Assembly: GCA_963677485.1 (NCBI GenBank) | Contig: OY781964.1 | Coordinates: 2,528,001 to 2,592,000 of the forward strand | Source of the DNA: Armatimonadota bacterium | GTDB taxonomy: Bacteria; Armatimonadota; HRBIN16 | Length of the DNA: 64,000 nucleotides | Direction of reading: 5' to 3' | In this document: positions 1 through 64,000 of the stretch, piece by piece | Layout: every line of letters begins with the position of its first letter | Position numbering within the stretch: position 1 is the first letter of the stretch | Position numbers and translations under genes: made by a program | The notes under the pieces: model-generated | The model's input: the letters and a program-made list of their open reading frames with translations, nothing else | Database searches by the model: none | Told to the model about the DNA's origin: nothing

Positions 1-258
1 ACCGGTGTCAGCGGGGCTTTGAAGGCACCTGGGCGTGCGACGGGGTTCACGCTGCGAAGCAAGAAGCCCGATACAGGTGGCCCCACGGTGCTGCGATGTG
101 AACTCGACCGGAAAGATCCGTCGTCGGTGATCCTGTGGTATTCGCCGGTGATCAAGGATCCCGTCAGCCTGTATTACGGTGCCGGTATCAACCCGTTTGT
201 GAATGTCGTAGATGATAAGGACATGCCCGTTCCCGCATTCGGCCCCGTGCCCGTGTAG
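1..258 (+). CDS. C-terminal fragment of a probable sialate O-acetylesterase-family protein (runs off window start)
   Basis: Ending 'LYYGAGINPFVNVVDDKDMPVPAFGP' resembles SiaE-type C-termini; frame open from the window edge, stop at 256-258. Confidence 0.55.
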   Translation, partial: TGVSGALKAPGRATGFTLRSKKPDTGGPTVLRCELDRKDPSSVILWYSPVIKDPVSLYYGAGINPFVNVVDDKDMPVPAFGPVPV

Positions 259-283
259 GGAGTGTGCCGTGCCTGTATCGTTT

Positions 284-410
284 GTAGGGGCGGGGTCACC
301 CCGCCCCATTTTCCGCCGGTCTGTCTGTCTGAACCACGGATGACACGGATGACACGGATAGGTTCGGATGGAGAGGGAGGCCAATCAGGAGATTGGCGTT
401 CCCAGGGGGG
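284..410. repeat. Composite intergenic repeat (GTAG-headed REP hairpin + CACGGAT 9-nt module + GCCAATC hairpin)
   Basis: gtaggggcggggtcaccccgcccc, then tctgaaccacggatgacacggatgacacggat, then gggaggccaatcaggagattggcgttccc; the latter modules recur near 3461, 8550 and 63219. Confidence 0.85.
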
Positions 411-454
411 CACAGCATGCCGTGTTTGTTACCGTTTGTAGATACTGTGGCTTT

Positions 455-460
455 TGTCAA
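455..460 (-). promoter_or_regulatory. -35 box (TTGACA) of the circle-junction promoter; its -10 (TACGCT) is at 2244-2249
   Basis: Joining the ends over one CT gives TTGACA-17 bp-TACGCT pointing into the bridge RNA. Confidence 0.85.
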
Positions 461-712
461 GTCCCCAGGGGCAAATCTGGGGATTTGGACCTGAATATCA
501 GACACTGGCTCTAGACCACGTAGAACAACGTTAATGTGATGTTTGTGGCATATAGACCAAACCTGGATCCGCGACAGAAACAGGCTCAGATGGCATCAGT
601 TGGTCCGTAGCACCTCACATGACGCTCGGAGTCGCGAACGGACGTGCGACATCTTCGTGGCTTCGAAAGATATCGTTATGCTTCGATGCGTGCTATCGGC
701 AGACTGCCGCAG

Positions 713-2005
713 CTAGGATACTGGTGTCAGAACCCTCGGTTTGTTGCCCACCCGACTGCGCGATGGCCGGTTTCGGGATGCGGGCCGACCACCGCCGGCA
801 GGAGTGGGCTCATTGGTGGGATTTCCATCCACGCATCCCCGTCTTGGAACGCTCACGTCCAGCCCAGGATCATTGCCTACACCGGCTATATCATGGGCCG
901 CTCCGGCACGATCCTGGACATGTCCGTTCGCGTCGGTCAGCGGTTGCTGGTTGGCCGCATTTGAAGCTTGTTCGATGCCGAAGTTTGGATCATATGGCTG
1001 ACGGCTGATTAATACCGACCACATGAGCACCAGCTGCTTGCGCATGATTGCGCACCGGACAACTCGCTTGGACTTCGGTTTCTTATTGGGATTCTTTACC
1101 AAATTCGGATGCTGCAGTTCCTTCACGAAGTCGTGCATGCTCTGGCCAAGCTTTTTCGACTTACCGTTGACCATCTTCACCACAGTGCTCGATCCACAGT
1201 AGAGTAATGTCCGCATATATCGGTCACCCATCTTGGATATGGAGCCGTCGTATGTCTTGCAGCTTCCTGACCGTTGCGGGCAGGGGTTCATTCCGAAATA
1301 GCGCGCGACCGCTTTCGATGTTTCAAATCGTTTAGCATCACCGATTTTCGCAAGGAAATAGCTTGCTGTGACGTCGCTGATACCCGGAATGCTCTTCAGC
1401 AGAGCCATATCTTCGGTCATCTGCGGTGAACTCATCACAAGCTCTTTGATCTGAACATCAAGCTTTTTGATGCCCATGTCATGAAAAGCGATCATCTCGT
1501 CCAGCACTGTGCTCCGCGTAAGCCGACAGCTTTGGCGCTGGGCGATCGCCTGTCTGTGTTGCACCAGCATACGGCGGTCATTGGTGTAACCAATAAGCGC
1601 ATCATAGCATGCTAGACGAGGGACATAGAGTGAGACATTGTGACTTTTCACATAGTCAGCGATTAGCACGCTGTCAGAGCAGTCCGTCTTTTGTTCCCAG
1701 CCTTTGGCTTTGCGGTGATAGAGAACCCGTTTTGGCTCCAGTTGGACAGCATCGTGCTGGTGCTCGTAGAGGTAATCAAGCAGCGGTCGGCTGTAAGGCC
1801 CGGTGGCTTCAGCCGCATACAAGGCGGGAGTTCGGGTAAGCTTCTTCACCCATGACAACAACTCCTTGTATCCGGCCTTGTTGTTCTTGAACTCCTTATG
1901 GTCTATCGGCTTGTGCGATGAACCTAATACAGACGCGTCAAACGTCAATTTCGAGATGTCGATCCCGACATAATGGATGTAGATTTTGTCTTCAACTTCG
2001 TGCAT
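713..2005 (-). CDS. IS110-family DEDD recombinase/transposase
   Basis: YVGIDISK, AEATGPY, KTDCSDS (DEDD) and GMNPCPQRSGS (catalytic Ser); ATG at 2005 follows GGAG; low-complexity tail after QPYDPNF. Confidence 0.95.
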   Translation of the reverse strand: MHEVEDKIYIHYVGIDISKLTFDASVLGSSHKPIDHKEFKNNKAGYKELLSWVKKLTRTPALYAAEATGPYSRPLLDYLYEHQHDAVQLEPKRVLYHRKAKGWEQKTDCSDSVLIADYVKSHNVSLYVPRLACYDALIGYTNDRRMLVQHRQAIAQRQSCRLTRSTVLDEMIAFHDMGIKKLDVQIKELVMSSPQMTEDMALLKSIPGISDVTASYFLAKIGDAKRFETSKAVARYFGMNPCPQRSGSCKTYDGSISKMGDRYMRTLLYCGSSTVVKMVNGKSKKLGQSMHDFVKELQHPNLVKNPNKKPKSKRVVRCAIMRKQLVLMWSVLISRQPYDPNFGIEQASNAANQQPLTDANGHVQDRAGAAHDIAGVGNDPGLDVSVPRRGCVDGNPTNEPTPAGGGRPASRNRPSRSRVGNKPRVLTPVS

Positions 2006-2040
2006 GTGGTAATCTCCAGTTGGTAGTGATTGATGGTGCA

Positions 2041-2237
2041 ATCAACCAAATCAGCCTAGCGAACACGGGGTTTTCTCCCAAGATACTGTTCGATATGGGT
2101 TGATTGGGAGAAGGATGCCTATCTACGTCACGGTGTTTTCCACCAGGGGCGGTTCCGGCATCCAATCCTTCTCCTTCACCCCCAGCTAAGGGGTGAGATT
2201 AGCTCCCCGACTGCTTTTGGTGTCCGGGGAGCTCACC
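2041..2237 (-). ncRNA. Bridge RNA of the IS110 element (5' hairpins, target-binding loop, donor-binding loop)
   Basis: Target loop GGAUGCCGG-AACCGCCCCU-hairpin-GUAG-AUAGGCAUCC; donor loop ACAGUAUCU-hairpin-CUAG-GCUG; same architecture as IS621. Confidence 0.88.
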
Positions 2238-2379
2238 ATATATAGCGTACTAGGGGCGGTTCGCGAACCGCCCTTCTTGCGTCGCGCCGCCCCGATTATT
2301 ACCGCAGGGAATGCTTGACGGGTGGATTGAACGAATTACCGGCATGTTCGTATCAACCAATGTAGATGGGGTGTATACC

Positions 2380-3285
2380 ATGGACTATCTTGCAGGAACC
2401 GAGTATCCGCATTATGCACCTTCAATTTCGACCGATAACCTTTTATCGCAGGTGTTAACCCATCGGTGTGATTCTCGCTATTACGATCAAGCTATGTGTG
2501 CCTTGAAATACCGTGGTGATGATCAAGTGTATGAAAGCGCACTGCATCTATGCCACAGTGTAAAGCCTCGAGAACGAAGGGTTGGGTATGATATTCTGTC
2601 GGAATTCGGACTGCCCTATTACAAGCGCACGATGGACATCCTGCGTGTTTTGTTAGATGCGTTGCCATCAGAACACAACTCAGATTGTATCATTTGGATC
2701 GGGAGTGCAGTCAGCAGCCACCTGCTGGGATGCAGACACAACACTGATGAGGTCTTTCACGAGATGCCGGACCGAATACAAAACCTATTCGCACTGTCGA
2801 GCAACCGGTCGTCGTACCGGCGATATGCTGTCGCGAAGATACTCGGTCGATTTCTGGACGGAGGCGAAATGTCACATAAGGCCACTGAAGTTTTGATTAC
2901 TATGACACATGACAATGATACGGATATCAGGGTTAGGGCCATTGATTCGTTGGGATTAAGTGAGGATAACGACCCGGATCGTATTGCTGTTATCGATCAT
3001 CTGTTGTTATTGGCGCAGGACGATGAGCCTTTAGTCCGTGCTGAGGCAATCTTTTCACTGCAAAATCGGGACTATCCGGGTGTCGGCGCACTCATCGCTC
3101 AAGAGATCAGTAAAGGGCATGTATGCACTTCTACACTGAGAGCCGCAGAATATTTGGCGGATAATGAACTCTGTGCTGTGTTGAAGCTAGCCGACCCAGG
3201 ATCGGTTGATAGTGAATTCTGGTTGGAAAGAGCGATCAATTCATGCTGTAACACCGGTAAGGAAGTTGATGATTCTACTGACTAA
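2380..3285 (+). CDS. HEAT-repeat protein
   Basis: Repeated helical motifs (DNDTDIRVRAIDSLG, DDEPLVRAEAIFSL); start uncertain (ORF open from 2311). Confidence 0.75.
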   Translation: MDYLAGTEYPHYAPSISTDNLLSQVLTHRCDSRYYDQAMCALKYRGDDQVYESALHLCHSVKPRERRVGYDILSEFGLPYYKRTMDILRVLLDALPSEHNSDCIIWIGSAVSSHLLGCRHNTDEVFHEMPDRIQNLFALSSNRSSYRRYAVAKILGRFLDGGEMSHKATEVLITMTHDNDTDIRVRAIDSLGLSEDNDPDRIAVIDHLLLLAQDDEPLVRAEAIFSLQNRDYPGVGALIAQEISKGHVCTSTLRAAEYLADNELCAVLKLADPGSVDSEFWLERAINSCCNTGKEVDDSTD

Positions 3286-3315
3286 GCGGCTATCAGTCCT
3301 TCGATACCCACATCA

Positions 3316-3805
3316 TTGGCGACGGGTTCCGGCAACCCGCTGAAGCGGGCCTTGTCACCCATCGCTAATCATTACCGGTCCGCTGAAGCGGACGTAGGCG
3401 CCGCCCACGACGGGGAGGGCGATCGCCGATCGCCCCTGCGAGCCACATTGGCGCGGTATCTGTCTGAACCACGGATTACGCGGATGGCGCGGATGGGTTC
3501 GGATGGAGAGGGAGGCCAATCAGGAGATTGGCGTTCCCAGGGGAATACCCTCTTTGCGTCTTTGCGTTAAAGTACCCGTCTTCGCGTAAGGCCATACCAA
3601 TCTGTGTCATCTGCGTAATCTGTGGATGTATTCATCCCATTCGTGTTCATTCGTGGTTTCCCTGGAACCAGACCGGCGCGGTATCTGTCTGAACCACGGA
3701 TTACACGGATTACGCGGATGGGTTCGGATGGGAACATGCCCTAATCTGTGTAATCTGTGGATCTACCTTACCCTTCGCGCCTTCGCGTCTTCGCGTGAGA
3801 CATCC
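3316..3805. repeat. Composite intergenic repeat cluster between convergent genes
   Basis: ccgctgaagcgg hairpins, gggcgatcgccgatcgccc, two CACGGAT modules, and aatctgtgtcatctgcgtaatctgtgg, attcgtgttcattcgtgg and cttcgcgccttcgcgtcttcgcgtgag modules. Confidence 0.85.
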
Positions 3806-3812
3806 CCAAACC

Positions 3813-5759
3813 TTACGGCAAGACGACCTTCACGGTCTCGCCCTCCGCCAAGACCGCATGGTATACCACCTGCTGACCTTCCAGCACATCCACCACCAAA
3901 CGATCGGCATTGCGACTGAGCGCGATATCAAACCTGCGGCCAAACGCCCGGATGCTGCGTAGTGCCATGCTGTTCCAGCCCTCCGGCAGATGGGGTGTGC
4001 ATTCAAAGGCGTGAAGACCCACAGGGCGTATGCCAAAAAGCCCCTCGGTGATCACACGGCAATATAGCGCGCTCTCCGCCGACAGTTGGCGCTGACCGCC
4101 CTCGGGCCACGCCTCCACCGGATACGGCACGTGCTCACCGAGTAGCCTGCGTTGTGAGTATTTGCGCAGGTAATCCATCCCCAATACGGTCTCTCCCGAG
4201 GCAAACACTCCCCTCAGCGCATACAGGGTCGCCCTGTCCCAAAAGGTCTCCTTACCCGCCTCGGTCGCCAGACCGTCATCGGTCCAAAGTCGGGGCGAAA
4301 ACAGGGCCGCGATCGTACCGCTCTTGCGCTCCATGATACCCATCGTCAATGGGATACATACCCAGGCACGCAGGCTGCTGTTGCCGTCATAATAGCGGTA
4401 GGTGTGAAACCCCTCCACCTGGGCTCCGAAGTATCTCTCGATCGCAGTGCGTAGTGCTGCAGCCCGGTCTCGATATTCATTGACCAAAGACTGAGGCTGG
4501 CCCAGCTCCTCACCCAGCCAGACCGCTGAGCGCAGCGCGTCATAGGTCAATGACGAGGTGCAGAGGTTCGCCTTGCCTGCCGGAAATCGACCCTCCAACT
4601 CGTCGCTGTCGGATTCAACCACTCCCTGCTCGTTGGTCTTGCGACGGCAGAACTCCAGACACCACTTCACAATCGGCCACATCTCGCCGGCGATCTTCTT
4701 GCTGCCAGACACCAGCGCATACCGCGCGGCACCGTAGGCGATCATCGCCGCATCACCGCGGTCACCCGCGCCGTTCCAGATGTCGGTTCCCTCGGCGATG
4801 ATGGAGCTGGGCACAGGCTTGTAGTCGGGCTTCATGAACCGCGCGAACTGCCGGTAACAAACCAGCGCCGATTCATTACCGGCCGCATCGCCCAAGAATG
4901 GAAAGAAGGGACTGGCATACTCCGCCTGATCATTGGCCCAGATCGCGGCGTAGTAGGAACCACCACCTGGGGCGTGCATCAGCCCGCCTTTGGTTTCAAA
5001 AATGCTCTCGGCGGCCCGCAGTTTTGTGAAGTCGAACTCCCGGCTGAGCACCGGTTCGGGGCACTCAAACCGCAGCTTCTGGAAGGTAGCGCTGACGTAA
5101 TCCTTCCGCGCCCGCTGTTCTGCTTTTGGGTCGATCTCAATGGGCGGTTCGCCGGCACGCCGTCCGGTGAAGACCAGGCTGAACTCCACCGATCTACCCG
5201 GCTGCAGCTTCACCGACTGACATCCAACGGCTTTCGCGCTCAAGCTGTATACACCGTAGACACCGTTCTGCGCCTCAGTCTGGTGTGCCTGCTCATACGG
5301 GCTGATGACCACCATCCGCATGCGATTGGACCTGTTTGTGATGGTGCAGCGCTCGATCACTGCCGCCTTGCGGGTGGAGGGGAACAGCACCCGCGTGAGC
5401 TCCAGATCATCACCGACACGGCTTTGGATACTCACCATGCCGCGGATGCTCACCACCGCTGGCTTTTCGGCAGGTATCGGCAGACCGTCCACGCTGATCG
5501 GAGGAAATACCTCCAACCCATAGCGGTGTGATAAGCTGGCGTGCGTGTCATTCGGGATGGTGCGCAGCATCGGCCATACGATCTGCCTGTCCAGCAGCAG
5601 CCGGCCCTGCTCATCAACGCCGTAACGCAGAATGAGGGACACTCTGCGTCCGCTCATTTCGATGTGGTCAGAATGGGCTCCCTGGACCTGCCATTCGATC
5701 GCGCCATCTGGCTTCATCTGCCAGCGAGTATTCGGCAACTGTGGTGATGGTTGTTTCAA
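3813..5759 (-). CDS. Six-hairpin (alpha/alpha)6 glycoside hydrolase-like protein
   Basis: 648 aa; YYAAIWANDQAEY, SDSDELEGRFP and VEAWPEG..QLSAESALY motifs. Confidence 0.7.
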   Translation of the reverse strand: MKQPSPQLPNTRWQMKPDGAIEWQVQGAHSDHIEMSGRRVSLILRYGVDEQGRLLLDRQIVWPMLRTIPNDTHASLSHRYGLEVFPPISVDGLPIPAEKPAVVSIRGMVSIQSRVGDDLELTRVLFPSTRKAAVIERCTITNRSNRMRMVVISPYEQAHQTEAQNGVYGVYSLSAKAVGCQSVKLQPGRSVEFSLVFTGRRAGEPPIEIDPKAEQRARKDYVSATFQKLRFECPEPVLSREFDFTKLRAAESIFETKGGLMHAPGGGSYYAAIWANDQAEYASPFFPFLGDAAGNESALVCYRQFARFMKPDYKPVPSSIIAEGTDIWNGAGDRGDAAMIAYGAARYALVSGSKKIAGEMWPIVKWCLEFCRRKTNEQGVVESDSDELEGRFPAGKANLCTSSLTYDALRSAVWLGEELGQPQSLVNEYRDRAAALRTAIERYFGAQVEGFHTYRYYDGNSSLRAWVCIPLTMGIMERKSGTIAALFSPRLWTDDGLATEAGKETFWDRATLYALRGVFASGETVLGMDYLRKYSQRRLLGEHVPYPVEAWPEGGQRQLSAESALYCRVITEGLFGIRPVGLHAFECTPHLPEGWNSMALRSIRAFGRRFDIALSRNADRLVVDVLEGQQVVYHAVLAEGETVKVVLP

Positions 5760-5836
5760 TATGTGCGCTCCCAGTCGAGTGATGCTGCATACGAGGATTG
5801 GCTACACAGAAATGATACCGCGATCGCCGGTTTGGA

Positions 5837-6775
5837 TCATCCACCAGGCTGTCCTTCAGCATACCGTGCCAACTGCCGGGCCTTCCTCGTCCAGAGGATC
5901 AAGCAGACCAGATACAGAAGAGTACCGATTGCATCAGGCACCCATAATATCAACACGGTCAAGTACAACAAAAGATGGTTCTCTCCTTTGGAACTAATCA
6001 GCCCATCTGAGCTCAGTAATATGTGTAAACGGGCCACAAAATCAAATACTGTGAGAGCGAATGAGATGACCGTCGGCACAATCGAGCTGTAATATGCCCA
6101 TCGCTTTTGACGAAATAGACCGATTCCTATCACAGAACCCAGCAAAATCACCATCACCGTATAGAGTATGCGGACTAATAACAACCGACCGTCAGCAGTA
6201 CCTATGTTGTGCATGACGAAGGACGGCAGCAACACCGGGCATATGAAGCTAAGACACAAAAATGCCCAGCACACAATCAAAATGATCTGCGATTTTCGAT
6301 TTGACCGGTTGTTCACCGGCTCTTCGGTTGTGGAATTGTGTGCTGATACATTTTGGAGATCATTATTCTTTACGCCCTTACGCCATGACGCAAGCACAAC
6401 AGTATATGGCAGCGCGCACATCGCCACGGGTGCTCCACATACAACCAGCAAAAGCAGCGTGCCAGGACCGGGAAGCTCACTCATTTCAGGGCTGAAATAC
6501 ATCAAGGGGTGAAATAGAACGAGAAAGGGGATCGCCATGAGCAGGGCGAAGATGACAGGTAGAAGTGACGCAAGTATCAAACCCCTTTGTTGCCGCTGTA
6601 TACCTCGTCCGACCACAGCTCCCAACCCGATCACCGCCAATACATAGGCTCCAGCACGGCTGAGGTGGTAGGCATCAAACTTAAGGGCCAGGAGCATGTA
6701 TATGACCACCGGCCACAGTAAGCCAAGACACAGCAATCCCCAGCATATTAGCATATTCTTACCGATTAACTTCAC
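5837..6775 (-). CDS. Membrane protein with two fused ~150-aa hydrophobic domains
   Basis: N-half matches 7861-8352, C-half matches 7400-7864. Confidence 0.8.
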   Translation of the reverse strand: MKLIGKNMLICWGLLCLGLLWPVVIYMLLALKFDAYHLSRAGAYVLAVIGLGAVVGRGIQRQQRGLILASLLPVIFALLMAIPFLVLFHPLMYFSPEMSELPGPGTLLLLVVCGAPVAMCALPYTVVLASWRKGVKNNDLQNVSAHNSTTEEPVNNRSNRKSQIILIVCWAFLCLSFICPVLLPSFVMHNIGTADGRLLLVRILYTVMVILLGSVIGIGLFRQKRWAYYSSIVPTVISFALTVFDFVARLHILLSSDGLISSKGENHLLLYLTVLILWVPDAIGTLLYLVCLILWTRKARQLARYAEGQPGG

Positions 6776-6904
6776 GTAATGTCTCCTGTTCCGCAGTTCT
6801 ATATCATCTACGCGTGTTGTGCCCTTAACCGTTTCAGGGGGTGTGTGGGGTGGACAGAGACTGTATGCGGGTCGCGGGACGATCAGCGGTGGAGACCGTC
6901 ACCC

Positions 6905-7345
6905 CGGGCCGATCGCCGATCACCCCAACGCGCCAGACCACGCCGGTCTGTTTGTCTGAACCACGGATTACGCGGATGGCACGGATGGGTTCGGATGGAG
7001 AGGGAGGCCAATCAGGCGAAAAGTGTTCGCAGGGGAATTCACTTTGCGTTTTTGCCCCTTTGCTATGAAAATATCATTCGTGCCAATTGCTGGTCTCCAA
7101 GGAACCAGACCGGCGCGGTCTTAAGCCTTCTGCAGCCGTAAGCGTACCGCCAGACCGCCCCAGACATAGGCAATCACCGCGAATAAAAGACCCTTCGCGC
7201 CTTCGCGTCTTCGCGTGAGACCTCCCGCCACCGGTCATTACCTAATCTGCGTCATCTGTGTAATCTGTGGATGTATTCATCCCATTCGTGTTTATTGGTG
7301 TTCATTCGTGGTGAAATGCTCCCCCTTTGCGCCTTTGCGTTGAGA
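6905..7345. repeat. Composite intergenic repeat cluster
   Basis: Same modules as 3316-3805, plus a half copy of the agaccggcgcggtc...cagaccgcccc element. Confidence 0.8.
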
Positions 7346-7399
7346 TGTCATATATCCAACGTCAGATCGCTCCGGACATGGCAATCCGCTGCGTCGAGG

Positions 7400-7864
7400 T
7401 CACCCACCAGCCTGGTCCTGTGTGTATCGTGCTAGTTGCCGGGCCTTCTTCCACCACATCACCATGCTGATGATGTACAGAAGAGTGCTTATTGCCACAG
7501 GCGCACCTAATAACAAGTAGAAGATGAACGCCAAGGGGCTGCCTTCGCCATTGGGACCTTCAATATCACCGTAGCGCACCATAAATGCCAAATGCAGCAG
7601 GAAACCAGGAACCGTGACTATGAATGCGATGGCCGTTGGCGCTATGGAGCTGATGATAGCCCACCTCTTTTGCAGATATAGCCCTCGTCCGATCACAATA
7701 CCCTGTAATATCACGATCACGGTGTAGAGTATCGGGATGCCTAACACCCGACTGTTGGTCGTCTCTAGATTGCCCACGACCAAATAGAGCAGTGCGGTTG
7801 GCCAGAGAAAGCTGAGGCACATGAGTATCCAGCACACAATCAAACCGATCGGCGGCTTCCTCAT
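7400..7864 (-). CDS. Hypothetical membrane protein (domain B paralogue)
   Basis: Several hydrophobic segments; ATGA overlap with the upstream gene. Confidence 0.8.
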   Translation of the reverse strand: MRKPPIGLIVCWILMCLSFLWPTALLYLVVGNLETTNSRVLGIPILYTVIVILQGIVIGRGLYLQKRWAIISSIAPTAIAFIVTVPGFLLHLAFMVRYGDIEGPNGEGSPLAFIFYLLLGAPVAISTLLYIISMVMWWKKARQLARYTQDQAGG

Positions 7865-8352
7865 TCCCGACCATCCTCCGTGGATTTGTTATTACGGCGC
7901 GTGGATGCTGATTTGAGTGCGGATACCTTTCGGCGCTCAAGGCCCGTTAATTGGATGGTCCATGTGGCAAAGGCGACAGTATATGGTAGCGTGCATATCG
8001 CCACTGGCAGTCCACAGAACGCCAGAAGAAGAATCGTGCCCGGCCCGGGTAGTTGATCCATTTCGGGGCTGAAGTACATCAACGGATGGAAAAAAACGCA
8101 AATTGGGTATGCCATCAGCAGGGCCAAGATGGTGGGTAGCAGCGAGGCCACTATCAACCATCTTTTTTGCCGTAGTATTGCTCGTCCAACGACAACACCC
8201 AGGCCAATGACCGCCATCATGTAGGCCGCTGCACGGATGACGTGGTAGGCATCAATGGTGTGGGCCAGGTTCATGTATGTGACCACCGGCCACAGTAAGC
8301 CGAGGCACAGCAAGCCCCAGCATACCATCATCGCAGTGCTGACTAGTTTCAT
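7861..8352 (-). CDS. Hypothetical membrane protein (domain A paralogue)
   Basis: Start MKLVS at 8352 after GGAGAG aligns with MKLIG of 5837-6775; shared FHPLMYFSPEM..LPGPGT. Confidence 0.8.
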   Translation of the reverse strand: MKLVSTAMMVCWGLLCLGLLWPVVTYMNLAHTIDAYHVIRAAAYMMAVIGLGVVVGRAILRQKRWLIVASLLPTILALLMAYPICVFFHPLMYFSPEMDQLPGPGTILLLAFCGLPVAICTLPYTVAFATWTIQLTGLERRKVSALKSASTRRNNKSTEDGRE

Positions 8353-8499
8353 GATACACTCTCCCGTTTTCGGTTCTATATCATTTACGAGGGCTGTGCC
8401 ATTAACCGTTTCATGGGGTGTGTGGGGTGGAACAGAGTCTGTAGGGGCTATACACACGGCTGCTAGCGGGTTGCTGGATGATCAGCGACGGAAGCCGTC

Positions 8500-8727
8500 A
8501 CTCCAGGGTGATCGCCGATCGCCCATACGTGCTAGACCGCATGGATGATTGTCTGAACCACGGATTACGCGGATGGCACGGATGGGTTCGGATGGAGAGG
8601 GAGGCCAATCAGGAGATTGGCGTTCCCAGGGGTATCGCCTTCGCGTGAGACCATATCAATCTGCGTCATCTGCGTAATCTGTGGATGTATTTATCCCATT
8701 CGTGTCTATTTGTGTTCATTCGTGGTT
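8500..8727. repeat. Composite intergenic repeat cluster
   Basis: Modules shared with 6905-7345, in largely the same order. Confidence 0.8.
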
Positions 8728-8732
8728 GCATG

Positions 8733-8770
8733 AAAAAGACCGGCGCGGATAGGGCAAATCGCACCGGTCT
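8733..8770 (-). terminator. Probable intrinsic terminator
   Basis: agaccggtgcg...cgcgccggtct stem followed by a T run, just after the 8783 stop. Confidence 0.6.
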
Positions 8771-8782
8771 ATGCAAACAAAG

Positions 8783-9271
8783 TTAGTCCATGTACCAAAG
8801 CGAGGGATGGGCGGCGATCCGCGCGACCTCGCGGGGGTTCGCAAACTCCAGCTTGTGCGCCAGCTCATGCACTCGGGCGTAATCTGATCGGCAGAACCTC
8901 TGCCAGTCGAAATACCGCAGTCCCAGGTTCAAAGTGCGCAGCGCACTGGCGACGTACTCCTCAGCCTCATCACAAGCCCAGTCCTCAAAAGAATCACCAG
9001 TGAGGTCTTCCTCGGTGCCGAGTTCAGCGGGCAAATAGGCGTGGCGTTTCTCTGAGGGGTTGTTGAAACTGAGGCACATTCCGAGGTAGGCATAGGCGAG
9101 CGCTTCGTAGTCTTCGAGGTTGGTGGGGTCGCAGTGAATAGCCCAGCGCAGTTCGCGGATATGGTGCCGGAGCTCCTCGCGTCGGGCCCGCAGGCTCTCC
9201 TGGACCTCCATAAGGCCTAGTGGAGCCAAAAGATCCTCATAACCAGGATCTGGATTTATGTCCTGAAACAT
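8783..9271 (-). CDS. Hypothetical acidic helical protein
   Basis: ATG at 9271 after GGAGGG; no recognised family. Confidence 0.6.
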   Translation of the reverse strand: MFQDINPDPGYEDLLAPLGLMEVQESLRARREELRHHIRELRWAIHCDPTNLEDYEALAYAYLGMCLSFNNPSEKRHAYLPAELGTEEDLTGDSFEDWACDEAEEYVASALRTLNLGLRYFDWQRFCRSDYARVHELAHKLEFANPREVARIAAHPSLWYMD

Positions 9272-9489
9272 GATACTTCCCTCCGCAACAATAGTTGAAG
9301 GCCGTTTCACACACGGTCAGGAATCACGCAACATATACTGTTTCTCCAGTGGATGCTCGAATTCCTGCATACATCCTGTCTCGGAATGAAAACCAAGTAT
9401 CATTACCAGCTTATCTGGTAATAATGAAGGTATTTCACGCCTGTTCATAGAATACACTGAGTATGTTAAGAATCTGGGAGGATGCGTCT

Positions 9490-11007
9490 ATGGCCAAACC
9501 AAATATCCTGTATGTCATGTGCGACCAGTTGAGAGCGGATGTAATCGGGGCACTCGGCAACAGCCGAATCTCCACGCCGAACATCGACCGGCTGGTGAAG
9601 CGCGGCGTCGCTTTCACCAACTGCTACAGCAGTTGCCCCGTGTGCGTGCCGGCGCGCTATACCATTCGTACCGGCAGAGACCCCAAAACCACGGGCATCT
9701 ACAATAACGGTGGCCCTAGCCTGACGCCAGACCAACCTGCAGGCATGGAAGATCGCTGCGGTGACTATCTGGCCCGCACACTCAGCAAGCAGGGTTACCG
9801 CACATTTGGTGTGGGCAAGTTCCACTGCCACCCGGATGCGTTTGAAGACCTCGGTTATGATGAGCAGTTGTGGTCGGAAGAGATCATGGGCAGTGCGGCG
9901 GCACGCAAAGCCGACACCTACACCAACTGGATCGATACGGAGCACCCCCAGTTTTCTTTTGTCGAGCAGCTCATGGGTGAACGCAGCGACATGTATTACA
10001 TTCCGCAGGCCAGCCCCATGCCCAAAGAGCTGACGGTGGAGAGCTGGGCGGCTGACCGCGCGACGGAGTTCATCAACAAGCAGAAGCAGGCGCCGTGGTT
10101 TGCGTTTGTCAGCTTCGTGGGACCGCACCCTCCGCTGGCTCCACCCGTGCCGTTCAATCGCATGTATAACCCGCTGAACATGCCTGCGGCGGTTCTAGGC
10201 GACATCGCCGCCGACCACATGGATGAGCAGATTCCCTTCATGAACTATGCGGTATGGGCCGATCAGGTCAGTCCCATTCTGAACCAGCAGTTGTGGGCCC
10301 GGTATTATGGCGAGGTGAGCTACATCGACTGGTGCCTGGGCCGTATCCTGGACGCGGTGGAGAAGCGTGAGGACGCCGACAACACGCTGATCGCCTTCTT
10401 CGCTGACCATGGCGACCACTTGGGCGACCACCACGCCTGGCAGAAGGAGAGCTTCTTTGAAGCGAGCTGCCACGTGCCGATGGTGGTCAGTTGGCCCACC
10501 CAACTCAAGGCGGGTGTAAGGGATGATCAGTTGGCAGCACTTGTCGACCTGTTCTGCCTGGCCACCACCGCCGCAGGAAGTCCGGAGCTGCGTGACGGCT
10601 GGGACATCCTGGGTGCGCACAAGGGCGCGTCGCCTCGACGTGAGGCCTATTACGGCACCTATGGGCAGCCGGGCACCAATATGTTCAAATCGATGATCCG
10701 CTGGCACGAATGGAAGCTGATATTCATTAGCAACGGCGGCCGAGTGCAGTTATTCAACCTGCAGGATGACCCCGATGAACTGCATAACCTGGCAGCCTCA
10801 CATCCCAAAACCAAAGAGCGACTGTTGAACTGGCTGATGGAAGAGATGCAGAAGCATCCCAATACCCGGCGAGCCACCGGCCCAGACGGCCTGATCGTTC
10901 ACCCGTTCACCGCCTTACCCCGATCCCGCATGTGCCAGTTCGCTTACCCTGGCCCTGTGGGCAAATTCTACCCCGACGATCCCAAGAGTATCTACGCAGA
11001 GCTGTAG
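9490..11007 (+). CDS. Sulfatase (formylglycine type)
   Basis: KPNILYVMCDQLR, CVPAR (CxPxR), GKFH, DHGDHLGDH. Confidence 0.93.
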   Translation: MAKPNILYVMCDQLRADVIGALGNSRISTPNIDRLVKRGVAFTNCYSSCPVCVPARYTIRTGRDPKTTGIYNNGGPSLTPDQPAGMEDRCGDYLARTLSKQGYRTFGVGKFHCHPDAFEDLGYDEQLWSEEIMGSAAARKADTYTNWIDTEHPQFSFVEQLMGERSDMYYIPQASPMPKELTVESWAADRATEFINKQKQAPWFAFVSFVGPHPPLAPPVPFNRMYNPLNMPAAVLGDIAADHMDEQIPFMNYAVWADQVSPILNQQLWARYYGEVSYIDWCLGRILDAVEKREDADNTLIAFFADHGDHLGDHHAWQKESFFEASCHVPMVVSWPTQLKAGVRDDQLAALVDLFCLATTAAGSPELRDGWDILGAHKGASPRREAYYGTYGQPGTNMFKSMIRWHEWKLIFISNGGRVQLFNLQDDPDELHNLAASHPKTKERLLNWLMEEMQKHPNTRRATGPDGLIVHPFTALPRSRMCQFAYPGPVGKFYPDDPKSIYAEL

Positions 11008-11098
11008 TTGTCGTCCGAGCCTGCCGTCAGCGAATCCTTCTGACGGCAGGATGCCTCTAACATAACGAGAACTATAACGCCAAGATACGGAGGGTGAT

Positions 11099-12580
11099 AT
11101 GAAGCCCAATTACCACATTTTTGCTGCCATTTCCGCCGCCTCCCTGCTCATCGCCTCGGGATGTGCCCACAAAGAAGAAACACCAGCCAGTAAATCCCCG
11201 TCCACTCCGGTGAATGTCACCGTGATGACTGTCGCGCCGGTGGACACCACCGAGACGATCACCATGAGCGGCCAGGTCGAATCGGAGTTCAAGGCCGACT
11301 TAGCCACCCGCGTGATGGGGCGCGTCTCTTCAGTGCTGGTGCGCGAGGGTGATTCCGTGCGCAAGGGGCAGTTGCTGGCCACGCTGGAATCGGCCGACCT
11401 GAATGCGGGGATATCCCAGGCCCAGGCGAACTTGAATGCCGCGCAGGCGGGCTATCACAACGCGATCACCGCCGCCAGCATGGAACAGAAGATGAGCGAT
11501 GCACGCATCGCGGTGGCTAAAAGCCGCATCCAGCAGGCCCAGTCCGGCATCGAATCGGCTAAAGCACGGCTGCAACTTGTGCAGAGCGGACCGCGGAAGC
11601 AGGAGCGTGCTCAAGCAGGCTTAGCAGTGGATCAGGCGAAAGCGTCATATGAGCTAGCCGCCAGCAACCTTCGACGCAACAAATCGCTTTTGGACGATGG
11701 TGCCATCAGCAAACAGATGTTTGACCAGACCCAGATGCAGTATGACGTGGCGAATGCTCAACTGCGCAGCGCACAGCAGGCGCAGAGCATGTCCGATGAG
11801 GGCAGCCGACAGGAAGACATCAGCAGTGCTCGCGAGGGTTTGCGCCAGGCCGAAGCAGAGCTGGTGACGGCGAAGCAGGGCCTCACCCAGGCCCTGGCCT
11901 CAGCAGGACAGGTGACGGTGCGCCAGCAGGAGGTGAAGGTGGCCCAAAGCGCGATCATGCAGATGAACGCCGCTAAGCAGATGGCCACAGTGAACCGCAG
12001 TTATGCGGAGATCCGTGCCCCCTTCAACGGCATCATCACCACCCGACTGGTTGATAACGGCAGCCTGGCTAACCCCGGTGCGCCTCTTCTGAAAATCGAG
12101 GGCGGCAAGATGCGGTTCCTAGCCACCGTGCCTGAGAGCAATCTGAAGGCGGTGACCACAGGGCAACAGCTCGCGGTCTTCATCCAGGCACTCGGTAGCT
12201 CCATCAACGGCAAGGTGTCTGAAATCCCTGCCGTCGCTAACCCGGCCACTCATACCGCGGTCGTGAAACTGGATATCCCAGCCAAACTCACCAAGTCGGG
12301 CATGTTTGGGCGCGCAGAGCTTCCCGTAGGCAGTGCCAGGCGTCTGCTGGTGCCCCAGTCGGCGGTATGGAGCCGCGACGGGCTGAGCTACATATATACT
12401 GTTGAGAATGAGGGCAGCAGGAAGCTGTCGCTGCGCATTGTCACCGTGGGGGAGCCGGTGGGCGACATGCTGCCTGTGCTCAGCGGTGTAGAGCGCGGTG
12501 ATCTGGTGGTTCTGGAGGGCCGATCGGCCGGCGTGGATGGCCAGCCCGCCAATGTATCGGTACAGAGGTCACAGCGATGA
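11099..12580 (+). CDS. RND efflux periplasmic adaptor (lipoprotein)
   Basis: Lipobox [18 protein letters not shown] and IRAPFNG motifs; long coiled coil. Confidence 0.92.
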
Positions 12581-15500
12581 AACTGGGGATAGCTGGCCGA
12601 CTTGCCTCGTTGTTCGTCAACAGTAAACTGACACCGCTGGTGATCATCGCCTCATTGCTGCTGGGTGGTTTCGCGGTCATGAAAACCCCGCGCGAAGAGG
12701 AGCCGCAAATCATCGTGCCAATGGCGGATGTCATCGTGCAGATGCCCGGTGCTTCGTCGCACGATATCGAACGCCGCGTGACCACTCCCATGGAGCAACT
12801 GATCTGGGAGATACCCGGTGTGGAGTATGTATACAGCACCTCCATGCCCGGCAGCAGTATGGTGGTGGTCCGGTTTCTGGTAGGGCAGGACCAAGAGGCG
12901 GCTTACGAGCGGCTTCGCGACAAGCTCCACGCGAATTTCGACATCATCCCCCGTGGATGCAGCGAGCCGATCATCAAACCGCGCAGCATTGACGATGTGC
13001 CCATCCTGGCCATGACGCTGCACAGTTCGAAATACGACGACCTGACCCTGCGGCAGATCGCCGCGGCGATACAGGTTCAAATCAAGCAGCTCCCAAATGT
13101 CAGCGAAACGCACATCATCGGAGGACGCCGGCGTGAGATGGGGGTCAAGCTGGACAGGGCGGCGTTGGCAGCGTATGGTCTGACCCTGGATGGCGTGAGC
13201 GATGCGCTTCAGACAGCCAACCAGCGCCTTCAGACCGGTGCCTATTCTAAAGACGACCGCAATGCTCCGGTGGCATCCGGCCAGTTGGTGCGCACCAAGC
13301 AGGCTTTGGGTGATATCGTGGTGGGCCAAAGCAACGGTCAACCGGTGCTGCTTAAGAATGTAGCTAACCTGACCGACGGGCCAGAGGAGCCCACGAACTA
13401 TGTGCTGTTTGGGCATGGCGGTGAAGAAGCTGGCAGCGTGCTGGAAAACGCAGTGACGCTGAGCGTGGCCAAACGCCAGGGCAAAAACGCCATTGAGATC
13501 GCCGAAGAGGTGATCAAAAAAGTGGACGCGCTGAAGGGCAGTCTGGTGCCAAAAGACGTGCAGATCACCATCACCCGAAACTACGGCGAAACTGCCAGCG
13601 AAAAATCTAACGAGCTGCTGCTACACATGATGATTGCGGTGGTGAGCGTGACGCTGCTGATCGCAGTGGCCTTAGGACGCAAGGAGTCGCTGGTGGTGCT
13701 GGTCGCCATTCCTGTGACACTCGGCTTGACCCTGTTGATGTTCTACCTATACGGTTACACGCTGAACCGCATCACGCTGTTCGCGCTCATCTTCAGCATC
13801 GGTATTCTGGTGGATGATGCCATCGTGGTGGTGGAGAACATCGTGCGCCACTATCGTATGCCGGATGAAAGCCGCATGCCCCCGCTGGAGGCGGCCATCC
13901 ACGCGGTGGATGAAGTGGGCAACCCCACCATTCTGGCAACCTTCGCGGTCATCGCGGCCATCCTGCCCATGGCATTTGTGGGCGGCTTGATGGGTCCGTA
14001 TATGCGCCCCATCCCGGTGGGTGCCAGTGCGGCCATGCTCTTCTCGCTGATCGTGGCGTTCATCGTCACCCCGTGGGCCGCGCTCCGGCTGTTGAAAAGC
14101 GAGCACGGCAAAGCCGCGCACTCCCACGGCGAGAAAGAAGACTGGAGCGCGAGGCTCTACAAAAAGATCATGTGCCCGCTTTTGGACAGCCGAGTCAAGC
14201 GGAACAGCTTCCTGGGCGGCGTTCTTATACTCCTTATCGCAGCATGCAGCCTGGTGGGCTTCAAGCTGGTGATCGTGAAGATGCTGCCGTTTGACAACAA
14301 GAACGAGTTCCAGATCATCGTGGACATGCCCCAGGATGCGACTCTTGAGCGCACCCTCGCGGCCAGCAAGGCGCTTGCCCACGCGGTGAGCGACGCGCCT
14401 GAAGTGGAAAACTTCCAGATATACGCCGGTACCGCCAGCCCTTACACCTTCAATGGACTGGTCCGGCACTACTTCAACCGCAGTGCCGCCTTCCAGGCCG
14501 ATGTGCAGGTCAATCTACTGCCGAAGAATAAGCGCAAGGCGCAAAGCCACGCCATCGCCAAACGGCTGCGTCCCGCCATTGAGAAGGTCGCGAAAGAGTG
14601 GGGAGTGCGTGTCAAAATTTCTGAGGTGCCGCCAGGTCCTCCCGTGCTGCAGACTTTAGTAGCTGAAATCTACGGCCCCACACCGGAGAAACGCACCGAA
14701 GTGGCCCAGAAGATCAAGCAGATTTTCCACGATAATCCCAACGTGGTGGACGTGGACTGGTATCAAGATGACCCCATCCCCGTGGTGAACATGCAGGTCG
14801 ACCGCGAGAAGGCGGCTTTACTGGGCGTCGACACCGCATCGGTCAACCGCACCATGGCTACCGCACTCAGCGGGGCGCAGGTGGGACTGCTGGGAGTGTC
14901 GGAATCCCGTGAGGACATACCGATCCGTGTCACGATCCCCAGGGCGCAGAGGTCCGGGGCCGATCAGTTGTCGCAGCTCACCGTGATGGCCCGGGACGGC
15001 CATGCCGTGCCGCTTCAGGAGCTGGTGATGGCGAAGATGGAACGGCCAGATCAGTCGATCTACCATAAAAACCTGATGCCTGTGGTTTATGTCACGGGCG
15101 ATGTCGGCGGGCATTTGGAAAGTCCTGTTTATGCTATCCTGGGCATGAATGAGGCGATATCAGCCTTGAAATTGCCGGATGGCAAGCTGCCGATACTCAC
15201 TGTCGCACTGCCCACCGGTGACGACACGCCGTCGCTCAAATGGGATGGCGAGTGGTATATCACCTACGAGGTGTTCCGCGACCTCGGCATCGCGTTCGCT
15301 GTGGTTCTGGTGTTGATCTATATCCTGGTGGTGGCCTGGTTCCAGGACTTCCTAATCCCGCTGGTGATTATGGCCCCCATCCCGCTCACTCTGGTGGGCA
15401 TCCTGCCGGCGCACGCCATGATGGGTGCGTTCTTCACCGCCACCAGCATGATCGGCTTCATCGCAGGCGCTGGAATCATCGTCAGGAATAGCATCATTCT

Positions 15501-15795
15501 AGTGGACTTCATCGAGCTGCGTATCAAACAGGGGTTACCCTTACGAGAAGCGGTCATCGATGCGGGCACCACGCGATTCCGACCGATGCTGCTCACCGCG
15601 GCGGCGGTCATCGTGGGCTCATCCGTGATCCTGTTTGACCCCATCTTCCAGGGTCTGGCCATCGCGCTGATGGCGGGTGAGATCGCATCCACGCTGCTGT
15701 CACGGTTCGCGGTGCCAGTGCTTTACTATATTCTCCGTGTGCATGCTAAACAACCAAAACCAGCCATCGCTGGGGAAAAAGGAGTATGTCCATGA
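12577..15795 (+). CDS. RND efflux permease (AcrB/AcrD/AcrF family)
   Basis: 1072 aa; [13 protein letters not shown] and RFRPMLLTA. Confidence 0.95.
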
Positions 15796-16019
15796 CAGTC
15801 GACCGATATATACGAATGATCGCCGGGATGCTAATCGTCGTGAGTGTGGCTCTTGGGCACTGGGTGAACCCGTGGTGGTTTGCGTTCACCGCCTTCGTGG
15901 GGCTGAACCTGCTGCAGAGCGCATTCACCAACTGGTGCCCCATGATCGCCCTGCTGCGAAAGAACGGCGTGCCAGAGAACGTGACGCCGCCCTGCTGCAG
16001 CAAGGCGGAGCAGCCGTAG
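15786..16019 (+). CDS. DUF2892 / YgaP-like small membrane protein
   Basis: [10 protein letters not shown]...[16 protein letters not shown]. Confidence 0.85.
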
Positions 16020-16089
16020 ACGAGTGCGTATTCAGTTTGTGGATGACCACATAAGGGTCATCCACAAACGCAAAGAACAAGCCAACCGC

Positions 16090-17325
16090 CTATTTCGCGG
16101 CGAGGATCCTTCGGCGCAGCATGTCCAACGCACTCTGGCTCGCACGCCACTGGATCACATCGCGCTGGGCACCGAACAGCCGCTTCTCTGCCACGACGCC
16201 ATCAGGACCAGCCACGGCAAGCCACACCATGCCTACAGGCTTCTCGGCGGTTCCGCCATCTGGTCCGGCGATGCCGGTGGTGCTGATCGCCCAATCCACA
16301 CCCAGCCGCTGACGCACGCCCTCGGCCATCTCGCAGGCGGTCTGTTCGCTGACCGCGCCATGTGTTGTCAGTGTCTGCTCATTCACGCCCAGGATATCCC
16401 GCTTGATGCGGTTGTCATACGCCACCACCGCGCCCATCAACGCCCGGCTGGCCCCGGACACTCCGCTGAATCTGTGAGCGATCAACCCGCCAGTACAGCT
16501 CTCGGCGGTCGCGACGGTCTGACCCTTCGCCCACAGCAACTCCATGACGGCCTGTTCGAGGGTGGTGTCATCCAGCCCATACAGGTTGTCACCTAGTGCC
16601 TCACGGCACTGCTGCTCGCAGGTGTCGAGTAGCTGCATGCACTCGCTCTCAGTTTCCCCTGCGGCGGTGATGCGGAAGTGGACCTCACCCAGCTTGGCGT
16701 ATGGTGCCAGAGTGGGGTTTGGGCAGCTCAGCAGATGCGACAGCCTTTCCTCGGCTGCCGCTTCCCCAAGCGCCATCACACGGATGACACGCGACATCAA
16801 CTGCACATTGTTACTGGCAGCCAGGAAGGGTGCTACAGCAGCTTCAAACATCGGCAGGCATTCGTTAGGTGGGCCAGGCAGAGCAAACAGGTGCTTTCCG
16901 TGCCACTCCACGTGGATGCCCGGGGCGGTGCCATTGGGGTTGTCGATCGGTTCTGCGGTGCTGGGACGCATCGCCTGTCGATACTGGCTATTCGTCAGGT
17001 TGAAGCTGCGCTTGCTGAACAGCGCGATCAGCTCTTCTTTCAGCCTCTCGTCTAGTATCAGCTCATCGCCGATCGCTCCTGCTATCCCATCGCGGGTGAT
17101 GTCATCCTCAGTGGGGCCCAGTCCACCCATGGCAATCACCACATCCGATCGGTCGAGGGCACGTTTCAGCACCTCTGTCAACCGAGGAAGGTTATCGCCT
17201 ACGGTCTGCCTGTAAAGTGCTCTGCTGCCCAGCTCTGGCAGACGGGCTGCAATGGCGGCGGCATTGGTATCAGTGATCATTCCCATCAATAATTCGGTGC
17301 CGATGGAGATTATCTCAACAATCAT
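16090..17325 (-). CDS. cinA: Competence/damage-inducible protein A
   Basis: IGTELLMG, GGLGPTEDDIT, LPGPP and TAESCTGG. Confidence 0.95.
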   Translation of the reverse strand: MIVEIISIGTELLMGMITDTNAAAIAARLPELGSRALYRQTVGDNLPRLTEVLKRALDRSDVVIAMGGLGPTEDDITRDGIAGAIGDELILDERLKEELIALFSKRSFNLTNSQYRQAMRPSTAEPIDNPNGTAPGIHVEWHGKHLFALPGPPNECLPMFEAAVAPFLAASNNVQLMSRVIRVMALGEAAAEERLSHLLSCPNPTLAPYAKLGEVHFRITAAGETESECMQLLDTCEQQCREALGDNLYGLDDTTLEQAVMELLWAKGQTVATAESCTGGLIAHRFSGVSGASRALMGAVVAYDNRIKRDILGVNEQTLTTHGAVSEQTACEMAEGVRQRLGVDWAISTTGIAGPDGGTAEKPVGMVWLAVAGPDGVVAEKRLFGAQRDVIQWRASQSALDMLRRRILAAK

Positions 17326-17408
17326 GTAGCGCTCCTGTGGTGGTGTTCTATCCTCAGATTACCGCGTTCCAGCACGAATCACCAGCCAACAAACATGCAT
17401 AGGCACCG

Positions 17409-18221
17409 CTATCCACCGTTCTGGCGGTACTGGCTGGGTGATATGCCGTAGTGCTTTTTGAAGGCACGGCTGAAGTGGAAGGGGCTGCCGTAGCCGTAAC
17501 GCTCCGCGAGCTGGACGATACTGCCGCTTTCCATGCGCAATGCACTGGCGGCCAGGCTCAGACGGAGCTGGTCCTGGTAGCTTTTCGGCCCGACAGCCAG
17601 CACCCTGACAAACGCCTGACGCAGCCAACGTTCACTGACATGTATCTGGTAAGCTATTTCGTTGACAGAGGGCGATTCCGATATCTGCTGCTTCATGATG
17701 TCCACCGCCTGCCACACCATTTGCCTCATGTTTTGGGTGTAGTCACCCCGTGAGGGCATCTGCCACAGCCACCTGCAGAACAGTGCGGCAAACAGGGCGT
17801 TAGCGGCGGTCTGGGCCGCCTGGTCGGGTATGTCCAACTGTTGCATGATCTGTGAGATGCTGAGGATTTCAAACTCATCCACTGGCAGCATATAGATGGT
17901 GTCCAACTCAACGCCAGAGTGGTGCATCGGCTGCATTTCAAACCAGTCAAAGGCCCACCGTGAGCCTGTGGTGTGGTAATAGCGGATACTGGGCACCTCG
18001 ACTAATAGAAGGCTGCCTGCGGTCAGTTCAAAGCGTCGTTCACCGCTCAGTTCCAGTAGCCCCTCACCAGAATGCGTGCGGATCAGAATCATGTGATGCT
18101 CGGTCTGCCGCTGTGGACGCGCAGAGTAGACCGCATCGGCATCCACATGCCACATGCTCAGAAGCTGCACCGGTGCAGGAGGGCTGCCCAGCTTATTCAC
18201 AGAGTGGGTGTTTGTCTTCAT
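17409..18221 (-). CDS. AraC-family transcriptional regulator
   Basis: C-terminal GYGSPFHFSRAFKKHYGISPSQYR. Confidence 0.93.
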   Translation of the reverse strand: MKTNTHSVNKLGSPPAPVQLLSMWHVDADAVYSARPQRQTEHHMILIRTHSGEGLLELSGERRFELTAGSLLLVEVPSIRYYHTTGSRWAFDWFEMQPMHHSGVELDTIYMLPVDEFEILSISQIMQQLDIPDQAAQTAANALFAALFCRWLWQMPSRGDYTQNMRQMVWQAVDIMKQQISESPSVNEIAYQIHVSERWLRQAFVRVLAVGPKSYQDQLRLSLAASALRMESGSIVQLAERYGYGSPFHFSRAFKKHYGISPSQYRQNGG

Positions 18222-18276
18222 ATCAGTGCGGCATAGTGATCGGTCTACCTACCTGGGCAACTGCCTCGTCATGCAC

Positions 18277-19359
18277 CTACCTCCGCACACGCTGTACAAC
18301 CTGCTTCAGTAGCCAGGCCAGGGTATACATTTCGCTTTCGGGCACCACCTTCTCGGGGTACTTCAACCAGCTTTGCACGATATAGCGGCTGGGACGCCCC
18401 CCTATCTTTCGGTATTCGTCTACCATGTTCAGTGTGCCTTTACAGAACGCCTCGCTGCTGATGTTACCCCCTTCGCTGTTCACGATCAGCGAAAAGTCGA
18501 TATGCCGTGCCTTCACCATGCGTTCCAGTTCCAGTACCCGGGCCATCCAGTCGATTTTGGTCGGGTCTTTTTCGCCCCTGGGTGGGGCGTTTTTGTAGTG
18601 CATCCAAACAGCATGGTTGGCGGTGCCTTTGGCATATTCGTATGGGTTGTCGGCGGTCACGCCAGCAAATGGAACGCCCGCCTTACGGGCGGCATCGAGA
18701 ACGACGGGCAGCAATTCGGCCAGGTCGCCATTACACATGCCGTTACCTCTGTATGAGGTGTTACCCCTCCAACCCCAGTTTGGAAAGTTGGTCAACTCGA
18801 AGAATTTCATCTTCGGGAAGAGCTTACGCCACTCCTTCATATAGCCCACGATTTCGTCAGCCACCAAATGTATGTCGGTCATACCCGGGATGTCGTCCCT
18901 GCTCGCATCCTGGCCAGGATGCATGAGGCGGCGGATTGGGCCATCCATATTCAGGTAGCTGGGCACACCGCCCGCCTGAAACAGCTTGTCCATCTTCAGC
19001 ATCTCAGTCTGAGCGGTTGAGGCCCCCACACCTTTCTGCATGACAAGCCTTGGCTTGTCACCTTGAAGCACAGGTTTTGAGCCTTTCGTGTCCTTGAATA
19101 TCGGCTCCCAGTCGAAATAGCCACACTCAACGGCGATCTCCATACCCAGCTCATGAACCCGATCTACCACCCGTTTGATATCTTCATACGGCATGACGAA
19201 TGCGATGATGGTGATGTAGAACTCCAGACAGTCTAGCTGCTTGGCGGTCTCAGGCCAGCCGTCAGGTTGGTCCGTCAGTTGATTTGGCTGGTGATGCGCC
19301 ATCCACAAAGAAGGGCGGCGTCTGCTGCGCGATGTGGATTTCGGAATGTAAACCAACAT
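18277..19359 (-). CDS. Hypothetical protein, tandem paralogue 1
   Basis: Colinear and highly similar to 19515-20594. Confidence 0.8.
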   Translation of the reverse strand: MLVYIPKSTSRSRRRPSLWMAHHQPNQLTDQPDGWPETAKQLDCLEFYITIIAFVMPYEDIKRVVDRVHELGMEIAVECGYFDWEPIFKDTKGSKPVLQGDKPRLVMQKGVGASTAQTEMLKMDKLFQAGGVPSYLNMDGPIRRLMHPGQDASRDDIPGMTDIHLVADEIVGYMKEWRKLFPKMKFFELTNFPNWGWRGNTSYRGNGMCNGDLAELLPVVLDAARKAGVPFAGVTADNPYEYAKGTANHAVWMHYKNAPPRGEKDPTKIDWMARVLELERMVKARHIDFSLIVNSEGGNISSEAFCKGTLNMVDEYRKIGGRPSRYIVQSWLKYPEKVVPESEMYTLAWLLKQVVQRVRR

Positions 19360-19386
19360 GTTCTCCTAATAGAAGGGCGGCTGGTC

Positions 19387-19466
19387 GTAGGGGCCGTGCC
19401 TTGTGCCGGCCCTAAACAGCAATCGAATGAACACCGATTAGGGCGCCCACAAGGGGCGCCCCTACG
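19387..19466. repeat. Inverted pair of GTAG-headed REP hairpins
   Basis: gtaggggccgtgccttgtgccggccct ... agggcgcccacaaggggcgccctac. Confidence 0.75.
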
Positions 19467-19514
19467 ACAAGCATCAGTTACAGTGCGGGCTGCTGTGACC
19501 GCAAGGACGGGTGT

Positions 19515-20594
19515 TTACCGGCGGACGTGCTGCACAACCTGCTTGAACAGCCAGGAGAGTGTATACATCTCGCTTTCGGGTACCGCTTTTTCTGGGTATT
19601 TCAGCCAGCTTTGCACAATGTAGCGGGAAGGGCGTCCACCGATGGCTCTGTAATCATCCACCATTTTCAATGTCAGATCGCAGAACGCCTCGCTGCTGAC
19701 ATTGCCTCCCTGGCTGTTGACGATCAGGTTGAAGTCCATACGGCGTGCTTTGACCATCTTTTCGATGTCCAAAATGCGCGCCATCCAGTCTATCTTGCTC
19801 GGATCTTTTTCGCCTGTTGGAGGCGGAAGGTGGTAGTTCATGATGCCATCGTGGTCTGCAGTCCCCTTGGCATACTCGTAGGGGTTATCCACAGTCACGC
19901 CGGCAAAAGGCACACCAGCTCGCTTCGCCGCATCTAGAACCACTGGCAGCACCACGGCGAAGTCGCCATTGGCCATACCGGAATTACGGTATGAGGAATT
20001 GCCTTTCCAGCCCCAGTTGGGGAAATTGCTGAGCTCAAAGAACTTGATTTTCGGAAAGCTCTTGCGCCATTCTTTGAGGTAGTCTACAATTTCCGCGGCC
20101 ACCTCGTTGATATCGGTAAGGCCAGGGATATCTTCCTTGCCCACATCCTGGCCGGGATGCATGAGCCGACGGATAGGGCCGTCCATGTTCAGGTAACTGG
20201 GCACCCCGCCCGCCTTCAGCAGCATATCGATTTTGGCGATCTCCGTTTGAGCTGTGATCCTGCCCACACCTCGCTTCATAGGTTGGCGTGGTTTGTCGTT
20301 GATGCCTTTTGGGTTGGGTTCTTTGAAGTCGCTGCGAGTGGCTTCCCAATCGAAATAGCCGCACTCGATGGCGATCTCCATACCCAGCTCGTTCACCTTA
20401 TCTACCACACGCTTGATGTCCTCGTATGGTGAAATAAACGCCAATGTGTTGATGTAGAACTCCAGGCAATCCAGCTCCTTAGCCGTCACTGGCCATCCTT
20501 CAGGCTGGTCGGTGAGTTGGCTGGGTTTGAAGTGGGCCATCCACAGGCCAGGACGCCGCTTGCTTCGCGGTGTAGATTTGGGCAAATAGACCAA
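19515..20594 (-). CDS. Hypothetical protein, tandem paralogue 2
   Basis: Shares ECGYFDWE, MDGPIRRLMHPG, NFPNWGW and DNPYEYA with 18277-19359. Confidence 0.8.
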   Translation of the reverse strand: MVYLPKSTPRSKRRPGLWMAHFKPSQLTDQPEGWPVTAKELDCLEFYINTLAFISPYEDIKRVVDKVNELGMEIAIECGYFDWEATRSDFKEPNPKGINDKPRQPMKRGVGRITAQTEIAKIDMLLKAGGVPSYLNMDGPIRRLMHPGQDVGKEDIPGLTDINEVAAEIVDYLKEWRKSFPKIKFFELSNFPNWGWKGNSSYRNSGMANGDFAVVLPVVLDAAKRAGVPFAGVTVDNPYEYAKGTADHDGIMNYHLPPPTGEKDPSKIDWMARILDIEKMVKARRMDFNLIVNSQGGNVSSEAFCDLTLKMVDDYRAIGGRPSRYIVQSWLKYPEKAVPESEMYTLSWLFKQVVQHVRR

Positions 20595-20603
20595 GATATG
20601 CTC

Positions 20604-21623
20604 CTATAGGTTCCAGTTGATGGGGCGAGTGGCTCCGTCGTCGATACTCAAAGTGGCTGCCGTGGCACCCTCGGCTGGTGTGAAGGGCAGACGCACCGTC
20701 ACCTGCTGACCTGGCTTAACTGAGGGTTCAATATACCGATCTGCGCCTACAGCCCAGAACGTGCCATCATATCCCCACTCACCGCCATCTGTATCAATGA
20801 GGGTACACGTTAACAAGCTCCCATAGAGCTTCTCTTCTGCCTTCGTTATGTTTGTGAGGGTTGCCGTAACAAAATACTTCGCGCCCTCTTCTTCGGTTGC
20901 CGGTTTCATAGACACTGAGTCCAGGCGTATCGAGAAAGTTTGCAGGGGTATAAAGTCACCACCGATTTTCGCAGCGATACGCTTATATGGAGTATATCCT
21001 TTGGGATCTTTGGGATCCGCGAACTGCGTTGGAAGGGGCTTTACCTTGCCGATGAGATTATACCGAAGCACTGTGCGGTCGCTGGCGACGAACATCAGTT
21101 TTGGTATTTCTTCTGAAGCAGGCACAGAGATGAGCAGTCGGGCATTCACCTTCTGACCAGGTTTGAGTATCTGGTCCAGCGTGGTGGATGTCTCTTCGAT
21201 CACCCATCGGTCAGTTTGCTCCCAGTTGCTGTTCTTGCTGTCTACGGCAGTGACATCCAGCAGTCCACCATGTGCATACAGGTCGGCGGCGTTTGGGTTT
21301 TGTATGGTCAGATGTACCACCATCAGTTTCTTAGCGGCTTCTGCGACATAGGTCAAGTTGTCCAGATAAGCAGGTCCGATGACGTATTCGATGCTGTTGA
21401 CGGTGACATTGACAGTGTCCGTCTTGCCTATGGTGTATGTGAGTCCAAACTGGGCGTTCTGGCCATCTAGCTGGGTTGTTCCTTTGACAACGCGGGCTGG
21501 CTGTTTGGTCTGTGTCTTGACTACCGGGGTTTTGGGTTTGGGTTTAGGTTTGGGTTTAGGTTTCGCGGCCAAAATTGGCATGGCACATAGCAGGCAACAG
21601 GAGATTAACATAAGACGGCGCAT
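20604..21623 (-). CDS. Secreted protein with (KP)n tract and two DUF4352-like beta domains
   Basis: Signal peptide, KPKPKPKPKP, repeated (L/V)KPGQ.V..R motif. Confidence 0.65.
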   Translation of the reverse strand: MRRLMLISCCLLCAMPILAAKPKPKPKPKPKTPVVKTQTKQPARVVKGTTQLDGQNAQFGLTYTIGKTDTVNVTVNSIEYVIGPAYLDNLTYVAEAAKKLMVVHLTIQNPNAADLYAHGGLLDVTAVDSKNSNWEQTDRWVIEETSTTLDQILKPGQKVNARLLISVPASEEIPKLMFVASDRTVLRYNLIGKVKPLPTQFADPKDPKGYTPYKRIAAKIGGDFIPLQTFSIRLDSVSMKPATEEEGAKYFVTATLTNITKAEEKLYGSLLTCTLIDTDGGEWGYDGTFWAVGADRYIEPSVKPGQQVTVRLPFTPAEGATAATLSIDDGATRPINWNL

Positions 21624-21786
21624 CGATACACCTCCAGTGATAGTAAGCCGAAATAGTAAGACCGGACTCTCCTAACCCAATTGTAGCCCATCTGAACCAC
21701 ATATTGCGACCGAAATGTGCTCAATTTGAACCAGTGAGCAATATCTGCAATACTATCCACAGAACAAAACCTTAAGGAAGCGAACA

Positions 21787-23166
21787 ATGCCAACAATACG
21801 CCCGTCCGATAACGGAAGAGCATGCATCAATCCTGCGATGGGCTGGACGATGCACTTCTACAGCAATGTGCCGTCCAACTACGGCTCGCAACTGGAACCA
21901 TCGGATACACTGGATGATTTTCCAGGTCTCAGCACGGTCTATCTGCGCATCCCGTGGGCTTTTCTGGAGCCTGTTGAGGGGCAGTTCAACTGGGCACTGT
22001 TGGACACACCCGCCCAGCGGTGGATCAGCAAAGGTAAAAAGATCGCGTTGAGGCTCACCACCAGCGAGAACTGGGTTCGGTTCGCCACGCCGGAGTGGGT
22101 ATTCAAAGCGGGGGCCAAAGCGGTGCCCTGCACCTTCGGCAAAGGGCCTGATCCCAACGGACCCTTTGTGGACCCTGTGTTTGATGACCCGATCTACTTG
22201 AAAAAGCTGGAGGCTTTCTTGATGGCCGCCGGTGCGCGCTATGGCAACAACAAGAATGTGGAGTTCATCGATGTGGGCACGTATGGGATGTGGGGCGAAG
22301 GCCACACCTTCATGAGCAGCCAGTTCCCTGTCAAACGCCAGATGAGCTGCCTCAAAAAGCACATCGCGCTGCACAAGAAGGCCTTTCCCAACATCCAACT
22401 AGTCATCAGCGATGATGTGGCCGGCCCGCAGACGCCCGGCTACCATATGCCGGAGACCGACTACGCATTATCCCAAGGTGTGGGTTTGCGTGACGACAGC
22501 ATTCTGGTGCAGCCGCCGCCCAACAGTTGGTACCATGCGCAAATGGCGCAGGCCTTCTGGCCAAAATACCCTGTTGTGATTGAGCATGAGCACTACGGCG
22601 GGAGCAAAGACCGCGGGGCCTGGAATAAGTCGCTGTTGTTGAAGTCGGTAGAGGACTATCACGGCAGCTTCATGAGCATCCACTGGTGGCCGCGTATCGA
22701 ACTTGATGAAAACAGGGATGTCATTGAACGCATCAACCTGCGGATGGGTTACCGGCTGCAACTGCGAAAACTTGTGCTGCCAGATTCGGTGAGCATCGGA
22801 GAGTGGTTCCAGGTCGAAAGCAGCTGGGCAAACGCAGGCGTGGCACCTTGCTACCCGGGTGGGTTCATGGCACTGACCCTCAAAGATGACAAGGACGGCA
22901 TCGTGTCTGTGATGGTGGATGAGGGGCTCGATATGCGCAGTCTGCAGGTAGCAAAACCGAAGCAGGCAGCCGAAGTGAGCCACCAGGCGCGATTTGCTGT
23001 TGGGTTGATCGCACCCACCACGAAGGCGGGCACTTACAGCCTGTGGGTGAGTGTGGGCCAGCGTGACGGAACCCCTGTGATGGAGCTGCCGCTAGACGGC
23101 TCAGACGGTGCCAAGCGCTACCGTATTGGCGAATTACAAGTCACTGGTACCCAAAAAGGCTGGTAG
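21787..23166 (+). CDS. DUF4832-domain / beta-galactosidase-like TIM-barrel glycosidase
   Basis: YLRIPWAFLEPVEGQFNW, GMWGEGH, RMGYRLQL, WANAGVAPCY. Confidence 0.75.
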   Translation: MPTIRPSDNGRACINPAMGWTMHFYSNVPSNYGSQLEPSDTLDDFPGLSTVYLRIPWAFLEPVEGQFNWALLDTPAQRWISKGKKIALRLTTSENWVRFATPEWVFKAGAKAVPCTFGKGPDPNGPFVDPVFDDPIYLKKLEAFLMAAGARYGNNKNVEFIDVGTYGMWGEGHTFMSSQFPVKRQMSCLKKHIALHKKAFPNIQLVISDDVAGPQTPGYHMPETDYALSQGVGLRDDSILVQPPPNSWYHAQMAQAFWPKYPVVIEHEHYGGSKDRGAWNKSLLLKSVEDYHGSFMSIHWWPRIELDENRDVIERINLRMGYRLQLRKLVLPDSVSIGEWFQVESSWANAGVAPCYPGGFMALTLKDDKDGIVSVMVDEGLDMRSLQVAKPKQAAEVSHQARFAVGLIAPTTKAGTYSLWVSVGQRDGTPVMELPLDGSDGAKRYRIGELQVTGTQKGW

Positions 23167-23214
23167 ATTTGTCCGTGATTGGACGGATCGGTCTGATCCG
23201 TCCAATCCGTCCGA

Positions 23215-24123
23215 TCACCGTGCAGGCGGCAGAAAATCATACCCCTCAAGAGCTTGGTCAATCGCACTGCGATGCTCATTCGTGAACAGTTCCGAGGCGT
23301 GTGCGCGCATGGTCGTGCCGATTCGCAGCCCTCTTTTGCCCAGAATGTATTTGGCACTGGAAGGGTATTTATTCGCATTCATCAATTCATGCACTGCCAT
23401 CATGGCTTCAAACACCTTTTGACGGTATGCTTCGTCTGTGATGGCTTTGTCGCAATAGGCCGCGCAAAGTTCCGGACACGGGTTGGCGATCACTCCACAA
23501 TGGCCAAATCCACCTGCCTGCAAAGTGTCTGGCGTATACCGGATGTTGGCCTCGAAAATGCGCAGTGAGGAACCCGCGGCTCGCTGCACCTTCTTCACGC
23601 ACATGGACAGATCGCCGATGGTATCTTTCATGAAGATATAACGGTTGGAGTCCGCCAGAACGCCGATCTGCTTATCATCCAGCACACGATGCGTCGGGAC
23701 GGGGCACTCGTATAACCCCAACGGCACAGGGGTGAGCTCCGCCAGCTTGAGCAGTTGACCCACCAGATCATCGGCTTGCGGCAGGTTGGAGATGAGCACC
23801 ACTGCCGCATCAACCCCAGTGTCATACATCAACTCCAACTCCCTGGCCTGCTTCTGCAGAGTAGCCCCAAAGTTGGCTCCAGCGACGATGGCGATACGTC
23901 CATTCGCCTGTTTGACCACACGGCGGGCAAGTTCGAGGCGTTCCTCGGTAGATAGGGTGAACACCTCACCAGACAAACAGTCTGCGAACAACGCACTTAC
24001 CCCGGCTTGAATGTAAAACTCCACTAACTCATCCAGAGCCTCGTAATCAACCTGACCATCGGCTCGGAACGGGGTTAGCAAGACAGGAATGGCCCCATGG
24101 GCGACGGCGCTTATCTGATGCAT
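23215..24123 (-). CDS. Dihydrodipicolinate synthase / class I aldolase family
   Basis: LLTPF..DG.VDY, SGEVFTLS, LYECP, Schiff-base Lys in MKDT. Confidence 0.88.
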   Translation of the reverse strand: MHQISAVAHGAIPVLLTPFRADGQVDYEALDELVEFYIQAGVSALFADCLSGEVFTLSTEERLELARRVVKQANGRIAIVAGANFGATLQKQARELELMYDTGVDAAVVLISNLPQADDLVGQLLKLAELTPVPLGLYECPVPTHRVLDDKQIGVLADSNRYIFMKDTIGDLSMCVKKVQRAAGSSLRIFEANIRYTPDTLQAGGFGHCGVIANPCPELCAAYCDKAITDEAYRQKVFEAMMAVHELMNANKYPSSAKYILGKRGLRIGTTMRAHASELFTNEHRSAIDQALEGYDFLPPAR

Positions 24124-24197
24124 CTGTATACTCCCAACGTGTATATTAAGTGGTTCGGATAGACGGCTTGTATCTCTATTATGCCCACGTGATGTAA

Positions 24198-24818
24198 CTA
24201 AAAGGTATGATCGGCGTCATACGATGCTCCCTGTGAAGCAGTGAGTGGGAATTCATGTTCAACAGTGAAAGTGTTACCCGTAGGATGGAACAAACTGCTC
24301 ATCAAAGATACCCTGTTGAGCTCGACCGGTGGGAGATGAGGATACCGAAATGGGCTCATTATGCCCGCTATGATTTGCGACGGCGCATCGTGACGAAGAC
24401 GAGCCAACGTGATATGGGGTGCGAATAGTAGTCCTTGTTTTAGCTCGAACGGAGCCAGCGCATGATCGATAGACTGATGCAGCGAAGCGAGGAGCTCACC
24501 ATTCAGGTTTGGCTCCAGCCAGATCATCCGACCGAAATGCAGCAGAATGTGATCGAAATTCACCAGGAATGGGGACGAATCAGAGAGTGATTTGCTCAAT
24601 GCATCCACCAGATCGTCATACCGTTCGTTTGGGAACTCACCGATGAACCTCAGGGTGACATGCAGCTTTTCCTCGGGCTCCCAACGCGCGCTGGATGGAG
24701 GTATGACTTCGTTGATACTCTGCTGAAGATGTACGATCGCAGCTTTGTGGGCTTTTCCGGCTTCGTCATCCGGTAGTTTCCAGGCCACAAACAGCCGAAG
24801 AGGCTTATCCTCACACAT
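24198..24818 (-). CDS. thpR: RNA 2',3'-cyclic phosphodiesterase (2H family)
   Basis: RLFVA and two HxT motifs (LHVTLRFIG, PHITLAR). Confidence 0.88.
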   Translation of the reverse strand: MCEDKPLRLFVAWKLPDDEAGKAHKAAIVHLQQSINEVIPPSSARWEPEEKLHVTLRFIGEFPNERYDDLVDALSKSLSDSSPFLVNFDHILLHFGRMIWLEPNLNGELLASLHQSIDHALAPFELKQGLLFAPHITLARLRHDAPSQIIAGIMSPFRYPHLPPVELNRVSLMSSLFHPTGNTFTVEHEFPLTASQGASYDADHTF

Positions 24819-26010
24819 CCTGCTGCCCCCTCAACTGCATCACGTGAGCAGCGATGAACATAGCACTCAGGCACAAGATTCCGAATGTCAACAACCAGGT
24901 GACCTCCAACTGGCCATGACCCAACCAGTCGCCCATCGCGGCCAAACCGGCCCCCAATGCCGATCCAGCAGCGACCACACCTTCATGAATACCGGCATGG
25001 CGACCGCGGGTACGGCTGCCCACCAGCGAATAGAACAGCGACATCTGAATGGTCATCGCCACACTTCCGCCAAACAATAGCTGGCAAAGCACTTGAAGCC
25101 AGAGGGTGTGTGACATCATCACACCCGTGAAGGCGATCACCATCATGGTGAAACAGCCCAGCATCACATTGATGCGAAACTGCCACCCATTCCAGCAGCG
25201 GAACAGCCAGAAAGTGATCATACGCATAAAGAACCAGGCACTTAGCCAGCTTGAGGCCACTGCAAATTGCAAACCTAGTTGTTTGGCAATGACCGGGTTG
25301 CAGGGGTTGATCACGTTGATCATGAGGTAGGCGCAGGGATTGGCTATCCAACCGATATGCCGGAATATCCTCCGACACCGCTCCGGCACATCCTCACCCA
25401 GTGAGCTGGTGATACTGTGCTCTGCTTCAGGGATGCTCTGAATACGCCCCACACTGCTCAGTGTGGCGGCACAGTTGATGCACAGACAGAGCAGCGGAAT
25501 GATGAATAGCGCAGGGGGGCCATACGAGCTGATCAGCGGTGTGATGACAAAGAAAGCGACTGAGGAGGCACTGCTCCAACTGATGTTGAACGCGGAGACA
25601 TATTTTTGTGTGTTTTGGGCGTCCTCGCCGCGGGTCAGGCTGCTTTGTACCGAGGTGAACACGCAGCCTTGAAACAGTGCGGTGAAGATGACTGCCATGA
25701 ACAGATTCCAGCCTGCGGGCGCCGTCAACCCCAGCAGTGCCCCCACACTGAGGCCAGTGTAGCCAATCAGCATAGTGCGTTTGGCACCCAGCCGCTGCAC
25801 CCCGCGACCGCCCGCAAGCGAGCCTGCGATGCTCAGCAGTCCCACCAGCATCTGCACCAGTGCGATGCGCCATATCGGCCAGTGCAGCACGTGCCGCGAA
25901 TAGAACGGCTGGCCGAACATGAGCAGGGTACATGCGAAACTCTGGCAGACCTCAATAAGCAGCAGGGGCCATTTAGTCGGGCGTCTTGGCTCAGTCGCAA
26001 GGATGCTCAT
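24811..26010 (-). CDS. MFS transporter
   Basis: About 12 hydrophobic segments; GGRGVQRLGAKR motif A variant. Confidence 0.85.
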   Translation of the reverse strand: MSILATEPRRPTKWPLLLIEVCQSFACTLLMFGQPFYSRHVLHWPIWRIALVQMLVGLLSIAGSLAGGRGVQRLGAKRTMLIGYTGLSVGALLGLTAPAGWNLFMAVIFTALFQGCVFTSVQSSLTRGEDAQNTQKYVSAFNISWSSASSVAFFVITPLISSYGPPALFIIPLLCLCINCAATLSSVGRIQSIPEAEHSITSSLGEDVPERCRRIFRHIGWIANPCAYLMINVINPCNPVIAKQLGLQFAVASSWLSAWFFMRMITFWLFRCWNGWQFRINVMLGCFTMMVIAFTGVMMSHTLWLQVLCQLLFGGSVAMTIQMSLFYSLVGSRTRGRHAGIHEGVVAAGSALGAGLAAMGDWLGHGQLEVTWLLTFGILCLSAMFIAAHVMQLRGQQDV

Positions 26011-26092
26011 GGGTATATCTTAACTGACATATGTGACAGATGCAAAACGTGGGTATCGTGCCTGAATGGGGGAGTCTTCCGGTTGGCCATCC

Positions 26093-26613
26093 CATCCGCG
26101 TTCATCCGTGTCCATCCGTGGTTAAGGCAATCTGAGTCATCTGCGTAATCTGTGGATGAACCTTCCTTTGTGTTTTGTTCTCTCCGTGCCAATCGCTGCC
26201 TGCCAGGAACCAGACCGGCGCGGTCTTGCACCCTCTGAAGACGCGAACCAACCGCCAGACCGCCCCGGACATAGCCAAACGGGCTGCGGTTGCGCACCCC
26301 ATCCGCGTTCATCTGTGTTCATCCGTGGTCAAGACAATCTGTGTCATCGGCGTAATCTGTGGATGAACCTTCCTCTTTGCGTTATGGATCTTTCCGTGCC
26401 AATCACCGCCTGCCAGGAACCAGACCGGCGCGGTCTTGCACCCTCTGAAGCAGCAAACCAACCGCCAGACCGCCCCGGACATAGCCAAACGGGCTGCGGT
26501 TGCGCACCCCATCCGCGTTCATCTGTGTTCATCCGTGGTTAGGAATATCTGTGTAATCCGCGTAATCTGTGGATGAACCTTCCCCTTCCCGTTCTTCGCG
26601 TCTCCGCGTGAGA
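26093..26613. repeat. About 2.3 tandem copies of a ~208-bp composite repeat unit
   Basis: catccgcgttcatc.gtgt.catccgtgg starts at 26093, 26300 and 26510; units nearly identical. Confidence 0.9.
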
Positions 26614-26683
26614 CCATACCAACGCCTGCACGACGGGCGATGAGCGTGTATAATGACGCTAGTTTATCACCGGAGGTGCCTCT

Positions 26684-29176
26684 GTGAAATCCTTTAGTTT
26701 GAACGGCGAATGGCAGATTCGTGGAATAGATGGCCAGCACGGCAACACAGGTCAGTATGTGGGGATCGAGTGTGACCCGCGCTACCGTTTCCCGGCCACC
26801 GTGCCCGGCGAGGTTCACATGGACCTGATGCGCGCGGGGCTGATCCAGGACCCTAATCTAGGGTTGAACTCGCTCAGTGCACGCTGGGTAGAGGAGCAGA
26901 TATGGGTCTACCGCAAGAGCTTCACTGCCCCGAAAGAGGCACTCTCTGGACGGAGTATTCTGGTTTTCGAACGCCTGGACTTGATCGCAGACATCTATCT
27001 GAACGGACACAAGGTAGGGCAGCACACCAACAGCTTTTACCCATGTCGCGTGGAGGTGACGGGGATTTTGCTGGAGGGTGAGAACCTGCTGGCGGTGTCA
27101 CTGGATGCCGGCCTTTACCACACCAGTGAGAAGCCGGGAGCCGCCTACACCACCTGGTTCGACCATCAGTTGCACAAACGCGCCTGGCTGCGTAAGCCGC
27201 AAAACCAGTTCAGTTGGGACTGGCATCCCCGCCTGATCAATGTGGGCATCACCAAGGGCGTCTCGCTGGAGTATGGTGCCGATGCGCGAATCGACAGCAT
27301 CAGCTTGACTCCAAAACTGTCGGAGGATCACAACTCAGCTTCCCTACTGGCCGATGTGCGTGTGGAAAATCTGAACGCCTCCGCCAGCCAGGTGGAGCTG
27401 AGTGTGGTGTGCGGGGAGCACCGCATCGCGCTGACGCAGGAATGCCAGCCCGGCATGAACACACTGAAGCTGGAGCTGAAGATCGGCCAGCCGAAACTCT
27501 GGTGGCCCAAGGGCTACGGCGAGCAGCCGCTATATGATGTGCAGTTCGAGCTGAAGAACACCGACGGTCAGTTGATCGAGACGCAGGGCCGCCGCACAGC
27601 GATCCGCAGCGTGGAGCTTGAGCAGACCGTACATCCCGTGGAAGGCAACTACTTTGTGGTGAAAATCAACGGCGTGAGGATGTTCCTGAAGGGCGGCAAC
27701 TGGGTCCCGCCAGATATGATCTTTGCGAACATCGACGCGGGCCGGTACCGCCGACTGGTTGAGCTGGCGGTGGAGTCAAACTGCAACGCGCTGCGCGTGT
27801 GGGGCGGCGGTCTTTATACGGAGAACGAGTTCCTGGACGCCTGCGATGAGCTGGGCGTGGTGATCTGGCACGACTTCATCTTCGCCTGCTGCCAGTATCC
27901 TGCCGACGACCAGGTCTGGCTGCAAGATGTGCAGCGCGAGGTAGATTTCGTGACGCGGCATATCTCGCACCACCCGTCGCTCTGCGTCTGGTGCGGCAAC
28001 AACGAGCTGGAGTGGGGGTTCTGGGACTGGGGCTTCCCCGGTATGAAGGTGCATCCCGACCACAGCCTGTATCACATCCATATCCCGCGGATTGTAAAGC
28101 AGAACGACCCCTCGCGCCCCTATTGGCCCAGTTCGCCATATAGCACAGATTACCGGCATCCGCAGGACCCGCATACGGGCGACCAGCACCCCTGGGGTGT
28201 GAGCCTTCAGGTGGATGAGACCAACTTCTATGCCTACCGCGGCTATACCGACCGCTTCCCCAATGAGGGAGGTGTGCTGGGCTGCAGCAACCTTGTCACG
28301 CTGAAGCAGTTCTTGCCGGAGGGTCAGCAGTACCTGGGCTCCCCCAGTTGGGAGCATCACGACAACGCCACCAACTACTGGCGAAACCCGCTCTCTGAGG
28401 CGATGCTGAAGGACTGGCTGGGCAAAAGCGGAAACCAGTTTGAGCTGGAGGAGTATGTCTACGCCAGTGCCATGCTGCAGGCTGAAGGTCTGAGCGAATA
28501 CGCTGCAAACTACCGTCGGCGGAAGTGGGACAGCAGTTGCGCCATCTTCTGGATGTACAACGACAGTTGGCCCACCACCCATGGATGGACCATCGTCGAC
28601 TATTATGAGCGACGCAAGCCCAGCTTCTACGCCATGAAGCGCGCGTTCGCGGATATCACGGTTATCTGCGTCTCCGAGGAGCGCAGCATCAAAATCTACG
28701 GCGTGAATGACACACAGCAGCCGTTTGATGGTCAGTTGTGGTGCGGTCTGTTTGGTCTGGACGGCTCCATGCCGGGTGACAACAAGCTGGATGTTCACAT
28801 CCCCGCCAACAGCAGTGTCGAACTGGCCGAAATGCCCAGCCTGCTGCTTCGCGAGCAGGGTATCGAGAAGACCGGTGTGTTTGCACAGTTGTGGGATGGT
28901 GCCCACTTGGTGGGGCAGCATCGGCTGTTCCTGGGACGGTTCAAGGAGATGAGCTTCACCCTGCCGAAGATCAAGATCGACTGGCTGGATGACCACGCTA
29001 TATTCCTGGCCGATGGCTTCGTGTGGGGCGTGTGCATCGATGAGCTGGGTGAAGAGAGTCTGCCTGATAACTACTTCGACCTGCTGCCCCATGTGGAGTA
29101 CCGCATCCCCTGGCCGGAGTCGCGAGCGCTGCCCAAGGTGCTGCGCATCGGCAACCGGCTGTGTGAGCAGGGGTAG
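26684..29176 (+). CDS. Beta-mannosidase-like GH2
   Basis: RKPQ.QFSWDW, LRVWGGGLY, WCGNNE, WMYNDSWP. Confidence 0.92.
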   Translation: MKSFSLNGEWQIRGIDGQHGNTGQYVGIECDPRYRFPATVPGEVHMDLMRAGLIQDPNLGLNSLSARWVEEQIWVYRKSFTAPKEALSGRSILVFERLDLIADIYLNGHKVGQHTNSFYPCRVEVTGILLEGENLLAVSLDAGLYHTSEKPGAAYTTWFDHQLHKRAWLRKPQNQFSWDWHPRLINVGITKGVSLEYGADARIDSISLTPKLSEDHNSASLLADVRVENLNASASQVELSVVCGEHRIALTQECQPGMNTLKLELKIGQPKLWWPKGYGEQPLYDVQFELKNTDGQLIETQGRRTAIRSVELEQTVHPVEGNYFVVKINGVRMFLKGGNWVPPDMIFANIDAGRYRRLVELAVESNCNALRVWGGGLYTENEFLDACDELGVVIWHDFIFACCQYPADDQVWLQDVQREVDFVTRHISHHPSLCVWCGNNELEWGFWDWGFPGMKVHPDHSLYHIHIPRIVKQNDPSRPYWPSSPYSTDYRHPQDPHTGDQHPWGVSLQVDETNFYAYRGYTDRFPNEGGVLGCSNLVTLKQFLPEGQQYLGSPSWEHHDNATNYWRNPLSEAMLKDWLGKSGNQFELEEYVYASAMLQAEGLSEYAANYRRRKWDSSCAIFWMYNDSWPTTHGWTIVDYYERRKPSFYAMKRAFADITVICVSEERSIKIYGVNDTQQPFDGQLWCGLFGLDGSMPGDNKLDVHIPANSSVELAEMPSLLLREQGIEKTGVFAQLWDGAHLVGQHRLFLGRFKEMSFTLPKIKIDWLDDHAIFLADGFVWGVCIDELGEESLPDNYFDLLPHVEYRIPWPESRALPKVLRIGNRLCEQG

Positions 29177-29222
29177 GGCGAGGGCCGTTACTTCATCCTG
29201 TGCCTTACAAAATACCAAAGAT

Positions 29223-29250
29223 CAGTGGCCAGTCCGAGGACTGGCCACTG
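29223..29250. terminator. Perfect hairpin between convergent genes
   Basis: cagtggccagtc-cgag-gactggccactg. Confidence 0.5.
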
Positions 29251-29257
29251 GCGATTC

Positions 29258-31399
29258 TTAGCGGGGTATGACGGGCATCCCCAAGGTCACAGAGGCGAGG
29301 ACGGGCGGCCGCTGCATCTGAATGCTTTCGGCTTCCAGCATCTCCACCGACACCGTGTCGCCGAAGTGGAACCGGAAGCTGATGTCATGCACTCCTTGGT
29401 CGGAAATCACGGCATTCAGTCTATCCGCCTTGCCAGGATCATGGTGCGCCATCAGCGAGCTTCTGAGCAGCGAGAAACGCGCCACGTCCGGCGAGGCATC
29501 AAGCGCCAACACCAGCGGGCAGACCACGCCCAGCTTGGTGCCCGTGCTCTGAAGCAGGCTCCAGCCCATCAGCGGATACTCCCTGCCATCGTTCGGCCGC
29601 TCCAGGGATGCACCTGGGATGCCGTCAATCCGCACCTCGGATGCCACCGGCAGCGGCAGACAGAGCTTCAGCATCTTCTGCTTCTCCTGCCAATGCACAC
29701 GCAGACGCAGCTCCACGCACATCTCCGTATCGTACACGCGCCACTCGGCCTGCAGCTTGCTCTGGCCAACGGTCCCTTGCTGCCAGATCGCCTGCACCAT
29801 CGGGCCGTCAAGCAGCACCTGGGGTTCTTCCCAGGTATCTGTGGCGGTCACCTCACCGGCGTAGCGGTCGATGCCGTGTGACCAGGTGTCCGATGTGTCG
29901 GTGATCAGCTCAAAGTGCGGTAAGGCCATCGCACCACCTGCGGGAAGTGTGAACTGGCGTTTTTGAAGGTCCACGCCCACACCCTGGCTGTTGGACAAAG
30001 CCGAAGGTTCTGCCGCCGGCCGCTCTGGCTGCGGAGAGTGTTCTGAACCACGGTCGATGCGGTAGACCATCATCTGCTTCGGTGCTAAATCCGCGTGGAT
30101 CAACAGCCGGTTATTGCCGTTGGTCACGGCTTCGGGCTTGACCAGTTGGTAGGGCACCTCCTCGTCGCGGTCGTTCAGCAGCTTCCAGTTGGGCTGCCAC
30201 TGCCGGAACTGCGACCATGGTTCGAACTCGGTGTAGCCCGTGAAGGGTCGGTCAGAGGCGTTGCACAACACCATCCGCTGCATGATGTCAGATGGCAGTT
30301 GAATGGTCATGCGGCGCAGGGAATGCGCCGATACCTCGGCGGCGATGGTGAGTGCGTAGCCCAACTGTGCATAGCACTGCTTGTATGCCGATGGGATGCA
30401 GCTCCCGGCCAGCACATCGTGGAACTGGTTGAAGGCCACTCGCTGCCAGGCTTTGGCCAGCTTCTTCGCCATCTTGGCATCGGGCACGATTTCCAGCATG
30501 ATCTCCGCCTGTCGCAGGGCCTGCTCCGCCTGCCGCACCAGCATCTTGATCTGGCGGTCGACCGTGTAGCAGCCAATCGCGTGGTACTGCAGCTCACCTG
30601 TGACGACTGGCAGCTGTTGCTTGTCAGCCTCAATCGCCTTGAAGAAGCGCGACATGCTGGAGAACTCAATCACACAGCCGGGGATGGTGTCACGGTTGGC
30701 TAGAATCCATTGGATGCTGCCTTCGGTGGGTCCGCCGCCGTGGTCGCCCACGCCGTAGAAGCACATCGTGTGGCGCATCCCCTCGGGTAGTTCAGTTAAC
30801 GCTCGTTCGACGTGCTCCAGGTGGATGGTCTCATCGAAGGTTCCATAACCGCCCGCAATGCGGAAGGTGGTGAGCTCGGGGCCGTCTTCAAACCCTCTCC
30901 ATTGGAACACACGCGCAGGGATTGGCTTTTCGTGCTCCTGTGGGCGCATCATCACGTAACAGCTCTGTCCGGCTTCACGTATCAAGCCCGGCAGTGCCGC
31001 GGAGTGCCCAAAACTGTCCACATTCACGGCGATGTCAGGGAATATACCAAATCGGCTCTGGAAATAGTCCTTACCAGCCTGAATCTGGCGTTGAAAGCCG
31101 ATGTCGGTCGGCAGGTTGCAGTCGGGCTGCATCCACCATCCGCCCACGATCTCCCATCGGCCTTGCTTCACATAACCCTGGATTCGCTCGAACAGCTCAG
31201 GATCGAGCATCTCCACCTGTTGGTAAGCCCATGCCTCGCCGTGGCTGAAGATGAATTCTGGGTGCCGTTCCATCAGCGTGGCCGCGGTGCGGAACGTGGC
31301 CAGCACCTCGTCCATGCCGTCCTGCCATTGCCAAAGCCAAACCGGATCGATATGTGAATGTCCGATCATGTGTATCGTAATGGGTTCACTAATCTGCAT
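29258..31399 (-). CDS. Alpha-mannosidase (GH38)
   Basis: GHSHIDPVWLW, VDSFGHS, YGVGDHGGGP, NQFHDVLAGS. Confidence 0.93.
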   Translation of the reverse strand: MQISEPITIHMIGHSHIDPVWLWQWQDGMDEVLATFRTAATLMERHPEFIFSHGEAWAYQQVEMLDPELFERIQGYVKQGRWEIVGGWWMQPDCNLPTDIGFQRQIQAGKDYFQSRFGIFPDIAVNVDSFGHSAALPGLIREAGQSCYVMMRPQEHEKPIPARVFQWRGFEDGPELTTFRIAGGYGTFDETIHLEHVERALTELPEGMRHTMCFYGVGDHGGGPTEGSIQWILANRDTIPGCVIEFSSMSRFFKAIEADKQQLPVVTGELQYHAIGCYTVDRQIKMLVRQAEQALRQAEIMLEIVPDAKMAKKLAKAWQRVAFNQFHDVLAGSCIPSAYKQCYAQLGYALTIAAEVSAHSLRRMTIQLPSDIMQRMVLCNASDRPFTGYTEFEPWSQFRQWQPNWKLLNDRDEEVPYQLVKPEAVTNGNNRLLIHADLAPKQMMVYRIDRGSEHSPQPERPAAEPSALSNSQGVGVDLQKRQFTLPAGGAMALPHFELITDTSDTWSHGIDRYAGEVTATDTWEEPQVLLDGPMVQAIWQQGTVGQSKLQAEWRVYDTEMCVELRLRVHWQEKQKMLKLCLPLPVASEVRIDGIPGASLERPNDGREYPLMGWSLLQSTGTKLGVVCPLVLALDASPDVARFSLLRSSLMAHHDPGKADRLNAVISDQGVHDISFRFHFGDTVSVEMLEAESIQMQRPPVLASVTLGMPVIPR

Positions 31400-31547
31400 G
31401 AAGATGCTCCCTATGCGCACTGCGCGTGATATGGTTGTTTACAATATAGCACATTGGTGACACATGATTCGTAAAATGGGGCTGATGTGTGGCGTAAAAT
31501 ATAACTGCTTGATGGTGTTCGTGTTCTCAAACTAAAGGTGGTTGCAA

Positions 31548-32957
31548 ATGGCTGATACCAGACCCAACATTATTCTGATTTTGCTTGATGACCTTGGATG
31601 GCGTGATCTGGCTTGTACTGGCAGTGACTTCTACGAAACCCCCAATATCGACCGTCTGGCTAAGAGCGGGATGACCTTCAACTCGGCGTATGCCTCCTGC
31701 CCCGTCTGTTCGCCCTCGCGGGCCAGCATCATGACTGGAAAGTATCCGGTGAATGTGGGCATCACAGACTGGATAGACTACGGTTCCTACATGCACCCAT
31801 TGAAGGGTCGACTGATTGACGCTCCCTACCTAAAAGACCTGTCACTGAGTGAAACCTCGCTGGCTACGGCTATGAAAGAAGGCGGCTATCACACCTGGCA
31901 TGTGGGCAAGTGGCACCTGGGCGGCAAGGGATTCTACCCACAGGATCACGGCTTTGAGGTGAACATCGGCGGCAGCGAAGCCGGTGCACCCTCCTACGAA
32001 TATGGCTACTTCTCACCATGGAACCTGCCTAACCTGCCGGAAGGACCTGAAGGCAAGTATCTGACAGATCACCTGGGCGATGAAGCGGTCAGGCTCATTG
32101 AGCAGAACGACGGCACCCCCTTCTTCATGCACCTGAGCCACTACGCGGTTCATCACCCCCTGCAGGCACCCGCTGAGCTGGTGGCGAAATATAAGCAGAA
32201 GGCCATCGACATGGGCCTGGACAAGATGAAAGTGTTGGAAGAGGGAGAGCCCTTCCACACCGAGGACAAGAAGGGGATGCGTATCCTGCGACGGCTGGTA
32301 CAGTCGCACCCGGTGTATGCGGCGATGATCGAATCGATGGATACCAGCGTCGGCCGGGTTGTCGAAGCTTTGGAGCGCACCGGTCAGTTGGACAACACGT
32401 TAATAGTGTTCACCTCTGACAACGGCGGCGTGGCGACCTCGGAGGGATCGCCCACCACCAACCTGCCCCTGATCGAGGGGAAGGGCTGGATGTATGAGGG
32501 GGGAACCCGTGTGGCCTTCCTGGCTTCCTGGCCCAGCGTGATCGCCGCAGGCTCGCAGTGCGATCTGCCGATCACCAGCCCGGACCTCTACCCCACCTTC
32601 CTTGAGGCGGCTGGTCTGCCGCTCAGGCCTGAGCAGCACTCCGACGGTGTCAGCCTGTTGCCCGCTCTGCATGGCGAGACCGAGTTATCCCGGGACGCGC
32701 TGTTCTGGCACTATCCGCACTATGGCAACCAGGGCGGCACCCCCGGATGCAGCATCCGCAAGGGCGATTATAAGCTGATCCACTTCTTTGAAGATGACCG
32801 GTTGGAACTCTACAACCTGGTAGATGACGTGAGTGAGCAGCATAACCTGGCCGATGAGCTGCCCGTTGTGGCCACCGAGCTCCACCGCGAGCTGTGGAAC
32901 TGGATCGAGAGCGTGAATGCCCAAATCCCGCAGCCCAACCCCGACTGGAAGGGGTAG
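31548..32957 (+). CDS. Sulfatase (arylsulfatase-like)
   Basis: RPNIILILLDDLG, CSPSRAS, GKWHLG, TSDNGG. Confidence 0.95.
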   Translation: MADTRPNIILILLDDLGWRDLACTGSDFYETPNIDRLAKSGMTFNSAYASCPVCSPSRASIMTGKYPVNVGITDWIDYGSYMHPLKGRLIDAPYLKDLSLSETSLATAMKEGGYHTWHVGKWHLGGKGFYPQDHGFEVNIGGSEAGAPSYEYGYFSPWNLPNLPEGPEGKYLTDHLGDEAVRLIEQNDGTPFFMHLSHYAVHHPLQAPAELVAKYKQKAIDMGLDKMKVLEEGEPFHTEDKKGMRILRRLVQSHPVYAAMIESMDTSVGRVVEALERTGQLDNTLIVFTSDNGGVATSEGSPTTNLPLIEGKGWMYEGGTRVAFLASWPSVIAAGSQCDLPITSPDLYPTFLEAAGLPLRPEQHSDGVSLLPALHGETELSRDALFWHYPHYGNQGGTPGCSIRKGDYKLIHFFEDDRLELYNLVDDVSEQHNLADELPVVATELHRELWNWIESVNAQIPQPNPDWKG

Positions 32958-32968
32958 AGCAGCGTGTT

Positions 32969-33368
32969 CGTCTGAACCACGGATGACACGGATGGGACCC
33001 AACGCAAAGGCGCAAGGGTGCAAGGACGCAAAGGGGTTTGTCTGAACCACGAATTACGCGGATTTACAGGATGACACGGATGGGGAGGTGTCATCGCAAA
33101 GGGAAGTCCCTGGGAACGCCAATCGCCTGATTGGCCTCCCTTCCCATTCGTGTACATTCGTGTCTATTAGTGGTTAATAAATCCGGAATTGTAACCACGA
33201 ATGAACACAAATAAACACGAATATCGGCCTCCTTCTCCATCCTTACCATCCGTGAAATCCGTGGTTCAGATAAAATATAGCGTCAATAAAATCCCCCTGC
33301 ACCTTTGCCACCTTGCGTCTTTGCGTTGGATTCCATCCCACCCATCCCCCTCATCTGTGGTTCAGATG
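32969..33368. repeat. Nested inverted composite repeat cluster
   Basis: tctgaaccac... at 32971 and 33041 opposed by ...gtggttcaga near 33269 and 33366; inner attcgtg/cacgaat inverted pair. Confidence 0.85.
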
Positions 33369-33531
33369 GCTTCACCAAGAATTTACTGATATCCACTCGG
33401 TACAGTGCTTCAATCCCCAACTATATAAAGTATAATAATACATCAAACATCTCTATATTTCGTATCATACTACACATACACATTGCGTGAGGAACGCAAC
33501 GATCTGACGGAACTGAGCCGGAGGTCAAGCT

Positions 33532-35166
33532 ATGTATCGTATTACTTCAATGGGTGCGGTCATACATATCATACTACTGGCCCTACTGACGGCAACCCTG
33601 CCACAAGCGGTTGCTGCGGATGTGCCTGCCCCTACCATCACATCATTCACGCCCAATAGTGCTTATGTGGGTGAGTATGGCGATGTCGTCACTATTACCG
33701 GCGTGCATTTCACCGGCACCACACGGGTTGCATTTAACTACAATGCGCTTGTAGCTACTTTTACGGTAGATAATGACACGACCATCAGGACGATCGTGCC
33801 CGAAGGAGTCATGACGGATGTGATCTGCGTGACGACTCCAGGCGGCACCGCATTAAGCCCAGGTAATTTTACTGTGATGCCCATACCTGGTCCGACCATC
33901 GCCTCCTTCTCGCCGGACAGGGCATATGTGGGTGAATACGGGCAGACGGTGACCATCAAAGGCACCAATTTCAATGGAGCCGGACGGAATTTCACAGGCA
34001 CCACCAGAGTGGCGTTTAACTATAACGCACTACCTGCTGAGTTCAAGGTCATCGATGACACCACCATCGAAGCCATCGTTCCTGAGGGTGTGATGACGGA
34101 GGTGATCTGTGTGGTCACCGCAGGCGGCACCGCCCTCAGTCCATATGGCTTTACTGTGATGCCCATCCCACAACCCACCATTACCTCCTTCTCACCGGAC
34201 ACAGCCTATGTGGGTGAGCATGGGCAGACAGTGACCATCAAAGGTACCTATTTCAATGGGGCCGGACGCAATTTCACAGGCACCACCAGGGTGGCGTTCA
34301 ACTACAATGCATTACCCGCTGAGTTCACTGTCATCGATGACACGACGATCAAGGCCATCGTTCCCGAAGGTGTGATGACGGATGTGATCTGTGTGGTCAC
34401 CTCAGGCGGCACCGCCCTCAGCCCATATGCCTTCAAAGTGGTGCCCATACCCCCTCCGAGCATATCCTCCTTTACGCCAGACAACGCGCAAGAGGGGGTC
34501 TTTGGACAGAAAATAACCATCCGCGGCACAGGGTTCAAAGGAGCCGGACATAACTTCACAGGCACCACGCAAGTGGCGTTCAACCATGGTGCCTTGATCG
34601 CGAGCTTCACAGTGATTGATGCCTCCACCATCGAAGCGGTGGTGCCGGAGGGTGTCGTGACCGACTACATCAGCGTGGTCACCTCAGGCGGCACCGCCAC
34701 AAGCAATACGCCTTTCATCGTCTGGCAGCCGGTCACGTTGAATGTGGCGGTATATCCCGGTGCTGAGTATCTGGGCAGCATCAATGGTATGGGGCTATCT
34801 TATAGGCTGGTGGGTACGAAAGCATACGCAGGTTCACTCGATCTGAATGGTAATGGCGTCATGACGATCACCGGTTTGCGGCCCGGCAGTTACAAGCTGA
34901 GCATTTACGGCAGCCACTGGCTGGTCAGCACCACAATGCATGAATATGCCATACCCGAAACTGGTTTGATACAACTGTCACTTGCGAACGGTGATGCAGA
35001 TGGCGACAACCGCGTGAACCTGTTTGACTTCGTGGTGCTAGACACCAAATTCGGAACATCCAATTCCATGGCTGATCTTGACGGCGACGGTACGGTCAAT
35101 CTATTTGACTACGTGATCATCGACAGATACTTTGGTGCCCAGGGAGACACGTTTCTCCACCAGTGA
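33532..35166 (+). CDS. Secreted protein with four IPT/TIG repeats and a C-terminal dockerin-like (EF-hand) domain
   Basis: PTITSF.P...VTI.G..F repeated four times; GSHWL, GDADGDNRVNLFDF, DLDGDGTVNLFDY. Confidence 0.88.
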   Translation: MYRITSMGAVIHIILLALLTATLPQAVAADVPAPTITSFTPNSAYVGEYGDVVTITGVHFTGTTRVAFNYNALVATFTVDNDTTIRTIVPEGVMTDVICVTTPGGTALSPGNFTVMPIPGPTIASFSPDRAYVGEYGQTVTIKGTNFNGAGRNFTGTTRVAFNYNALPAEFKVIDDTTIEAIVPEGVMTEVICVVTAGGTALSPYGFTVMPIPQPTITSFSPDTAYVGEHGQTVTIKGTYFNGAGRNFTGTTRVAFNYNALPAEFTVIDDTTIKAIVPEGVMTDVICVVTSGGTALSPYAFKVVPIPPPSISSFTPDNAQEGVFGQKITIRGTGFKGAGHNFTGTTQVAFNHGALIASFTVIDASTIEAVVPEGVVTDYISVVTSGGTATSNTPFIVWQPVTLNVAVYPGAEYLGSINGMGLSYRLVGTKAYAGSLDLNGNGVMTITGLRPGSYKLSIYGSHWLVSTTMHEYAIPETGLIQLSLANGDADGDNRVNLFDFVVLDTKFGTSNSMADLDGDGTVNLFDYVIIDRYFGAQGDTFLHQ

Positions 35167-35344
35167 CCAAGATCAACCCCAAAGATGGTGTGAGTGCCGG
35201 TTGGTGAGTTCACAATGGCGTATGTGCCCCGTGTGTGTTGATTGAACTAGCAAAACCGATGCGCTAACCGCAACCATGAATTTGTGCGCTGGATTGGTCG
35301 GATGCGTCCGATCCGACCGATCTAGCCTCATGTACCCGAAAACT

Positions 35345-36490
35345 TCACCCGCTGCCGTTGAGCCAGCGTTTGATGGCCGCGATGACGCCGGGGGTGCGTG
35401 CGCTGAACTGGTGGCCTTCCGGTTCCCACCAGCCGTAGACGCACATCATCACCGCCCCCTCGCGCGTCAGGCTGTCCAGGTGCGCATTCGCACCCTTCTC
35501 GGTGCGGCTGTTGTTGCCAAACTCCATCTCCACCGCACCCCAGTCAGGCTGGCGCATCTTGCGGAAATCATCGCCGATCACCTTGATGTCACAAACCCCA
35601 TCCATCACGGTCACACCCGGACGGCAGCTGGGGTTCACGGCAGTCGACAGAGGCAGCACACAGCCGTTGTCTGCCAGCACCTTCGGGATGTTCGGGGTGG
35701 TGATCGCGCCGGTCAAGTGCGTGTATATCCGCTGCTTCGGCAAACCAGCCCTCAAGCAGAGGCTTGCCCAAAACTCGCTGAAATCATGCACCACATCGGT
35801 CAGTATCTCACGGCGAACCTGCTTCGGTGTGATGCCTTTCTTCATGGCCAGCTTTTCGATCTTCGCGGCATTGTAGCCGCGCGTTGTGAGTGCGGCGAAT
35901 CCGGTTTCGATGAGGTCTTCGGCTCCGAATTTCACTTTTCCATCTTGAGGCCAGCTCGCAGGGTCATCCAGACCACACACGGTGGCGTCGTAGAAGCCGG
36001 TTTCCCAGCCAGTCACCACGCCTGCGAACAGATACTCTCGACCCTCTTTACGCCACCGCTTGAGTCGATCGACGATGGGGGGCAGTATCCACTTTGTGAG
36101 CCGCATTTTGATGTCTGCACGCACTTTTGGGCTCTCGAAGTTCCGAGGGGCCTCGACCCGGAACCATGTGCCCCAGTTGATCCATCGGCTTTTGGCGATG
36201 GGGCCTGTCTTGCTGCCAGTCGATGGCCAGTCGCTCCACTCCACCTCGGAGGGGTCGGCACTGGGTGCCGGGTAGTTCCAGTCGTCCATATGGATGAGCA
36301 CTGGGTAGCCGGTTTTTTCCGCTTTGTCCAACACGGAGATCACCTGTGTGCGGAGCTGCTCAGGTGGCGTGTTCAAGGTGTAAAGCACGGTTCCGAAGCC
36401 TATCTGCCGCGGCTTTTTAGGATCTGCCGCAGGAAAACACTGGCTGAAGCTCTCAGTATCGCCCAGGATGATGAAGTATTTAGTGTCCAC
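35345..36490 (-). CDS. Hypothetical protein, possibly a TIM-barrel glycosidase
   Basis: 381 aa, GTG after AAGGGGG; GWET, YTH and AVEM motifs only suggestive. Confidence 0.6.
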   Translation of the reverse strand: MDTKYFIILGDTESFSQCFPAADPKKPRQIGFGTVLYTLNTPPEQLRTQVISVLDKAEKTGYPVLIHMDDWNYPAPSADPSEVEWSDWPSTGSKTGPIAKSRWINWGTWFRVEAPRNFESPKVRADIKMRLTKWILPPIVDRLKRWRKEGREYLFAGVVTGWETGFYDATVCGLDDPASWPQDGKVKFGAEDLIETGFAALTTRGYNAAKIEKLAMKKGITPKQVRREILTDVVHDFSEFWASLCLRAGLPKQRIYTHLTGAITTPNIPKVLADNGCVLPLSTAVNPSCRPGVTVMDGVCDIKVIGDDFRKMRQPDWGAVEMEFGNNSRTEKGANAHLDSLTREGAVMMCVYGWWEPEGHQFSARTPGVIAAIKRWLNGSG

Positions 36491-36612
36491 GATGCCCCCT
36501 TAACCGCCGTTCAGCGGATCGTATAGAGATAGTATAGATGAAAAACATTCGAGAGTACCACATCCTACTCGTCCTACTCATCTGATCTGTCATCACCCGG
36601 TGCATATACCCG

Positions 36613-37941
36613 CTAACCGCCCACCTTCGGCAGCCAAACGGTGACTGTGGTGCCTTTGCCCTGCTCGCTCTCGATCGCGAGCTTGCCGCCATGCGCCTCG
36701 ACCATCCGGCGGGCGAGGCTGAGGCCCAGACCGATGTGGTTGTCGCCAGGTGATCTCGCGGCATTCACACGGTAGAATGAGTCCAATATGCGTGGAAGGT
36801 GTTCCGCTGGAATGCCCACACCGTTGTCAGAAATGGTCACGCACACGGGGTCGCCATCGGTGATGACCGCTCGCACCGTGGCCCCCTGACCCGCATAGCT
36901 GATCGCATTGCCCACGATGTTGTCCAGCACCTGGGTGATGCGGTCCGCATCCACCATCGCCTTCACTTGCACAGAGGAATCCACAGGCTGCAGCGTGATG
37001 CCTGCCTGTTGGGCGTCCGCTTCATAAGAGTTGAAAACCGCGGCCACGAGAACCTGCAGATCGGCTTCGGATTTGCTCACGGGCAGTTGGTCCAGATCAA
37101 GCTCTACCAGAGCCATCACCTCCTGAACCAGCCTCAGCATCCGCTCGGATGTTCGTACCAGCACCGACACCGCCCGATCCCTGCGCTCAGGCTCTTGGGC
37201 CAGACCATCCTGCAGAGCACCGGCCATGGTGCGCATGGTGGTCACCGGACTGCGCAGCTCGTGCGCCACATCCGCCAGGAACTGCCGTTGACGCCTGGCG
37301 TCCTCTTCCAGACCGCTGATGTGCTGCGACACCTCTTGCGCCATATCGTTCATGGCTGCTGCCACTACCGAAAACTCGCTTGTGCCCATGGCGGGCAACC
37401 GATAATTGTAGTTTTTAGACCGGAAGCTGCGGGCCCCATCGGCAAGCTGCATCAACGGACGGGTCAGCCGACGCCCCAGCCAGACAGCAGCCAGTATCGC
37501 CAGGCTGACCGCGATCACTAGCCGAAGCAGCACCCAGCGGATATCCTGAGGTGTGAACAGCCCGGGCGGGCGATCCCCACCACCGCCACCACCTCTGCGC
37601 GGGCGGTCACCGGGGGCATCGGCACCGGGCTCGATGATGGGAGGAACACGGTCTGGCGCACCCATCCCCTGATGTCTGCCTTGAGCTTGGTTATTATCAG
37701 TGGCGAGTCTGGGGGAGTGGGGCGGACGGCCCATGATGAAATCCCAAAATCCAAACGTCGGCTCCGGCATAGGCTGAGGGTATGCCGCCGGATAGGCCAG
37801 CATCTGCTGCCGCATCGACTTCATGCCCAGGTAGTTGATGTAGTTGGCCAGGCCTGTGCTTAGCACCCAGCTTAGCAGGATGGTGACTAATACCGCCATC
37901 GCGACCTGAAATCGCACACTATCCTTCGGGACGGTAAGCAT
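36613..37941 (-). CDS. HAMP-domain sensor histidine kinase
   Basis: Two TM helices, ADVAHELRSP, DNGVGI, GLGLSLARRMVEAHGG. Confidence 0.95.
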   Translation of the reverse strand: MLTVPKDSVRFQVAMAVLVTILLSWVLSTGLANYINYLGMKSMRQQMLAYPAAYPQPMPEPTFGFWDFIMGRPPHSPRLATDNNQAQGRHQGMGAPDRVPPIIEPGADAPGDRPRRGGGGGGDRPPGLFTPQDIRWVLLRLVIAVSLAILAAVWLGRRLTRPLMQLADGARSFRSKNYNYRLPAMGTSEFSVVAAAMNDMAQEVSQHISGLEEDARRQRQFLADVAHELRSPVTTMRTMAGALQDGLAQEPERRDRAVSVLVRTSERMLRLVQEVMALVELDLDQLPVSKSEADLQVLVAAVFNSYEADAQQAGITLQPVDSSVQVKAMVDADRITQVLDNIVGNAISYAGQGATVRAVITDGDPVCVTISDNGVGIPAEHLPRILDSFYRVNAARSPGDNHIGLGLSLARRMVEAHGGKLAIESEQGKGTTVTVWLPKVGG

Positions 37942-38632
37942 ACCCCACCCCCCTGATAGCCACTATCGGCAGGTCACTGCATCCCGCGGCCGAAAGCCGC
38001 TCTCTCATGCGGTAGATCAGGTTATCTACCAGCCGCAACTCACCGAAAAACTCACCACCCCATACCACCTCAACCAACTGCTCGCGGGTGAACACGATAT
38101 GAGGCTGTTTCATCAATGCCACCAGCAGCTCAAACTGCATGGCGGTCAGTTCGATGTTGGTGTCACCAACAGCCACGCGGTGTTCGTCCACAAATACCGC
38201 AAGGTTCTTCCATCTATAGCTCGGGCTGGCGACAGTGCCTTTGGACATGCGCCGGATCAGTGCCTTCACCCTGGCCACCAGTTCCAGCGCGTGAAACGGC
38301 TTCGTGACGTAGTCATCAGCACCCAGCTGGAAGGCACGCACCTTGTCGATCTCCAGGTTCTTGGCAGAAAGCATCATCACCATCACATCGGATTCTGCGG
38401 TGATGGTCTCACATACCTTCAAGCCATCGATCCCGGGCATCATGATGTCCAGGATCACCAGGTCGGGCTTGTTCTCCCGAAAGCGGGCGAGGGCGCTCTC
38501 ACCATCATTGGCCACCACTACCTCGAAGTTTTCGGCTTCCAGATACCAGCGCAGGCCTTCTATCAGGTCTGCATCATCGTCCACTATCAAAATCTGGTTT
38601 GGCACCGTGGTCACCACTCTTCCTAAGCGCAT
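37919..38632 (-). CDS. OmpR-family response regulator
   Basis: ILIVDDD, LDIMMPG, DDYVTKPF, IRGVGY; true start probably a GTG at 38605-38614. Confidence 0.95.
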   Translation of the reverse strand: MRLGRVVTTVPNQILIVDDDADLIEGLRWYLEAENFEVVVANDGESALARFRENKPDLVILDIMMPGIDGLKVCETITAESDVMVMMLSAKNLEIDKVRAFQLGADDYVTKPFHALELVARVKALIRRMSKGTVASPSYRWKNLAVFVDEHRVAVGDTNIELTAMQFELLVALMKQPHIVFTREQLVEVVWGGEFFGELRLVDNLIYRMRERLSAAGCSDLPIVAIRGVGYAYRPEG

Positions 38633-38715
38633 CGAACAAGCTCATTGTAGCATTGTGCTGATATGAAGGCAATCCATATATCGTTGCAATAAGGCTGACC
38701 ACAGAAGGCGGATCA

Positions 38716-38760
38716 AACTGCGATGGAACCGCGATTTTACATTATGAACTCTGCCATAAT
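38716..38760 (+). promoter_or_regulatory. Putative OmpR-type tandem site and extended -10 for the Met-rich gene
   Basis: AACTGCGAT (38716) and AACCGCGAT (38727) 11 bp apart; TG-C-CATAAT at 38752-38760. Confidence 0.55.
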
Positions 38761-38836
38761 AGCAGTGTCTATCTATATAGAGAGTTCTACAATGAATGAC
38801 TCTGAGAACGCACCCTAACGAACAGGAGCAACCGAA

Positions 38837-39844
38837 ATGAAGAGCCTGAAACTGATATCCGCCGCAGGATTGGCCGTGATACTGTGTAGCAGCATCGCCG
38901 CGGTGGGCAATGCACAGCAGCCCCCCGGCGGGAGTGGCCCGATGCCGGGGATGGGTCCGCAGATGGGCCCGATGAACATGCCTCAGATGATGCCAGGAAT
39001 CACCAAGGTGGGCGTGAAGGGTGTGTTCACACTCACGGGGAGCACGCTCAGCAAGTTGAGCCTGATCACACTGAAAAAGATTACCAGCGTGGAGCTGGTG
39101 CAGATACCCCCCACAACCCAGCCCTCCGGAGTCGGTGGAATGAGCGGGATGAGCGGGATGAGCGGGATGTCGATGATGATGGCCATGCAGCCGTCCAGAT
39201 CGGTGATGGTCCTCACCTCAGATAAAACCCTGGTCGTGCTCGGTGACCAGTTCTTTAGTGTCGATGCTGCCACGATGAAAATCGTGGGTAAAGCCACACT
39301 GCCTATGCCCGCACCCTCGATGCCCGGTATGCAAAACATGCCGATGATGCCTGGAATGATGGGTCCAGGCAGTTCTATGCCCGGAAACCCCAATCAGCAG
39401 ATGCCAGGTATGATGCCTGGTATGCAGGGCGACCCCAACCAGCCGATGCCTGGCATGATGCCCGGTATGCAGGGCGACCCCAATCAGCAGATGCCCGGCA
39501 TGATGTCCGGTATGCCTGGTGACCCCAACCAGCCGATGCCAGGCATGATGCCCGGTGGCGGACCACAGCAGCCAATGCCCGGCATGATGCCCGGTGGTGG
39601 ACCACAGCAGCCAATGTCCGGCATGATGCCCGGTGGTGGGCCACAGCAGCAAATTCCAATGATGATGAGTATGATGATGATGCGTCAGGGAATGCAGATG
39701 CCGTCGTCGCAAACGACCATCGAGGTTCAAGGCACCACAGCGTATGTCATCACCGGCTCTACGGTGGTCGCGGTGAATATCAACAACGGCAAGATCACAG
39801 GCACCAACCTGCCGGCAGCCCTAAAACCACCGGTTAGGAAGTAA
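38837..39844 (+). CDS. Secreted Met/Pro/Gly-rich repeat protein
   Basis: Signal peptide; MPGMMPGMQGDPNQ and MPGMMPGGGPQQ repeats. Confidence 0.85.
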   Translation: MKSLKLISAAGLAVILCSSIAAVGNAQQPPGGSGPMPGMGPQMGPMNMPQMMPGITKVGVKGVFTLTGSTLSKLSLITLKKITSVELVQIPPTTQPSGVGGMSGMSGMSGMSMMMAMQPSRSVMVLTSDKTLVVLGDQFFSVDAATMKIVGKATLPMPAPSMPGMQNMPMMPGMMGPGSSMPGNPNQQMPGMMPGMQGDPNQPMPGMMPGMQGDPNQQMPGMMSGMPGDPNQPMPGMMPGGGPQQPMPGMMPGGGPQQPMSGMMPGGGPQQQIPMMMSMMMMRQGMQMPSSQTTIEVQGTTAYVITGSTVVAVNINNGKITGTNLPAALKPPVRK

Positions 39845-39861
39845 CCTGTTCGGTGCCTTTC

Positions 39862-39892
39862 GGGCGAACGGAGCGATCCGTTCGCCCATTTT
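39862..39892 (+). terminator. Intrinsic terminator
   Basis: gggcgaacgga-gcga-tccgttcgccc-atttt. Confidence 0.75.
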
Positions 39893-39943
39893 ACTACTCA
39901 GCCATAGGGTAAGAAATCGCCCGTGTTGGCACGGCATCTGAAG

Positions 39944-40041
39944 AGGTGCGACCCCCGTTCGGGGGTAAACACTACGACTTTTGACCAGGGGTATCGCTGC
40001 GCTCACCCCTGGCTATAAGAATCTTACCCACTTCGTGGGTG
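39944..40041. repeat. REP-like multi-hairpin repeat (inverted copy at about 52305-52402)
   Basis: ccaggggtatcgctgcgctcacccctggctataagaatc.tacccacttcgtgggtg shared between the copies. Confidence 0.8.
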
Positions 40042-40079
40042 TCCGGAGGGATGGCTGTCCGCCTTTATTGCAGCCGATC

Positions 40080-40482
40080 GTTGCCTATGTCCGGGGCGGT
40101 CTGTGCGCAGGCTAATGGCTGCAGAAGGCTCAAGACCGCGCCGGTCTGGCGGTTAGCCATGAAAGATATGTGTCAGGAAAAACCCGGCCGGTCTATAGAC
40201 AGTCTATTACCCACAAATCCAGTTGGGATCGTATCGACCATGTGCCGCGACATAAATGTCTCGGCTACTGATCAACAAGCCCGCTAAACCGGGCTGCGGA
40301 GCTCCTTGCCGACAAAGATAACGTTAATGAAGACTGCTTCAGCAGTCTTGGTGTTCAATAACCGAGACATTTATGTCGCGGAATCGGTGACCTACTGGCC
40401 ATGCGGTATTTGTGGGTAATAGACTGGTCTATAGGCAGTGGCCTCCGCAGGCGTGCTGACAGACTGCCCCGGACATAGCCAA
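40080..40482. repeat. REPIN-like fold-back element carrying a nested palindromic insertion (40199-40426)
   Basis: Outer arms as at 60806-60972 and 63502-63668; insert has perfect 19-bp and 20-bp inverted repeats. Confidence 0.8.
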
Positions 40483-40537
40483 CCAAGTCAGTTCAAGAAG
40501 AAGGAACCTTGATGGCGCACGGCGTAATGTAAGAAAA

Positions 40538-42175
40538 ATGGGAGATTCGCCACTTATGCCATCCACCACCATCTGCGTCAAGTGCCTCAGCAAGGGAGAT
40601 ATCATCTCCAAAAGTGCGGCAATATTGGGTCAGCAACTGAAGCAGCGCTGCAATATCAACGTCAGTCACTCAGGGAAGGCGGAGCTGAACGTGCAACTTC
40701 GGTTGAACCCAGAGCTTGGCATCAACGGATATGCGATCAGCCAGGAGGCCGCAACCATCACCATCGAAGGCGGCGACCAGCCCGGTGTGCTGTATGGTGT
40801 GGGAGGGTTCCTCAGAGACGGCACCTATCACAGCGATGGCTTTCAGCCTGGCCCCTGGTGCGGCCAGTCGACGCCCACACTGCCGGTGCGCGGTATCTAC
40901 TTTGCCACCCACTTTCACAACTTCTACCACGACGCACCGATTGAAGATGTGCAGCGGTATGTGGAGGAGCTGGCACTGTGGGGCGTGAACAGCCTGATGG
41001 TCTGGTTTGACATGCACCACTACCACGGCATCAACGACCCCGCCGCCCAGCAGATGATTCATCGGCTCCGCTTGATCCTGCAGACCGCGAAAGGCGTAGG
41101 TATGGGACGAGGTCTAGGGGTGATCGGTAATGAGGGATACGCCAACAGTCCTGTGGCGATGCGCTCCAAGGGGCCGGGTCGTGGCGGCTACTACGGTGTG
41201 GAAATCTGCCCCAACCAGCCGGGTGCGAAGCAGCAGATTGTGGGCCAGTTCCGCGAGCTGTTCGAGCAGTTTAAGGACATCGGCATCACCGATATGTGGA
41301 TATGGCCATACGATCAAGGCTCGTGCTCCTGTGAAAAGTGCCAGCCATGGGGCAGTAACGGCTTTTTGAGTATCGCCAAACCGGTGGCGGATCAGGCACG
41401 CAGCAGCTTCCCTGGTGTCAAAGTGTATCTTTCCACATGGTATTTCGATGAAACGGAGTGGCAGGGGTTAGCGGAGGCGTTCCGCGTGCGTCCGAACTGG
41501 CTGGATGCGCTCATCTCCGAGCCCGGCAGTGCCGCTTTCACCAAATCCTCCCCGGGTGGCTTGCCGGCTTTAGGTTTCCCTGAGATCAGCATGAACGGCA
41601 TGTGGCCATGGGGCGGGTTTGGCGCCAATCCTCAGCCTGCAGCCCTCCAGAGATATTGGGATGCCGTCGGGAAGCAGAGCATGGGGGGATACCCCTATTC
41701 AGAGGGCATCTTTGAGGACATCAACAAGGTCATCTGTGCTCAGCTTTACTGGAACCCCGACGCATCGATAGAAGATATTTTGAAGTCCTACATAGCTTAC
41801 GAGTTCAGCCCCGAGCTGCAGTCGGAGCTGTTGATGGTGTTGCATACGCTGGAGCAGAACCACCACTTCCGCGGGTGGCCGGGCCTGTTTGAGGACTATG
41901 AAGGCTGGTTCCCCACCAAAGGAATAGCCCCGCAATCGGACCCAGGTGCGGAAGCGGCTTATGAGGCAATCAAACAGGCCGACACGCAGCTAACGCCCTA
42001 CGCCAGGAAAAGCTGGCGCTGGCGTGTAGTTTATCTGCGCGTGCTGTTGGATGCCGAACTGAAGATGAATGGCGGCAAACCCAATCTTGCCTGCGAACGT
42101 GCCTTCAGGGAGCTGACGAAAATCTACCACGCGGAGAATGGGCAGATAGACGTCAAACCGCCGGCCGCAGGCTGA
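40538..42175 (+). CDS. Putative glycoside hydrolase with GH20/GH67-like N-terminal domain
   Basis: GYAI...TITIEGGDQPGVLYGVG, then VRGIYFATHFHN; WPYDQG. Confidence 0.65.
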   Translation: MGDSPLMPSTTICVKCLSKGDIISKSAAILGQQLKQRCNINVSHSGKAELNVQLRLNPELGINGYAISQEAATITIEGGDQPGVLYGVGGFLRDGTYHSDGFQPGPWCGQSTPTLPVRGIYFATHFHNFYHDAPIEDVQRYVEELALWGVNSLMVWFDMHHYHGINDPAAQQMIHRLRLILQTAKGVGMGRGLGVIGNEGYANSPVAMRSKGPGRGGYYGVEICPNQPGAKQQIVGQFRELFEQFKDIGITDMWIWPYDQGSCSCEKCQPWGSNGFLSIAKPVADQARSSFPGVKVYLSTWYFDETEWQGLAEAFRVRPNWLDALISEPGSAAFTKSSPGGLPALGFPEISMNGMWPWGGFGANPQPAALQRYWDAVGKQSMGGYPYSEGIFEDINKVICAQLYWNPDASIEDILKSYIAYEFSPELQSELLMVLHTLEQNHHFRGWPGLFEDYEGWFPTKGIAPQSDPGAEAAYEAIKQADTQLTPYARKSWRWRVVYLRVLLDAELKMNGGKPNLACERAFRELTKIYHAENGQIDVKPPAAG

Positions 42176-42284
42176 ATTATCGATGTCCACCGCCCGGCAG
42201 CTAGATCACATGCCGGGTCGATATTGGTCTGATCTGGCTGTTTGAAAAGCGTGAGCTGGGCGTTGTGTGTTAGACTAACCCTGA

Positions 42285-44102
42285 ATGCATCGCACGCATA
42301 CGCATCATTTCGAGTCACAGTTGAATAACAAAAGGTCTATAGATATAAATATTCCGCTATCTGTCATCTGGAGTTGGGATAGTCCGATCACGGCTGAACA
42401 AGCCGTCACGCAACTAGAAAGAATCGCTGAACTTGGGATCAAACAGGTGATGATCGAATGGTCTCCAGGTGCGGTTCCGTTCTGGAGCGATCGTTGGCAT
42501 AGTTGCTTCGAGGCCGTGCTGCATACGGCGCAGAGTATCGGGGTGCAAATCATACTCCGTGACGGCAACATGCCAGAGGACGACGCCTCCGAATGCTTGG
42601 CCGGGCGGCCAGGTGTCGCACGACATCTCAACCATAAGCTGATAATAGTCGGCCGCAATGAACGCCTCGTTGCCCCTCTGCCGATGGGTGATCTGGTGGG
42701 TGCCCGCGCATATGGCCTGGAGAACGGGCAGTTAAATGCGGAGAACAGTATCAACCTCGACCAGTTCGTGACCGGCAACCTGCTCGATTGGTATTGCTCG
42801 TTTGATTTGGCACTCATTACTGTGTTTTGCTCTGCGCTTGATGATGGCAATAGCTGCGATCAGTTCATATTTGATGATTTCCGGCTGCACTGCCTGGAAG
42901 CGAAGCTGGCGGAAATCCAGCGCCGCTACCAGGGTTATATGGGCAACACCCTCAGCGGCTGGGCCTTGACTGTGGCGGCCTGCCAGCATAGCCTCATATG
43001 GACGCCTCTCTTCCCTACCCAATTCGAGGATCGCACCGGTTACAACCTGGTAGACCATCTTGCGTTGCTGGTGCTAGAGGGAGCAGGATGTGAAACCATC
43101 CGCCGCGACTACCACGATGTGGCCGGTGATTTGATCATTGAAAACTTCCTGGAACCCAGCCGACGATGGATACGCAGTTGCGGGATCCGGCTTTACGGCG
43201 GCCTTAGTTGGGAAGAGAATGGGGACACTCTGGACAGCCTGTCGCTGAACCGGATGCGCCTGCTGAGGCACGTGGACAGTGCCCTGGTTGAGCAAATGCC
43301 GGAGCAACGGGACCTGCTCTCGATGTCGATGGCTTCAGCCGTCGCTGACCGAACTGAGTCTGTGCTGCGCGGAGCACTGAGCCAACCGATAACGGATTCG
43401 CTCACGCGCATACAGGAGTCATTAAAACTTGGGGCGGATTTGGTCTGGCTCGACTCCGTGGAAAGCAGCGACACCGAATCTGGGCTCATCGGCCTTCAGA
43501 GCATCATCAACGAGCTCCAATCCTCGGATCAGCTTGATGACCCAGCGGATTCCACCGGCATATATCATCCTAGCAAAACGCTGGCGGCTTACTCCGCGAT
43601 TTATGACCCGTTGAAAGGTCTACGCGAAAACCCAGCCATGGTTGCTGATGGTGATCGTGCCCGCCGAATGAACATTCAGTTGGAACAGATGTGCGAGATG
43701 ATGAACCAGAACAGCGTGAACGCGAAGATACTGGACACACCACTGCTATGCGGGCTGCAGGCATGTGATGGTGGTTATCTACAAGCCAGGCTGGGCGGCA
43801 TTCGTTATCGAAGCATCATATTGCCCGGCGTGCTGGTGGTCAGCCTGTCTGAACTGCTGTTACTGGAGGAGTTCGTCAGTAAGGGTGGATTGCTCATAGC
43901 ATGGGGATCACTGCCCACTCACAGTGCAGATACCGATGAGAGACATAGGCTGATGTCGTGTTGCCAGCGGCTTTTTGGTTGCGACACTAACCCCAAAGAG
44001 GCATGCAGTCATCCACATGGCTTAGGCAGATCGAACTTCATCCCTTTTGAGGCTGGTTCAGAAAAAGCGTGTATTCAGAATATGATCTCTATGGTCAGTT
44101 AG
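42285..44102 (+). CDS. Divergent GH106-like (alpha-L-rhamnosidase-like) protein
   Basis: WSW..PIT, FWSDRW, WTP.F..QF..R.GY.L, IRRDYHD..GDL..ENF and YRSIILPG; acidic motifs degenerate. Confidence 0.55.
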   Translation: MHRTHTHHFESQLNNKRSIDINIPLSVIWSWDSPITAEQAVTQLERIAELGIKQVMIEWSPGAVPFWSDRWHSCFEAVLHTAQSIGVQIILRDGNMPEDDASECLAGRPGVARHLNHKLIIVGRNERLVAPLPMGDLVGARAYGLENGQLNAENSINLDQFVTGNLLDWYCSFDLALITVFCSALDDGNSCDQFIFDDFRLHCLEAKLAEIQRRYQGYMGNTLSGWALTVAACQHSLIWTPLFPTQFEDRTGYNLVDHLALLVLEGAGCETIRRDYHDVAGDLIIENFLEPSRRWIRSCGIRLYGGLSWEENGDTLDSLSLNRMRLLRHVDSALVEQMPEQRDLLSMSMASAVADRTESVLRGALSQPITDSLTRIQESLKLGADLVWLDSVESSDTESGLIGLQSIINELQSSDQLDDPADSTGIYHPSKTLAAYSAIYDPLKGLRENPAMVADGDRARRMNIQLEQMCEMMNQNSVNAKILDTPLLCGLQACDGGYLQARLGGIRYRSIILPGVLVVSLSELLLLEEFVSKGGLLIAWGSLPTHSADTDERHRLMSCCQRLFGCDTNPKEACSHPHGLGRSNFIPFEAGSEKACIQNMISMVS

Positions 44103-44136
44103 CGAAATAACACCACAGCGACCATATCATGGCTAC

Positions 44137-45251
44137 CTACTTCTCCCACACGATCTTCACTGGATGCAGTTCGGTACACCAAAAAGCCCAGTTCAAGCCC
44201 GGATTCGCACTATACGCATATCCCAGATAGATGGGGCGTTTGGTGTCGATCTGCCCCTCCGGGTCGGCACTGATGCCGCAGTTCGATATCCATGTGCGCA
44301 GATTATGAGTTACATGGACGGGTTCACTCCAGGTGATCCCATCACGTGAGGTTCTCACAGCGATAAAGCTGTGATCAGTGAACCGGCTGGCGGTACTCAC
44401 GGCAATGAAGCATTTATATGCAGGAACGTACTTCACATCAGCACTATCTTCGGCATCTAGACGATCCCACGCGGCTCCAAAAAGCTTCAGCTTTGCGGGC
44501 CAGTTATCATCATCGGCAGGCGCGGTTGCCACCATGGTGCGGTCAATGCTCGCACTCTTGCCTCCTTGCCCTGGCCAGCTGCCAAGAGTGTAATAGATGA
44601 ACAGCCTCTTGCCCACGCGGACAAAGCTTGGTTCACCCGCACCCCACCACTTCACCGGGCTGTGAAATGAAACCAGCGGAACGGGGCTGGTGCCTCCCCA
44701 GCCTTTACCGTTCCATTTTGCGTATGGACCTGTGGGGCTGGTGCTGCGGGCCACGAACACTTCATTACGATTGCTCGGCATATTATCAACACCGGTCGTG
44801 CCCAGGTAGTAATATGATCCCAGCTTGATCACGCCAGGGTCGCAGGTGCTGTATTTTTCGCGTGAACTGGGGACGGGCCTGAGAACTACTGTCTCTGGGC
44901 CGGTCGGCTTGCCGTCGGCACTCAGCTTTTGGTGCCGGATCCAGTCCCACTGCCAGTACATTCCATCGACCACACCTTCGTATGGGTATGCCTCACCGAA
45001 CAGTTTTGCGCCGGCGAAATCAGTAGCCGCATTGTCATCTACCGAGCCGCCAGGGGCCGAAAAGAAGGCATCGATGCTGCCGTCTGGATTCATCAGCATG
45101 GTGGGACCATATCGGTATAGCCCTCCAAAAGTCACTTTTGAGGGGTCGAATATGGTCCAGCCCGGCCCCGCTTCTATGGTCAGACGACGGATGGGTGTAG
45201 GATGAGTGCTCTTGGCGACATCGCCCATGGCATGACCGCTTAGCGATAACC
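44137..45251 (-). pseudogene. Secreted five-bladed beta-propeller glycosidase (GH43/GH32 clan-like): 3' part of a gene interrupted by IS110
   Basis: YGP, TCDPGVIK, WGAGEPS and EDSADVK motifs; the 5' part lies at 47457-47520. Confidence 0.85.
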
Positions 45252-45350
45252 AGGCACCCGCCCGTAGGGGAACAACGACACAAAGACCGTCCCAAGGGGC
45301 GGGCACGTGAAGGATCACGTGCCTTTGCCCTGGGTTTACTGCACTTCATC

Positions 45351-45701
45351 TTAGAAGTTGCTTGGTTCTAAGGAGTTACGCGTTAGCGTATAGCGTGGTG
45401 TGCCGTTGAAAGTGCGCACACCAATAGTGACTGGCCAAAACACATCCCATCCAATAGAAGTGTATTCCTTCGGTGCCCACTCAGATACACAGTAAGTGGT
45501 GTCACCTGCAAGTATTTTGTAGTCCACCACTTCCCGTTGATCGTTGCCAACATATCTGCGATTGCGTCCAACAACTACCCCTGCAAGCATAAGGCCTTGA
45601 TGGACTGAACTCGTCGTGTCTAGGTTTTCCACGGATGTTTCACTACTAAACTCGTGGGTTGTCACGTGTGCAATCGTCTCGTTGGTTTTCGGGTCTATCA
45701 T
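45351..45701 (-). CDS. Small beta-rich passenger protein, putative OB-fold ssDNA-binding protein
   Basis: 116 aa; ATGA overlap with the recombinase stop; LAGVVVGRNRRY..EVVDYKIL..YCVSEW..IGWDVFWPVTIGVRTF strand pattern. Confidence 0.65.
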   Translation of the reverse strand: MIDPKTNETIAHVTTHEFSSETSVENLDTTSSVHQGLMLAGVVVGRNRRYVGNDQREVVDYKILAGDTTYCVSEWAPKEYTSIGWDVFWPVTIGVRTFNGTPRYTLTRNSLEPSNF

Positions 45702-47119
45702 TTCTTTACGTGGGGCTGAAGGATTACCTTCACGTGCATCAGGCATTTTTCGCCAACTCCTCTAATTTGTGATAGTGCTCCTGAATCGTAGGCTTTACCT
45801 AGTTCATCGGCAGTGCTGTAGTGTGATAGTAGCTTCGCGTAACGGCCATATTCATCCACAGTGAGAACTTTACCGTCATAGCGAGTAGGCTCGAAGTAAG
45901 TGTATAGTTCGTATTTGAACATCTCACCTCGGTTGCTGACGTGATACGATGCCTCGATCATACGTCGGGCTACCGCACCACATGCCTTTTTGAAACCTCC
46001 TTTCTTCTGTCGTTTCCACATATTGTATCCCCAGTTACCCAGCGCTTCCTTGGGTCTGGCAATGAGGATTTGTGCGGCATGAGTGAGTGCTGAGTGTAAC
46101 TTTTGATTCCCTCCACGCCTGGCCTGTGAGGTGACTTTACCTGCGCTGACCTTCAGGCTGGGGTCACAGCCGGCATATGCGGCTAGAGCCTTCGCATTTG
46201 GAAATCGCGTGGGGGTGATTACTTCCGTCATCCAGTAGAGGGTACTGAGTGGGCCGAAACCGGGGATGGAGAGCAGCAGCTCTTTCAATCGGGTTCCATT
46301 GACAATTTCACCCGTTCCCAGAGTAAACTCTGTTGTGTCAGCGGTTTTCTGGGCGATCTGTTCATACTTCTTGACTTTACTAATCGCATCGTCGTATTCT
46401 TTATACAGTTCATAGAAAACGGGTCTAACGGTTGGTGGGATGCCATCAGGGCACACACCGTTAGATCGAACAGGCCTATCCTCAAGCAAGTCTTGAATGA
46501 TGGCTCGGCCACGTGATGACACTACGGGGTCTTCTGCGCCTATGGTGTGCCCGTATCGCAGCAGAAAATTATTGATGCGGTTTGAGGCTCGAAGTGCCAT
46601 TCTTTTGGCGTCTTCGCGCATGTTTAGAAATATACGCAGCGTTTGTATGGGCATGGGTGCCAGGTATGATACCGGCCACATGCCAGTGATGGCATGGTAT
46701 GCCAACAGCCGAGAGTCCAGTACATCCGTTTTACGTCTGGACGGGCTAGCGAGTAACGGATTGACCACCGATGGGATACCACCAAATGCCCTGATGATGG
46801 GCAGGTGATATGTGCCGGTGCTCTCTATTGTGTATGCCAGACCGTGACTGTCAAGGGTATCTATGGCATCTTGATCGCCATATTTGAGTATGGTTTCTAT
46901 ACACCAATCTCGTGCTTGACAGAGTTGGTTCCATGAGGTAGTAAACTGCTGTTCGTGGCGTTTTACCCCATTTTCATTCCTGACATTGACACAAACTTGA
47001 ATGAAGCGCGAATGACAGTCAATACCCACACCAAATGCCTTAAGGCTATATGCTTCTACCGCATCCTCTTGTTGAGAGGGGTCGGTGAACGAATCTCCTA
47101 TTCGTGGTATATCCGACAT
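45698..47119 (-). CDS. IS110-family DEDD recombinase with a C-terminal HhH/alpha-CTD-like extension
   Basis: GIDCH, IESTG, RKTDVLDS and AGCDPSLKVSAGK; tail ALSQIRGVGEKCLMHVKVIL. Confidence 0.93.
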   Translation of the reverse strand: MSDIPRIGDSFTDPSQQEDAVEAYSLKAFGVGIDCHSRFIQVCVNVRNENGVKRHEQQFTTSWNQLCQARDWCIETILKYGDQDAIDTLDSHGLAYTIESTGTYHLPIIRAFGGIPSVVNPLLASPSRRKTDVLDSRLLAYHAITGMWPVSYLAPMPIQTLRIFLNMREDAKRMALRASNRINNFLLRYGHTIGAEDPVVSSRGRAIIQDLLEDRPVRSNGVCPDGIPPTVRPVFYELYKEYDDAISKVKKYEQIAQKTADTTEFTLGTGEIVNGTRLKELLLSIPGFGPLSTLYWMTEVITPTRFPNAKALAAYAGCDPSLKVSAGKVTSQARRGGNQKLHSALTHAAQILIARPKEALGNWGYNMWKRQKKGGFKKACGAVARRMIEASYHVSNRGEMFKYELYTYFEPTRYDGKVLTVDEYGRYAKLLSHYSTADELGKAYDSGALSQIRGVGEKCLMHVKVILQPHVKK

Positions 47120-47197
47120 GTTGTTATCGTCGCCCCCTTATGCGCAGCCTGGTTAACAGTAGTCACGCTACTATTGAATATACGGCGCTGTGTAATA

Positions 47198-47226
47198 ATT
47201 ATGGTGTATATATTTCTACGTGTCAA
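47198..47226 (-). promoter_or_regulatory. Near-consensus sigma70 promoter for the leader RNA and recombinase
   Basis: TTGACA-17 bp-CATAAT with an A/T-rich upstream tract. Confidence 0.8.
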
Positions 47227-47279
47227 GGCTTTTTTACTAAATTTCAAGATATTTTTTCAAAATTTTTCGAAATTGGGTT

Positions 47280-47309
47280 TTGACACACTTTTTAGTCGAT
47301 AGTGACAAT
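47280..47309 (+). promoter_or_regulatory. Putative divergent promoter facing the element end
   Basis: TTGACA-18 bp-GACAAT. Confidence 0.45.
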
Positions 47310-47456
47310 AATTCGGTCGTATGGACCAAAATCGGCTTAGGTTTCTTTGAGGTATATTGCTGTGCTGTTCGGCGAAATGAGGTGTTTTTGCGGGCGGATT
47401 TGCCTAAACGGGTACGTACATTAATGTATAGTACGTACACTGTATATAGTCTTTAT

Positions 47457-47520
47457 AGGAGAAGCTGCACACCAACGCAGTGATGAGAAACTGTATGAGT
47501 TTGCGAATACCTGTCGTCAT
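47457..47520 (-). pseudogene. 5' fragment (signal peptide) of the interrupted glycosidase
   Basis: ATG after GAAGGGA encodes MTTGIRKLIQFLITALVCSFS and joins in frame to WLSLSGHAMG at 45252. Confidence 0.85.
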
Positions 47521-47708
47521 TTTGAGCTGATCCCTTCTGAATGCGAGACGGGGCATACTATTGATTCTCAGTATACAGCCTTAGCAGCACCGCGTGTCCC
47601 TTGCATGAGCAGTTGGTTATGTGCAAGAATCGGGTGATGCGGAACTGATGCGACTATAAATACAGCAATATCCAGCATACCGGAACTGATGAAATAGAGG
47701 ACAACTTA

Positions 47709-48692
47709 ATGAGTGCAATGACTTCCCGCGAACGAGTGCAATGTGTTTTGAACGGCGGAAAGCCTGACCGCGTACCGTTCAACTTCTGGATGGACCGCGA
47801 CATCATGGCCCGACTTGATGCGAAGTGGGGGGCGGACTTCCGGCTGACCCACTACGGTGTGGATGTGATCGAAGCCTTCGCAACGCTTCCTTTCTGGTGG
47901 ACAGTACCGCCCAAAATGGTGCATGACGCCATCACCTCATGGCAGGTGGAGCCCATCATCGATGACATTCGCAAAGCGCTGGATCTGCCCTTACCCACAC
48001 AACAGCACATCGATGCGGTGACCCTGGACATCGAGGCGAAGCGTGCAGCCAACCCGGATAAGGCGATCTTTGCCCTCACATTAGCTCCGCTGGATATCAT
48101 CTTCCCTCTACGCCTGATGGAAGGCGCGATGATCGATATGATGGATTACCCCGATGAGTTACATGAGGTGCTCAGGCGGTACCGGAGCATCATGATCCCT
48201 GCCATGGAGAAGGTCTGCGCATCCGATATCGATGTGTTGTATCTGGCGGGTGATATTTGCAGCGTGAACGGGCCGATGATCTCACCGAAGCTTCTGCGTG
48301 AGTTCCATTTCGAGTATATGAAGGAACTGGTTGATATCGCCCATGCGGCCGGGAAGAAGGTTCTCTATCACACCGATGGCCGGCAGAACCATCTGTGGCC
48401 GATGTTCATGGAATACGGCTTTAACGGCGTGAACCCCGTGGAGGCGCGTTACCACGACTACAACGACTTCGTGGCCGATACGCGGGGAAAGCTCACGTTG
48501 TATGGCGGTCTAGATAACTGCAACGTCATCCCCAACGGCACCGTGGACGAAGTGCGTGCTCAGGTGCGCAGCGTATTCGACATCGTGGGTAAGAACGGCG
48601 GGCTGATCTTCAGCTCACACGACATCCCCTCCTGCGTTCCGATGGAGAACCTCGACGCCATGGTGGATGAGATCAAGAGCTGCACTTATTAG
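47709..48692 (+). CDS. Uroporphyrinogen decarboxylase / MtaA-like family protein
   Basis: MTSRERV...KPDRVP, GPMISP, YHTDG, GGLIFSSH. Confidence 0.88.
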   Translation: MSAMTSRERVQCVLNGGKPDRVPFNFWMDRDIMARLDAKWGADFRLTHYGVDVIEAFATLPFWWTVPPKMVHDAITSWQVEPIIDDIRKALDLPLPTQQHIDAVTLDIEAKRAANPDKAIFALTLAPLDIIFPLRLMEGAMIDMMDYPDELHEVLRRYRSIMIPAMEKVCASDIDVLYLAGDICSVNGPMISPKLLREFHFEYMKELVDIAHAAGKKVLYHTDGRQNHLWPMFMEYGFNGVNPVEARYHDYNDFVADTRGKLTLYGGLDNCNVIPNGTVDEVRAQVRSVFDIVGKNGGLIFSSHDIPSCVPMENLDAMVDEIKSCTY

Positions 48693-48764
48693 GTTGCCGG
48701 CTTGAGGCATAAAATGGGTATCATGTGGGAAATACGGATGGCTAACGCGAGTCAGCCATCCGTC

Positions 48765-50039
48765 TCATGCATCGTCAAACAGCCGGAACGGCCGCTTGAA
48801 TCCGTCTTTTGTCTTTTCCAGTTTGTCGGCATCGACCAGACGCTTGATCCAGTCTTTCGCGTGGGCTTTTGGGATGCTCAGCCGTTCCGCAACGGCCACT
48901 TCGGTGATTAGCCCTGGCATCGCGAGTATCAACTCAGATACCAGCTTGAATAACTGTATGGCCGCACTATCATCTTCTGAAGTCACCGAAGTTGTAATAG
49001 TTGGTGCTTGCTGGTACGGCGTCGCAGGCTCCCGTAATACAGCCAAGTCACCTACCGGCAGCTCAGGTTGAACAACCTCAGGTTTCGCAGGATTTTTGAG
49101 TGCTTCTGTCAGCGCATCAGAGTCGTTGGGGTTGGGCCAATCCACCGCCCCCTTGGCCTTGAGCGCCTGAAGGGCCCCGCCAGCATCGCTGGCAGCCCTG
49201 ACATATACGGTGATGCCCGTCCCTTTTTTATTTTTGGTAAGCTGCTCCACCGCCCCAGCCCAGGTACCGCCCTTTTCCAGGTCGCAGTTTACCACCAGCG
49301 CGGCGTCTGCTAGTGCATATACCAATTTGTTGCGTTGCATGGCATTGCCAGCATTAAATCCGGCCTTTGGGTCATATGGTGACATGAGCAGCAGTTGCCC
49401 ATCCATGATCGCCTGCCGGTGGCTGGTGTTCAACACAGACCGCTCCATACTGTCCGCGAGCACCCCGACCACCATTCCACCCCGCTCCAACCCGCCGCGC
49501 ATCGCCGACTGGTCAACCCCCCTGGCACCGCCAGAGACCACAGTACACCCCGAACGGGCGGCCAGGCGGCCGATCTCTTCAGTCCATTCCAATATCTCAT
49601 CATCGACGTGGCGTGAGCCCACAATCGCCAGTCCGCCGGTTTCACACAACGCGATGTCTCCGCAGCCGTATATGACCGGCGGAGCATTATGGTTCAACCT
49701 GTTGATGTAACGGCTTGGATAACCCTCATCGCCTTCAGAGACCACCCGGATGTTCAGTGCCCCCCAGCGTTCCAGAACCTGGGTCAGAAGGAAACCGCGT
49801 CCTAGTAACTGGTGAACTCGGCTTACATCGATGTCTTGCTGACATCCCAGCTCCACCAGATCATACACGCCGGGCTCGAGAAGTGCTTGCAGTTGGTATC
49901 CCCGTTCGGTCAGACGGCCGCCGAATCGGCGATATTCGCCCGGTGACAGCAGTTTTGCCTCGGGATCGGTGCGGCTAAGTATCAGTGGAGCGGTTAACAG
50001 CAGGGCTGCCTTGGTGTTTTGTGTCGGTGACATCATCAA
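48765..50039 (-). CDS. DprA-domain protein (RqlI-like)
   Basis: [30 protein letters not shown]; wHTH-like C-terminus. Confidence 0.9.
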
Positions 50040-52129
50040 TCCCCATGTCCGGTTTTTGCGAGCGCGAATGGAAAAACTTCGCCGCTGCCGTGTGTTCTTA
50101 GAAGCCAGCTAGCCACAGTGAATGTCCATTGGGAATCCACCATATCGTCCACTAGAAGCACGGCACCGCGTGGCAACTTTTCCGAGAGCACAGCCAGCGA
50201 ACCATCCACATTTCGCGCTTGCTGAATGCTGTTGGCCAAAAACTTCCGCTCTGGTCTCTGTTCTGTCCTATGTAACACTTCATGATACGGCTAGTTGAGA
50301 GCGGCTGCCAGACGCCTGGCAAAGTCCGGCACCAGCACAGGATGACGCAGCGACGGGATGCTGGTGACCCATGCAAGAGCTGGCTGCATAGCCCATTCGC
50401 GAACAGAAGCCGCACTGGCCGCGACCAATTCCTCACCGAAATGCCCCAGCGAATACTTCCCCAACCGCACTGCCTCACCCCAGCCCGCATCACCCCAGTA
50501 ACAGAGGGCTCGACCGGTTTGGGCATGTTGATTGGGCGGGATATTTCCCTTCATGCCATACTGAGGCATTCCCCAATTGGGCCACTTCTTGCGCGGTGTG
50601 ATGGGAAGACTCGTGCGCCGCAGGAAAGCTGCAGCCTGGAGCTGCAGCTGTGCATCGACAGAGACCGGTAGCGGCGCGATATCTGGCTGTGTCAGCCCGC
50701 AGATGTCACCATCCAATGCATTGATTAAAAAGGCCATGTGTTCATCTTTGAAATCGACATACTGCTGCATCTGCTGTTGTTCATCACGTCGGAGGGATGT
50801 CAGCCTTTCCGCCCGTTCCCAGAAGCTGTGGTGCAGGTTCGTGGTGGTGAGCTGCCATCGGGTGCCTGTTTTAGCGATCGGGGCGGGTGATTCCAGCGAA
50901 AGCAGATCAACCGTCTTGGATATGCGTCCCATACTGATGTTTAGTCTGGCGCACATCTCCGGCACTGATAATCCGTCAGGCTCACGCCCCAATGCCTCGA
51001 TGATCAGCCTGACTTCGTTCTGAGAAGGGAATGCGGATTCGATGAAGAAGTCGTTGATCTCCTGCTCCTCCTCTCCGCTCAGCAGAACCCCGTATGCAGA
51101 GTCAAGCGCGCGGCCCGCGCGACCAACTTGCTGGTAATAGGTCACTACCGAGCCAGGCGTCTGGTAGTGAATCACGAACGACAGATCAGGCTTATCAAAA
51201 CCCATTCCCAGCGCAGGCGTAGCCACCAGCGCATCCAGCTCATTATCAAGCAAGGCTTGCTCCAAGCGCTCGCGCCGTGAGGCATCATCATCGGAAGGCT
51301 GATCGCCGCCTGTGTATGCCTCCACATTCAACCCATGCGACTTCAGCCAGTCTGCCACCAGATGGGCGTCGCGCTTGGTGAGCACGTAGATAATGCCGCT
51401 GCCTGACATTCGGGGCACCTGCTGAGCCATCCAAGCCAGACGGTCAACCTGAGAAGGCATGCGAATCGTCTGCAGGAACAGCGATGGACGGCTTAAGTCA
51501 CCCCGCATCACACGCAGCTCTGGGCCCAGCACAGCCTGGAGGTCAGCCATCACACGGTTGTTGGCGGTGGCGGTGGTGGCTAGCAGGCGCATATTGCGCG
51601 GCAGCGATCTCATGATCCTCTCAATCGACCGGTATTTTGGACGGAAGTCGTGCCCCCAGTCCGAGATGCAGTGAGCTTCGTCTATCACCAGCAGCGAGAT
51701 GCTCTGGGCGATATGTGCCATCACCATAGAAACAAATTCCGTGTTGGTCAGACGTTCGGGCGAAATGAGCAGGATATCGACCTCGTTGCGATGTATGGAT
51801 TCGATCACTGAAGCCCAATCGTCCGTATTGTTGGAGTTGATGGTGGCGGCGTTGATGCCCATGCGTTTCGCGGCTGCGATCTGGTTGCGCATCAACGCCA
51901 GCAGGGGGGAGATCAGCAGGGCGGGGCCGCTGCCGCTGTCACGAAGAATCCGCGTGGCGATGAAATAGACAAAGCTCTTGCCCCAGCCTGTCTTCTGCAC
52001 AACCAGCCGCCGCCCTTTGTTCTCCACAATGTGTCCAATCGCTTCAGATTGGTGTTCACGGAACTCAGCCCTGGTGTCACCTACACCCAGCCGCAACAAC
52101 TCATGCGCATATAACGGATTGTAATCCAC
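50036..52129 (-). pseudogene. RecQ-like helicase with C-terminal PRTase domain (RqlH-like), split by an in-frame TAG at 50291-50293
   Basis: TGWGKS, DEAHCISDWGHDFRP, QQVGRAGR; after the stop, LLVDDMVDSQWT continues in the same frame. Confidence 0.88.
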
Positions 52130-52271
52130 GTTACCTCCTCGATACATACACCTGCGATGGCACGTCATCCTATTCTGGTGACGTGTTAACTAGTCACTTC
52201 AGTTTGGCTAAAAGTATAGGTGACTGTAACTACTCAGCCATCAGATGAGTCTGCCGTGTGTCTGTTCAGGA

Positions 52272-52456
52272 TGGGCGCAACCCATCACGCACCAGACCTT
52301 CCGTGCACCCACGAAGTGGGTAGGATTCTTATAGCCAGGGGTGAGCGAAGCGATACCCCTGGAAAGTGGCGCATCATACTTACCCCGAAGTGGGTCGCAC
52401 CTATTCGCGGTAGCCGTTCTATCAAGTCACCGAAGACGACCCACTTCGGGGGTGCC
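52272..52456. repeat. REP-like multi-hairpin repeat
   Basis: Inverted homologue of 39944-40041. Confidence 0.78.
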
Positions 52457-52547
52457 GGAAGCTGCAGCATCATAAGCGACCATGGACTGATGCACGATCA
52501 TCGCCAATGGCTGAGTAGTTACAGGTGACTTCGGATTTTGCCTGAAC

Positions 52548-52952
52548 CTACCCAGACTGCAGCGCGGTCAGGGCGGCCTGAAGGCGTGCCTTCACCTCGC
52601 CAGGCAGTGCAGCGAGTGCTTTGGCGGTCGCCGCATCCACCACACTGAACATCACCTCGGGGTCCAGAATACTCACCTCAACATCGCCTTGCCCCTCCCG
52701 CAACACCACATTACATGGCAGCAGCAGACCGATATTGGGGTCGGCGGAGAGTGCCTGGTGGGCGAACTTGGGATTGCAGGCACCGAGGATAAGGTATGGC
52801 TCGATTTCCACGCCGATTTTCTCGCGCATGGTCGCTTGAACATCGATAGTCGTGAGAACCCCGAATCCTTGCGCCTTGAGCGCATCCAGCACGCGCGGCC
52901 GGATGGATTCGACGGTACCAGGTAGCGTGATACTCATAGCATATTGGGTCAT
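52548..52952 (-). CDS. DUF302 domain protein
   Basis: GFGVLTTIDV, YLILGACNP, IGLLLPCNVV. Confidence 0.92.
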   Translation of the reverse strand: MTQYAMSITLPGTVESIRPRVLDALKAQGFGVLTTIDVQATMREKIGVEIEPYLILGACNPKFAHQALSADPNIGLLLPCNVVLREGQGDVEVSILDPEVMFSVVDAATAKALAALPGEVKARLQAALTALQSG

Positions 52953-53095
52953 TTTGGTATCTCCTTTGTGCTAAGTGTACCTTGTGGCTGGTGACTATAG
53001 TTGGCGGGAGCGGAACTCTGCTGAAAGCAAATGGTCGTTCTATGGGCAACCTGCACGATCGGTCGGATTAGTCCAATCCGTCGGATTCTAGCCAC

Positions 53096-53731
53096 TCACT
53101 CCTCCTGGTCGTCCAGCAGATCGCCTAGCGGCAGGGTGCTGGTGGAGAGCTTCTCCCGCCAGTAGCTCCGTAACTGCTCCATCTCGGGGTTATCGCCATA
53201 CGCCAGGTCGAGTATCAGCATCACCACATCGGGCCAGCGGCCATCGATCACATTGATCGCCACGGGCCGGTTGGGACGTTCATTGAGCTCGTTGTGGAAG
53301 GCGTGGATCAGCCGGTCGATCAGCATCAGCTTCTGACGGCTGCTCTGAGCACCTTCAAACTGCTCCACAAACGCGGTCACCGCGGTTAAGGCGTTGGTCG
53401 CCACCAACTGCTTATCCTTGTAGCTGCGGTAGTATTGCTCCCAACTCGTCTCCCATCCGCATGAGGGACACCTGATGATCTCCTCACCTCGCTGCTTACC
53501 CATGCGTTTATCGGTGCGGATGATGAGCTGTTCGCACTGTGGACAAGTCACACGCCCCTCTATCGCTGCGGTGACGGTGAGCAGACTCCGGCAACGCAAG
53601 AAAAGGGCGATGAACAGATCGTCCAGCAACTGCTCATCAAGCTGATCCCGTGCCTCGGATTCGTAGAGCTTCCGAATCTTATCAGGACTCACCTTAGGGG
53701 CCCACTTGATGCGGGGCGATTGCGCTGTCAT
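53096..53731 (-). CDS. Hypothetical zinc-ribbon protein
   Basis: CPQC...CPSC; ATG at 53731 after GGAG. Confidence 0.7.
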   Translation of the reverse strand: MTAQSPRIKWAPKVSPDKIRKLYESEARDQLDEQLLDDLFIALFLRCRSLLTVTAAIEGRVTCPQCEQLIIRTDKRMGKQRGEEIIRCPSCGWETSWEQYYRSYKDKQLVATNALTAVTAFVEQFEGAQSSRQKLMLIDRLIHAFHNELNERPNRPVAINVIDGRWPDVVMLILDLAYGDNPEMEQLRSYWREKLSTSTLPLGDLLDDQEE

Positions 53732-53917
53732 TGACCACTCTCCTGTGATGTCAATGTACCTGTTCATATTTCGATATACAAGACAACGGGGGCGGGTGGG
53801 GGTCGAACCAATCCTGCCTTGACATCGCACGCTAAACGGGTTATAACAATCCAAAGCGGCATGGAATGCATAGGCGAATCGCCATGCGCGGCAGCACCAA
53901 CAACAAGAAGGTATACA

Positions 53918-56569
53918 ATGAGACTTTTCCTGATCTGTGCGCTGCTGTTCGCATCAGCGAATGGTGCGTTTGCCGCCAATCTCCCCACCCCATCCAATCC
54001 AAAGGACAAGGCCATGGAACGCAAGATCGAAGCATTGTTGAAGAAAATGACCATCGAAGAGAAAGCCGGTCAGGTCAACCAGAGCGGCTTTGGACCGTTC
54101 GAAAAGTATATGACCTCCAAAACCGGCCTTGGCCACCTGGTGCTGCAGTGGGGTGGAGGCACCACCTCTACACAGGCCGCGGCCGAAGTGAACCGGCTGC
54201 AGAAACTCGCAGTGGAGAAAACCCGGCTGAGCATCCCCTTGCTGGTAGGCTGTGATGGAATCCTGGACGCCCGCGTGGCCGATTCCGTCACCTTCCCGCA
54301 GGAGATAGGGATGGGCTCCACCTGGAACCCCGGCCTGATTCAGAAGGTCTACTCGGTGATATCCAAAGAGCTGCGCGCGGTGGGATACGGACGCACCTAC
54401 ACACCTAACGTGGGACTGGCCCGCGACCCCAGGTTCGGCCGAACCGGTGAGTGCTACAGCGAAGACACTTACCTCACTACCCAGATGGCCATCGCCGCGG
54501 TGCAAGGCTTGAAGGACGAGTCGCTGAAGACCGGCATCATGGCCACCCCAAAGCATTACGCGGCCTACGACGCCACAGACGGCGGGAAAGACTCATCGGC
54601 GATTGATATCTCCGACCGGCGGTTGCGTGAGGTGTGGCTGCCTCCCTTCCGTGCCGCGGTGGATGCCGGTGCTGGTTCGATCATGTGCGCCTACCACGCC
54701 GTGAACGGGGTGCCGGTCGCGGCCAACCACTATCTGCTCACGGACATCCTGAGGAATGAGTGGGGGTTCGACGGGTTTGTCGTCACCGACTTCGTGTGCA
54801 TCGAAAGCCTGCACAACTCCCAGCATGTGGCTGAGAGCTTCGATGATGCGATCAAGCTGGCCTTCGAAGCGGGCGTGGATGTGCATGACCACGACATGGG
54901 TGATGACTTCGCCACCCGGATGGCGGCCCTGGTTCACAAAGGCACCATTTCGGAGAAGGTGCTGGATGAGGCTGTCCGCCGCACTCTCCGCGCCAAATTT
55001 AAACTGGGGCTCTTCGACAACCCGTATGTGGATGTGGAGAAGGCCTCGCAGACTGTCGGCACGAAAGAGCATCAGCAGCTCTCTCTTCAGACGGCGCGCG
55101 AATCGATCGTGTTGTTGAAGAACGACAAAGAGGCCCTCCCGCTGAAGAAGGATGTGGCTTCCATTGCGGTGATCGGGCCCAACGCGGACAGCCTCAAGAA
55201 CCAATGCGGGGTATGGGTGCGTGACCCGCAGGGCTACACCTCGCGGATGGTCACCATACTGCAGGGCATCAAGAGTGCGGTCTCACCTGGCACTGTGGTC
55301 AACTACGCCAAAGGCTGCGAGGTGATGGCCGGATCGCTCTCGATGACCGATATCCCGATCCTCACTGCTGGCTCGCAGGCTGGCTGGCAGGCGGAGTATT
55401 TCAACAACAAGGAGCTGGAAGGCACGCCAGTGCTCACCCGCATTGATGCGAAAGTGGACTTCGACTGGGGCAACGGCTCTCCGGCTCCCGAGGTGAATGT
55501 GGATAACTTCTCCGCCAGATGGACGGGCCGCTACACCGCTTCCTGCAGCGGTAAGCACCGGTTTAACCTAGATGTAGATGATGGCGTACGCCTTTACGTC
55601 GATGACAAGCTGGTGATGAACGCCTGGCCAGACCATGTGGGTGTCACCACCGCCTTGGTTGAGATGCAGCAGGGGCAGCAGTATGAACTCCGCGTGGAAT
55701 ACCATGAAAGTACCGGCGGTGCGAAGTGCAAGCTCACGATGGAGACGCCCATCGCGGGTGAGGCGGGCATCGCCGAGGCGGTAGTTGCGGCGAAGCAGTC
55801 CAGTGTCGCGGTGGTGGTAGTGGGCGACTGCCCGGAACTTAACGCGGAGATTCACGACCGTGCCGACCTGAACCTCACCGGCTATCAGCAGCAACTGGTG
55901 GATGCGGTCTATGCAACCGGCACCCCGACCGTGGTGGTGCTTGTCAATGCCCGGCCGCTGACCATCAACCGCATCGTCGATGGTATCCCCGCCATCGTAG
56001 AGGCATGGAATCCGGGCGAGCAAGGCGGAACGGCCGTGGCGGAGGTGCTGTTTGGCGACTACAACCCTGGCGGTAAGCTGCCGATCAGCTTCCCGTATTC
56101 GGTGGGACAACTGCCTGTCAACTACAACCAGGAGCCTGGCTGGCACCAATCGGGCGACTACTGCGACGGCACGCCCTCCGCGCTGCTATACAACTTCGGC
56201 TTCGGGCTCAGCTACACCAGCTTCAAATACAGCAATCTGCGGCTTTCCAAACCAGAGATGGGCCGCGACGGCCAGGTGGAAGTAAGTGTAGACGTGCAGA
56301 ACACCGGACAGCGGGCGGGCGATGATGTGGTGCAGATGTATATCCACGACCCCGTAGCCAGCGTGGTCCGACCCGTCAAGGAGCTGAAGGGGTTCAAGCG
56401 CGTGCATCTGCAACCCGGTGAGCGTCAGAGGGTTATCATCGTGTTGAAGGCCGACCAGCTTGCCTTCTTCAACAACGCGATGAAGTGGGTGGTGGAGCCT
56501 GGCGAGATTGATATCATGGTGGGCGGCAACTCCGTGGAGCTGCAAAGCGTGAAGCTCACGGTGAAGTAA
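53918..56569 (+). CDS. GH3 beta-glucosidase/xylosidase with PA14 and Fn3 domains
   Basis: RDPRFGR..E.YSED, KHY, GFVVTD, FSARWTG (PA14), RPVKELKGF. Confidence 0.95.
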   Translation: MRLFLICALLFASANGAFAANLPTPSNPKDKAMERKIEALLKKMTIEEKAGQVNQSGFGPFEKYMTSKTGLGHLVLQWGGGTTSTQAAAEVNRLQKLAVEKTRLSIPLLVGCDGILDARVADSVTFPQEIGMGSTWNPGLIQKVYSVISKELRAVGYGRTYTPNVGLARDPRFGRTGECYSEDTYLTTQMAIAAVQGLKDESLKTGIMATPKHYAAYDATDGGKDSSAIDISDRRLREVWLPPFRAAVDAGAGSIMCAYHAVNGVPVAANHYLLTDILRNEWGFDGFVVTDFVCIESLHNSQHVAESFDDAIKLAFEAGVDVHDHDMGDDFATRMAALVHKGTISEKVLDEAVRRTLRAKFKLGLFDNPYVDVEKASQTVGTKEHQQLSLQTARESIVLLKNDKEALPLKKDVASIAVIGPNADSLKNQCGVWVRDPQGYTSRMVTILQGIKSAVSPGTVVNYAKGCEVMAGSLSMTDIPILTAGSQAGWQAEYFNNKELEGTPVLTRIDAKVDFDWGNGSPAPEVNVDNFSARWTGRYTASCSGKHRFNLDVDDGVRLYVDDKLVMNAWPDHVGVTTALVEMQQGQQYELRVEYHESTGGAKCKLTMETPIAGEAGIAEAVVAAKQSSVAVVVVGDCPELNAEIHDRADLNLTGYQQQLVDAVYATGTPTVVVLVNARPLTINRIVDGIPAIVEAWNPGEQGGTAVAEVLFGDYNPGGKLPISFPYSVGQLPVNYNQEPGWHQSGDYCDGTPSALLYNFGFGLSYTSFKYSNLRLSKPEMGRDGQVEVSVDVQNTGQRAGDDVVQMYIHDPVASVVRPVKELKGFKRVHLQPGERQRVIIVLKADQLAFFNNAMKWVVEPGEIDIMVGGNSVELQSVKLTVK

Positions 56570-56599
56570 GGCATAGAGCCGATTGGCCGGAAGGGAATG

Positions 56600-56856
56600 A
56601 TAATCCACAGATTACGCAGATTACACGGATTCGGTCATGGCCGGTGCGGTTTTCCCTTCTGCGCCGGCAAGTAGGTCGGATGGATACAAACGCAATGACG
56701 CAAGGAAGCAAAGGCGCAAAGGGGAGGGTATATAACGGCGCGGTCATGAGCCATCTCCCCATCCGTGTCATCCGATAAATCCGCGCAATCCGTGGTTCAG
56801 ACAAAGGTCCGCGCGGTCATGACCTCATCTGTGTCATCTGCGTAATCTGTGGATTA
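56600..56856. repeat. Nested inverted composite repeat between convergent genes
   Basis: aatccacagattacgcagat ... atctgcgtaatctgtggatt arms enclosing cgcaaag and CACGGAT modules. Confidence 0.85.
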
Positions 56857-56867
56857 TGATTCCTGTG

Positions 56868-57959
56868 CTATTTCTTGCTATCCAGCACCTGCGACTTGAG
56901 TGCCTGAACCAGCTTTTGGGCCAATCCGGTGCTGCCCTCGGCGGTGGGGTGGACGGGGCCATCATACCAGCCGGTGGTGTCGATGTAGTACACACGGCGG
57001 TCACCGGCTGCATGGCAGTCGTCAACCACCGCTTTGATACTCGCCTCCTGCGAACCGATAAACGGGCGCAGAGCTACGATCTTTGTCTTGGGATAGGCTT
57101 TGCGGATCATGCCGATGTAGCGGGCATACAGTGGCTTATACTCTTCAGTCGTCATGCCGCTATCATTGGTGCCCTGGTTGACCACCACCACATCCGGCTG
57201 CCACTTATCACGAGGGCATCCCGCGTAGAACCAGTTGAAGGAATCCAGCGCCCCCACCGCTCCACCGCTTCCACCGTGTTGCAGGCCCGTGGCGCCGAAC
57301 CCGACCTGGCGCCAGGCGGCACCTAGAGCCATCGCGGTCTGCCCGGCATAGGAATTCCGAGCGTCGGTCAGCCAGCTCCAGGCACGCGGCATCCCTGCAA
57401 CCACACCGGCACGGCCTTCTTGAACAAGCACCCCCTCGGTGATGCTGTCGCCAAAGAACTCCATGCTCAAAGCGGGCTTCTTCCACTCGGGGAGCGCGCT
57501 CTCCAGCTTGCCACCGCGGCCGAATGTCAGTCCGGTGAAGGTCACACTCGCCACCAGCGGAGGTGTCCATCGGCTCTGATGTTCATCTAGACCGCGCACC
57601 ATCAGCATCAGACGGTGTTTGCCAGTGCTAAGACCCTCAGCCAGCTTGACTGAAGGGCCGATTTCCGCCTCTCTCCAGTTGCCGCCGTCGATCTGCCAGG
57701 CGATGGTGGGCAGTGCGCCTTTTTCGGTGCAAATACACTGCGCGGTGTTGGTCGAGATATCAAATGTGGCATTCAAACTTGTGCCAGTGAAGCGGGCCAG
57801 CAGGTAGCTTCCTGTGTTCACCGTGACCGCACGCTGTGGGGTGCGCAAATCCCACCGGCCGAAAAAGCAATAACTGCCCGGCCATGAGGGAGCCGCCTGT
57901 AACGCAGATGATGCCAGCAGTAAAATCGGGAGTACGATACCGTATGAGAAACGATGCAT
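56868..57959 (-). CDS. Secreted SGNH/GDSL esterase (CE2-like)
   Basis: FFGDSITEG, NQGTND, DGPVHP. Confidence 0.9.
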   Translation of the reverse strand: MHRFSYGIVLPILLLASSALQAAPSWPGSYCFFGRWDLRTPQRAVTVNTGSYLLARFTGTSLNATFDISTNTAQCICTEKGALPTIAWQIDGGNWREAEIGPSVKLAEGLSTGKHRLMLMVRGLDEHQSRWTPPLVASVTFTGLTFGRGGKLESALPEWKKPALSMEFFGDSITEGVLVQEGRAGVVAGMPRAWSWLTDARNSYAGQTAMALGAAWRQVGFGATGLQHGGSGGAVGALDSFNWFYAGCPRDKWQPDVVVVNQGTNDSGMTTEEYKPLYARYIGMIRKAYPKTKIVALRPFIGSQEASIKAVVDDCHAAGDRRVYYIDTTGWYDGPVHPTAEGSTGLAQKLVQALKSQVLDSKK

Positions 57960-58114
57960 TGATCTCTCCTTAACGCCTGTCGTGTGTTGACTATCTTGCA
58001 GTATATCGCGGTTATAAAGATCATGGCAGGGGAGACGCATAAAGCGCAAGCACGCAAAGGGGCAAAGTCGCACTGGTGATCTGGCGTCTACCTAACAGGC
58101 TACAATCGCGGCCG

Positions 58115-58912
58115 TTATGAAATAACTGTGTTGGTGTTGGTATTCCAGTTCAGTTGATGAACTGGGTGGATACCGCTGTCGTGACTGGCCATCAGCTTCG
58201 GCCGCTCATTAACCATTGTGGGGCTTGTGGTGCGTTTCTTGAAGAATGATAGAAAGTGAGCCTGGTATTGCTCCAGCTTGGGCTGTTCATACCACTCGCC
58301 CTCGTTGAACATCTCGTAGATGACATGCTCGTATTTTGCGGTGGCCTCAATCAAGCGATGGCAGAACCGCTCTTGGTAGAACTGGTTCTTCTGCTGCCAT
58401 GTCCACACGGGGTTATACTGCGACGGCATTTCGTTCTGGTAGTCATGCAGCTCAATATACTGGTCTCTGCGATTCAGCGGACCACCGAGAGCACAGTTAA
58501 ACGGGTGACCCGAGAACAGCGTTGTGCTCCAACCGTCATGCACTCTCAGTATCACCACAATGCCCTTCGTCTTCGCGGTGTGTATGAAGTCACGTAGACG
58601 GAGGAAGTATTGGTCATTGATGGTCGACAGGTCAAACAGGTTGCCGGTTTTAGCCCAGGGCCACAGTTCAGAAGCACTGTAACCCACGCGTGCATCAATA
58701 ACCTGATTTCCTAGCCCGATGTACGACCATAACACCACAGCATTACATCCGTGTTTAGCCAACATCGAGAGGTAGGCTTTCCATTCGAAGTTGGTTCCCA
58801 GACCTCGCCCGCCGTGTGTCACCGAATCACCCACCAGAAGAGTGCGCTTGCCGTTCAGTGTGGCAAAGCGGTCGTCTAGAGTCAGCATTTGTATGGATTC
58901 GTGTTTCAGCAT
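58115..58912 (-). CDS. Putative glycosidase-like TIM-barrel protein, probably 3'-truncated
   Basis: FDLS..NDQYF.RL, VIYEMFNEG; ends soon after the putative acid/base Glu. Confidence 0.55.
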   Translation of the reverse strand: MLKHESIQMLTLDDRFATLNGKRTLLVGDSVTHGGRGLGTNFEWKAYLSMLAKHGCNAVVLWSYIGLGNQVIDARVGYSASELWPWAKTGNLFDLSTINDQYFLRLRDFIHTAKTKGIVVILRVHDGWSTTLFSGHPFNCALGGPLNRRDQYIELHDYQNEMPSQYNPVWTWQQKNQFYQERFCHRLIEATAKYEHVIYEMFNEGEWYEQPKLEQYQAHFLSFFKKRTTSPTMVNERPKLMASHDSGIHPVHQLNWNTNTNTVIS

Positions 58913-58992
58913 TTCTGCACCCGATCACCCGATGTAGTCGCTCGTAAGGGTTATAAGGGTATAGACGATGTGGAGAGCCAATGGTTTATCAC

Positions 58993-59028
58993 AAACAAAA
59001 GCGCCTGCGGGTAATATCCCGCAAGCGC
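58993..59028 (-). terminator. Intrinsic terminator
   Basis: gcgcttgcggg-atatta-cccgcaggcgc-ttttgttt. Confidence 0.7.
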
Positions 59029-59053
59029 CTCATGTCTGAATTCGGGGTAGAGG

Positions 59054-60649
59054 TTACAGGTCGCCCTGAGCTCCGAAGTTCTGGTCGATGATCACATAGT
59101 CGAACAGGTTCACCAGACCATCGCCATCAAGGTCCGCCATGGCATAGCTCGAGCCGAAATGCGAATCGAGCACCACAAAATCAAACAGGTTGACCATGTT
59201 ATCGCCATCGGCGTCGCCGTTTGTCAGCGCAATGATCTGACCCGAGATGCCATCCACCGTAATGTTACGGAATACCCGCTTCAACCAGTGGCTGCCGTCC
59301 AGGCTAAGGGTATAGGTGCCGACACGCAGCCCCTTGATGCTGCCCTTACCGGAGTGATCCAGGACCAGGCTGCCGGTATAGTTATCGGCTCCGGTCAGGA
59401 TGTAAGTGAGGGTGATATTCTCATAGGCCCCTTTGTATTCACTGCCGGTGGTGATGGTCACATTGAAGCTGGTGGGCTGGTATACGATGAAATCAGTGGC
59501 ACTCTGCACCGATCCGCCTGAGGTGGTCACTTCGATCGGGCCGGTGGTGACACCCTGGGGCAGTGTCGCCTTAATAGTGGCGTCATCCACCACCGTAAAC
59601 TGCGCGTTCCAACCATCAAAACTCACCGATATGGTCCCTGCCGTGCTGGCGTTGGCCAATCCGATGAAGTTCTGGCCTTTGATGGTGATCTCCTGGCCAT
59701 AGCTGCCGGCGGCGGCACCGTCTGGTGTGAACGAGCTAATCAGTGGGGCCGGCACAGTCATCACTTGAAAATTCTTGGAGCTGGCCGCCATACCACCTGC
59801 GGTGCTGACCACGATCGGCCCGGTAGTCACACCTTGTGGCAGAATCACCGTGATCGTGGAGTTATCCACCACTGTGCAGGCCGCACCCCACCCACCGATG
59901 GTGACGCTGGTATCGCCACCGATGTGGTTGCCCACAATCTTGAAGTTGGTGCCTTTGATAGTGATCACCTTGCCGTACTCACCGACGAAGCACTTCTCTG
60001 GCGTGAAGGAACTGATAGTGGGCACAGGAACGGGTATCACCGTAAAATTACTGGCACTGGTAGCCGTACCGCCGGATGTGGTCACAGCAACCTTACCGGT
60101 GCTCACACCTTGCGGCACCGTCGCTTTGATGGTGGTGGCATTAACGATTGTAAAGTCCGCACCCCATCCGCCAATGGTCACATCGGTTGCGCCGCTAAAA
60201 TAGGTGGCGGCCACACTGGCAAAGTTGGTGCCCGTGATCGTGATCTCTTGACCATAATCATCTACATAACCAGTATTGGGTGTGAATGAGCTGACGGTGG
60301 GTGCAGGGATGGGCCGCACCTCGAAATCCTGTGCGCTTGATACGGAGCCACCCGGGGTCGTCACAGTAATAGGCCCTGATATCACCACCTCAGGAAGCAC
60401 CGCCGTGATCTTGGTACTGCTGACCACCGTAAAAACCGCTGGCAGCCCTGTAAAGCTGACCGCCGTGGTTCCGGTGAAGTTGGTGCCGTTGATGGTAATC
60501 TGCTGCCCAAAATCCCCCTCATAGGTGCTTGTAGGCGAAAATGTGCTGATGGTGGGTACTGAGACCGCAAATGCGGGGGCGACAAATAGGCATACTAAAA
60601 GCAGCCAGGCCGGTAAGAAGATGCATTTATGACGATTCATGGACGACAC
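59054..60649 (-). CDS. Secreted IPT/TIG x4 + dockerin-like protein (paralogue of 33532-35166)
   Basis: Same architecture; GSHWL, GDADGDNMVNLFDF. Confidence 0.88.
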   Translation of the reverse strand: MSSMNRHKCIFLPAWLLLVCLFVAPAFAVSVPTISTFSPTSTYEGDFGQQITINGTNFTGTTAVSFTGLPAVFTVVSSTKITAVLPEVVISGPITVTTPGGSVSSAQDFEVRPIPAPTVSSFTPNTGYVDDYGQEITITGTNFASVAATYFSGATDVTIGGWGADFTIVNATTIKATVPQGVSTGKVAVTTSGGTATSASNFTVIPVPVPTISSFTPEKCFVGEYGKVITIKGTNFKIVGNHIGGDTSVTIGGWGAACTVVDNSTITVILPQGVTTGPIVVSTAGGMAASSKNFQVMTVPAPLISSFTPDGAAAGSYGQEITIKGQNFIGLANASTAGTISVSFDGWNAQFTVVDDATIKATLPQGVTTGPIEVTTSGGSVQSATDFIVYQPTSFNVTITTGSEYKGAYENITLTYILTGADNYTGSLVLDHSGKGSIKGLRVGTYTLSLDGSHWLKRVFRNITVDGISGQIIALTNGDADGDNMVNLFDFVVLDSHFGSSYAMADLDGDGLVNLFDYVIIDQNFGAQGDL

Positions 60650-60805
60650 TCCTTCATGGGCAGCAGTGATATCCGTCCATTATGGGCGGTTTCACTATGT
60701 ACGTTCCACTCATATCATACCCGTTGGTGTCACCGGTTTCCATATACAAGCTTCCGCCCGTCTATGCACGGCAGCTCATACTGTAACTGATGCGTTCCAA
60801 ATATT

Positions 60806-60972
60806 TGCCTAAGTCCGGGGCGGTCTGCGAGTAGGCTAGCGGCTGCAGAAGGCTCGAGACCGCGCCGGTCTGGCGGATAGCCATGAAAGATAGGTGTCGT
60901 GAACAAGACCGGCGCGGTTTATCGACAGCGGGCATCATAGGCTTACTGACAGACCGCCCCGGACATAGCCAA
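60806..60972. repeat. ~165-bp REPIN-like fold-back element
   Basis: gtccggggcggtctg...gaccgcgccggtct...agaccggcgcggt...cagaccgccccggac. Confidence 0.85.
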
Positions 60973-61044
60973 CCCAGTTACATGCAAGCAAAACCCCTCG
61001 AACGATATAGCCCGAGGGGTTGGGGAGGGAAGCCAGGGGATGCT

Positions 61045-61974
61045 TTACTGGACGGGCTGACCAGTGACTGGATCGTAGACTGGTGCGTTGTTGCAAGAGT
61101 AGGCCTGTTTGCCCCACAGGAAGTTCGCCGGGTTCAGGGTTGTCTCCAGCTTTAAGAACTTGGCATGACCATCGGCGAACACATAGTTGGCTCCGCCGTT
61201 GTGGCGTGATGGGCTAATGTAAGCGATGTGGTGCTGTCCACCTGCGTTGTTGTTCTGCTTGGCGTAGTTGATGGCTCCCAGGGCCTGCGCGAGTGTCAAG
61301 GCATAAACCGGGCCTGTCACACCTTTCTCGCCATCGAACACGGCTCCATTATCACTGACCCCGTTTGTGGGTCGATGGCTTTTGATGGCCGCGCCACCTG
61401 TGGGGCTGCTGTCATTCATGGCTCCAAGCGTATCGGTAATCTCCGCGACCGCGATTACCTCAGCCGGACTGTCGACCGCACTGTTGGTGACCACATTCTG
61501 AGGAATAGCCTCGAACTTTTTGCGGGGCATCAGCAGTTCGTTGGCAATATAGCTCATGCGCCGTGCCTGGACGTCTTGTACACCGGCGGTTTGCGGTGTT
61601 TGCCCGGCGGGAGCATTGCCGCTTGTGAAGTTGGTAGGTGCAAAACCGTGCAGCAGGTGGCTGGGGCATGTCCAAACACCGCTGGCGGAATTCTTCTGTT
61701 TGGTGTAAGGATCAACCAACCCAGTCCACTGAACATAACCGTTGGCGCTGCTGGCCCCGTTGACGTAGTAGTAGGCCATCGGGTAGGTCTCGTCGAAGTC
61801 CTGGGCATACATTGTCACGGCCAGGCCGATTTGTTTCTGGTTGGAAAGGCAGCTTGCCTGCTTCGCCTTTTCGCGTGCCTGGGCAAATACCGGGAACAGG
61901 ATCGCCGCCAGGATCGCGATGATCGCGATCACCACTAGCAGTTCGATCAGGGTGAAGGCGTTTCTCTTGTGCAT
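61045..61974 (-). CDS. Prepilin-type N-terminal cleavage/methylation, DUF1559 protein
   Basis: [32 protein letters not shown] and H-X9-DG ([13 protein letters not shown]). Confidence 0.95.
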
Positions 61975-62052
61975 CTTAACTCCTCGAAAGCTCATCGTCG
62001 GTCAAAAACTGTCATTGCCTCATGGGCAACAGATACAGCGTATCTAGCCGTT

Positions 62053-62091
62053 GTTATGCAGCAGTTAAGGTCATGTTAGCGTTCCGTTAAG
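62053..62091 (-). promoter_or_regulatory. Pho-box-like array of four 11-bp-spaced (T)TAAC repeats
   Basis: GTTA at 62053, 62064, 62075 and 62086. Confidence 0.6.
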
Positions 62092-62144
62092 GCTGGGATG
62101 TACCATATACAGGAGCCATTCGTGACTAGATAAAGGGGATCCAC

Positions 62145-63101
62145 ATGAAACTGCGTCAAACCATCACCATACTCGCGATCATCGCCTCAAGCAACTTGGC
62201 CGCATGGCTGTTGTTTCGAGAGCAAAAGATCCCGACGCAGTGGATCGGCCCCAGCGCATTTTGTGCTGTGACACTGGGCTCACTGATCATCGCGCTCATC
62301 CTGGCGGGAATACAAACCCGATTGGACCGGCTCCACGAACCGGCAGAACGTCGAGAAACCCCTCCAGACGATAACCCATGGACCGCCCAGGTGATGCTGT
62401 TTGGCGGGAGCGACCGCGAAGCGTTGCAGGCAGACCTGTACACGGCCAGCAAACTGGGTGCCGTGAAAGTCGTCGGGAAAAGCATGGAGCTCACTCCGGC
62501 CTCCGCCGAGGTATTGCCCGACCGAATTCAACGGCTTCTGCAGCCGCTGCAGGGCGGTCAGAAGAGCCACTTTGTCTCCACATATGAACTGATTCGCAGA
62601 AAGGCCGCACGGCAGGCAGGCAAGCAGATCAACTATACGGCCAGCTATGTGATGCCAGTGGGATTGTTCGTCCTGATGATGGGGTTAGCGATTGCCGCTC
62701 CTTTGGGTGAAACCACAAAGCCCCTGGTTACTCTACTGAGCTGGATCATCGCCTCCGCACTGTATTTGTCTATTCACACGCTTACCAGTTGGATGATGTG
62801 GACGGCGAAACCCAGGATTGTGGAGGGCCTAACCGCTGGATACTGCGTCTATGTGGTTGCAATGGCGGCGATGCAGGCCCACTGGCCAGACCTGATGCCG
62901 TTCTGGTTCCTGGGATTTATGGCCTCTGTGCTGGGTGGCATCTGGCCGCTCTGCTGGCGTGTGAAGGGCGCTCACCAGAGTGTACAGATGCAGTGGACGG
63001 CCTATTGGAGCTATCTGCGCAGTGTGGCGGCCAGCAATGACCCGGCGGTGCTGGAACGCCACAAGGCGATGCTCATCGCGCTGCATATGCGCCGGATGTA
63101 G
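62145..63101 (+). CDS. Hypothetical multi-pass membrane protein
   Basis: About 6 hydrophobic segments; RBS AAGGGG. Confidence 0.7.
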   Translation: MKLRQTITILAIIASSNLAAWLLFREQKIPTQWIGPSAFCAVTLGSLIIALILAGIQTRLDRLHEPAERRETPPDDNPWTAQVMLFGGSDREALQADLYTASKLGAVKVVGKSMELTPASAEVLPDRIQRLLQPLQGGQKSHFVSTYELIRRKAARQAGKQINYTASYVMPVGLFVLMMGLAIAAPLGETTKPLVTLLSWIIASALYLSIHTLTSWMMWTAKPRIVEGLTAGYCVYVVAMAAMQAHWPDLMPFWFLGFMASVLGGIWPLCWRVKGAHQSVQMQWTAYWSYLRSVAASNDPAVLERHKAMLIALHMRRM

Positions 63102-63668
63102 GGGCGGTCGGCGGTGTATGCCCTGGGCGTGGAAACCACGCCCCTACACGTCGCGCGTGCCTGTCTGAACCACGGATTACACGGATTACACGGATAGGAA
63201 CGGATGGGACGGTTATATGTCTGAACCACGGATTACACGGATGGCACAGATAGGTTCAGGCGGAGAGGGAGGCCAATCCGGAGATTGGCGTTCCCAGGTG
63301 AATGCCAACCTTGCGCCATTGTATCTCTGCGCCTTTGCGTTAGAATCCCATCCGTGTCATCGAATTCATCCGTGTAATCCGTGGTTCAGACGAATCCTCG
63401 GCGCGGTCTGGCGGATAGCCCAAGCTACTAGCCCACACACCCACGATTAGGGAAAGCCTGCAAGGAGGTTCCGTGTAGATACTGTTATTGACTCGCAAGC
63501 GTTGCCTAAGTCCGGGGCGGTCTGTGCGCAGGCTAGCGGCTACAGACTGCTCAGGACCGCGCCGGTCTGGCGGATAGCCATGATAGATCGGTGTCGGGAA
63601 CAAGACCGGCGCGGTCTATGGACAATGGCGATTGCCAGCGTACCGCCAGACCGCCCCGGACATAGGCA
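63098..63668. repeat. Composite repeat cluster (REP, CACGGAT inverted pair, REPIN-like element)
   Basis: Perfect 25-bp inverted repeat 63219-63243/63367-63391; fold-back at 63502-63668. Confidence 0.88.
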
Positions 63669-63706
63669 TAACCGGATGCCCACGAGGGGCATCCGACGTG
63701 CGGACG

Positions 63707-64000
63707 CTACAACCTGATCTTTAGCAGCCGACCGGTGCAGGCCTTCGGCAGCTTGACTGTCAGCACACCGCGGTGCGCATTCCAGCTCCACTGACACTCA
63801 AACCCCTTGCTGGGGTATATCTGCTCGATGCAGGGCTTCTGGCCAGTGAAGTGCTTGAGGGGCAGCTCCAACACCTCGTCGCCCTTCTCCAGACGCCACA
63901 CGGCCAGGATCGCCTCGGTCTTGGCTTCGTTGATCAGTCCGACGCTGGCTTGGGTTTGGTGCTGGATGCCGGTCATGCCGGTCGGCCAGAAGGGGAAACT
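63707..64000 (-). CDS. C-terminal fragment of a probable GH36 alpha-galactosidase (runs off window end)
   Basis: PFWP.G...ILAVWR...IEQIYP...ARL-like C-terminal pattern. Confidence 0.5.
   Translation of the reverse strand, partial: SFPFWPTGMTGIQHQTQASVGLINEAKTEAILAVWRLEKGDEVLELPLKHFTGQKPCIEQIYPSKGFECQWSWNAHRGVLTVKLPKACTGRLLKIRL

Follow-up and report, generated by a model that had tools for sequence, protein, structure and literature searches.

IS-A, a recently active IS110-group insertion sequence of the known bridge RNA type at REP palindromes in an Armatimonadota genome

Results

We analysed a 64,000-nt window and found near its start an insertion sequence, designated IS-A, at 440-2251 (1812 bp, with one CT core counted). 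The element and all features described below lie on the minus strand. IS-A begins with the right donor AGTAC... at 2251 and ends with the left donor ACAGTAT (448-442) followed by CT (441-440). It is flanked by the left copy of the CT core dinucleotide (2252-2253) and by the right target AC (438-439). Beyond the left copy of the core lies the REP palindrome GGGCGGTTCGCGAACCGCCC (2254-2273), whose 3′ arm gives the left target ACCGCCC (2260-2254). The recombinase gene (713-2005; 430 aa) is preceded by the Shine-Dalgarno sequence GGAG (2017-2014).

The genome contains 12 full-length copies of IS-A that are at least 99% identical. According to the earlier note, different ends or targets in other copies would have spoken against its reading. 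A comparison of the copies revealed the same ends in 12/12: the left junctions read ...CGCCC-CT followed by AGTACGC in all copies, and the right junctions read ACAGTAT-CT followed by AC in 11/12 and by AT in one. As in the IS110 group, which lacks terminal inverted repeats and has a 2-bp core at each junction but a single one in the empty site, CT was present at both junctions in 12/12 copies, and empty REPs of this family read CGCCC-CT-AC. Among the assembled contigs of the sequencing runs, a repeat contig of 1820 nt spans 439-2258 at a depth ~11.7-fold that of the flank. The assembled contigs of four runs (X1, X3, X6 and X15; 23 listed) contained neither a circle junction nor an empty site; two joints, 371-2254 and 408-376, belong to other repeats. 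An orthologous empty site for the window locus was not found in genomes of the same genus, in which window positions 261-3685 are absent and the locus is rearranged. A sub-terminal inverted repeat around the donor, judged by eye, matched at 1 to 2 of 3 positions. The donor-like string CCAGTATCCTAG at 724-713, which overlaps the stop codon, has no counterpart at the corresponding alignment position of the sister lineage and is probably a chance occurrence.

Pfam analysis of the recombinase revealed PF01548 (N-terminal RuvC-like DEDD domain; E 1.8e-21) and PF02371 (C-terminal Tnp domain; E 2.7e-21). NCBIfam model NF033542 (“IS110 family RNA-guided transposase”) gave 176.6 bits against a cut-off of 140, with the profile ending at residue 336 of 430. 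Alignment to the IS621 recombinase structure (E 1.8e-27, residues 10-274) matched D16, E66, D108 and D111 to the DEDD residues of IS621 and S246-G247 to its Ser-Gly; the catalytic roles of these residues are described in PMC11208158. The assignment of the element to IS110 in the earlier note is borne out by these matches. The nearest protein relatives (P0001-P0005) have 61-94% identity.

At window base 1378, this copy deviates from each of the 11 others and from the contigs of the four runs. The change gives S210 within the IPGIG motif in the window copy alone; the residue is G in 11/11 other copies, and Gly occupies this position in 7/7 aligned relatives and in IS621. Two further IS-A copies, at different loci, share the same 16-bp frameshifting deletion, indicating that a defective copy was moved by enzyme supplied in trans. 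Such trans-mobilisation and the conservation of Gly 210 would fit a non-autonomous window copy, which encodes an S210 recombinase, depends on enzyme from the nine consensus copies and still supplies RNA and ends. We regard this as possible but somewhat doubtful, because the IPGIG motif is not among the five catalytic residues and the effect of S210 is a prediction, and because a single-base assembly error may be responsible; the other base is found in the runs, from which the assembly may have been made.

The 246-nt left end was predicted to fold into two 5′ hairpins followed by two stems with internal loops, at -88 kcal/mol (z -3.3), in agreement with the fold described for the IS110 group. 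Across relatives, this structure comprised 34 pairs with 95.9% of cells paired and 7 two-sided changes, and was matched by 0/500 shuffles. The two 5′ hairpins had been proposed in the earlier note. The first (2201-2235) has four compensatory pairs, changed on both sides between lineages; the second (2176-2196) is supported by the fold, and its ability to pair is preserved in the sister lineage without covariation. The target-binding loop (2107-2174) and the donor-binding loop (2039-2106) each consist of a stem, an internal loop and an inner hairpin. Helices 1-3 of the target-binding loop were 100% paired, with 4 two-sided changes; the donor-binding loop was identified by fold and alignment.

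The four guides that had been read from the sequence could all be located in these loops. The left target guide AACCGCCCCU (2145-2154; the canonical 9-mer is 2153-2145) equals the flank at 2261-2252, AACCGCCCCT being present at both places. The left donor guide ACAGUAUCU (2081-2089) equals the element tip at 448-440, with ACAGTATCT at both. The right target guide GUAG (2123-2126) is invariant in 5/5 aligned left ends and pairs with CTAC, as found when plus-strand GTAG at 438-441 was re-read; C2127 would lengthen this pairing to CTACG. The right donor guide CUAG (2056-2059) is matched by the circular junction, which would read ...ACAGTAT-CT-AG...; the pairing is contiguous for 4 nt only, and a longer one would need a 2-nt bulge and a G-T pair. 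By themselves, 4-nt guides carry little weight. In the target loop, AU at 2121-2122 complements donor positions 7 and 6 (T and A) and, by the rule given in PMC11208158, is a likely handshake guide. Directly after the right donor guide comes GC (2055-2054), the G of which could serve as handshake base with target position 7 (C). Neither of the two 4-nt guides shifted its position in the alignment of related left ends.

Chance agreement of the left guides was estimated from their frequency in the 64-kb window. ACCGCCCCT was counted 3 times vs. 0.72 expected from shuffles, and ACAGTATCT likewise 3 times vs. 0.19. From these figures, the chance of finding the 9-mer in one given 246-nt strand is ~1.4e-3 for ACCGCCCCT and ~4e-4 for ACAGTATCT, with a joint value of ~5e-7. 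The bridge-RNA covariance model search proposed in the earlier note was performed with a model of the two loops. It matched the genome at exactly 14 places, namely the 12 IS-A copies and two elements of the sister lineage. An Rfam search of window positions 1-4000 gave zero matches at E up to 1.

The palindrome type of GGGCGGTTCGCGAACCGCCC hosts 10/12 IS-A copies, and the remaining two are at other short G+C hairpins. The genome contains nine perfect 11-bp target sites, six of them occupied by IS-A. When sites were scored by mismatches to the 7-nt left target guide, occupancy was 6/9 with no mismatch, 5/149 with one, 0/584 with two and 1/1986 with three; the last class thus includes one IS-A copy at a site with three mismatches to the guide. 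A G+C hairpin is present at 12/12 IS-A sites. Among the three empty perfect sites, one lacks a hairpin and one has an imperfect stem.

IS-B, a sister lineage, is present at 1296596-1298386 of the same genome (G000), with nine copies in a same-genus genome, and on two metagenome contigs (L099 and L100). IS-B resembles IS-A in architecture, the two 5′ hairpins, the right-end hairpin, left donor, core and right target. Its protein has 41-42% identity to that of IS-A, and proteins of the IS-B lineage are 387-400 aa long. The left target guides of the lineage (CGCGCCC, GTCATCC, CGTGCCC and GTGGCCC) are unlike that of IS-A. The IS-B end is CT-TGTAT with right donor guide ACAAG, whereas the IS-A end is CT-AGTAC with CUAG. 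To compare guides with flanks we used seven element types: IS-A, IS-B of the same genome, the lineage of the same-genus genome (represented by 8 of 9 copies), and the elements on two metagenome contigs and in two same-phylum genomes. The left target guide agreed with its own flank at 6.0 to 7.0 of 7 positions, and the true guide-flank assignment was the only one of 5040 permutations to reach that sum.

These data bear on two other explanations of the locus. A crossover core of TAC instead of CT would place the junctions at CCCCTAG-TAC-GCT (left) and CAGTATC-TAC-N (right), with a rarer REP variant ending CCCCTAGTAC as target. TAC does occur at both junctions, and four REP-associated sites without an element read CGCCCCTAGTACG; however, these four solo sites match the left end for 6 to 8 nt only and then diverge, and empty REPs are mostly CTAC. 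Moreover, guide GUAG pairs with CTAC, which is absent from the TAC-model target, guide CUAG pairs with CTAG, which is absent from the TAC-model donor junction, and in the sister lineage the left and right junctions (CT-TGTAT and CT-AC) have CT alone in common. We consider a TAC core very improbable. It is just as hard to credit that the target guide is a REP fragment carried in the left end as a passenger or recombination scar, with no RNA guidance: REP is abundant (CGCCCCTAC occurs 228 times in the genome), so that uniform odds overstate the surprise of a REP-like 10-mer next to a REP, but the 10-mer occupies one and the same loop position in all seven element types, its sequences track seven different flanks (some not REP-like), the stems flanking it are kept by compensatory changes, and site occupancy depends on guide match.

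The earlier note had also claimed that circularisation creates TTGACA-17-TACGCT, and joining of the two ends does give this sequence. The -35 box TTGACA (455-460) is located 6 nt before the left donor and is kept in all relatives looked at; the -10-like hexamer TACGCT (2244-2249) overlaps the right donor and reads TATGCT in the sister lineage. A circle would bring right-end TTGACA (460-455) and left-end TACGCT (2249-2244) to a distance of 17 nt and would thereby form a promoter. The -10 is weak: the predicted junction promoter, judged by eye, agrees with consensus at 6/6 positions of the -35 but at 3/6 of the -10 (TATAAT), which is below the scan criterion for a -10. The layout of TTGACA, 17 nt and a TA..CT hexamer across the junction is kept in three lineages with differing spacers. 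A promoter scan of the integrated IS-A copy revealed no promoter-like site. The single RNA-library contig covering 1886-2275 comes from a 95%-alike relative and extends 24 nt into the flank, and looks like read-through or DNA. RNA-library contigs from a relative, which cover the gene and the left end in part, are no proof of transcription.

The right end of IS-A extends 273 nt beyond the stop codon and ~540 nt beyond the end of the family profile at residue 336; in same-phylum relatives L137 and L138 it is ~20 nt. A long left end with a short right end characterises the IS110 group (PMC11208160) descriptively rather than mechanistically; IS-A, with a left end of 246 nt, departs from it. The last part of the reading frame contains a conserved, clade-specific long RNA hairpin of 47 pairs (825-954). 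In a coding test of the reading-frame tail, third-position excess was absent in the annotated frame. One antisense tail frame showed a higher synonymous share (30/75), but it has a stop in L099, and the test comprised only 23 variable columns. A short G+C hairpin is located just upstream of the -35 box (463-482); in the sister lineage, this place is taken by another hairpin, of 11 bp.

Discussion

IS-A has been active recently and belongs to the known bridge RNA type of IS110 insertion sequences. We consider it very probable (about 0.9) that IS-A is one of 12 IS110-group copies that move by bridge-RNA-guided recombination. In the proposed cycle, the element would leave as a circle, by excision or copying out, and the putative junction promoter would transcribe ~200 nt of the left end. 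The left-end RNA would bind the DEDD/Ser recombinase. Its first internal loop would pair with both strands of ACCGCCC-CT-AC, the 3′ foot of the REP palindrome, and its second internal loop with the circle junction ACAGTAT-CT-AGTAC, and strand exchange would take place at the CT core. Junction transcription, circle formation, handshake bases and chemistry are taken over from the IS621 model.

IS621 of E. coli (PMC11208160 and PMC11208158) resembles IS-A in its two protein domains, with DEDD and Ser-Gly aligned, and in its left-end-encoded RNA, in which the target loop precedes the donor loop, the left guides have 9 nt and the right target guide has 4 nt. The CT core, the REP target ending CT-AC, the left donor ACAGTAT-CT, the AU after the right target guide (A81/U82 in IS621) and a -35 box in the right end are likewise common to both. 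The earlier note gave the donor 9-mer as identical to that of IS621; a donor oligo used for IS621 in PMC13396178 indeed contains ACAGTATCT, with TGTAT directly after it. The IS-B lineage, with -10 TATGCT, agrees with IS621 in the right donor TGTAT and the corresponding guide, whereas IS-A has AGTAC with a changed guide. The earlier note was also correct that the target guide differs: the wild-type IS621 target given in PMC11208160 is ATCAGGCCTAC, which is not the IS-A target, and the left target is ATCAGGC in IS621 vs. ACCGCCC in IS-A. IS621 has one 5′ hairpin (two in IS-A) and a short right end past the conserved core (~550 nt in IS-A). The recombinase is 430 aa in IS-A and 326 aa in IS621. 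A blastn search of IS-A against 5426 E. coli genomes revealed no DNA similarity. A relative in Brenneria was considered as a stepping stone to IS621; only other IS110-family genes were found, the best match being a pseudogene.

The bridge-RNA mechanism has been known since its publication in 2024, and bridge RNAs have been predicted for thousands of IS110 elements. IS-A is, as the earlier note had it, a divergent orthologue: a clean new example of a known mechanism that adds no new principle. IS-A or its relatives might already be in the supplementary tables of predicted bridge RNAs of PMC11208160. The value of IS-A is that of an unusually clean natural data set. It comprises 12 near-identical copies in which every site is readable, with a dose-response of guide match vs. 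occupancy. Two co-resident sister lineages share left donor, core and right target but have re-written the left target, and one of them has altered its right donor along with the matching guide. This right-donor change also weakened the overlapping -10 box, which shows that donor reprogramming is naturally constrained. Movement of frameshifted copies points to action in trans. With a recombinase distant from that of IS621 and another target, IS-A would offer a further orthologue for genome engineering tests.

Two systems of Pseudomonas putida have features in common with IS-A. According to bioRxiv 10.64898/2026.03.19.712850, ISPpu10 inserts beside a G+C-rich stem-loop 5′ of the base-paired target, as does IS-A, for which the sites are too few to judge whether the hairpin matters. 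ISPpu9 with the downstream small-RNA module Ssr9, as described in PMC12288879, is likewise an IS110 element in REPs with an extra RNA-like module 3′ of the recombinase gene.

The right-end hairpin is the sole IS-A feature for which we found no published counterpart among the papers on IS110 elements that were consulted. We tentatively suggest, as a rather unlikely reading, that the clade gained a third functional module, a right end of ~550 nt with this hairpin, 130 nt long and conserved, at its core; the reading-frame tail around the hairpin lacks the substitution pattern of coding sequence. Such an RNA could act in cis on synthesis or stability of the recombinase, or could be involved in excision. 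The clade would then consist of bridge elements that carry, besides the guide RNA, a second RNA part without guide function. Ssr9, according to PMC12288879, also occurs and moves alone, whereas the 825-954 hairpin was located inside elements only, at 14/14 places in the genome and 9/9 in the same-genus genome.

Identity of the element and its recombinase

The element, an IS110-family insertion sequence (IS-A), occupies window positions 440-2251 on the minus strand, with its left end on the 2251 side, and is 1812 bp long when one CT core is counted. Its recombinase reading frame (2005-713, minus strand) encodes a 430-aa protein carrying both IS110 domains, PF01548 and PF02371. NCBIfam labels the protein 'IS110 family RNA-guided transposase' (176.6 bits; cut-off 140), with a profile that stops at residue 336. 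The top solved-structure match was the IS621 recombinase of E. coli (8wt6; E 1.8e-27, residues 10-274); ISCro4 ranked second. In the structure-match alignment, D16, E66, D108, D111 and S246-G247 lie opposite D11, E60, D102, D105, S241 and G242, given as the catalytic residues of IS621 (PMC11208158). The element belongs to the IS110 bridge-RNA kind and has a clade-specific long right end. The features read in the earlier note are confirmed and the mechanism reading is supported; RNA expression and circle formation are predicted.

Insertion sites

The genome is a single contig of 5.22 Mb with 12 full copies of the element (99-100% identity). In two sequencing runs containing the organism, a single 1820-nt repeat contig spans 439-2258; its depth is 117 in one run (flank 10) and 154 in the second (flank 13), indicating ~12 copies. 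At the left junction of all 12 copies the flank ends in CGCCC-CT and the element starts with AGTACGC. At the right junction all end in ACAGTAT-CT, followed by AC in 11 copies and AT in one; beyond these two bases the flanks diverge. Ten of the 12 copies lie at the 3' foot of a 20-nt palindrome, GGGCGnTTCGCGAAnCGCCC (REP), and the remaining two at other short G+C hairpins. The palindrome occurs at 37 loci, and CTAC follows most of the empty ones. The shared junctions and the empty palindromes with CTAC therefore define the pre-insertion site as LT-CT-AC with duplication of CT, which is the IS110 pattern. Four REP-associated sites (G000, the window's own genome, 2010704 (+), 2851061 (-), 1990835 (+) and 2382956 (-)) read CGCCCCT-AGTACG, like a left junction, with no element present and a match to the element of just 6 to 8 nt; such sites may represent scars or variants of the REP tail.

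NNNNNNN-CT-AC sites in the genome were binned by mismatches to the guide. Occupied sites numbered 6 of 9 with no mismatch, 5 of 149 with one, 0 of 584 with two and 1 of 1986 with three; one of the five one-mismatch copies also has AT for AC on the right side. Three perfect 11-bp targets, ACCGCCC-CT-AC, are empty. One lies in the window (63098-63108, minus strand), where there is no palindrome foot, and another has an imperfect stem. Although the numbers are too small for a test, this is reminiscent of the stem-loop requirement reported for ISPpu10 (bioRxiv 10.64898/2026.03.19.712850).

Predicted bridge RNA and guides

The computed fold of the 246-nt left end (-88 kcal/mol; z -3.3, 0/200 shuffles) consists of two 5' hairpins plus two long stems, both of which contain an internal loop and an inner hairpin. 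The earlier note had read four guides in this region, and all four were recovered at their coordinates on the minus strand. The left target guide, AACCGCCCCU (2154-2145), equals the flank at 2261-2252; the right target guide, GUAG (2126-2123), is complementary to CT-AC; the left donor guide, ACAGUAUCU (2089-2081), equals the element tip at 448-440; and the right donor guide, CUAG (2059-2056), is complementary to the junction CT-AG. The chance expectation of the two 9-mers is 0.72 and 0.19 per 64-kb window. The layout is that described in PMC11208160: a nine-base left target guide, a four-base right target guide and the core included in every pairing. AU directly after the right target guide is complementary to positions 7 and 6 of the donor but not to those of the target (C, C), and G directly after the right donor guide could pair with target C7. 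By analogy, we infer that these bases fit the 'handshake' rule of the IS621 model (PMC11208158).

Comparison across element types

A sister lineage, IS-B, has two copies in the same genome, both outside the window (G000 1296596-1298386 and 2667677-2672038); the second has a 2.57-kb IS21-family element (IstA/IstB) inserted in it. IS-B and the element have identical left donor, core and right target, whereas the left target guide differs (CGCGCCC in IS-B). The right donor of IS-B, TGTAT, is that of the IS621 donor oligo. Relatives of IS-B were found in nine copies in a same-genus genome and on two metagenome contigs (L099, L100). A covariance model of the two loops had matches in 4 of 101 genomes, the window's own included, and identified relatives in two same-phylum genomes (L137, L138). 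Within its own genome it matched exactly 14 places, the 12 copies and the two of IS-B, and revealed no orphan bridge RNA there.

The 7-nt variable part of the left target guide differs among seven element types (ACCGCCC, CGCGCCC, GTCATCC, CGTGCCC, GTGGCCC, GCCGGCG and TGGTACA), and each type's guide matches its own flank at a mean of 6.0-7.0 of 7 positions. The observed match sum was reached by the true pairing alone (1/5040 permutations). The six other types have the end CT-TGTAT and the donor loop (A/U)UACAAG, whereas the element has CT-AGTAC and CUAG. The stems that frame the guides have 95.9% of their cells paired, against 34-43% in slid controls, and seven pairs changed on both sides (0/500 shuffles). 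This covariation, from five sequences of which four are close, is supportive rather than strong backing for the RNA fold.

Putative promoter at the joined ends

The earlier note had proposed that circularisation creates TTGACA-17-TACGCT. The joined ends do read so, with a perfect -35 box (6/6); the -10 hexamer, however, matches at just 3/6 positions. In IS-B and its relatives the junction reads TTGACA, 17 nt and TATGCT, with three different spacers. The -10 hexamer of the joined ends overlaps the right donor, and the change of TGTAT to AGTAC is therefore the cause of the weaker -10. A promoter scan revealed no promoter-like site in the integrated copy. According to the ISPpu9 paper (PMC12288879), reliance on a junction promoter is not universal among IS110 elements.

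In the sister lineage (L014), the left end starts with 7-8 nt (GTATGCT, 321-328) that can pair with AGCATAC at about 557-565, which overlaps the ribosome-binding site; such pairing could mask translation in read-through transcripts. In the window element, this pairing is broken at two of eight pairs.

Long right end and its hairpin

The L137 and L138 proteins end after a YDPNF motif, a few codons from the -35 box, whereas the element and IS-B have ~550 additional nt past this motif. The frame extends 45-90 codons into the first part of this segment. Between lineages, the tail has no excess of differences at third positions (codon-position counts for one pair: tail 4, 10, 5; core 28, 23, 75), and the two lineages are closer in DNA sequence there (about 70% identity) than in the core (about 53%). 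Towards its end, the recombinase frame contains a conserved 130-nt hairpin of 47 pairs (954-825, minus strand; sense -65 kcal/mol, z -4.0; antisense z -1.2). Paired cells amount to 94.9%, six pairs changed on both sides (0/500 shuffles), and three invariant G-U pairs exist on the sense strand only. The hairpin model matched 14 places in its own genome and nine in the same-genus genome, all within these elements, and the hairpin is present in 2 of 101 genomes searched.

The string CCAGTATCCTAG (713-724, minus strand) overlaps the stop codon, with CTGACA just upstream, and resembles the donor junction CAGTATCTAG plus one C. Because the sister lineage lacks it at the corresponding position, its likeness to a donor junction is probably chance.

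State of individual copies and surroundings

The two-loop region scored equally in all 12 copies. Two copies at separate loci outside the window (G000 1369177-1370996 and 1871157-1872973) share a 16-bp frame-breaking deletion, equivalent to window 1552-1567, and retain intact ends and RNA region. Its presence at two loci implies that a defective copy was mobilised, or converted, by an enzyme supplied in trans. The window copy differs from the 11 others by an A at element position 874 (window 1378), giving S210; this residue is the second Gly of IPGIG in those 11 copies, in all seven aligned relatives and in IS621. The other base was read at window 1378 in 4/4 sequencing runs compared.

The element is flanked by a REP on one side and on the other by an ~83-bp dispersed repeat (window 326-408, 3461-3543, 6953-7035, 8550-8632 and 63218-63298), which has 142 genome-wide blastn matches (median identity 90.5%), adjoins REPs and is likewise abundant in G001, the same-genus genome. 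Comparison of G001 969704-969789 with window 261-3685 revealed that the whole segment from the upstream gene to window 3686, containing REPs, the element and a HEAT-repeat gene (2311-3285), is missing in G001.

Follow-up and report, generated by a model that had tools for sequence, protein, structure and literature searches.

Bridge recombinases of the IS110 family are being developed into tools for programmable genome writing on the premise that a single protein and a single RNA suffice, and Durrant et al. (PMC11208160) describe the IS110 effector as a single protein of about 300–460 aa. An element of about 2.2 kb from an Armatimonadota bacterium, located in the 64,000-nucleotide stretch of DNA that was analysed (the window), raises the question of whether this picture holds for the family as a whole, as its recombinase carries a C-terminal extension and its coding sequence runs into that of a second, smaller gene. 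In our assessment this element is likely to be intact and to belong to a widespread and apparently undescribed RNA-guided branch of IS110 with a recombination module of three conserved parts rather than two. Such a phylogenetically broad clade with two fixed additions, namely a double helix-hairpin-helix tail and a co-translated SSB-like OB-fold protein of an unannotated family, poses the testable question of whether an accessory nucleic-acid-binding protein makes bridge recombination more efficient, more directional or more faithful, and the element is a compact 2.2-kb natural test system.

Ends, core and insertion site

The whole element occupies positions 45252..47459 (minus strand), both core copies included, and its length is 2,205 bp plus one 3-bp copy of the core. 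The earlier note on this DNA had placed its exact ends at a repeated CCT and had stated that it cleanly splits a host gene, and both statements hold. A forward-strand AGG, which is CCT on the element strand, marks the right end at 45252–45254 (minus strand) and is repeated at the left end at 47457–47459 (minus strand). The core is probably CT, the likely crossover dinucleotide, with the preceding C also repeated, and the guide loops of 20 relatives share an invariant AG that pairs with this CT. Terminal inverted repeats are absent and the insertion is precise, with the short core at both ends, which is the form that IS110 elements take. Cutting out 45252–47456 fuses the host fragments into one 404-aa frame (in which ...LITALVCSFS is joined to WLSLSGHAMGDV...), and residues 6–404 of the restored frame align at 57% identity with an uninterrupted orthologue in a genome of the same genus; orthologues of the host gene are present in three of the four relatives searched. 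The 3′ part of this gene, which is GH43-like (PF04616, E 5.6e-6, below the cut-off), lies at 44137..45251 and the 5′ part, with a signal-peptide-like N-terminus, at 47460..47556, both on the minus strand. The arrangement would be explained by a single insertion event into the GH43-like gene at TTCTC-CT-GGTTA, the target-site sequence for this element being TTCTCCTGGTTA.

The element is present in one copy only in its genome, and its G+C content is 48%, against 55.7% in the flanks. Pieces of metagenome contigs that are 88–100% identical to the element span 45283–47462 only and never the host flanks, and one of them (X8 record 18) departs at 47462 into another flank. Neither a circle junction nor an empty site was seen in this material, which consists of assembled contigs without such joints and is uninformative for the parts it does not cover; a tblastn search of PLSDB plasmids with the recombinase gave no match at E ≤ 1e-30.

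The non-coding right end (45255..45350, minus strand) contains a GC-rich hairpin, GGCACGUGA-UCCU-UCACGUGCC, as well as GTCTTTGT (45287–45280), which repeats in inverted orientation the bases that open the left end (ATAAAGAC, 47449..47456, minus strand) and is followed by a conserved TGTCGTTG motif, a short hairpin and finally 6–7 nt to the core. The homologous inverted pair, read by eye, co-varies in L007, L055 (TGAGAGC/GCTCTCA) and L054 (AAAAGAC/GTCTTTT). A co-varying pair of this kind, in which the first 7–8 bases of the left end are inverted about 30 nt inside the right end, is shared with the IS1111 group. The element differs from that group, however, in that its guide loop lies in the left end and not the right, its right end is just 96 nt plus the core, and an extra gene stands where IS1111 elements have their RNA.

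The recombinase, its tail and the overlapping gene

The recombinase gene (45698..47119, minus strand) encodes an IS110-family DEDD/Ser recombinase of 473 aa, the residues in question being D34, E99, D132, D135 and S325. The protein matches the NCBIfam IS110 model NF033542 with 152.8 bits (cut-off 140) over residues 31–399 and Pfam PF02371 with 61.3 bits (cut-off 21.3), and PF01548 reaches 26.5 bits, slightly below its 29-bit cut-off; it thus has both an N-terminal RuvC-like DEDD domain and a C-terminal Tnp domain with the catalytic serine, the two features by which an IS110 recombinase is recognized. All of the catalytic residues that had been described as intact were found: E99, D132, D135 and S325 (in LKVSAGK) are invariant in 40 relatives, and D34 is nearly invariant. 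The recombinase has more than 569 homologues.

Roughly 74 residues of the protein extend past the family model, somewhat more than the 60 or so that had been counted from the sequence, and about 71 of them form a C-terminal domain (residues 403–473; 45701..45913, minus strand) with an invariant G-x-G (G454, G456). When a profile of 34 such tails is compared with the PDB, it matches the C-terminal domain of the RNA polymerase alpha subunit (1doq_A) at E 4.2e-9 over positions 13–69 of 78; PF03118 matches 12 of the 34 tails (best 1.5e-6), and the element's own tail alone has no significant match in Pfam. Judged by these profiles, the tail is a helix-hairpin-helix domain related to the alpha CTD, itself a double helix-hairpin-helix, which agrees with the description of the extension in the earlier note. 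The tail is modelled as three helices (pLDDT 80.8). Foldseek with the 71-aa model returned nothing below E 2, and chains containing a helix-hairpin-helix (PolX, the RAD51 N-terminus, alpha CTD) are among the better superposed of the rows it did return. As for its conservation, every one of the 120 best relatives of the recombinase extends into the C-terminal domain, such that homologues keep the tail.

The small gene (45351..45746, minus strand) had been read as a 116-aa beta-rich frame joined to the recombinase gene by an ATGA. The overlap with the recombinase gene at 45698–45701 is real and the protein is predicted to have five beta strands, but the start is probably different: translation from the ATGA (45701) would give 116 aa, whereas an upstream ATG at 45746, which gives 131 aa, has a far better ribosome-binding site (AGAGGAG, with a 10-nt spacer) and is the start chosen by the gene callers (P0001), and for these reasons we take 45746 as the probable true start. 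In the 116-aa numbering, the protein has a disordered N-terminus, a barrel at residues 36–110 and a C-terminus ending ...EPSNF. The AlphaFold model has five beta strands, with a pLDDT of 94–98 in the barrel, and its best structural matches are SSB (Z 9.1, rmsd 2.0, 74 residues aligned), PriB (Z 8.6) and domain I of RuvA (Z 7.8), with SSB chains ranking first in both structure searches. Z scores of 7–9 are also typical best scores for models that have no true relative, and the match, for which Foldseek E-values are 0.008–0.04, is to the generic OB class.

The term “SSB-like” that had been applied to this protein is therefore apt at the level of the fold, with SSB, PriB and RuvA as top matches, but not as membership of a sequence family. 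The small protein has no match in Pfam, NCBIfam or PHROGs at E ≤ 1, the SSB model matches 0 of 38 family members, and a profile of the family finds nothing among PDB sequences at E ≤ 10. With SSB and PriB it shares the predicted five-stranded OB barrel (rmsd 2.0–3.1 over 74–75 residues) and a disordered extension, and most members of the family have a C-terminal Phe that follows acidic residues and may correspond to the tip of SSB; the small protein differs from SSB and PriB in having no sequence similarity in these searches, in that the disorder is N-terminal with no long C-terminal linker, and in that the EPSNF of this element has a single acidic residue. The SSB of E. coli has an acidic C-terminal tip that ends in Phe. 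A C-terminal Phe is found in at least 90% of the 38 OB family members, commonly as G-E-x-F. The family comprises 43 representatives (E ≤ 1e-3, among 1.84 billion), mostly of 85–130 aa; in the alignment, identities are 24–58% and G36, G41, R46 and Y61 are invariant. The 30 nearest clusters in the ESM Atlas are without exception annotated as hypothetical proteins and have no Pfam family. Clusters of ssDNA-binding proteins first appear there at 0.82–0.84 and are leads only.

The leader and its target-binding loop

Upstream of the recombinase gene, the resident promoter that had been noted, TTGACA-17-CATAAT, was found at 47226–47198 (47198..47226, minus strand); it is sigma-70-like in 11 of 12 consensus positions, is presumed to function as such, and is preceded by an A/T-rich tract. 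The statement that joining the ends creates no obvious promoter also proved accurate, as the joined ends give just TTGTTC-17-TATAAA (3/6 and 5/6). What the earlier note had missed is that the element is not RNA-less: a bridge-RNA-like target-binding loop lies in the recombinase leader (47135..47190, minus strand), downstream of the resident promoter. The loop is laid out as a closing stem, a 5′ loop, a 5-bp hairpin (47172–47158) and a 3′ loop that bears the guide. The covariance model R1 scores it at 46.2 bits (E 7.6e-7; L001 3384–3439) and has exactly one match upstream of the recombinase in each of 37 loci, 17 of which were outside the set used to build the model, and no match in 5 outgroup loci. 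The seven consensus pairs of the loop are paired in 98.6% of cells, compared with 74.6% in shuffles, and none of 500 shuffles reaches 98.6%; five of the seven pairs show compensatory changes.

The right-target guide, UAACCAGG with one handshake-like C (47147..47155, minus strand), is complementary to GCCTGGTTA (45255–45247), which is made up of the final base of the right end, CCT and five bases of the host flank; over this junction of right end and target, the guide UAACCAGGC makes a 9-nt match in the element. In 17 of 22 relatives an equivalent guide complements the locus's own right junction over 6–12 nt, and pairs formed across loci mostly have 4–6 nt of complementarity. A further control on independent loci was uninformative, because many loci have the guide ..ACCAGGCG in common. 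In L012, the junction predicted by the guide is the right boundary that had been set independently by comparison of two copies of the element, and a near-identical metagenome variant has a different guide at the same position (X6 loose end at 47136). The alternative that the TAACCAGG match reflects chance and a conserved leader motif was rejected on the basis of an unbiased inverted-match scan and the guide test, as the same position fits each relative's own junction.

Two other boundaries were considered and set aside. A longer right end for L054 had been prompted by a TTGTCGTTG-like motif past its junction, and the guide match fits the shorter end. For L012 and L027, the stretch they share starts at a poly-G run that precedes the conserved GVGID codons by only about 45 nt. 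Since L012 has its RNA loop further upstream, this boundary must be a truncation or an assembly artefact and cannot mark where the element truly begins.

Recognition of the left target is less easily read from the loop. Its 5′ strand makes a match of about 3 nt to the left target of the element, with AA and not CU at the core positions, and matches read by eye to the left flanks of the element, L054 and L055 are 3–5 nt long; the poor match and the AA core imply that recognition differs from that in IS621 or that this copy is impaired. Nor was a donor-binding loop found, as model R1 gave no second loop; 11-mers from the joined ends (both halves, with up to 2 mismatches) occur within the element only at the ends themselves and in the window at chance frequency. 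An Rfam scan of 44800–47900 at E ≤ 1 gave no match.

IS621, for which two papers describe the guide scheme, the handshake guides and recombination via a Holliday junction (PMC11208160; PMC11208158), provides the known type with which this layout can be compared. The two have in common the RuvC-like DEDD and Ser Tnp domains, a CT-containing core at both ends, the lack of terminal inverted repeats, and a guide RNA loop in a long left end upstream of the recombinase. Unlike IS621, the element has a 473-aa recombinase with an added alpha-CTD-like (HhH)2 domain and a conserved second protein with a predicted OB fold; the lengths of the guides are reversed, the right-target guide being long (8–11 nt) and the left-target match short; and the target loop in the element's subgroup lies directly against the ribosome-binding site, with no donor loop found after it. 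A conserved target loop with its long right-target guide in the recombinase leader widens the range of known bridge-RNA layouts.

Co-occurrence and the possible role of the OB protein

Related loci were gathered by recombinase patterns alone, such that the small gene played no part in finding them, and were then scanned with purpose-built HMMs. Among non-redundant tail-bearing loci with enough downstream sequence, the small gene lies directly downstream in 56 of 57, and the recombinase gene of the sole exception (L097) has an internal deletion. The loci span at least six phylum-level groups, with record titles naming Latescibacterota, Lachnospiraceae and other Bacillota, Phycisphaerae, Verrucomicrobiota, Armatimonadetes, Sumerlaeota and Kapaibacterium. 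Down to recombinase identities of about 35–40%, the OB gene keeps its place and orientation and overlaps the recombinase gene. A comparison within the same genome found eleven other IS110-family loci without the tail and without the OB gene. In genomes of the same phylum the OB family was found in 3 of 401, one of which is the element's own; of the two other matches, one is beside a tailed recombinase, and the other (L006) is a weak match in a short locus without a recombinase. The proposal that this is a distinct IS110 subtype with a dedicated accessory protein, expected to keep small gene and tail together in homologues, is thus largely right: none of the conditions under which the note would have considered it refuted was found to hold, and a literature search, which did not extend to ISfinder or to the supplementary tables of papers, found no description of a two-gene tailed IS110 architecture under which it might already have been catalogued. 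No fused OB domain occurs in the 120 best recombinase homologues. In L029, the recombinase and the OB protein share one open frame of 625 aa, which could reflect either a genuine fusion or an error of sequencing.

The element runs from a resident promoter through a leader with the target loop to overlapping recombinase and OB genes. At the CT core, the recombinase would cut and exchange strands by way of a Holliday junction, as has been shown for IS621, and the alpha-CTD-like (HhH)2 tail could provide an additional contact with duplex DNA. The OB protein would be a dedicated nucleic-acid-binding helper: it may hold the DNA strands that are displaced when the guide pairs or, alternatively, it may bind the four-way junction, an idea proposed because an OB domain and a helix-hairpin-helix are the make-up of RuvA, here beside a RuvC-like nuclease. 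The RuvA–RuvC system shares with the element an OB domain (RuvA domain I), a double helix-hairpin-helix and a RuvC-like DEDD nuclease that acts on a four-way junction. In the element, however, these parts are on two polypeptides and in another order, with a helix-hairpin-helix nearest to alpha CTD and not to RuvA domain II, and the likeness is a functional speculation and not a claim of homology. The conserved C-terminal ...E-x-F tip might act as a docking peptide, as in SSB. Prediction of a complex between the recombinase and the OB protein gave 0.15 and 0.01, where the mark is 0.32, and weighs neither way.

A stronger form of this proposal, which we put forward tentatively and regard as possible but rather doubtful, is that bridge recombination in this branch takes two proteins and one RNA. 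The SSB-like OB protein would then be obligatory, either capturing the strands displaced by the guide or clamping the Holliday junction together with the tail as a built-in analogue of RuvA, with its Phe tip as a docking point for the recombinase or for repair proteins of the host. If this reading is true, a large natural clade of IS110 recombinases does not conform to the single-effector picture, and transfer of the helper might improve engineered bridge recombinases.

The OB protein might also regulate transposition from outside the recombination chemistry, for example by binding the leader, the bridge RNA or the A/T-rich promoter and so throttling expression of the recombinase. Small inhibitor or repressor proteins control transposition in other insertion sequences, the OB fold is not restricted to DNA but binds RNA too, and the overlap of the two genes suggests that the two proteins are produced together. 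Regulation would also appear to be a theme of the branch, in that sister sub-branches carry further DNA-binding regulators in the element or next to it: all 10 of the rumen-type loci inspected have a divergent Cro/C1-type HTH gene, and in GC-rich loci the OB gene is followed by an HTH_17 gene. Those HTH genes vary while the OB gene is constant, however, and this constancy across phyla (56/57), along with the DNA-binding tail borne by the recombinase, is more readily reconciled with a core component than with a regulator that is optional; the top structural matches, moreover, are ssDNA binders of replication and repair and not RNA-binding repressors. We consider a purely regulatory role unlikely.

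Still less probable, in our view, is that the small ORF represents cargo, or a selfish passenger, with a function unrelated to transposition, such as an anti-defence or SSB-mimic protein of benefit to the host or carrier of the element. The C-terminal tail of SSB docks host repair proteins, and the conserved ...E-x-F tip of the OB family calls that tail to mind. According to a 2026 preprint (10.64898/2026.08.14.744561), cargo is present in many of the IS110 loci that exceed 2 kb, but cargo varies between relatives, whereas the OB gene is fixed in place, orientation and overlap over the range of recombinase divergence given above and, in the material examined, was met only beside this recombinase branch (3/401 same-phylum genomes, L006 being weak).

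It is hardly credible that the small ORF is untranslated and its region encodes the donor-binding part of the bridge RNA, as might be supposed from the failure to locate the donor loop elsewhere in the element and from the position of IS1111-type RNA after the recombinase gene (PMC11208160), because conservation is at the level of the protein while the DNA varies freely (24–58% identity and invariant G/G/R/Y in the alignment, and 43 representative clusters), the barrel model is confident, the frame is open in 56 loci and the ribosome-binding site is good. An RNA may all the same be embedded within the OB coding sequence. A second ORF is also known from another member of the family, IS900, where it is reportedly hed, encoded on the complementary strand, in contrast to the OB-fold gene downstream of the recombinase described here.

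Structure of the element and its two genes

The element is a 2.2-kb insertion on the minus strand (window 45252–47459) that carries the trinucleotide CCT at both ends, is present once in the 5.2-Mb genome, and has a G+C content of 48% as against 55.7% in its flanks. It splits a host gene, as the earlier note had described. This gene, for a GH43-like secreted protein, is divided into a 5′ fragment (47556–47460, minus) and a 3′ fragment (45251–44137, minus); deletion of 45252–47456 brings both fragments into frame as a 404-aa product, residues 6–404 of which align with an unbroken orthologue from a genome of the same genus. Three of the four relatives searched have an orthologue of the host gene. 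Adjoining the locus is a 424-aa ORF (48765–50039, minus), whose translation contains motifs resembling those of a DprA/Smf DNA-processing protein.

The first gene (47119–45698, minus) encodes a 473-aa recombinase of the IS110 family, residues 31–399 of which match NCBIfam model NF033542 at 152.8 bits, and Pfam returns PF02371 and, marginally, PF01548. In an alignment with 40 relatives, E99, D132, D135 and S325 (within LKVSAGK) are invariant and D34 is nearly so, a set that mirrors the catalytic D11/E60/D102/D105/S241 of IS621 (PMC11208158).

About 74 residues extend past the end of the family model. Built from 34 relatives, a profile of these tails recognises the RNA polymerase alpha C-terminal domain (E 4.2e-9), and Pfam PF03118 is matched by 12 of the 34 individual tails and HHH_5 or HHH_2 by others; the description of an "HhH extension" was therefore right. 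The window's own tail matches none of these Pfam families when searched alone, being too diverged; it is modelled as a three-helix bundle, and a fold search with this small model returned nothing significant. The extension can be specified further as a double helix-hairpin-helix domain of the alpha-CTD type.

The end of the recombinase gene is overlapped by the second gene. An ATGA overlap, as reported in the earlier note, is indeed present but is probably not the start, since an ATG 45 nt upstream (45746) has AGAGGAG in front of it at a spacing of 10 nt, and the protein database entry begins there (131 aa). The product has no family in Pfam, NCBIfam or PHROG, and HMMER, run exhaustively over 1.84 billion representatives, yielded 43 relatives at E≤1e-3, nearly all of 85–130 aa. 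Their alignment combines a variable N-terminus with a conserved core (G-L-x-L-x-G-x-V-x-G-R-x-R-R...V-T-Y...W-x-P...), in which G36, G41, R46 and Y61 are invariant, and at least 90% of the family ends in Phe, usually as G-E-x-F. AlphaFold, supplied with this alignment, predicts a five-stranded barrel (pLDDT 94–98). SSB proteins top both structure searches (Foldseek E 0.008; VIA-align Z 9.1, rmsd 2.0 over 74 residues), followed by PriB (Z 8.6) and RuvA domain I (Z 7.8); because Z values of this size are little above those reached by unrelated models, the model supports an OB fold of the SSB/PriB kind as a fold assignment and not as homology. The label "SSB-like" given earlier to this ORF thus holds for the predicted fold but not for a sequence family.

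Co-inheritance of the tail and the OB gene

Relatives were gathered by recombinase peptide patterns only; species-representative genomes supplied 47 loci and JGI metagenomes 56, and all six frames were scanned with HMMs from the recombinase and OB alignments. Seven duplicate loci were removed from the count, and recombinase fragments (an HMM match ending short of position 455 of 470) and three loci with less than 330 nt after the recombinase gene were set aside. The OB gene lies immediately downstream on the same strand, often overlapping, in 56 of 57 loci with a tail-bearing recombinase, the sole exception (L097) being an internally deleted recombinase gene. The tail is reached by all of the 120 best recombinase homologues, and in none of these 120 is an OB domain fused to the recombinase. 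Small ORF and tail, the association of which the earlier note proposed, are both retained among relatives. On one Bacillota metagenome contig (L029, 2–1876, plus), recombinase and OB domain do share a single 625-aa open frame, which may be either a natural fusion or a frameshift error.

By record title, the hosts include Latescibacterota, Phycisphaerae, Verrucomicrobiota, Armatimonadetes, Sumerlaeota, Kapaibacterium and many Bacillota (Lachnospiraceae, Oribacterium, Ruminococcaceae and Erysipelotrichaceae). The window's genome has 31 matches to the IS110 model, from several other IS110 families, and both tail and OB gene are absent from the eleven of these loci that were examined; the OB profile is matched in only 3 of 401 same-phylum genomes, the window's own included. 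Given this distribution and the 56 of 57 co-occurrences, tail and OB gene jointly define the clade. The window itself contains one more IS110-family copy (998–1972, minus; source contig G000:C1:2528998–2529972); its family has about a dozen copies in the genome, with 442-aa open frames, and neither HhH tail nor OB gene occurs in the five examined (L117–L121), the window copy not being one of these.

A full-text literature search, with ISfinder and supplements outside its scope, returned no IS110 element described as having a helix-hairpin-helix tail or as accompanied by an accessory gene of OB-fold or SSB-like type, nor any sign that the architecture is already catalogued. Durrant et al. 2024 describe a single effector of about 300–460 aa (PMC11208160), and the additional genes of enlarged IS110 loci are regarded as variable, adaptive cargo in a 2026 preprint (10.64898/2026.08.14.744561); the relevant terms are absent from the text of a preprint on Nop5/IS110 evolution. 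The proposal of a distinct IS110 subtype with an accessory protein was essentially correct: the element represents a variant of its own, which is widespread and marked by two fixed additions with putative roles.

A leader RNA and its target sequences

Downstream of a TTGACA-17-CATAAT promoter (47226–47198, minus) lies a 56-nt leader (47190–47135, minus) that is homologous across subgroups and for which RNAalifold predicts two single-stranded segments set between a closing stem of 4 bp and a hairpin. Standard pairs fill 98.6% of pair cells in 20 sequences, compared with 74.6% in column shuffles (reached in 0 of 500) and 25–50% in slid controls, and five of the seven pairs show changes on both sides. 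Of 67 sources, 37 contain a single match per locus to a covariance model of the leader, in every case 5′ of the recombinase gene and on its strand, 17 of these loci lying outside the set that built the model; none of five outgroup IS110 loci is matched.

The 3′ single-stranded segment consists of a variable stretch followed by an invariant AG. In the window this guide, UAACCAGGC, is complementary without mismatch to GCCTGGTTA, a string made up of the right end's final base, CCT and the first five host bases. An unbiased search found this pair as the longest inverted match between the upstream and downstream regions; the same search recovered homologous pairs in L054, L009, L015, L018, L019, L022, L028, L031 and L039. 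In a directed test on 22 loci, the 13 nt before the closing stem were complementary over 6–12 nt to the right junction of the same locus in 17, with several matches stopped by contig ends, while comparisons across loci (n=399) mostly gave 4–6 nt. The variable guide bases follow each flank (e.g., ACA/TGT, GCG/CGC, CGAGT/ACTCG, GACAAGC/GCTTGTC), and in L012 the predicted junction is exactly the right boundary set independently by two-copy comparison. The segment thus behaves like the right-target guide of a bridge RNA, and the core implied by its invariant AG is CT, as it is in IS621. The accessory protein accompanies an RNA and does not replace it. The window's subgroup (L054, L007, L055, L057, L060) also has in common a conserved GACGAT(A/T)nnnnC motif, which follows the purine-rich ribosome-binding site and precedes the start codon of the recombinase (window 47120–47134).

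IS621 has a long left-target guide on the 5′ strand of its loop, whereas here pairing of that strand with the left flank is weak (about 3 nt in the window, 4–5 nt in L054 and L055), and the window loop has AA at the positions opposite the core. Many diverged relatives have in common a guide ..ACCAGG and a 5′ strand ..ACUCCU, and the window target TTCTCCTGGTTA is closer to the consensus target CTCCTGGTT than to the window's own 5′ strand, which suggests a common preferred site with insertion driven mainly by the right half. Nearly the same guide (..ACCAGGCG) occurs in the window (47147–47155) and in L012, L070, L072, L074, L076, L080 and L059, whose recombinases are only about 40–45% identical, implying a common preferred target, CCTGGT. 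On single low-depth contigs, a related copy from a biogas-fermenter metagenome (X8 record 18) has the same guide but another left flank, in which TCT once more precedes the CCT core, and a near-identical wastewater variant (X6) has a different guide at the same position.

Neither end-sequence matching nor the leader covariance model found a donor-binding loop within the element. The first 7–8 bases of the left end recur inverted about 30 nt inside the right end, resembling the sub-terminal inverted repeats of IS1111 elements, and in L007, L055 and L054 the two copies, compared by eye, vary together; the inverted copy is followed by a conserved TGTCGTTG motif, a short hairpin, 6–7 nt and the core. 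In L054, the TTGTCGTTGGAG motif present in the right end recurs in host DNA immediately past the guide-predicted right junction, about 120–140 nt after the OB stop, and L054 may have inserted beside the remnant of a related element.

Predicted roles and additional genes

The element probably works like a bridge-RNA element of the IS110 family. By analogy with IS621, a recombinase tetramer would exchange strands at CT via a Holliday junction; folds and conservation suggest that the tail would make an additional duplex-DNA contact and that the OB protein may bind single-stranded nucleic acid or a junction. An OB domain, a (HhH)2 domain and a RuvC-like nuclease are also the parts list of RuvA plus RuvC, which makes junction handling by the OB protein and tail an attractive guess.

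Directly upstream of the −35 box, in a left end of 38% G+C, a very A/T-rich tract with A-runs (47227–47290, minus) looks like an UP element. UP elements are the natural DNA ligand of alpha-CTD domains, and, speculatively, the recombinase tail could bind this putative one.

Sister subgroups have further genes in or beside the element. In the rumen/Bacillota subgroup, promoter and RNA loop are closely preceded, in all 10 loci inspected, by a divergently transcribed Cro/C1-type HTH gene of ~120–130 aa (L028 2732–3109, L019 262–639 and L009 2546–2926, all minus, and seven more rumen-type loci). GC-rich, Planctomycetota-like relatives have a third gene after the OB gene, encoding a 73–129-aa HTH_17 (excisionase-type) protein (L027 3021–3341 and L070 1909–2130, both plus; also L068 and L074), with Pfam support in two of the four tested; it lies inside the element, because the guide-predicted right junction falls 340–450 nt after the OB gene.
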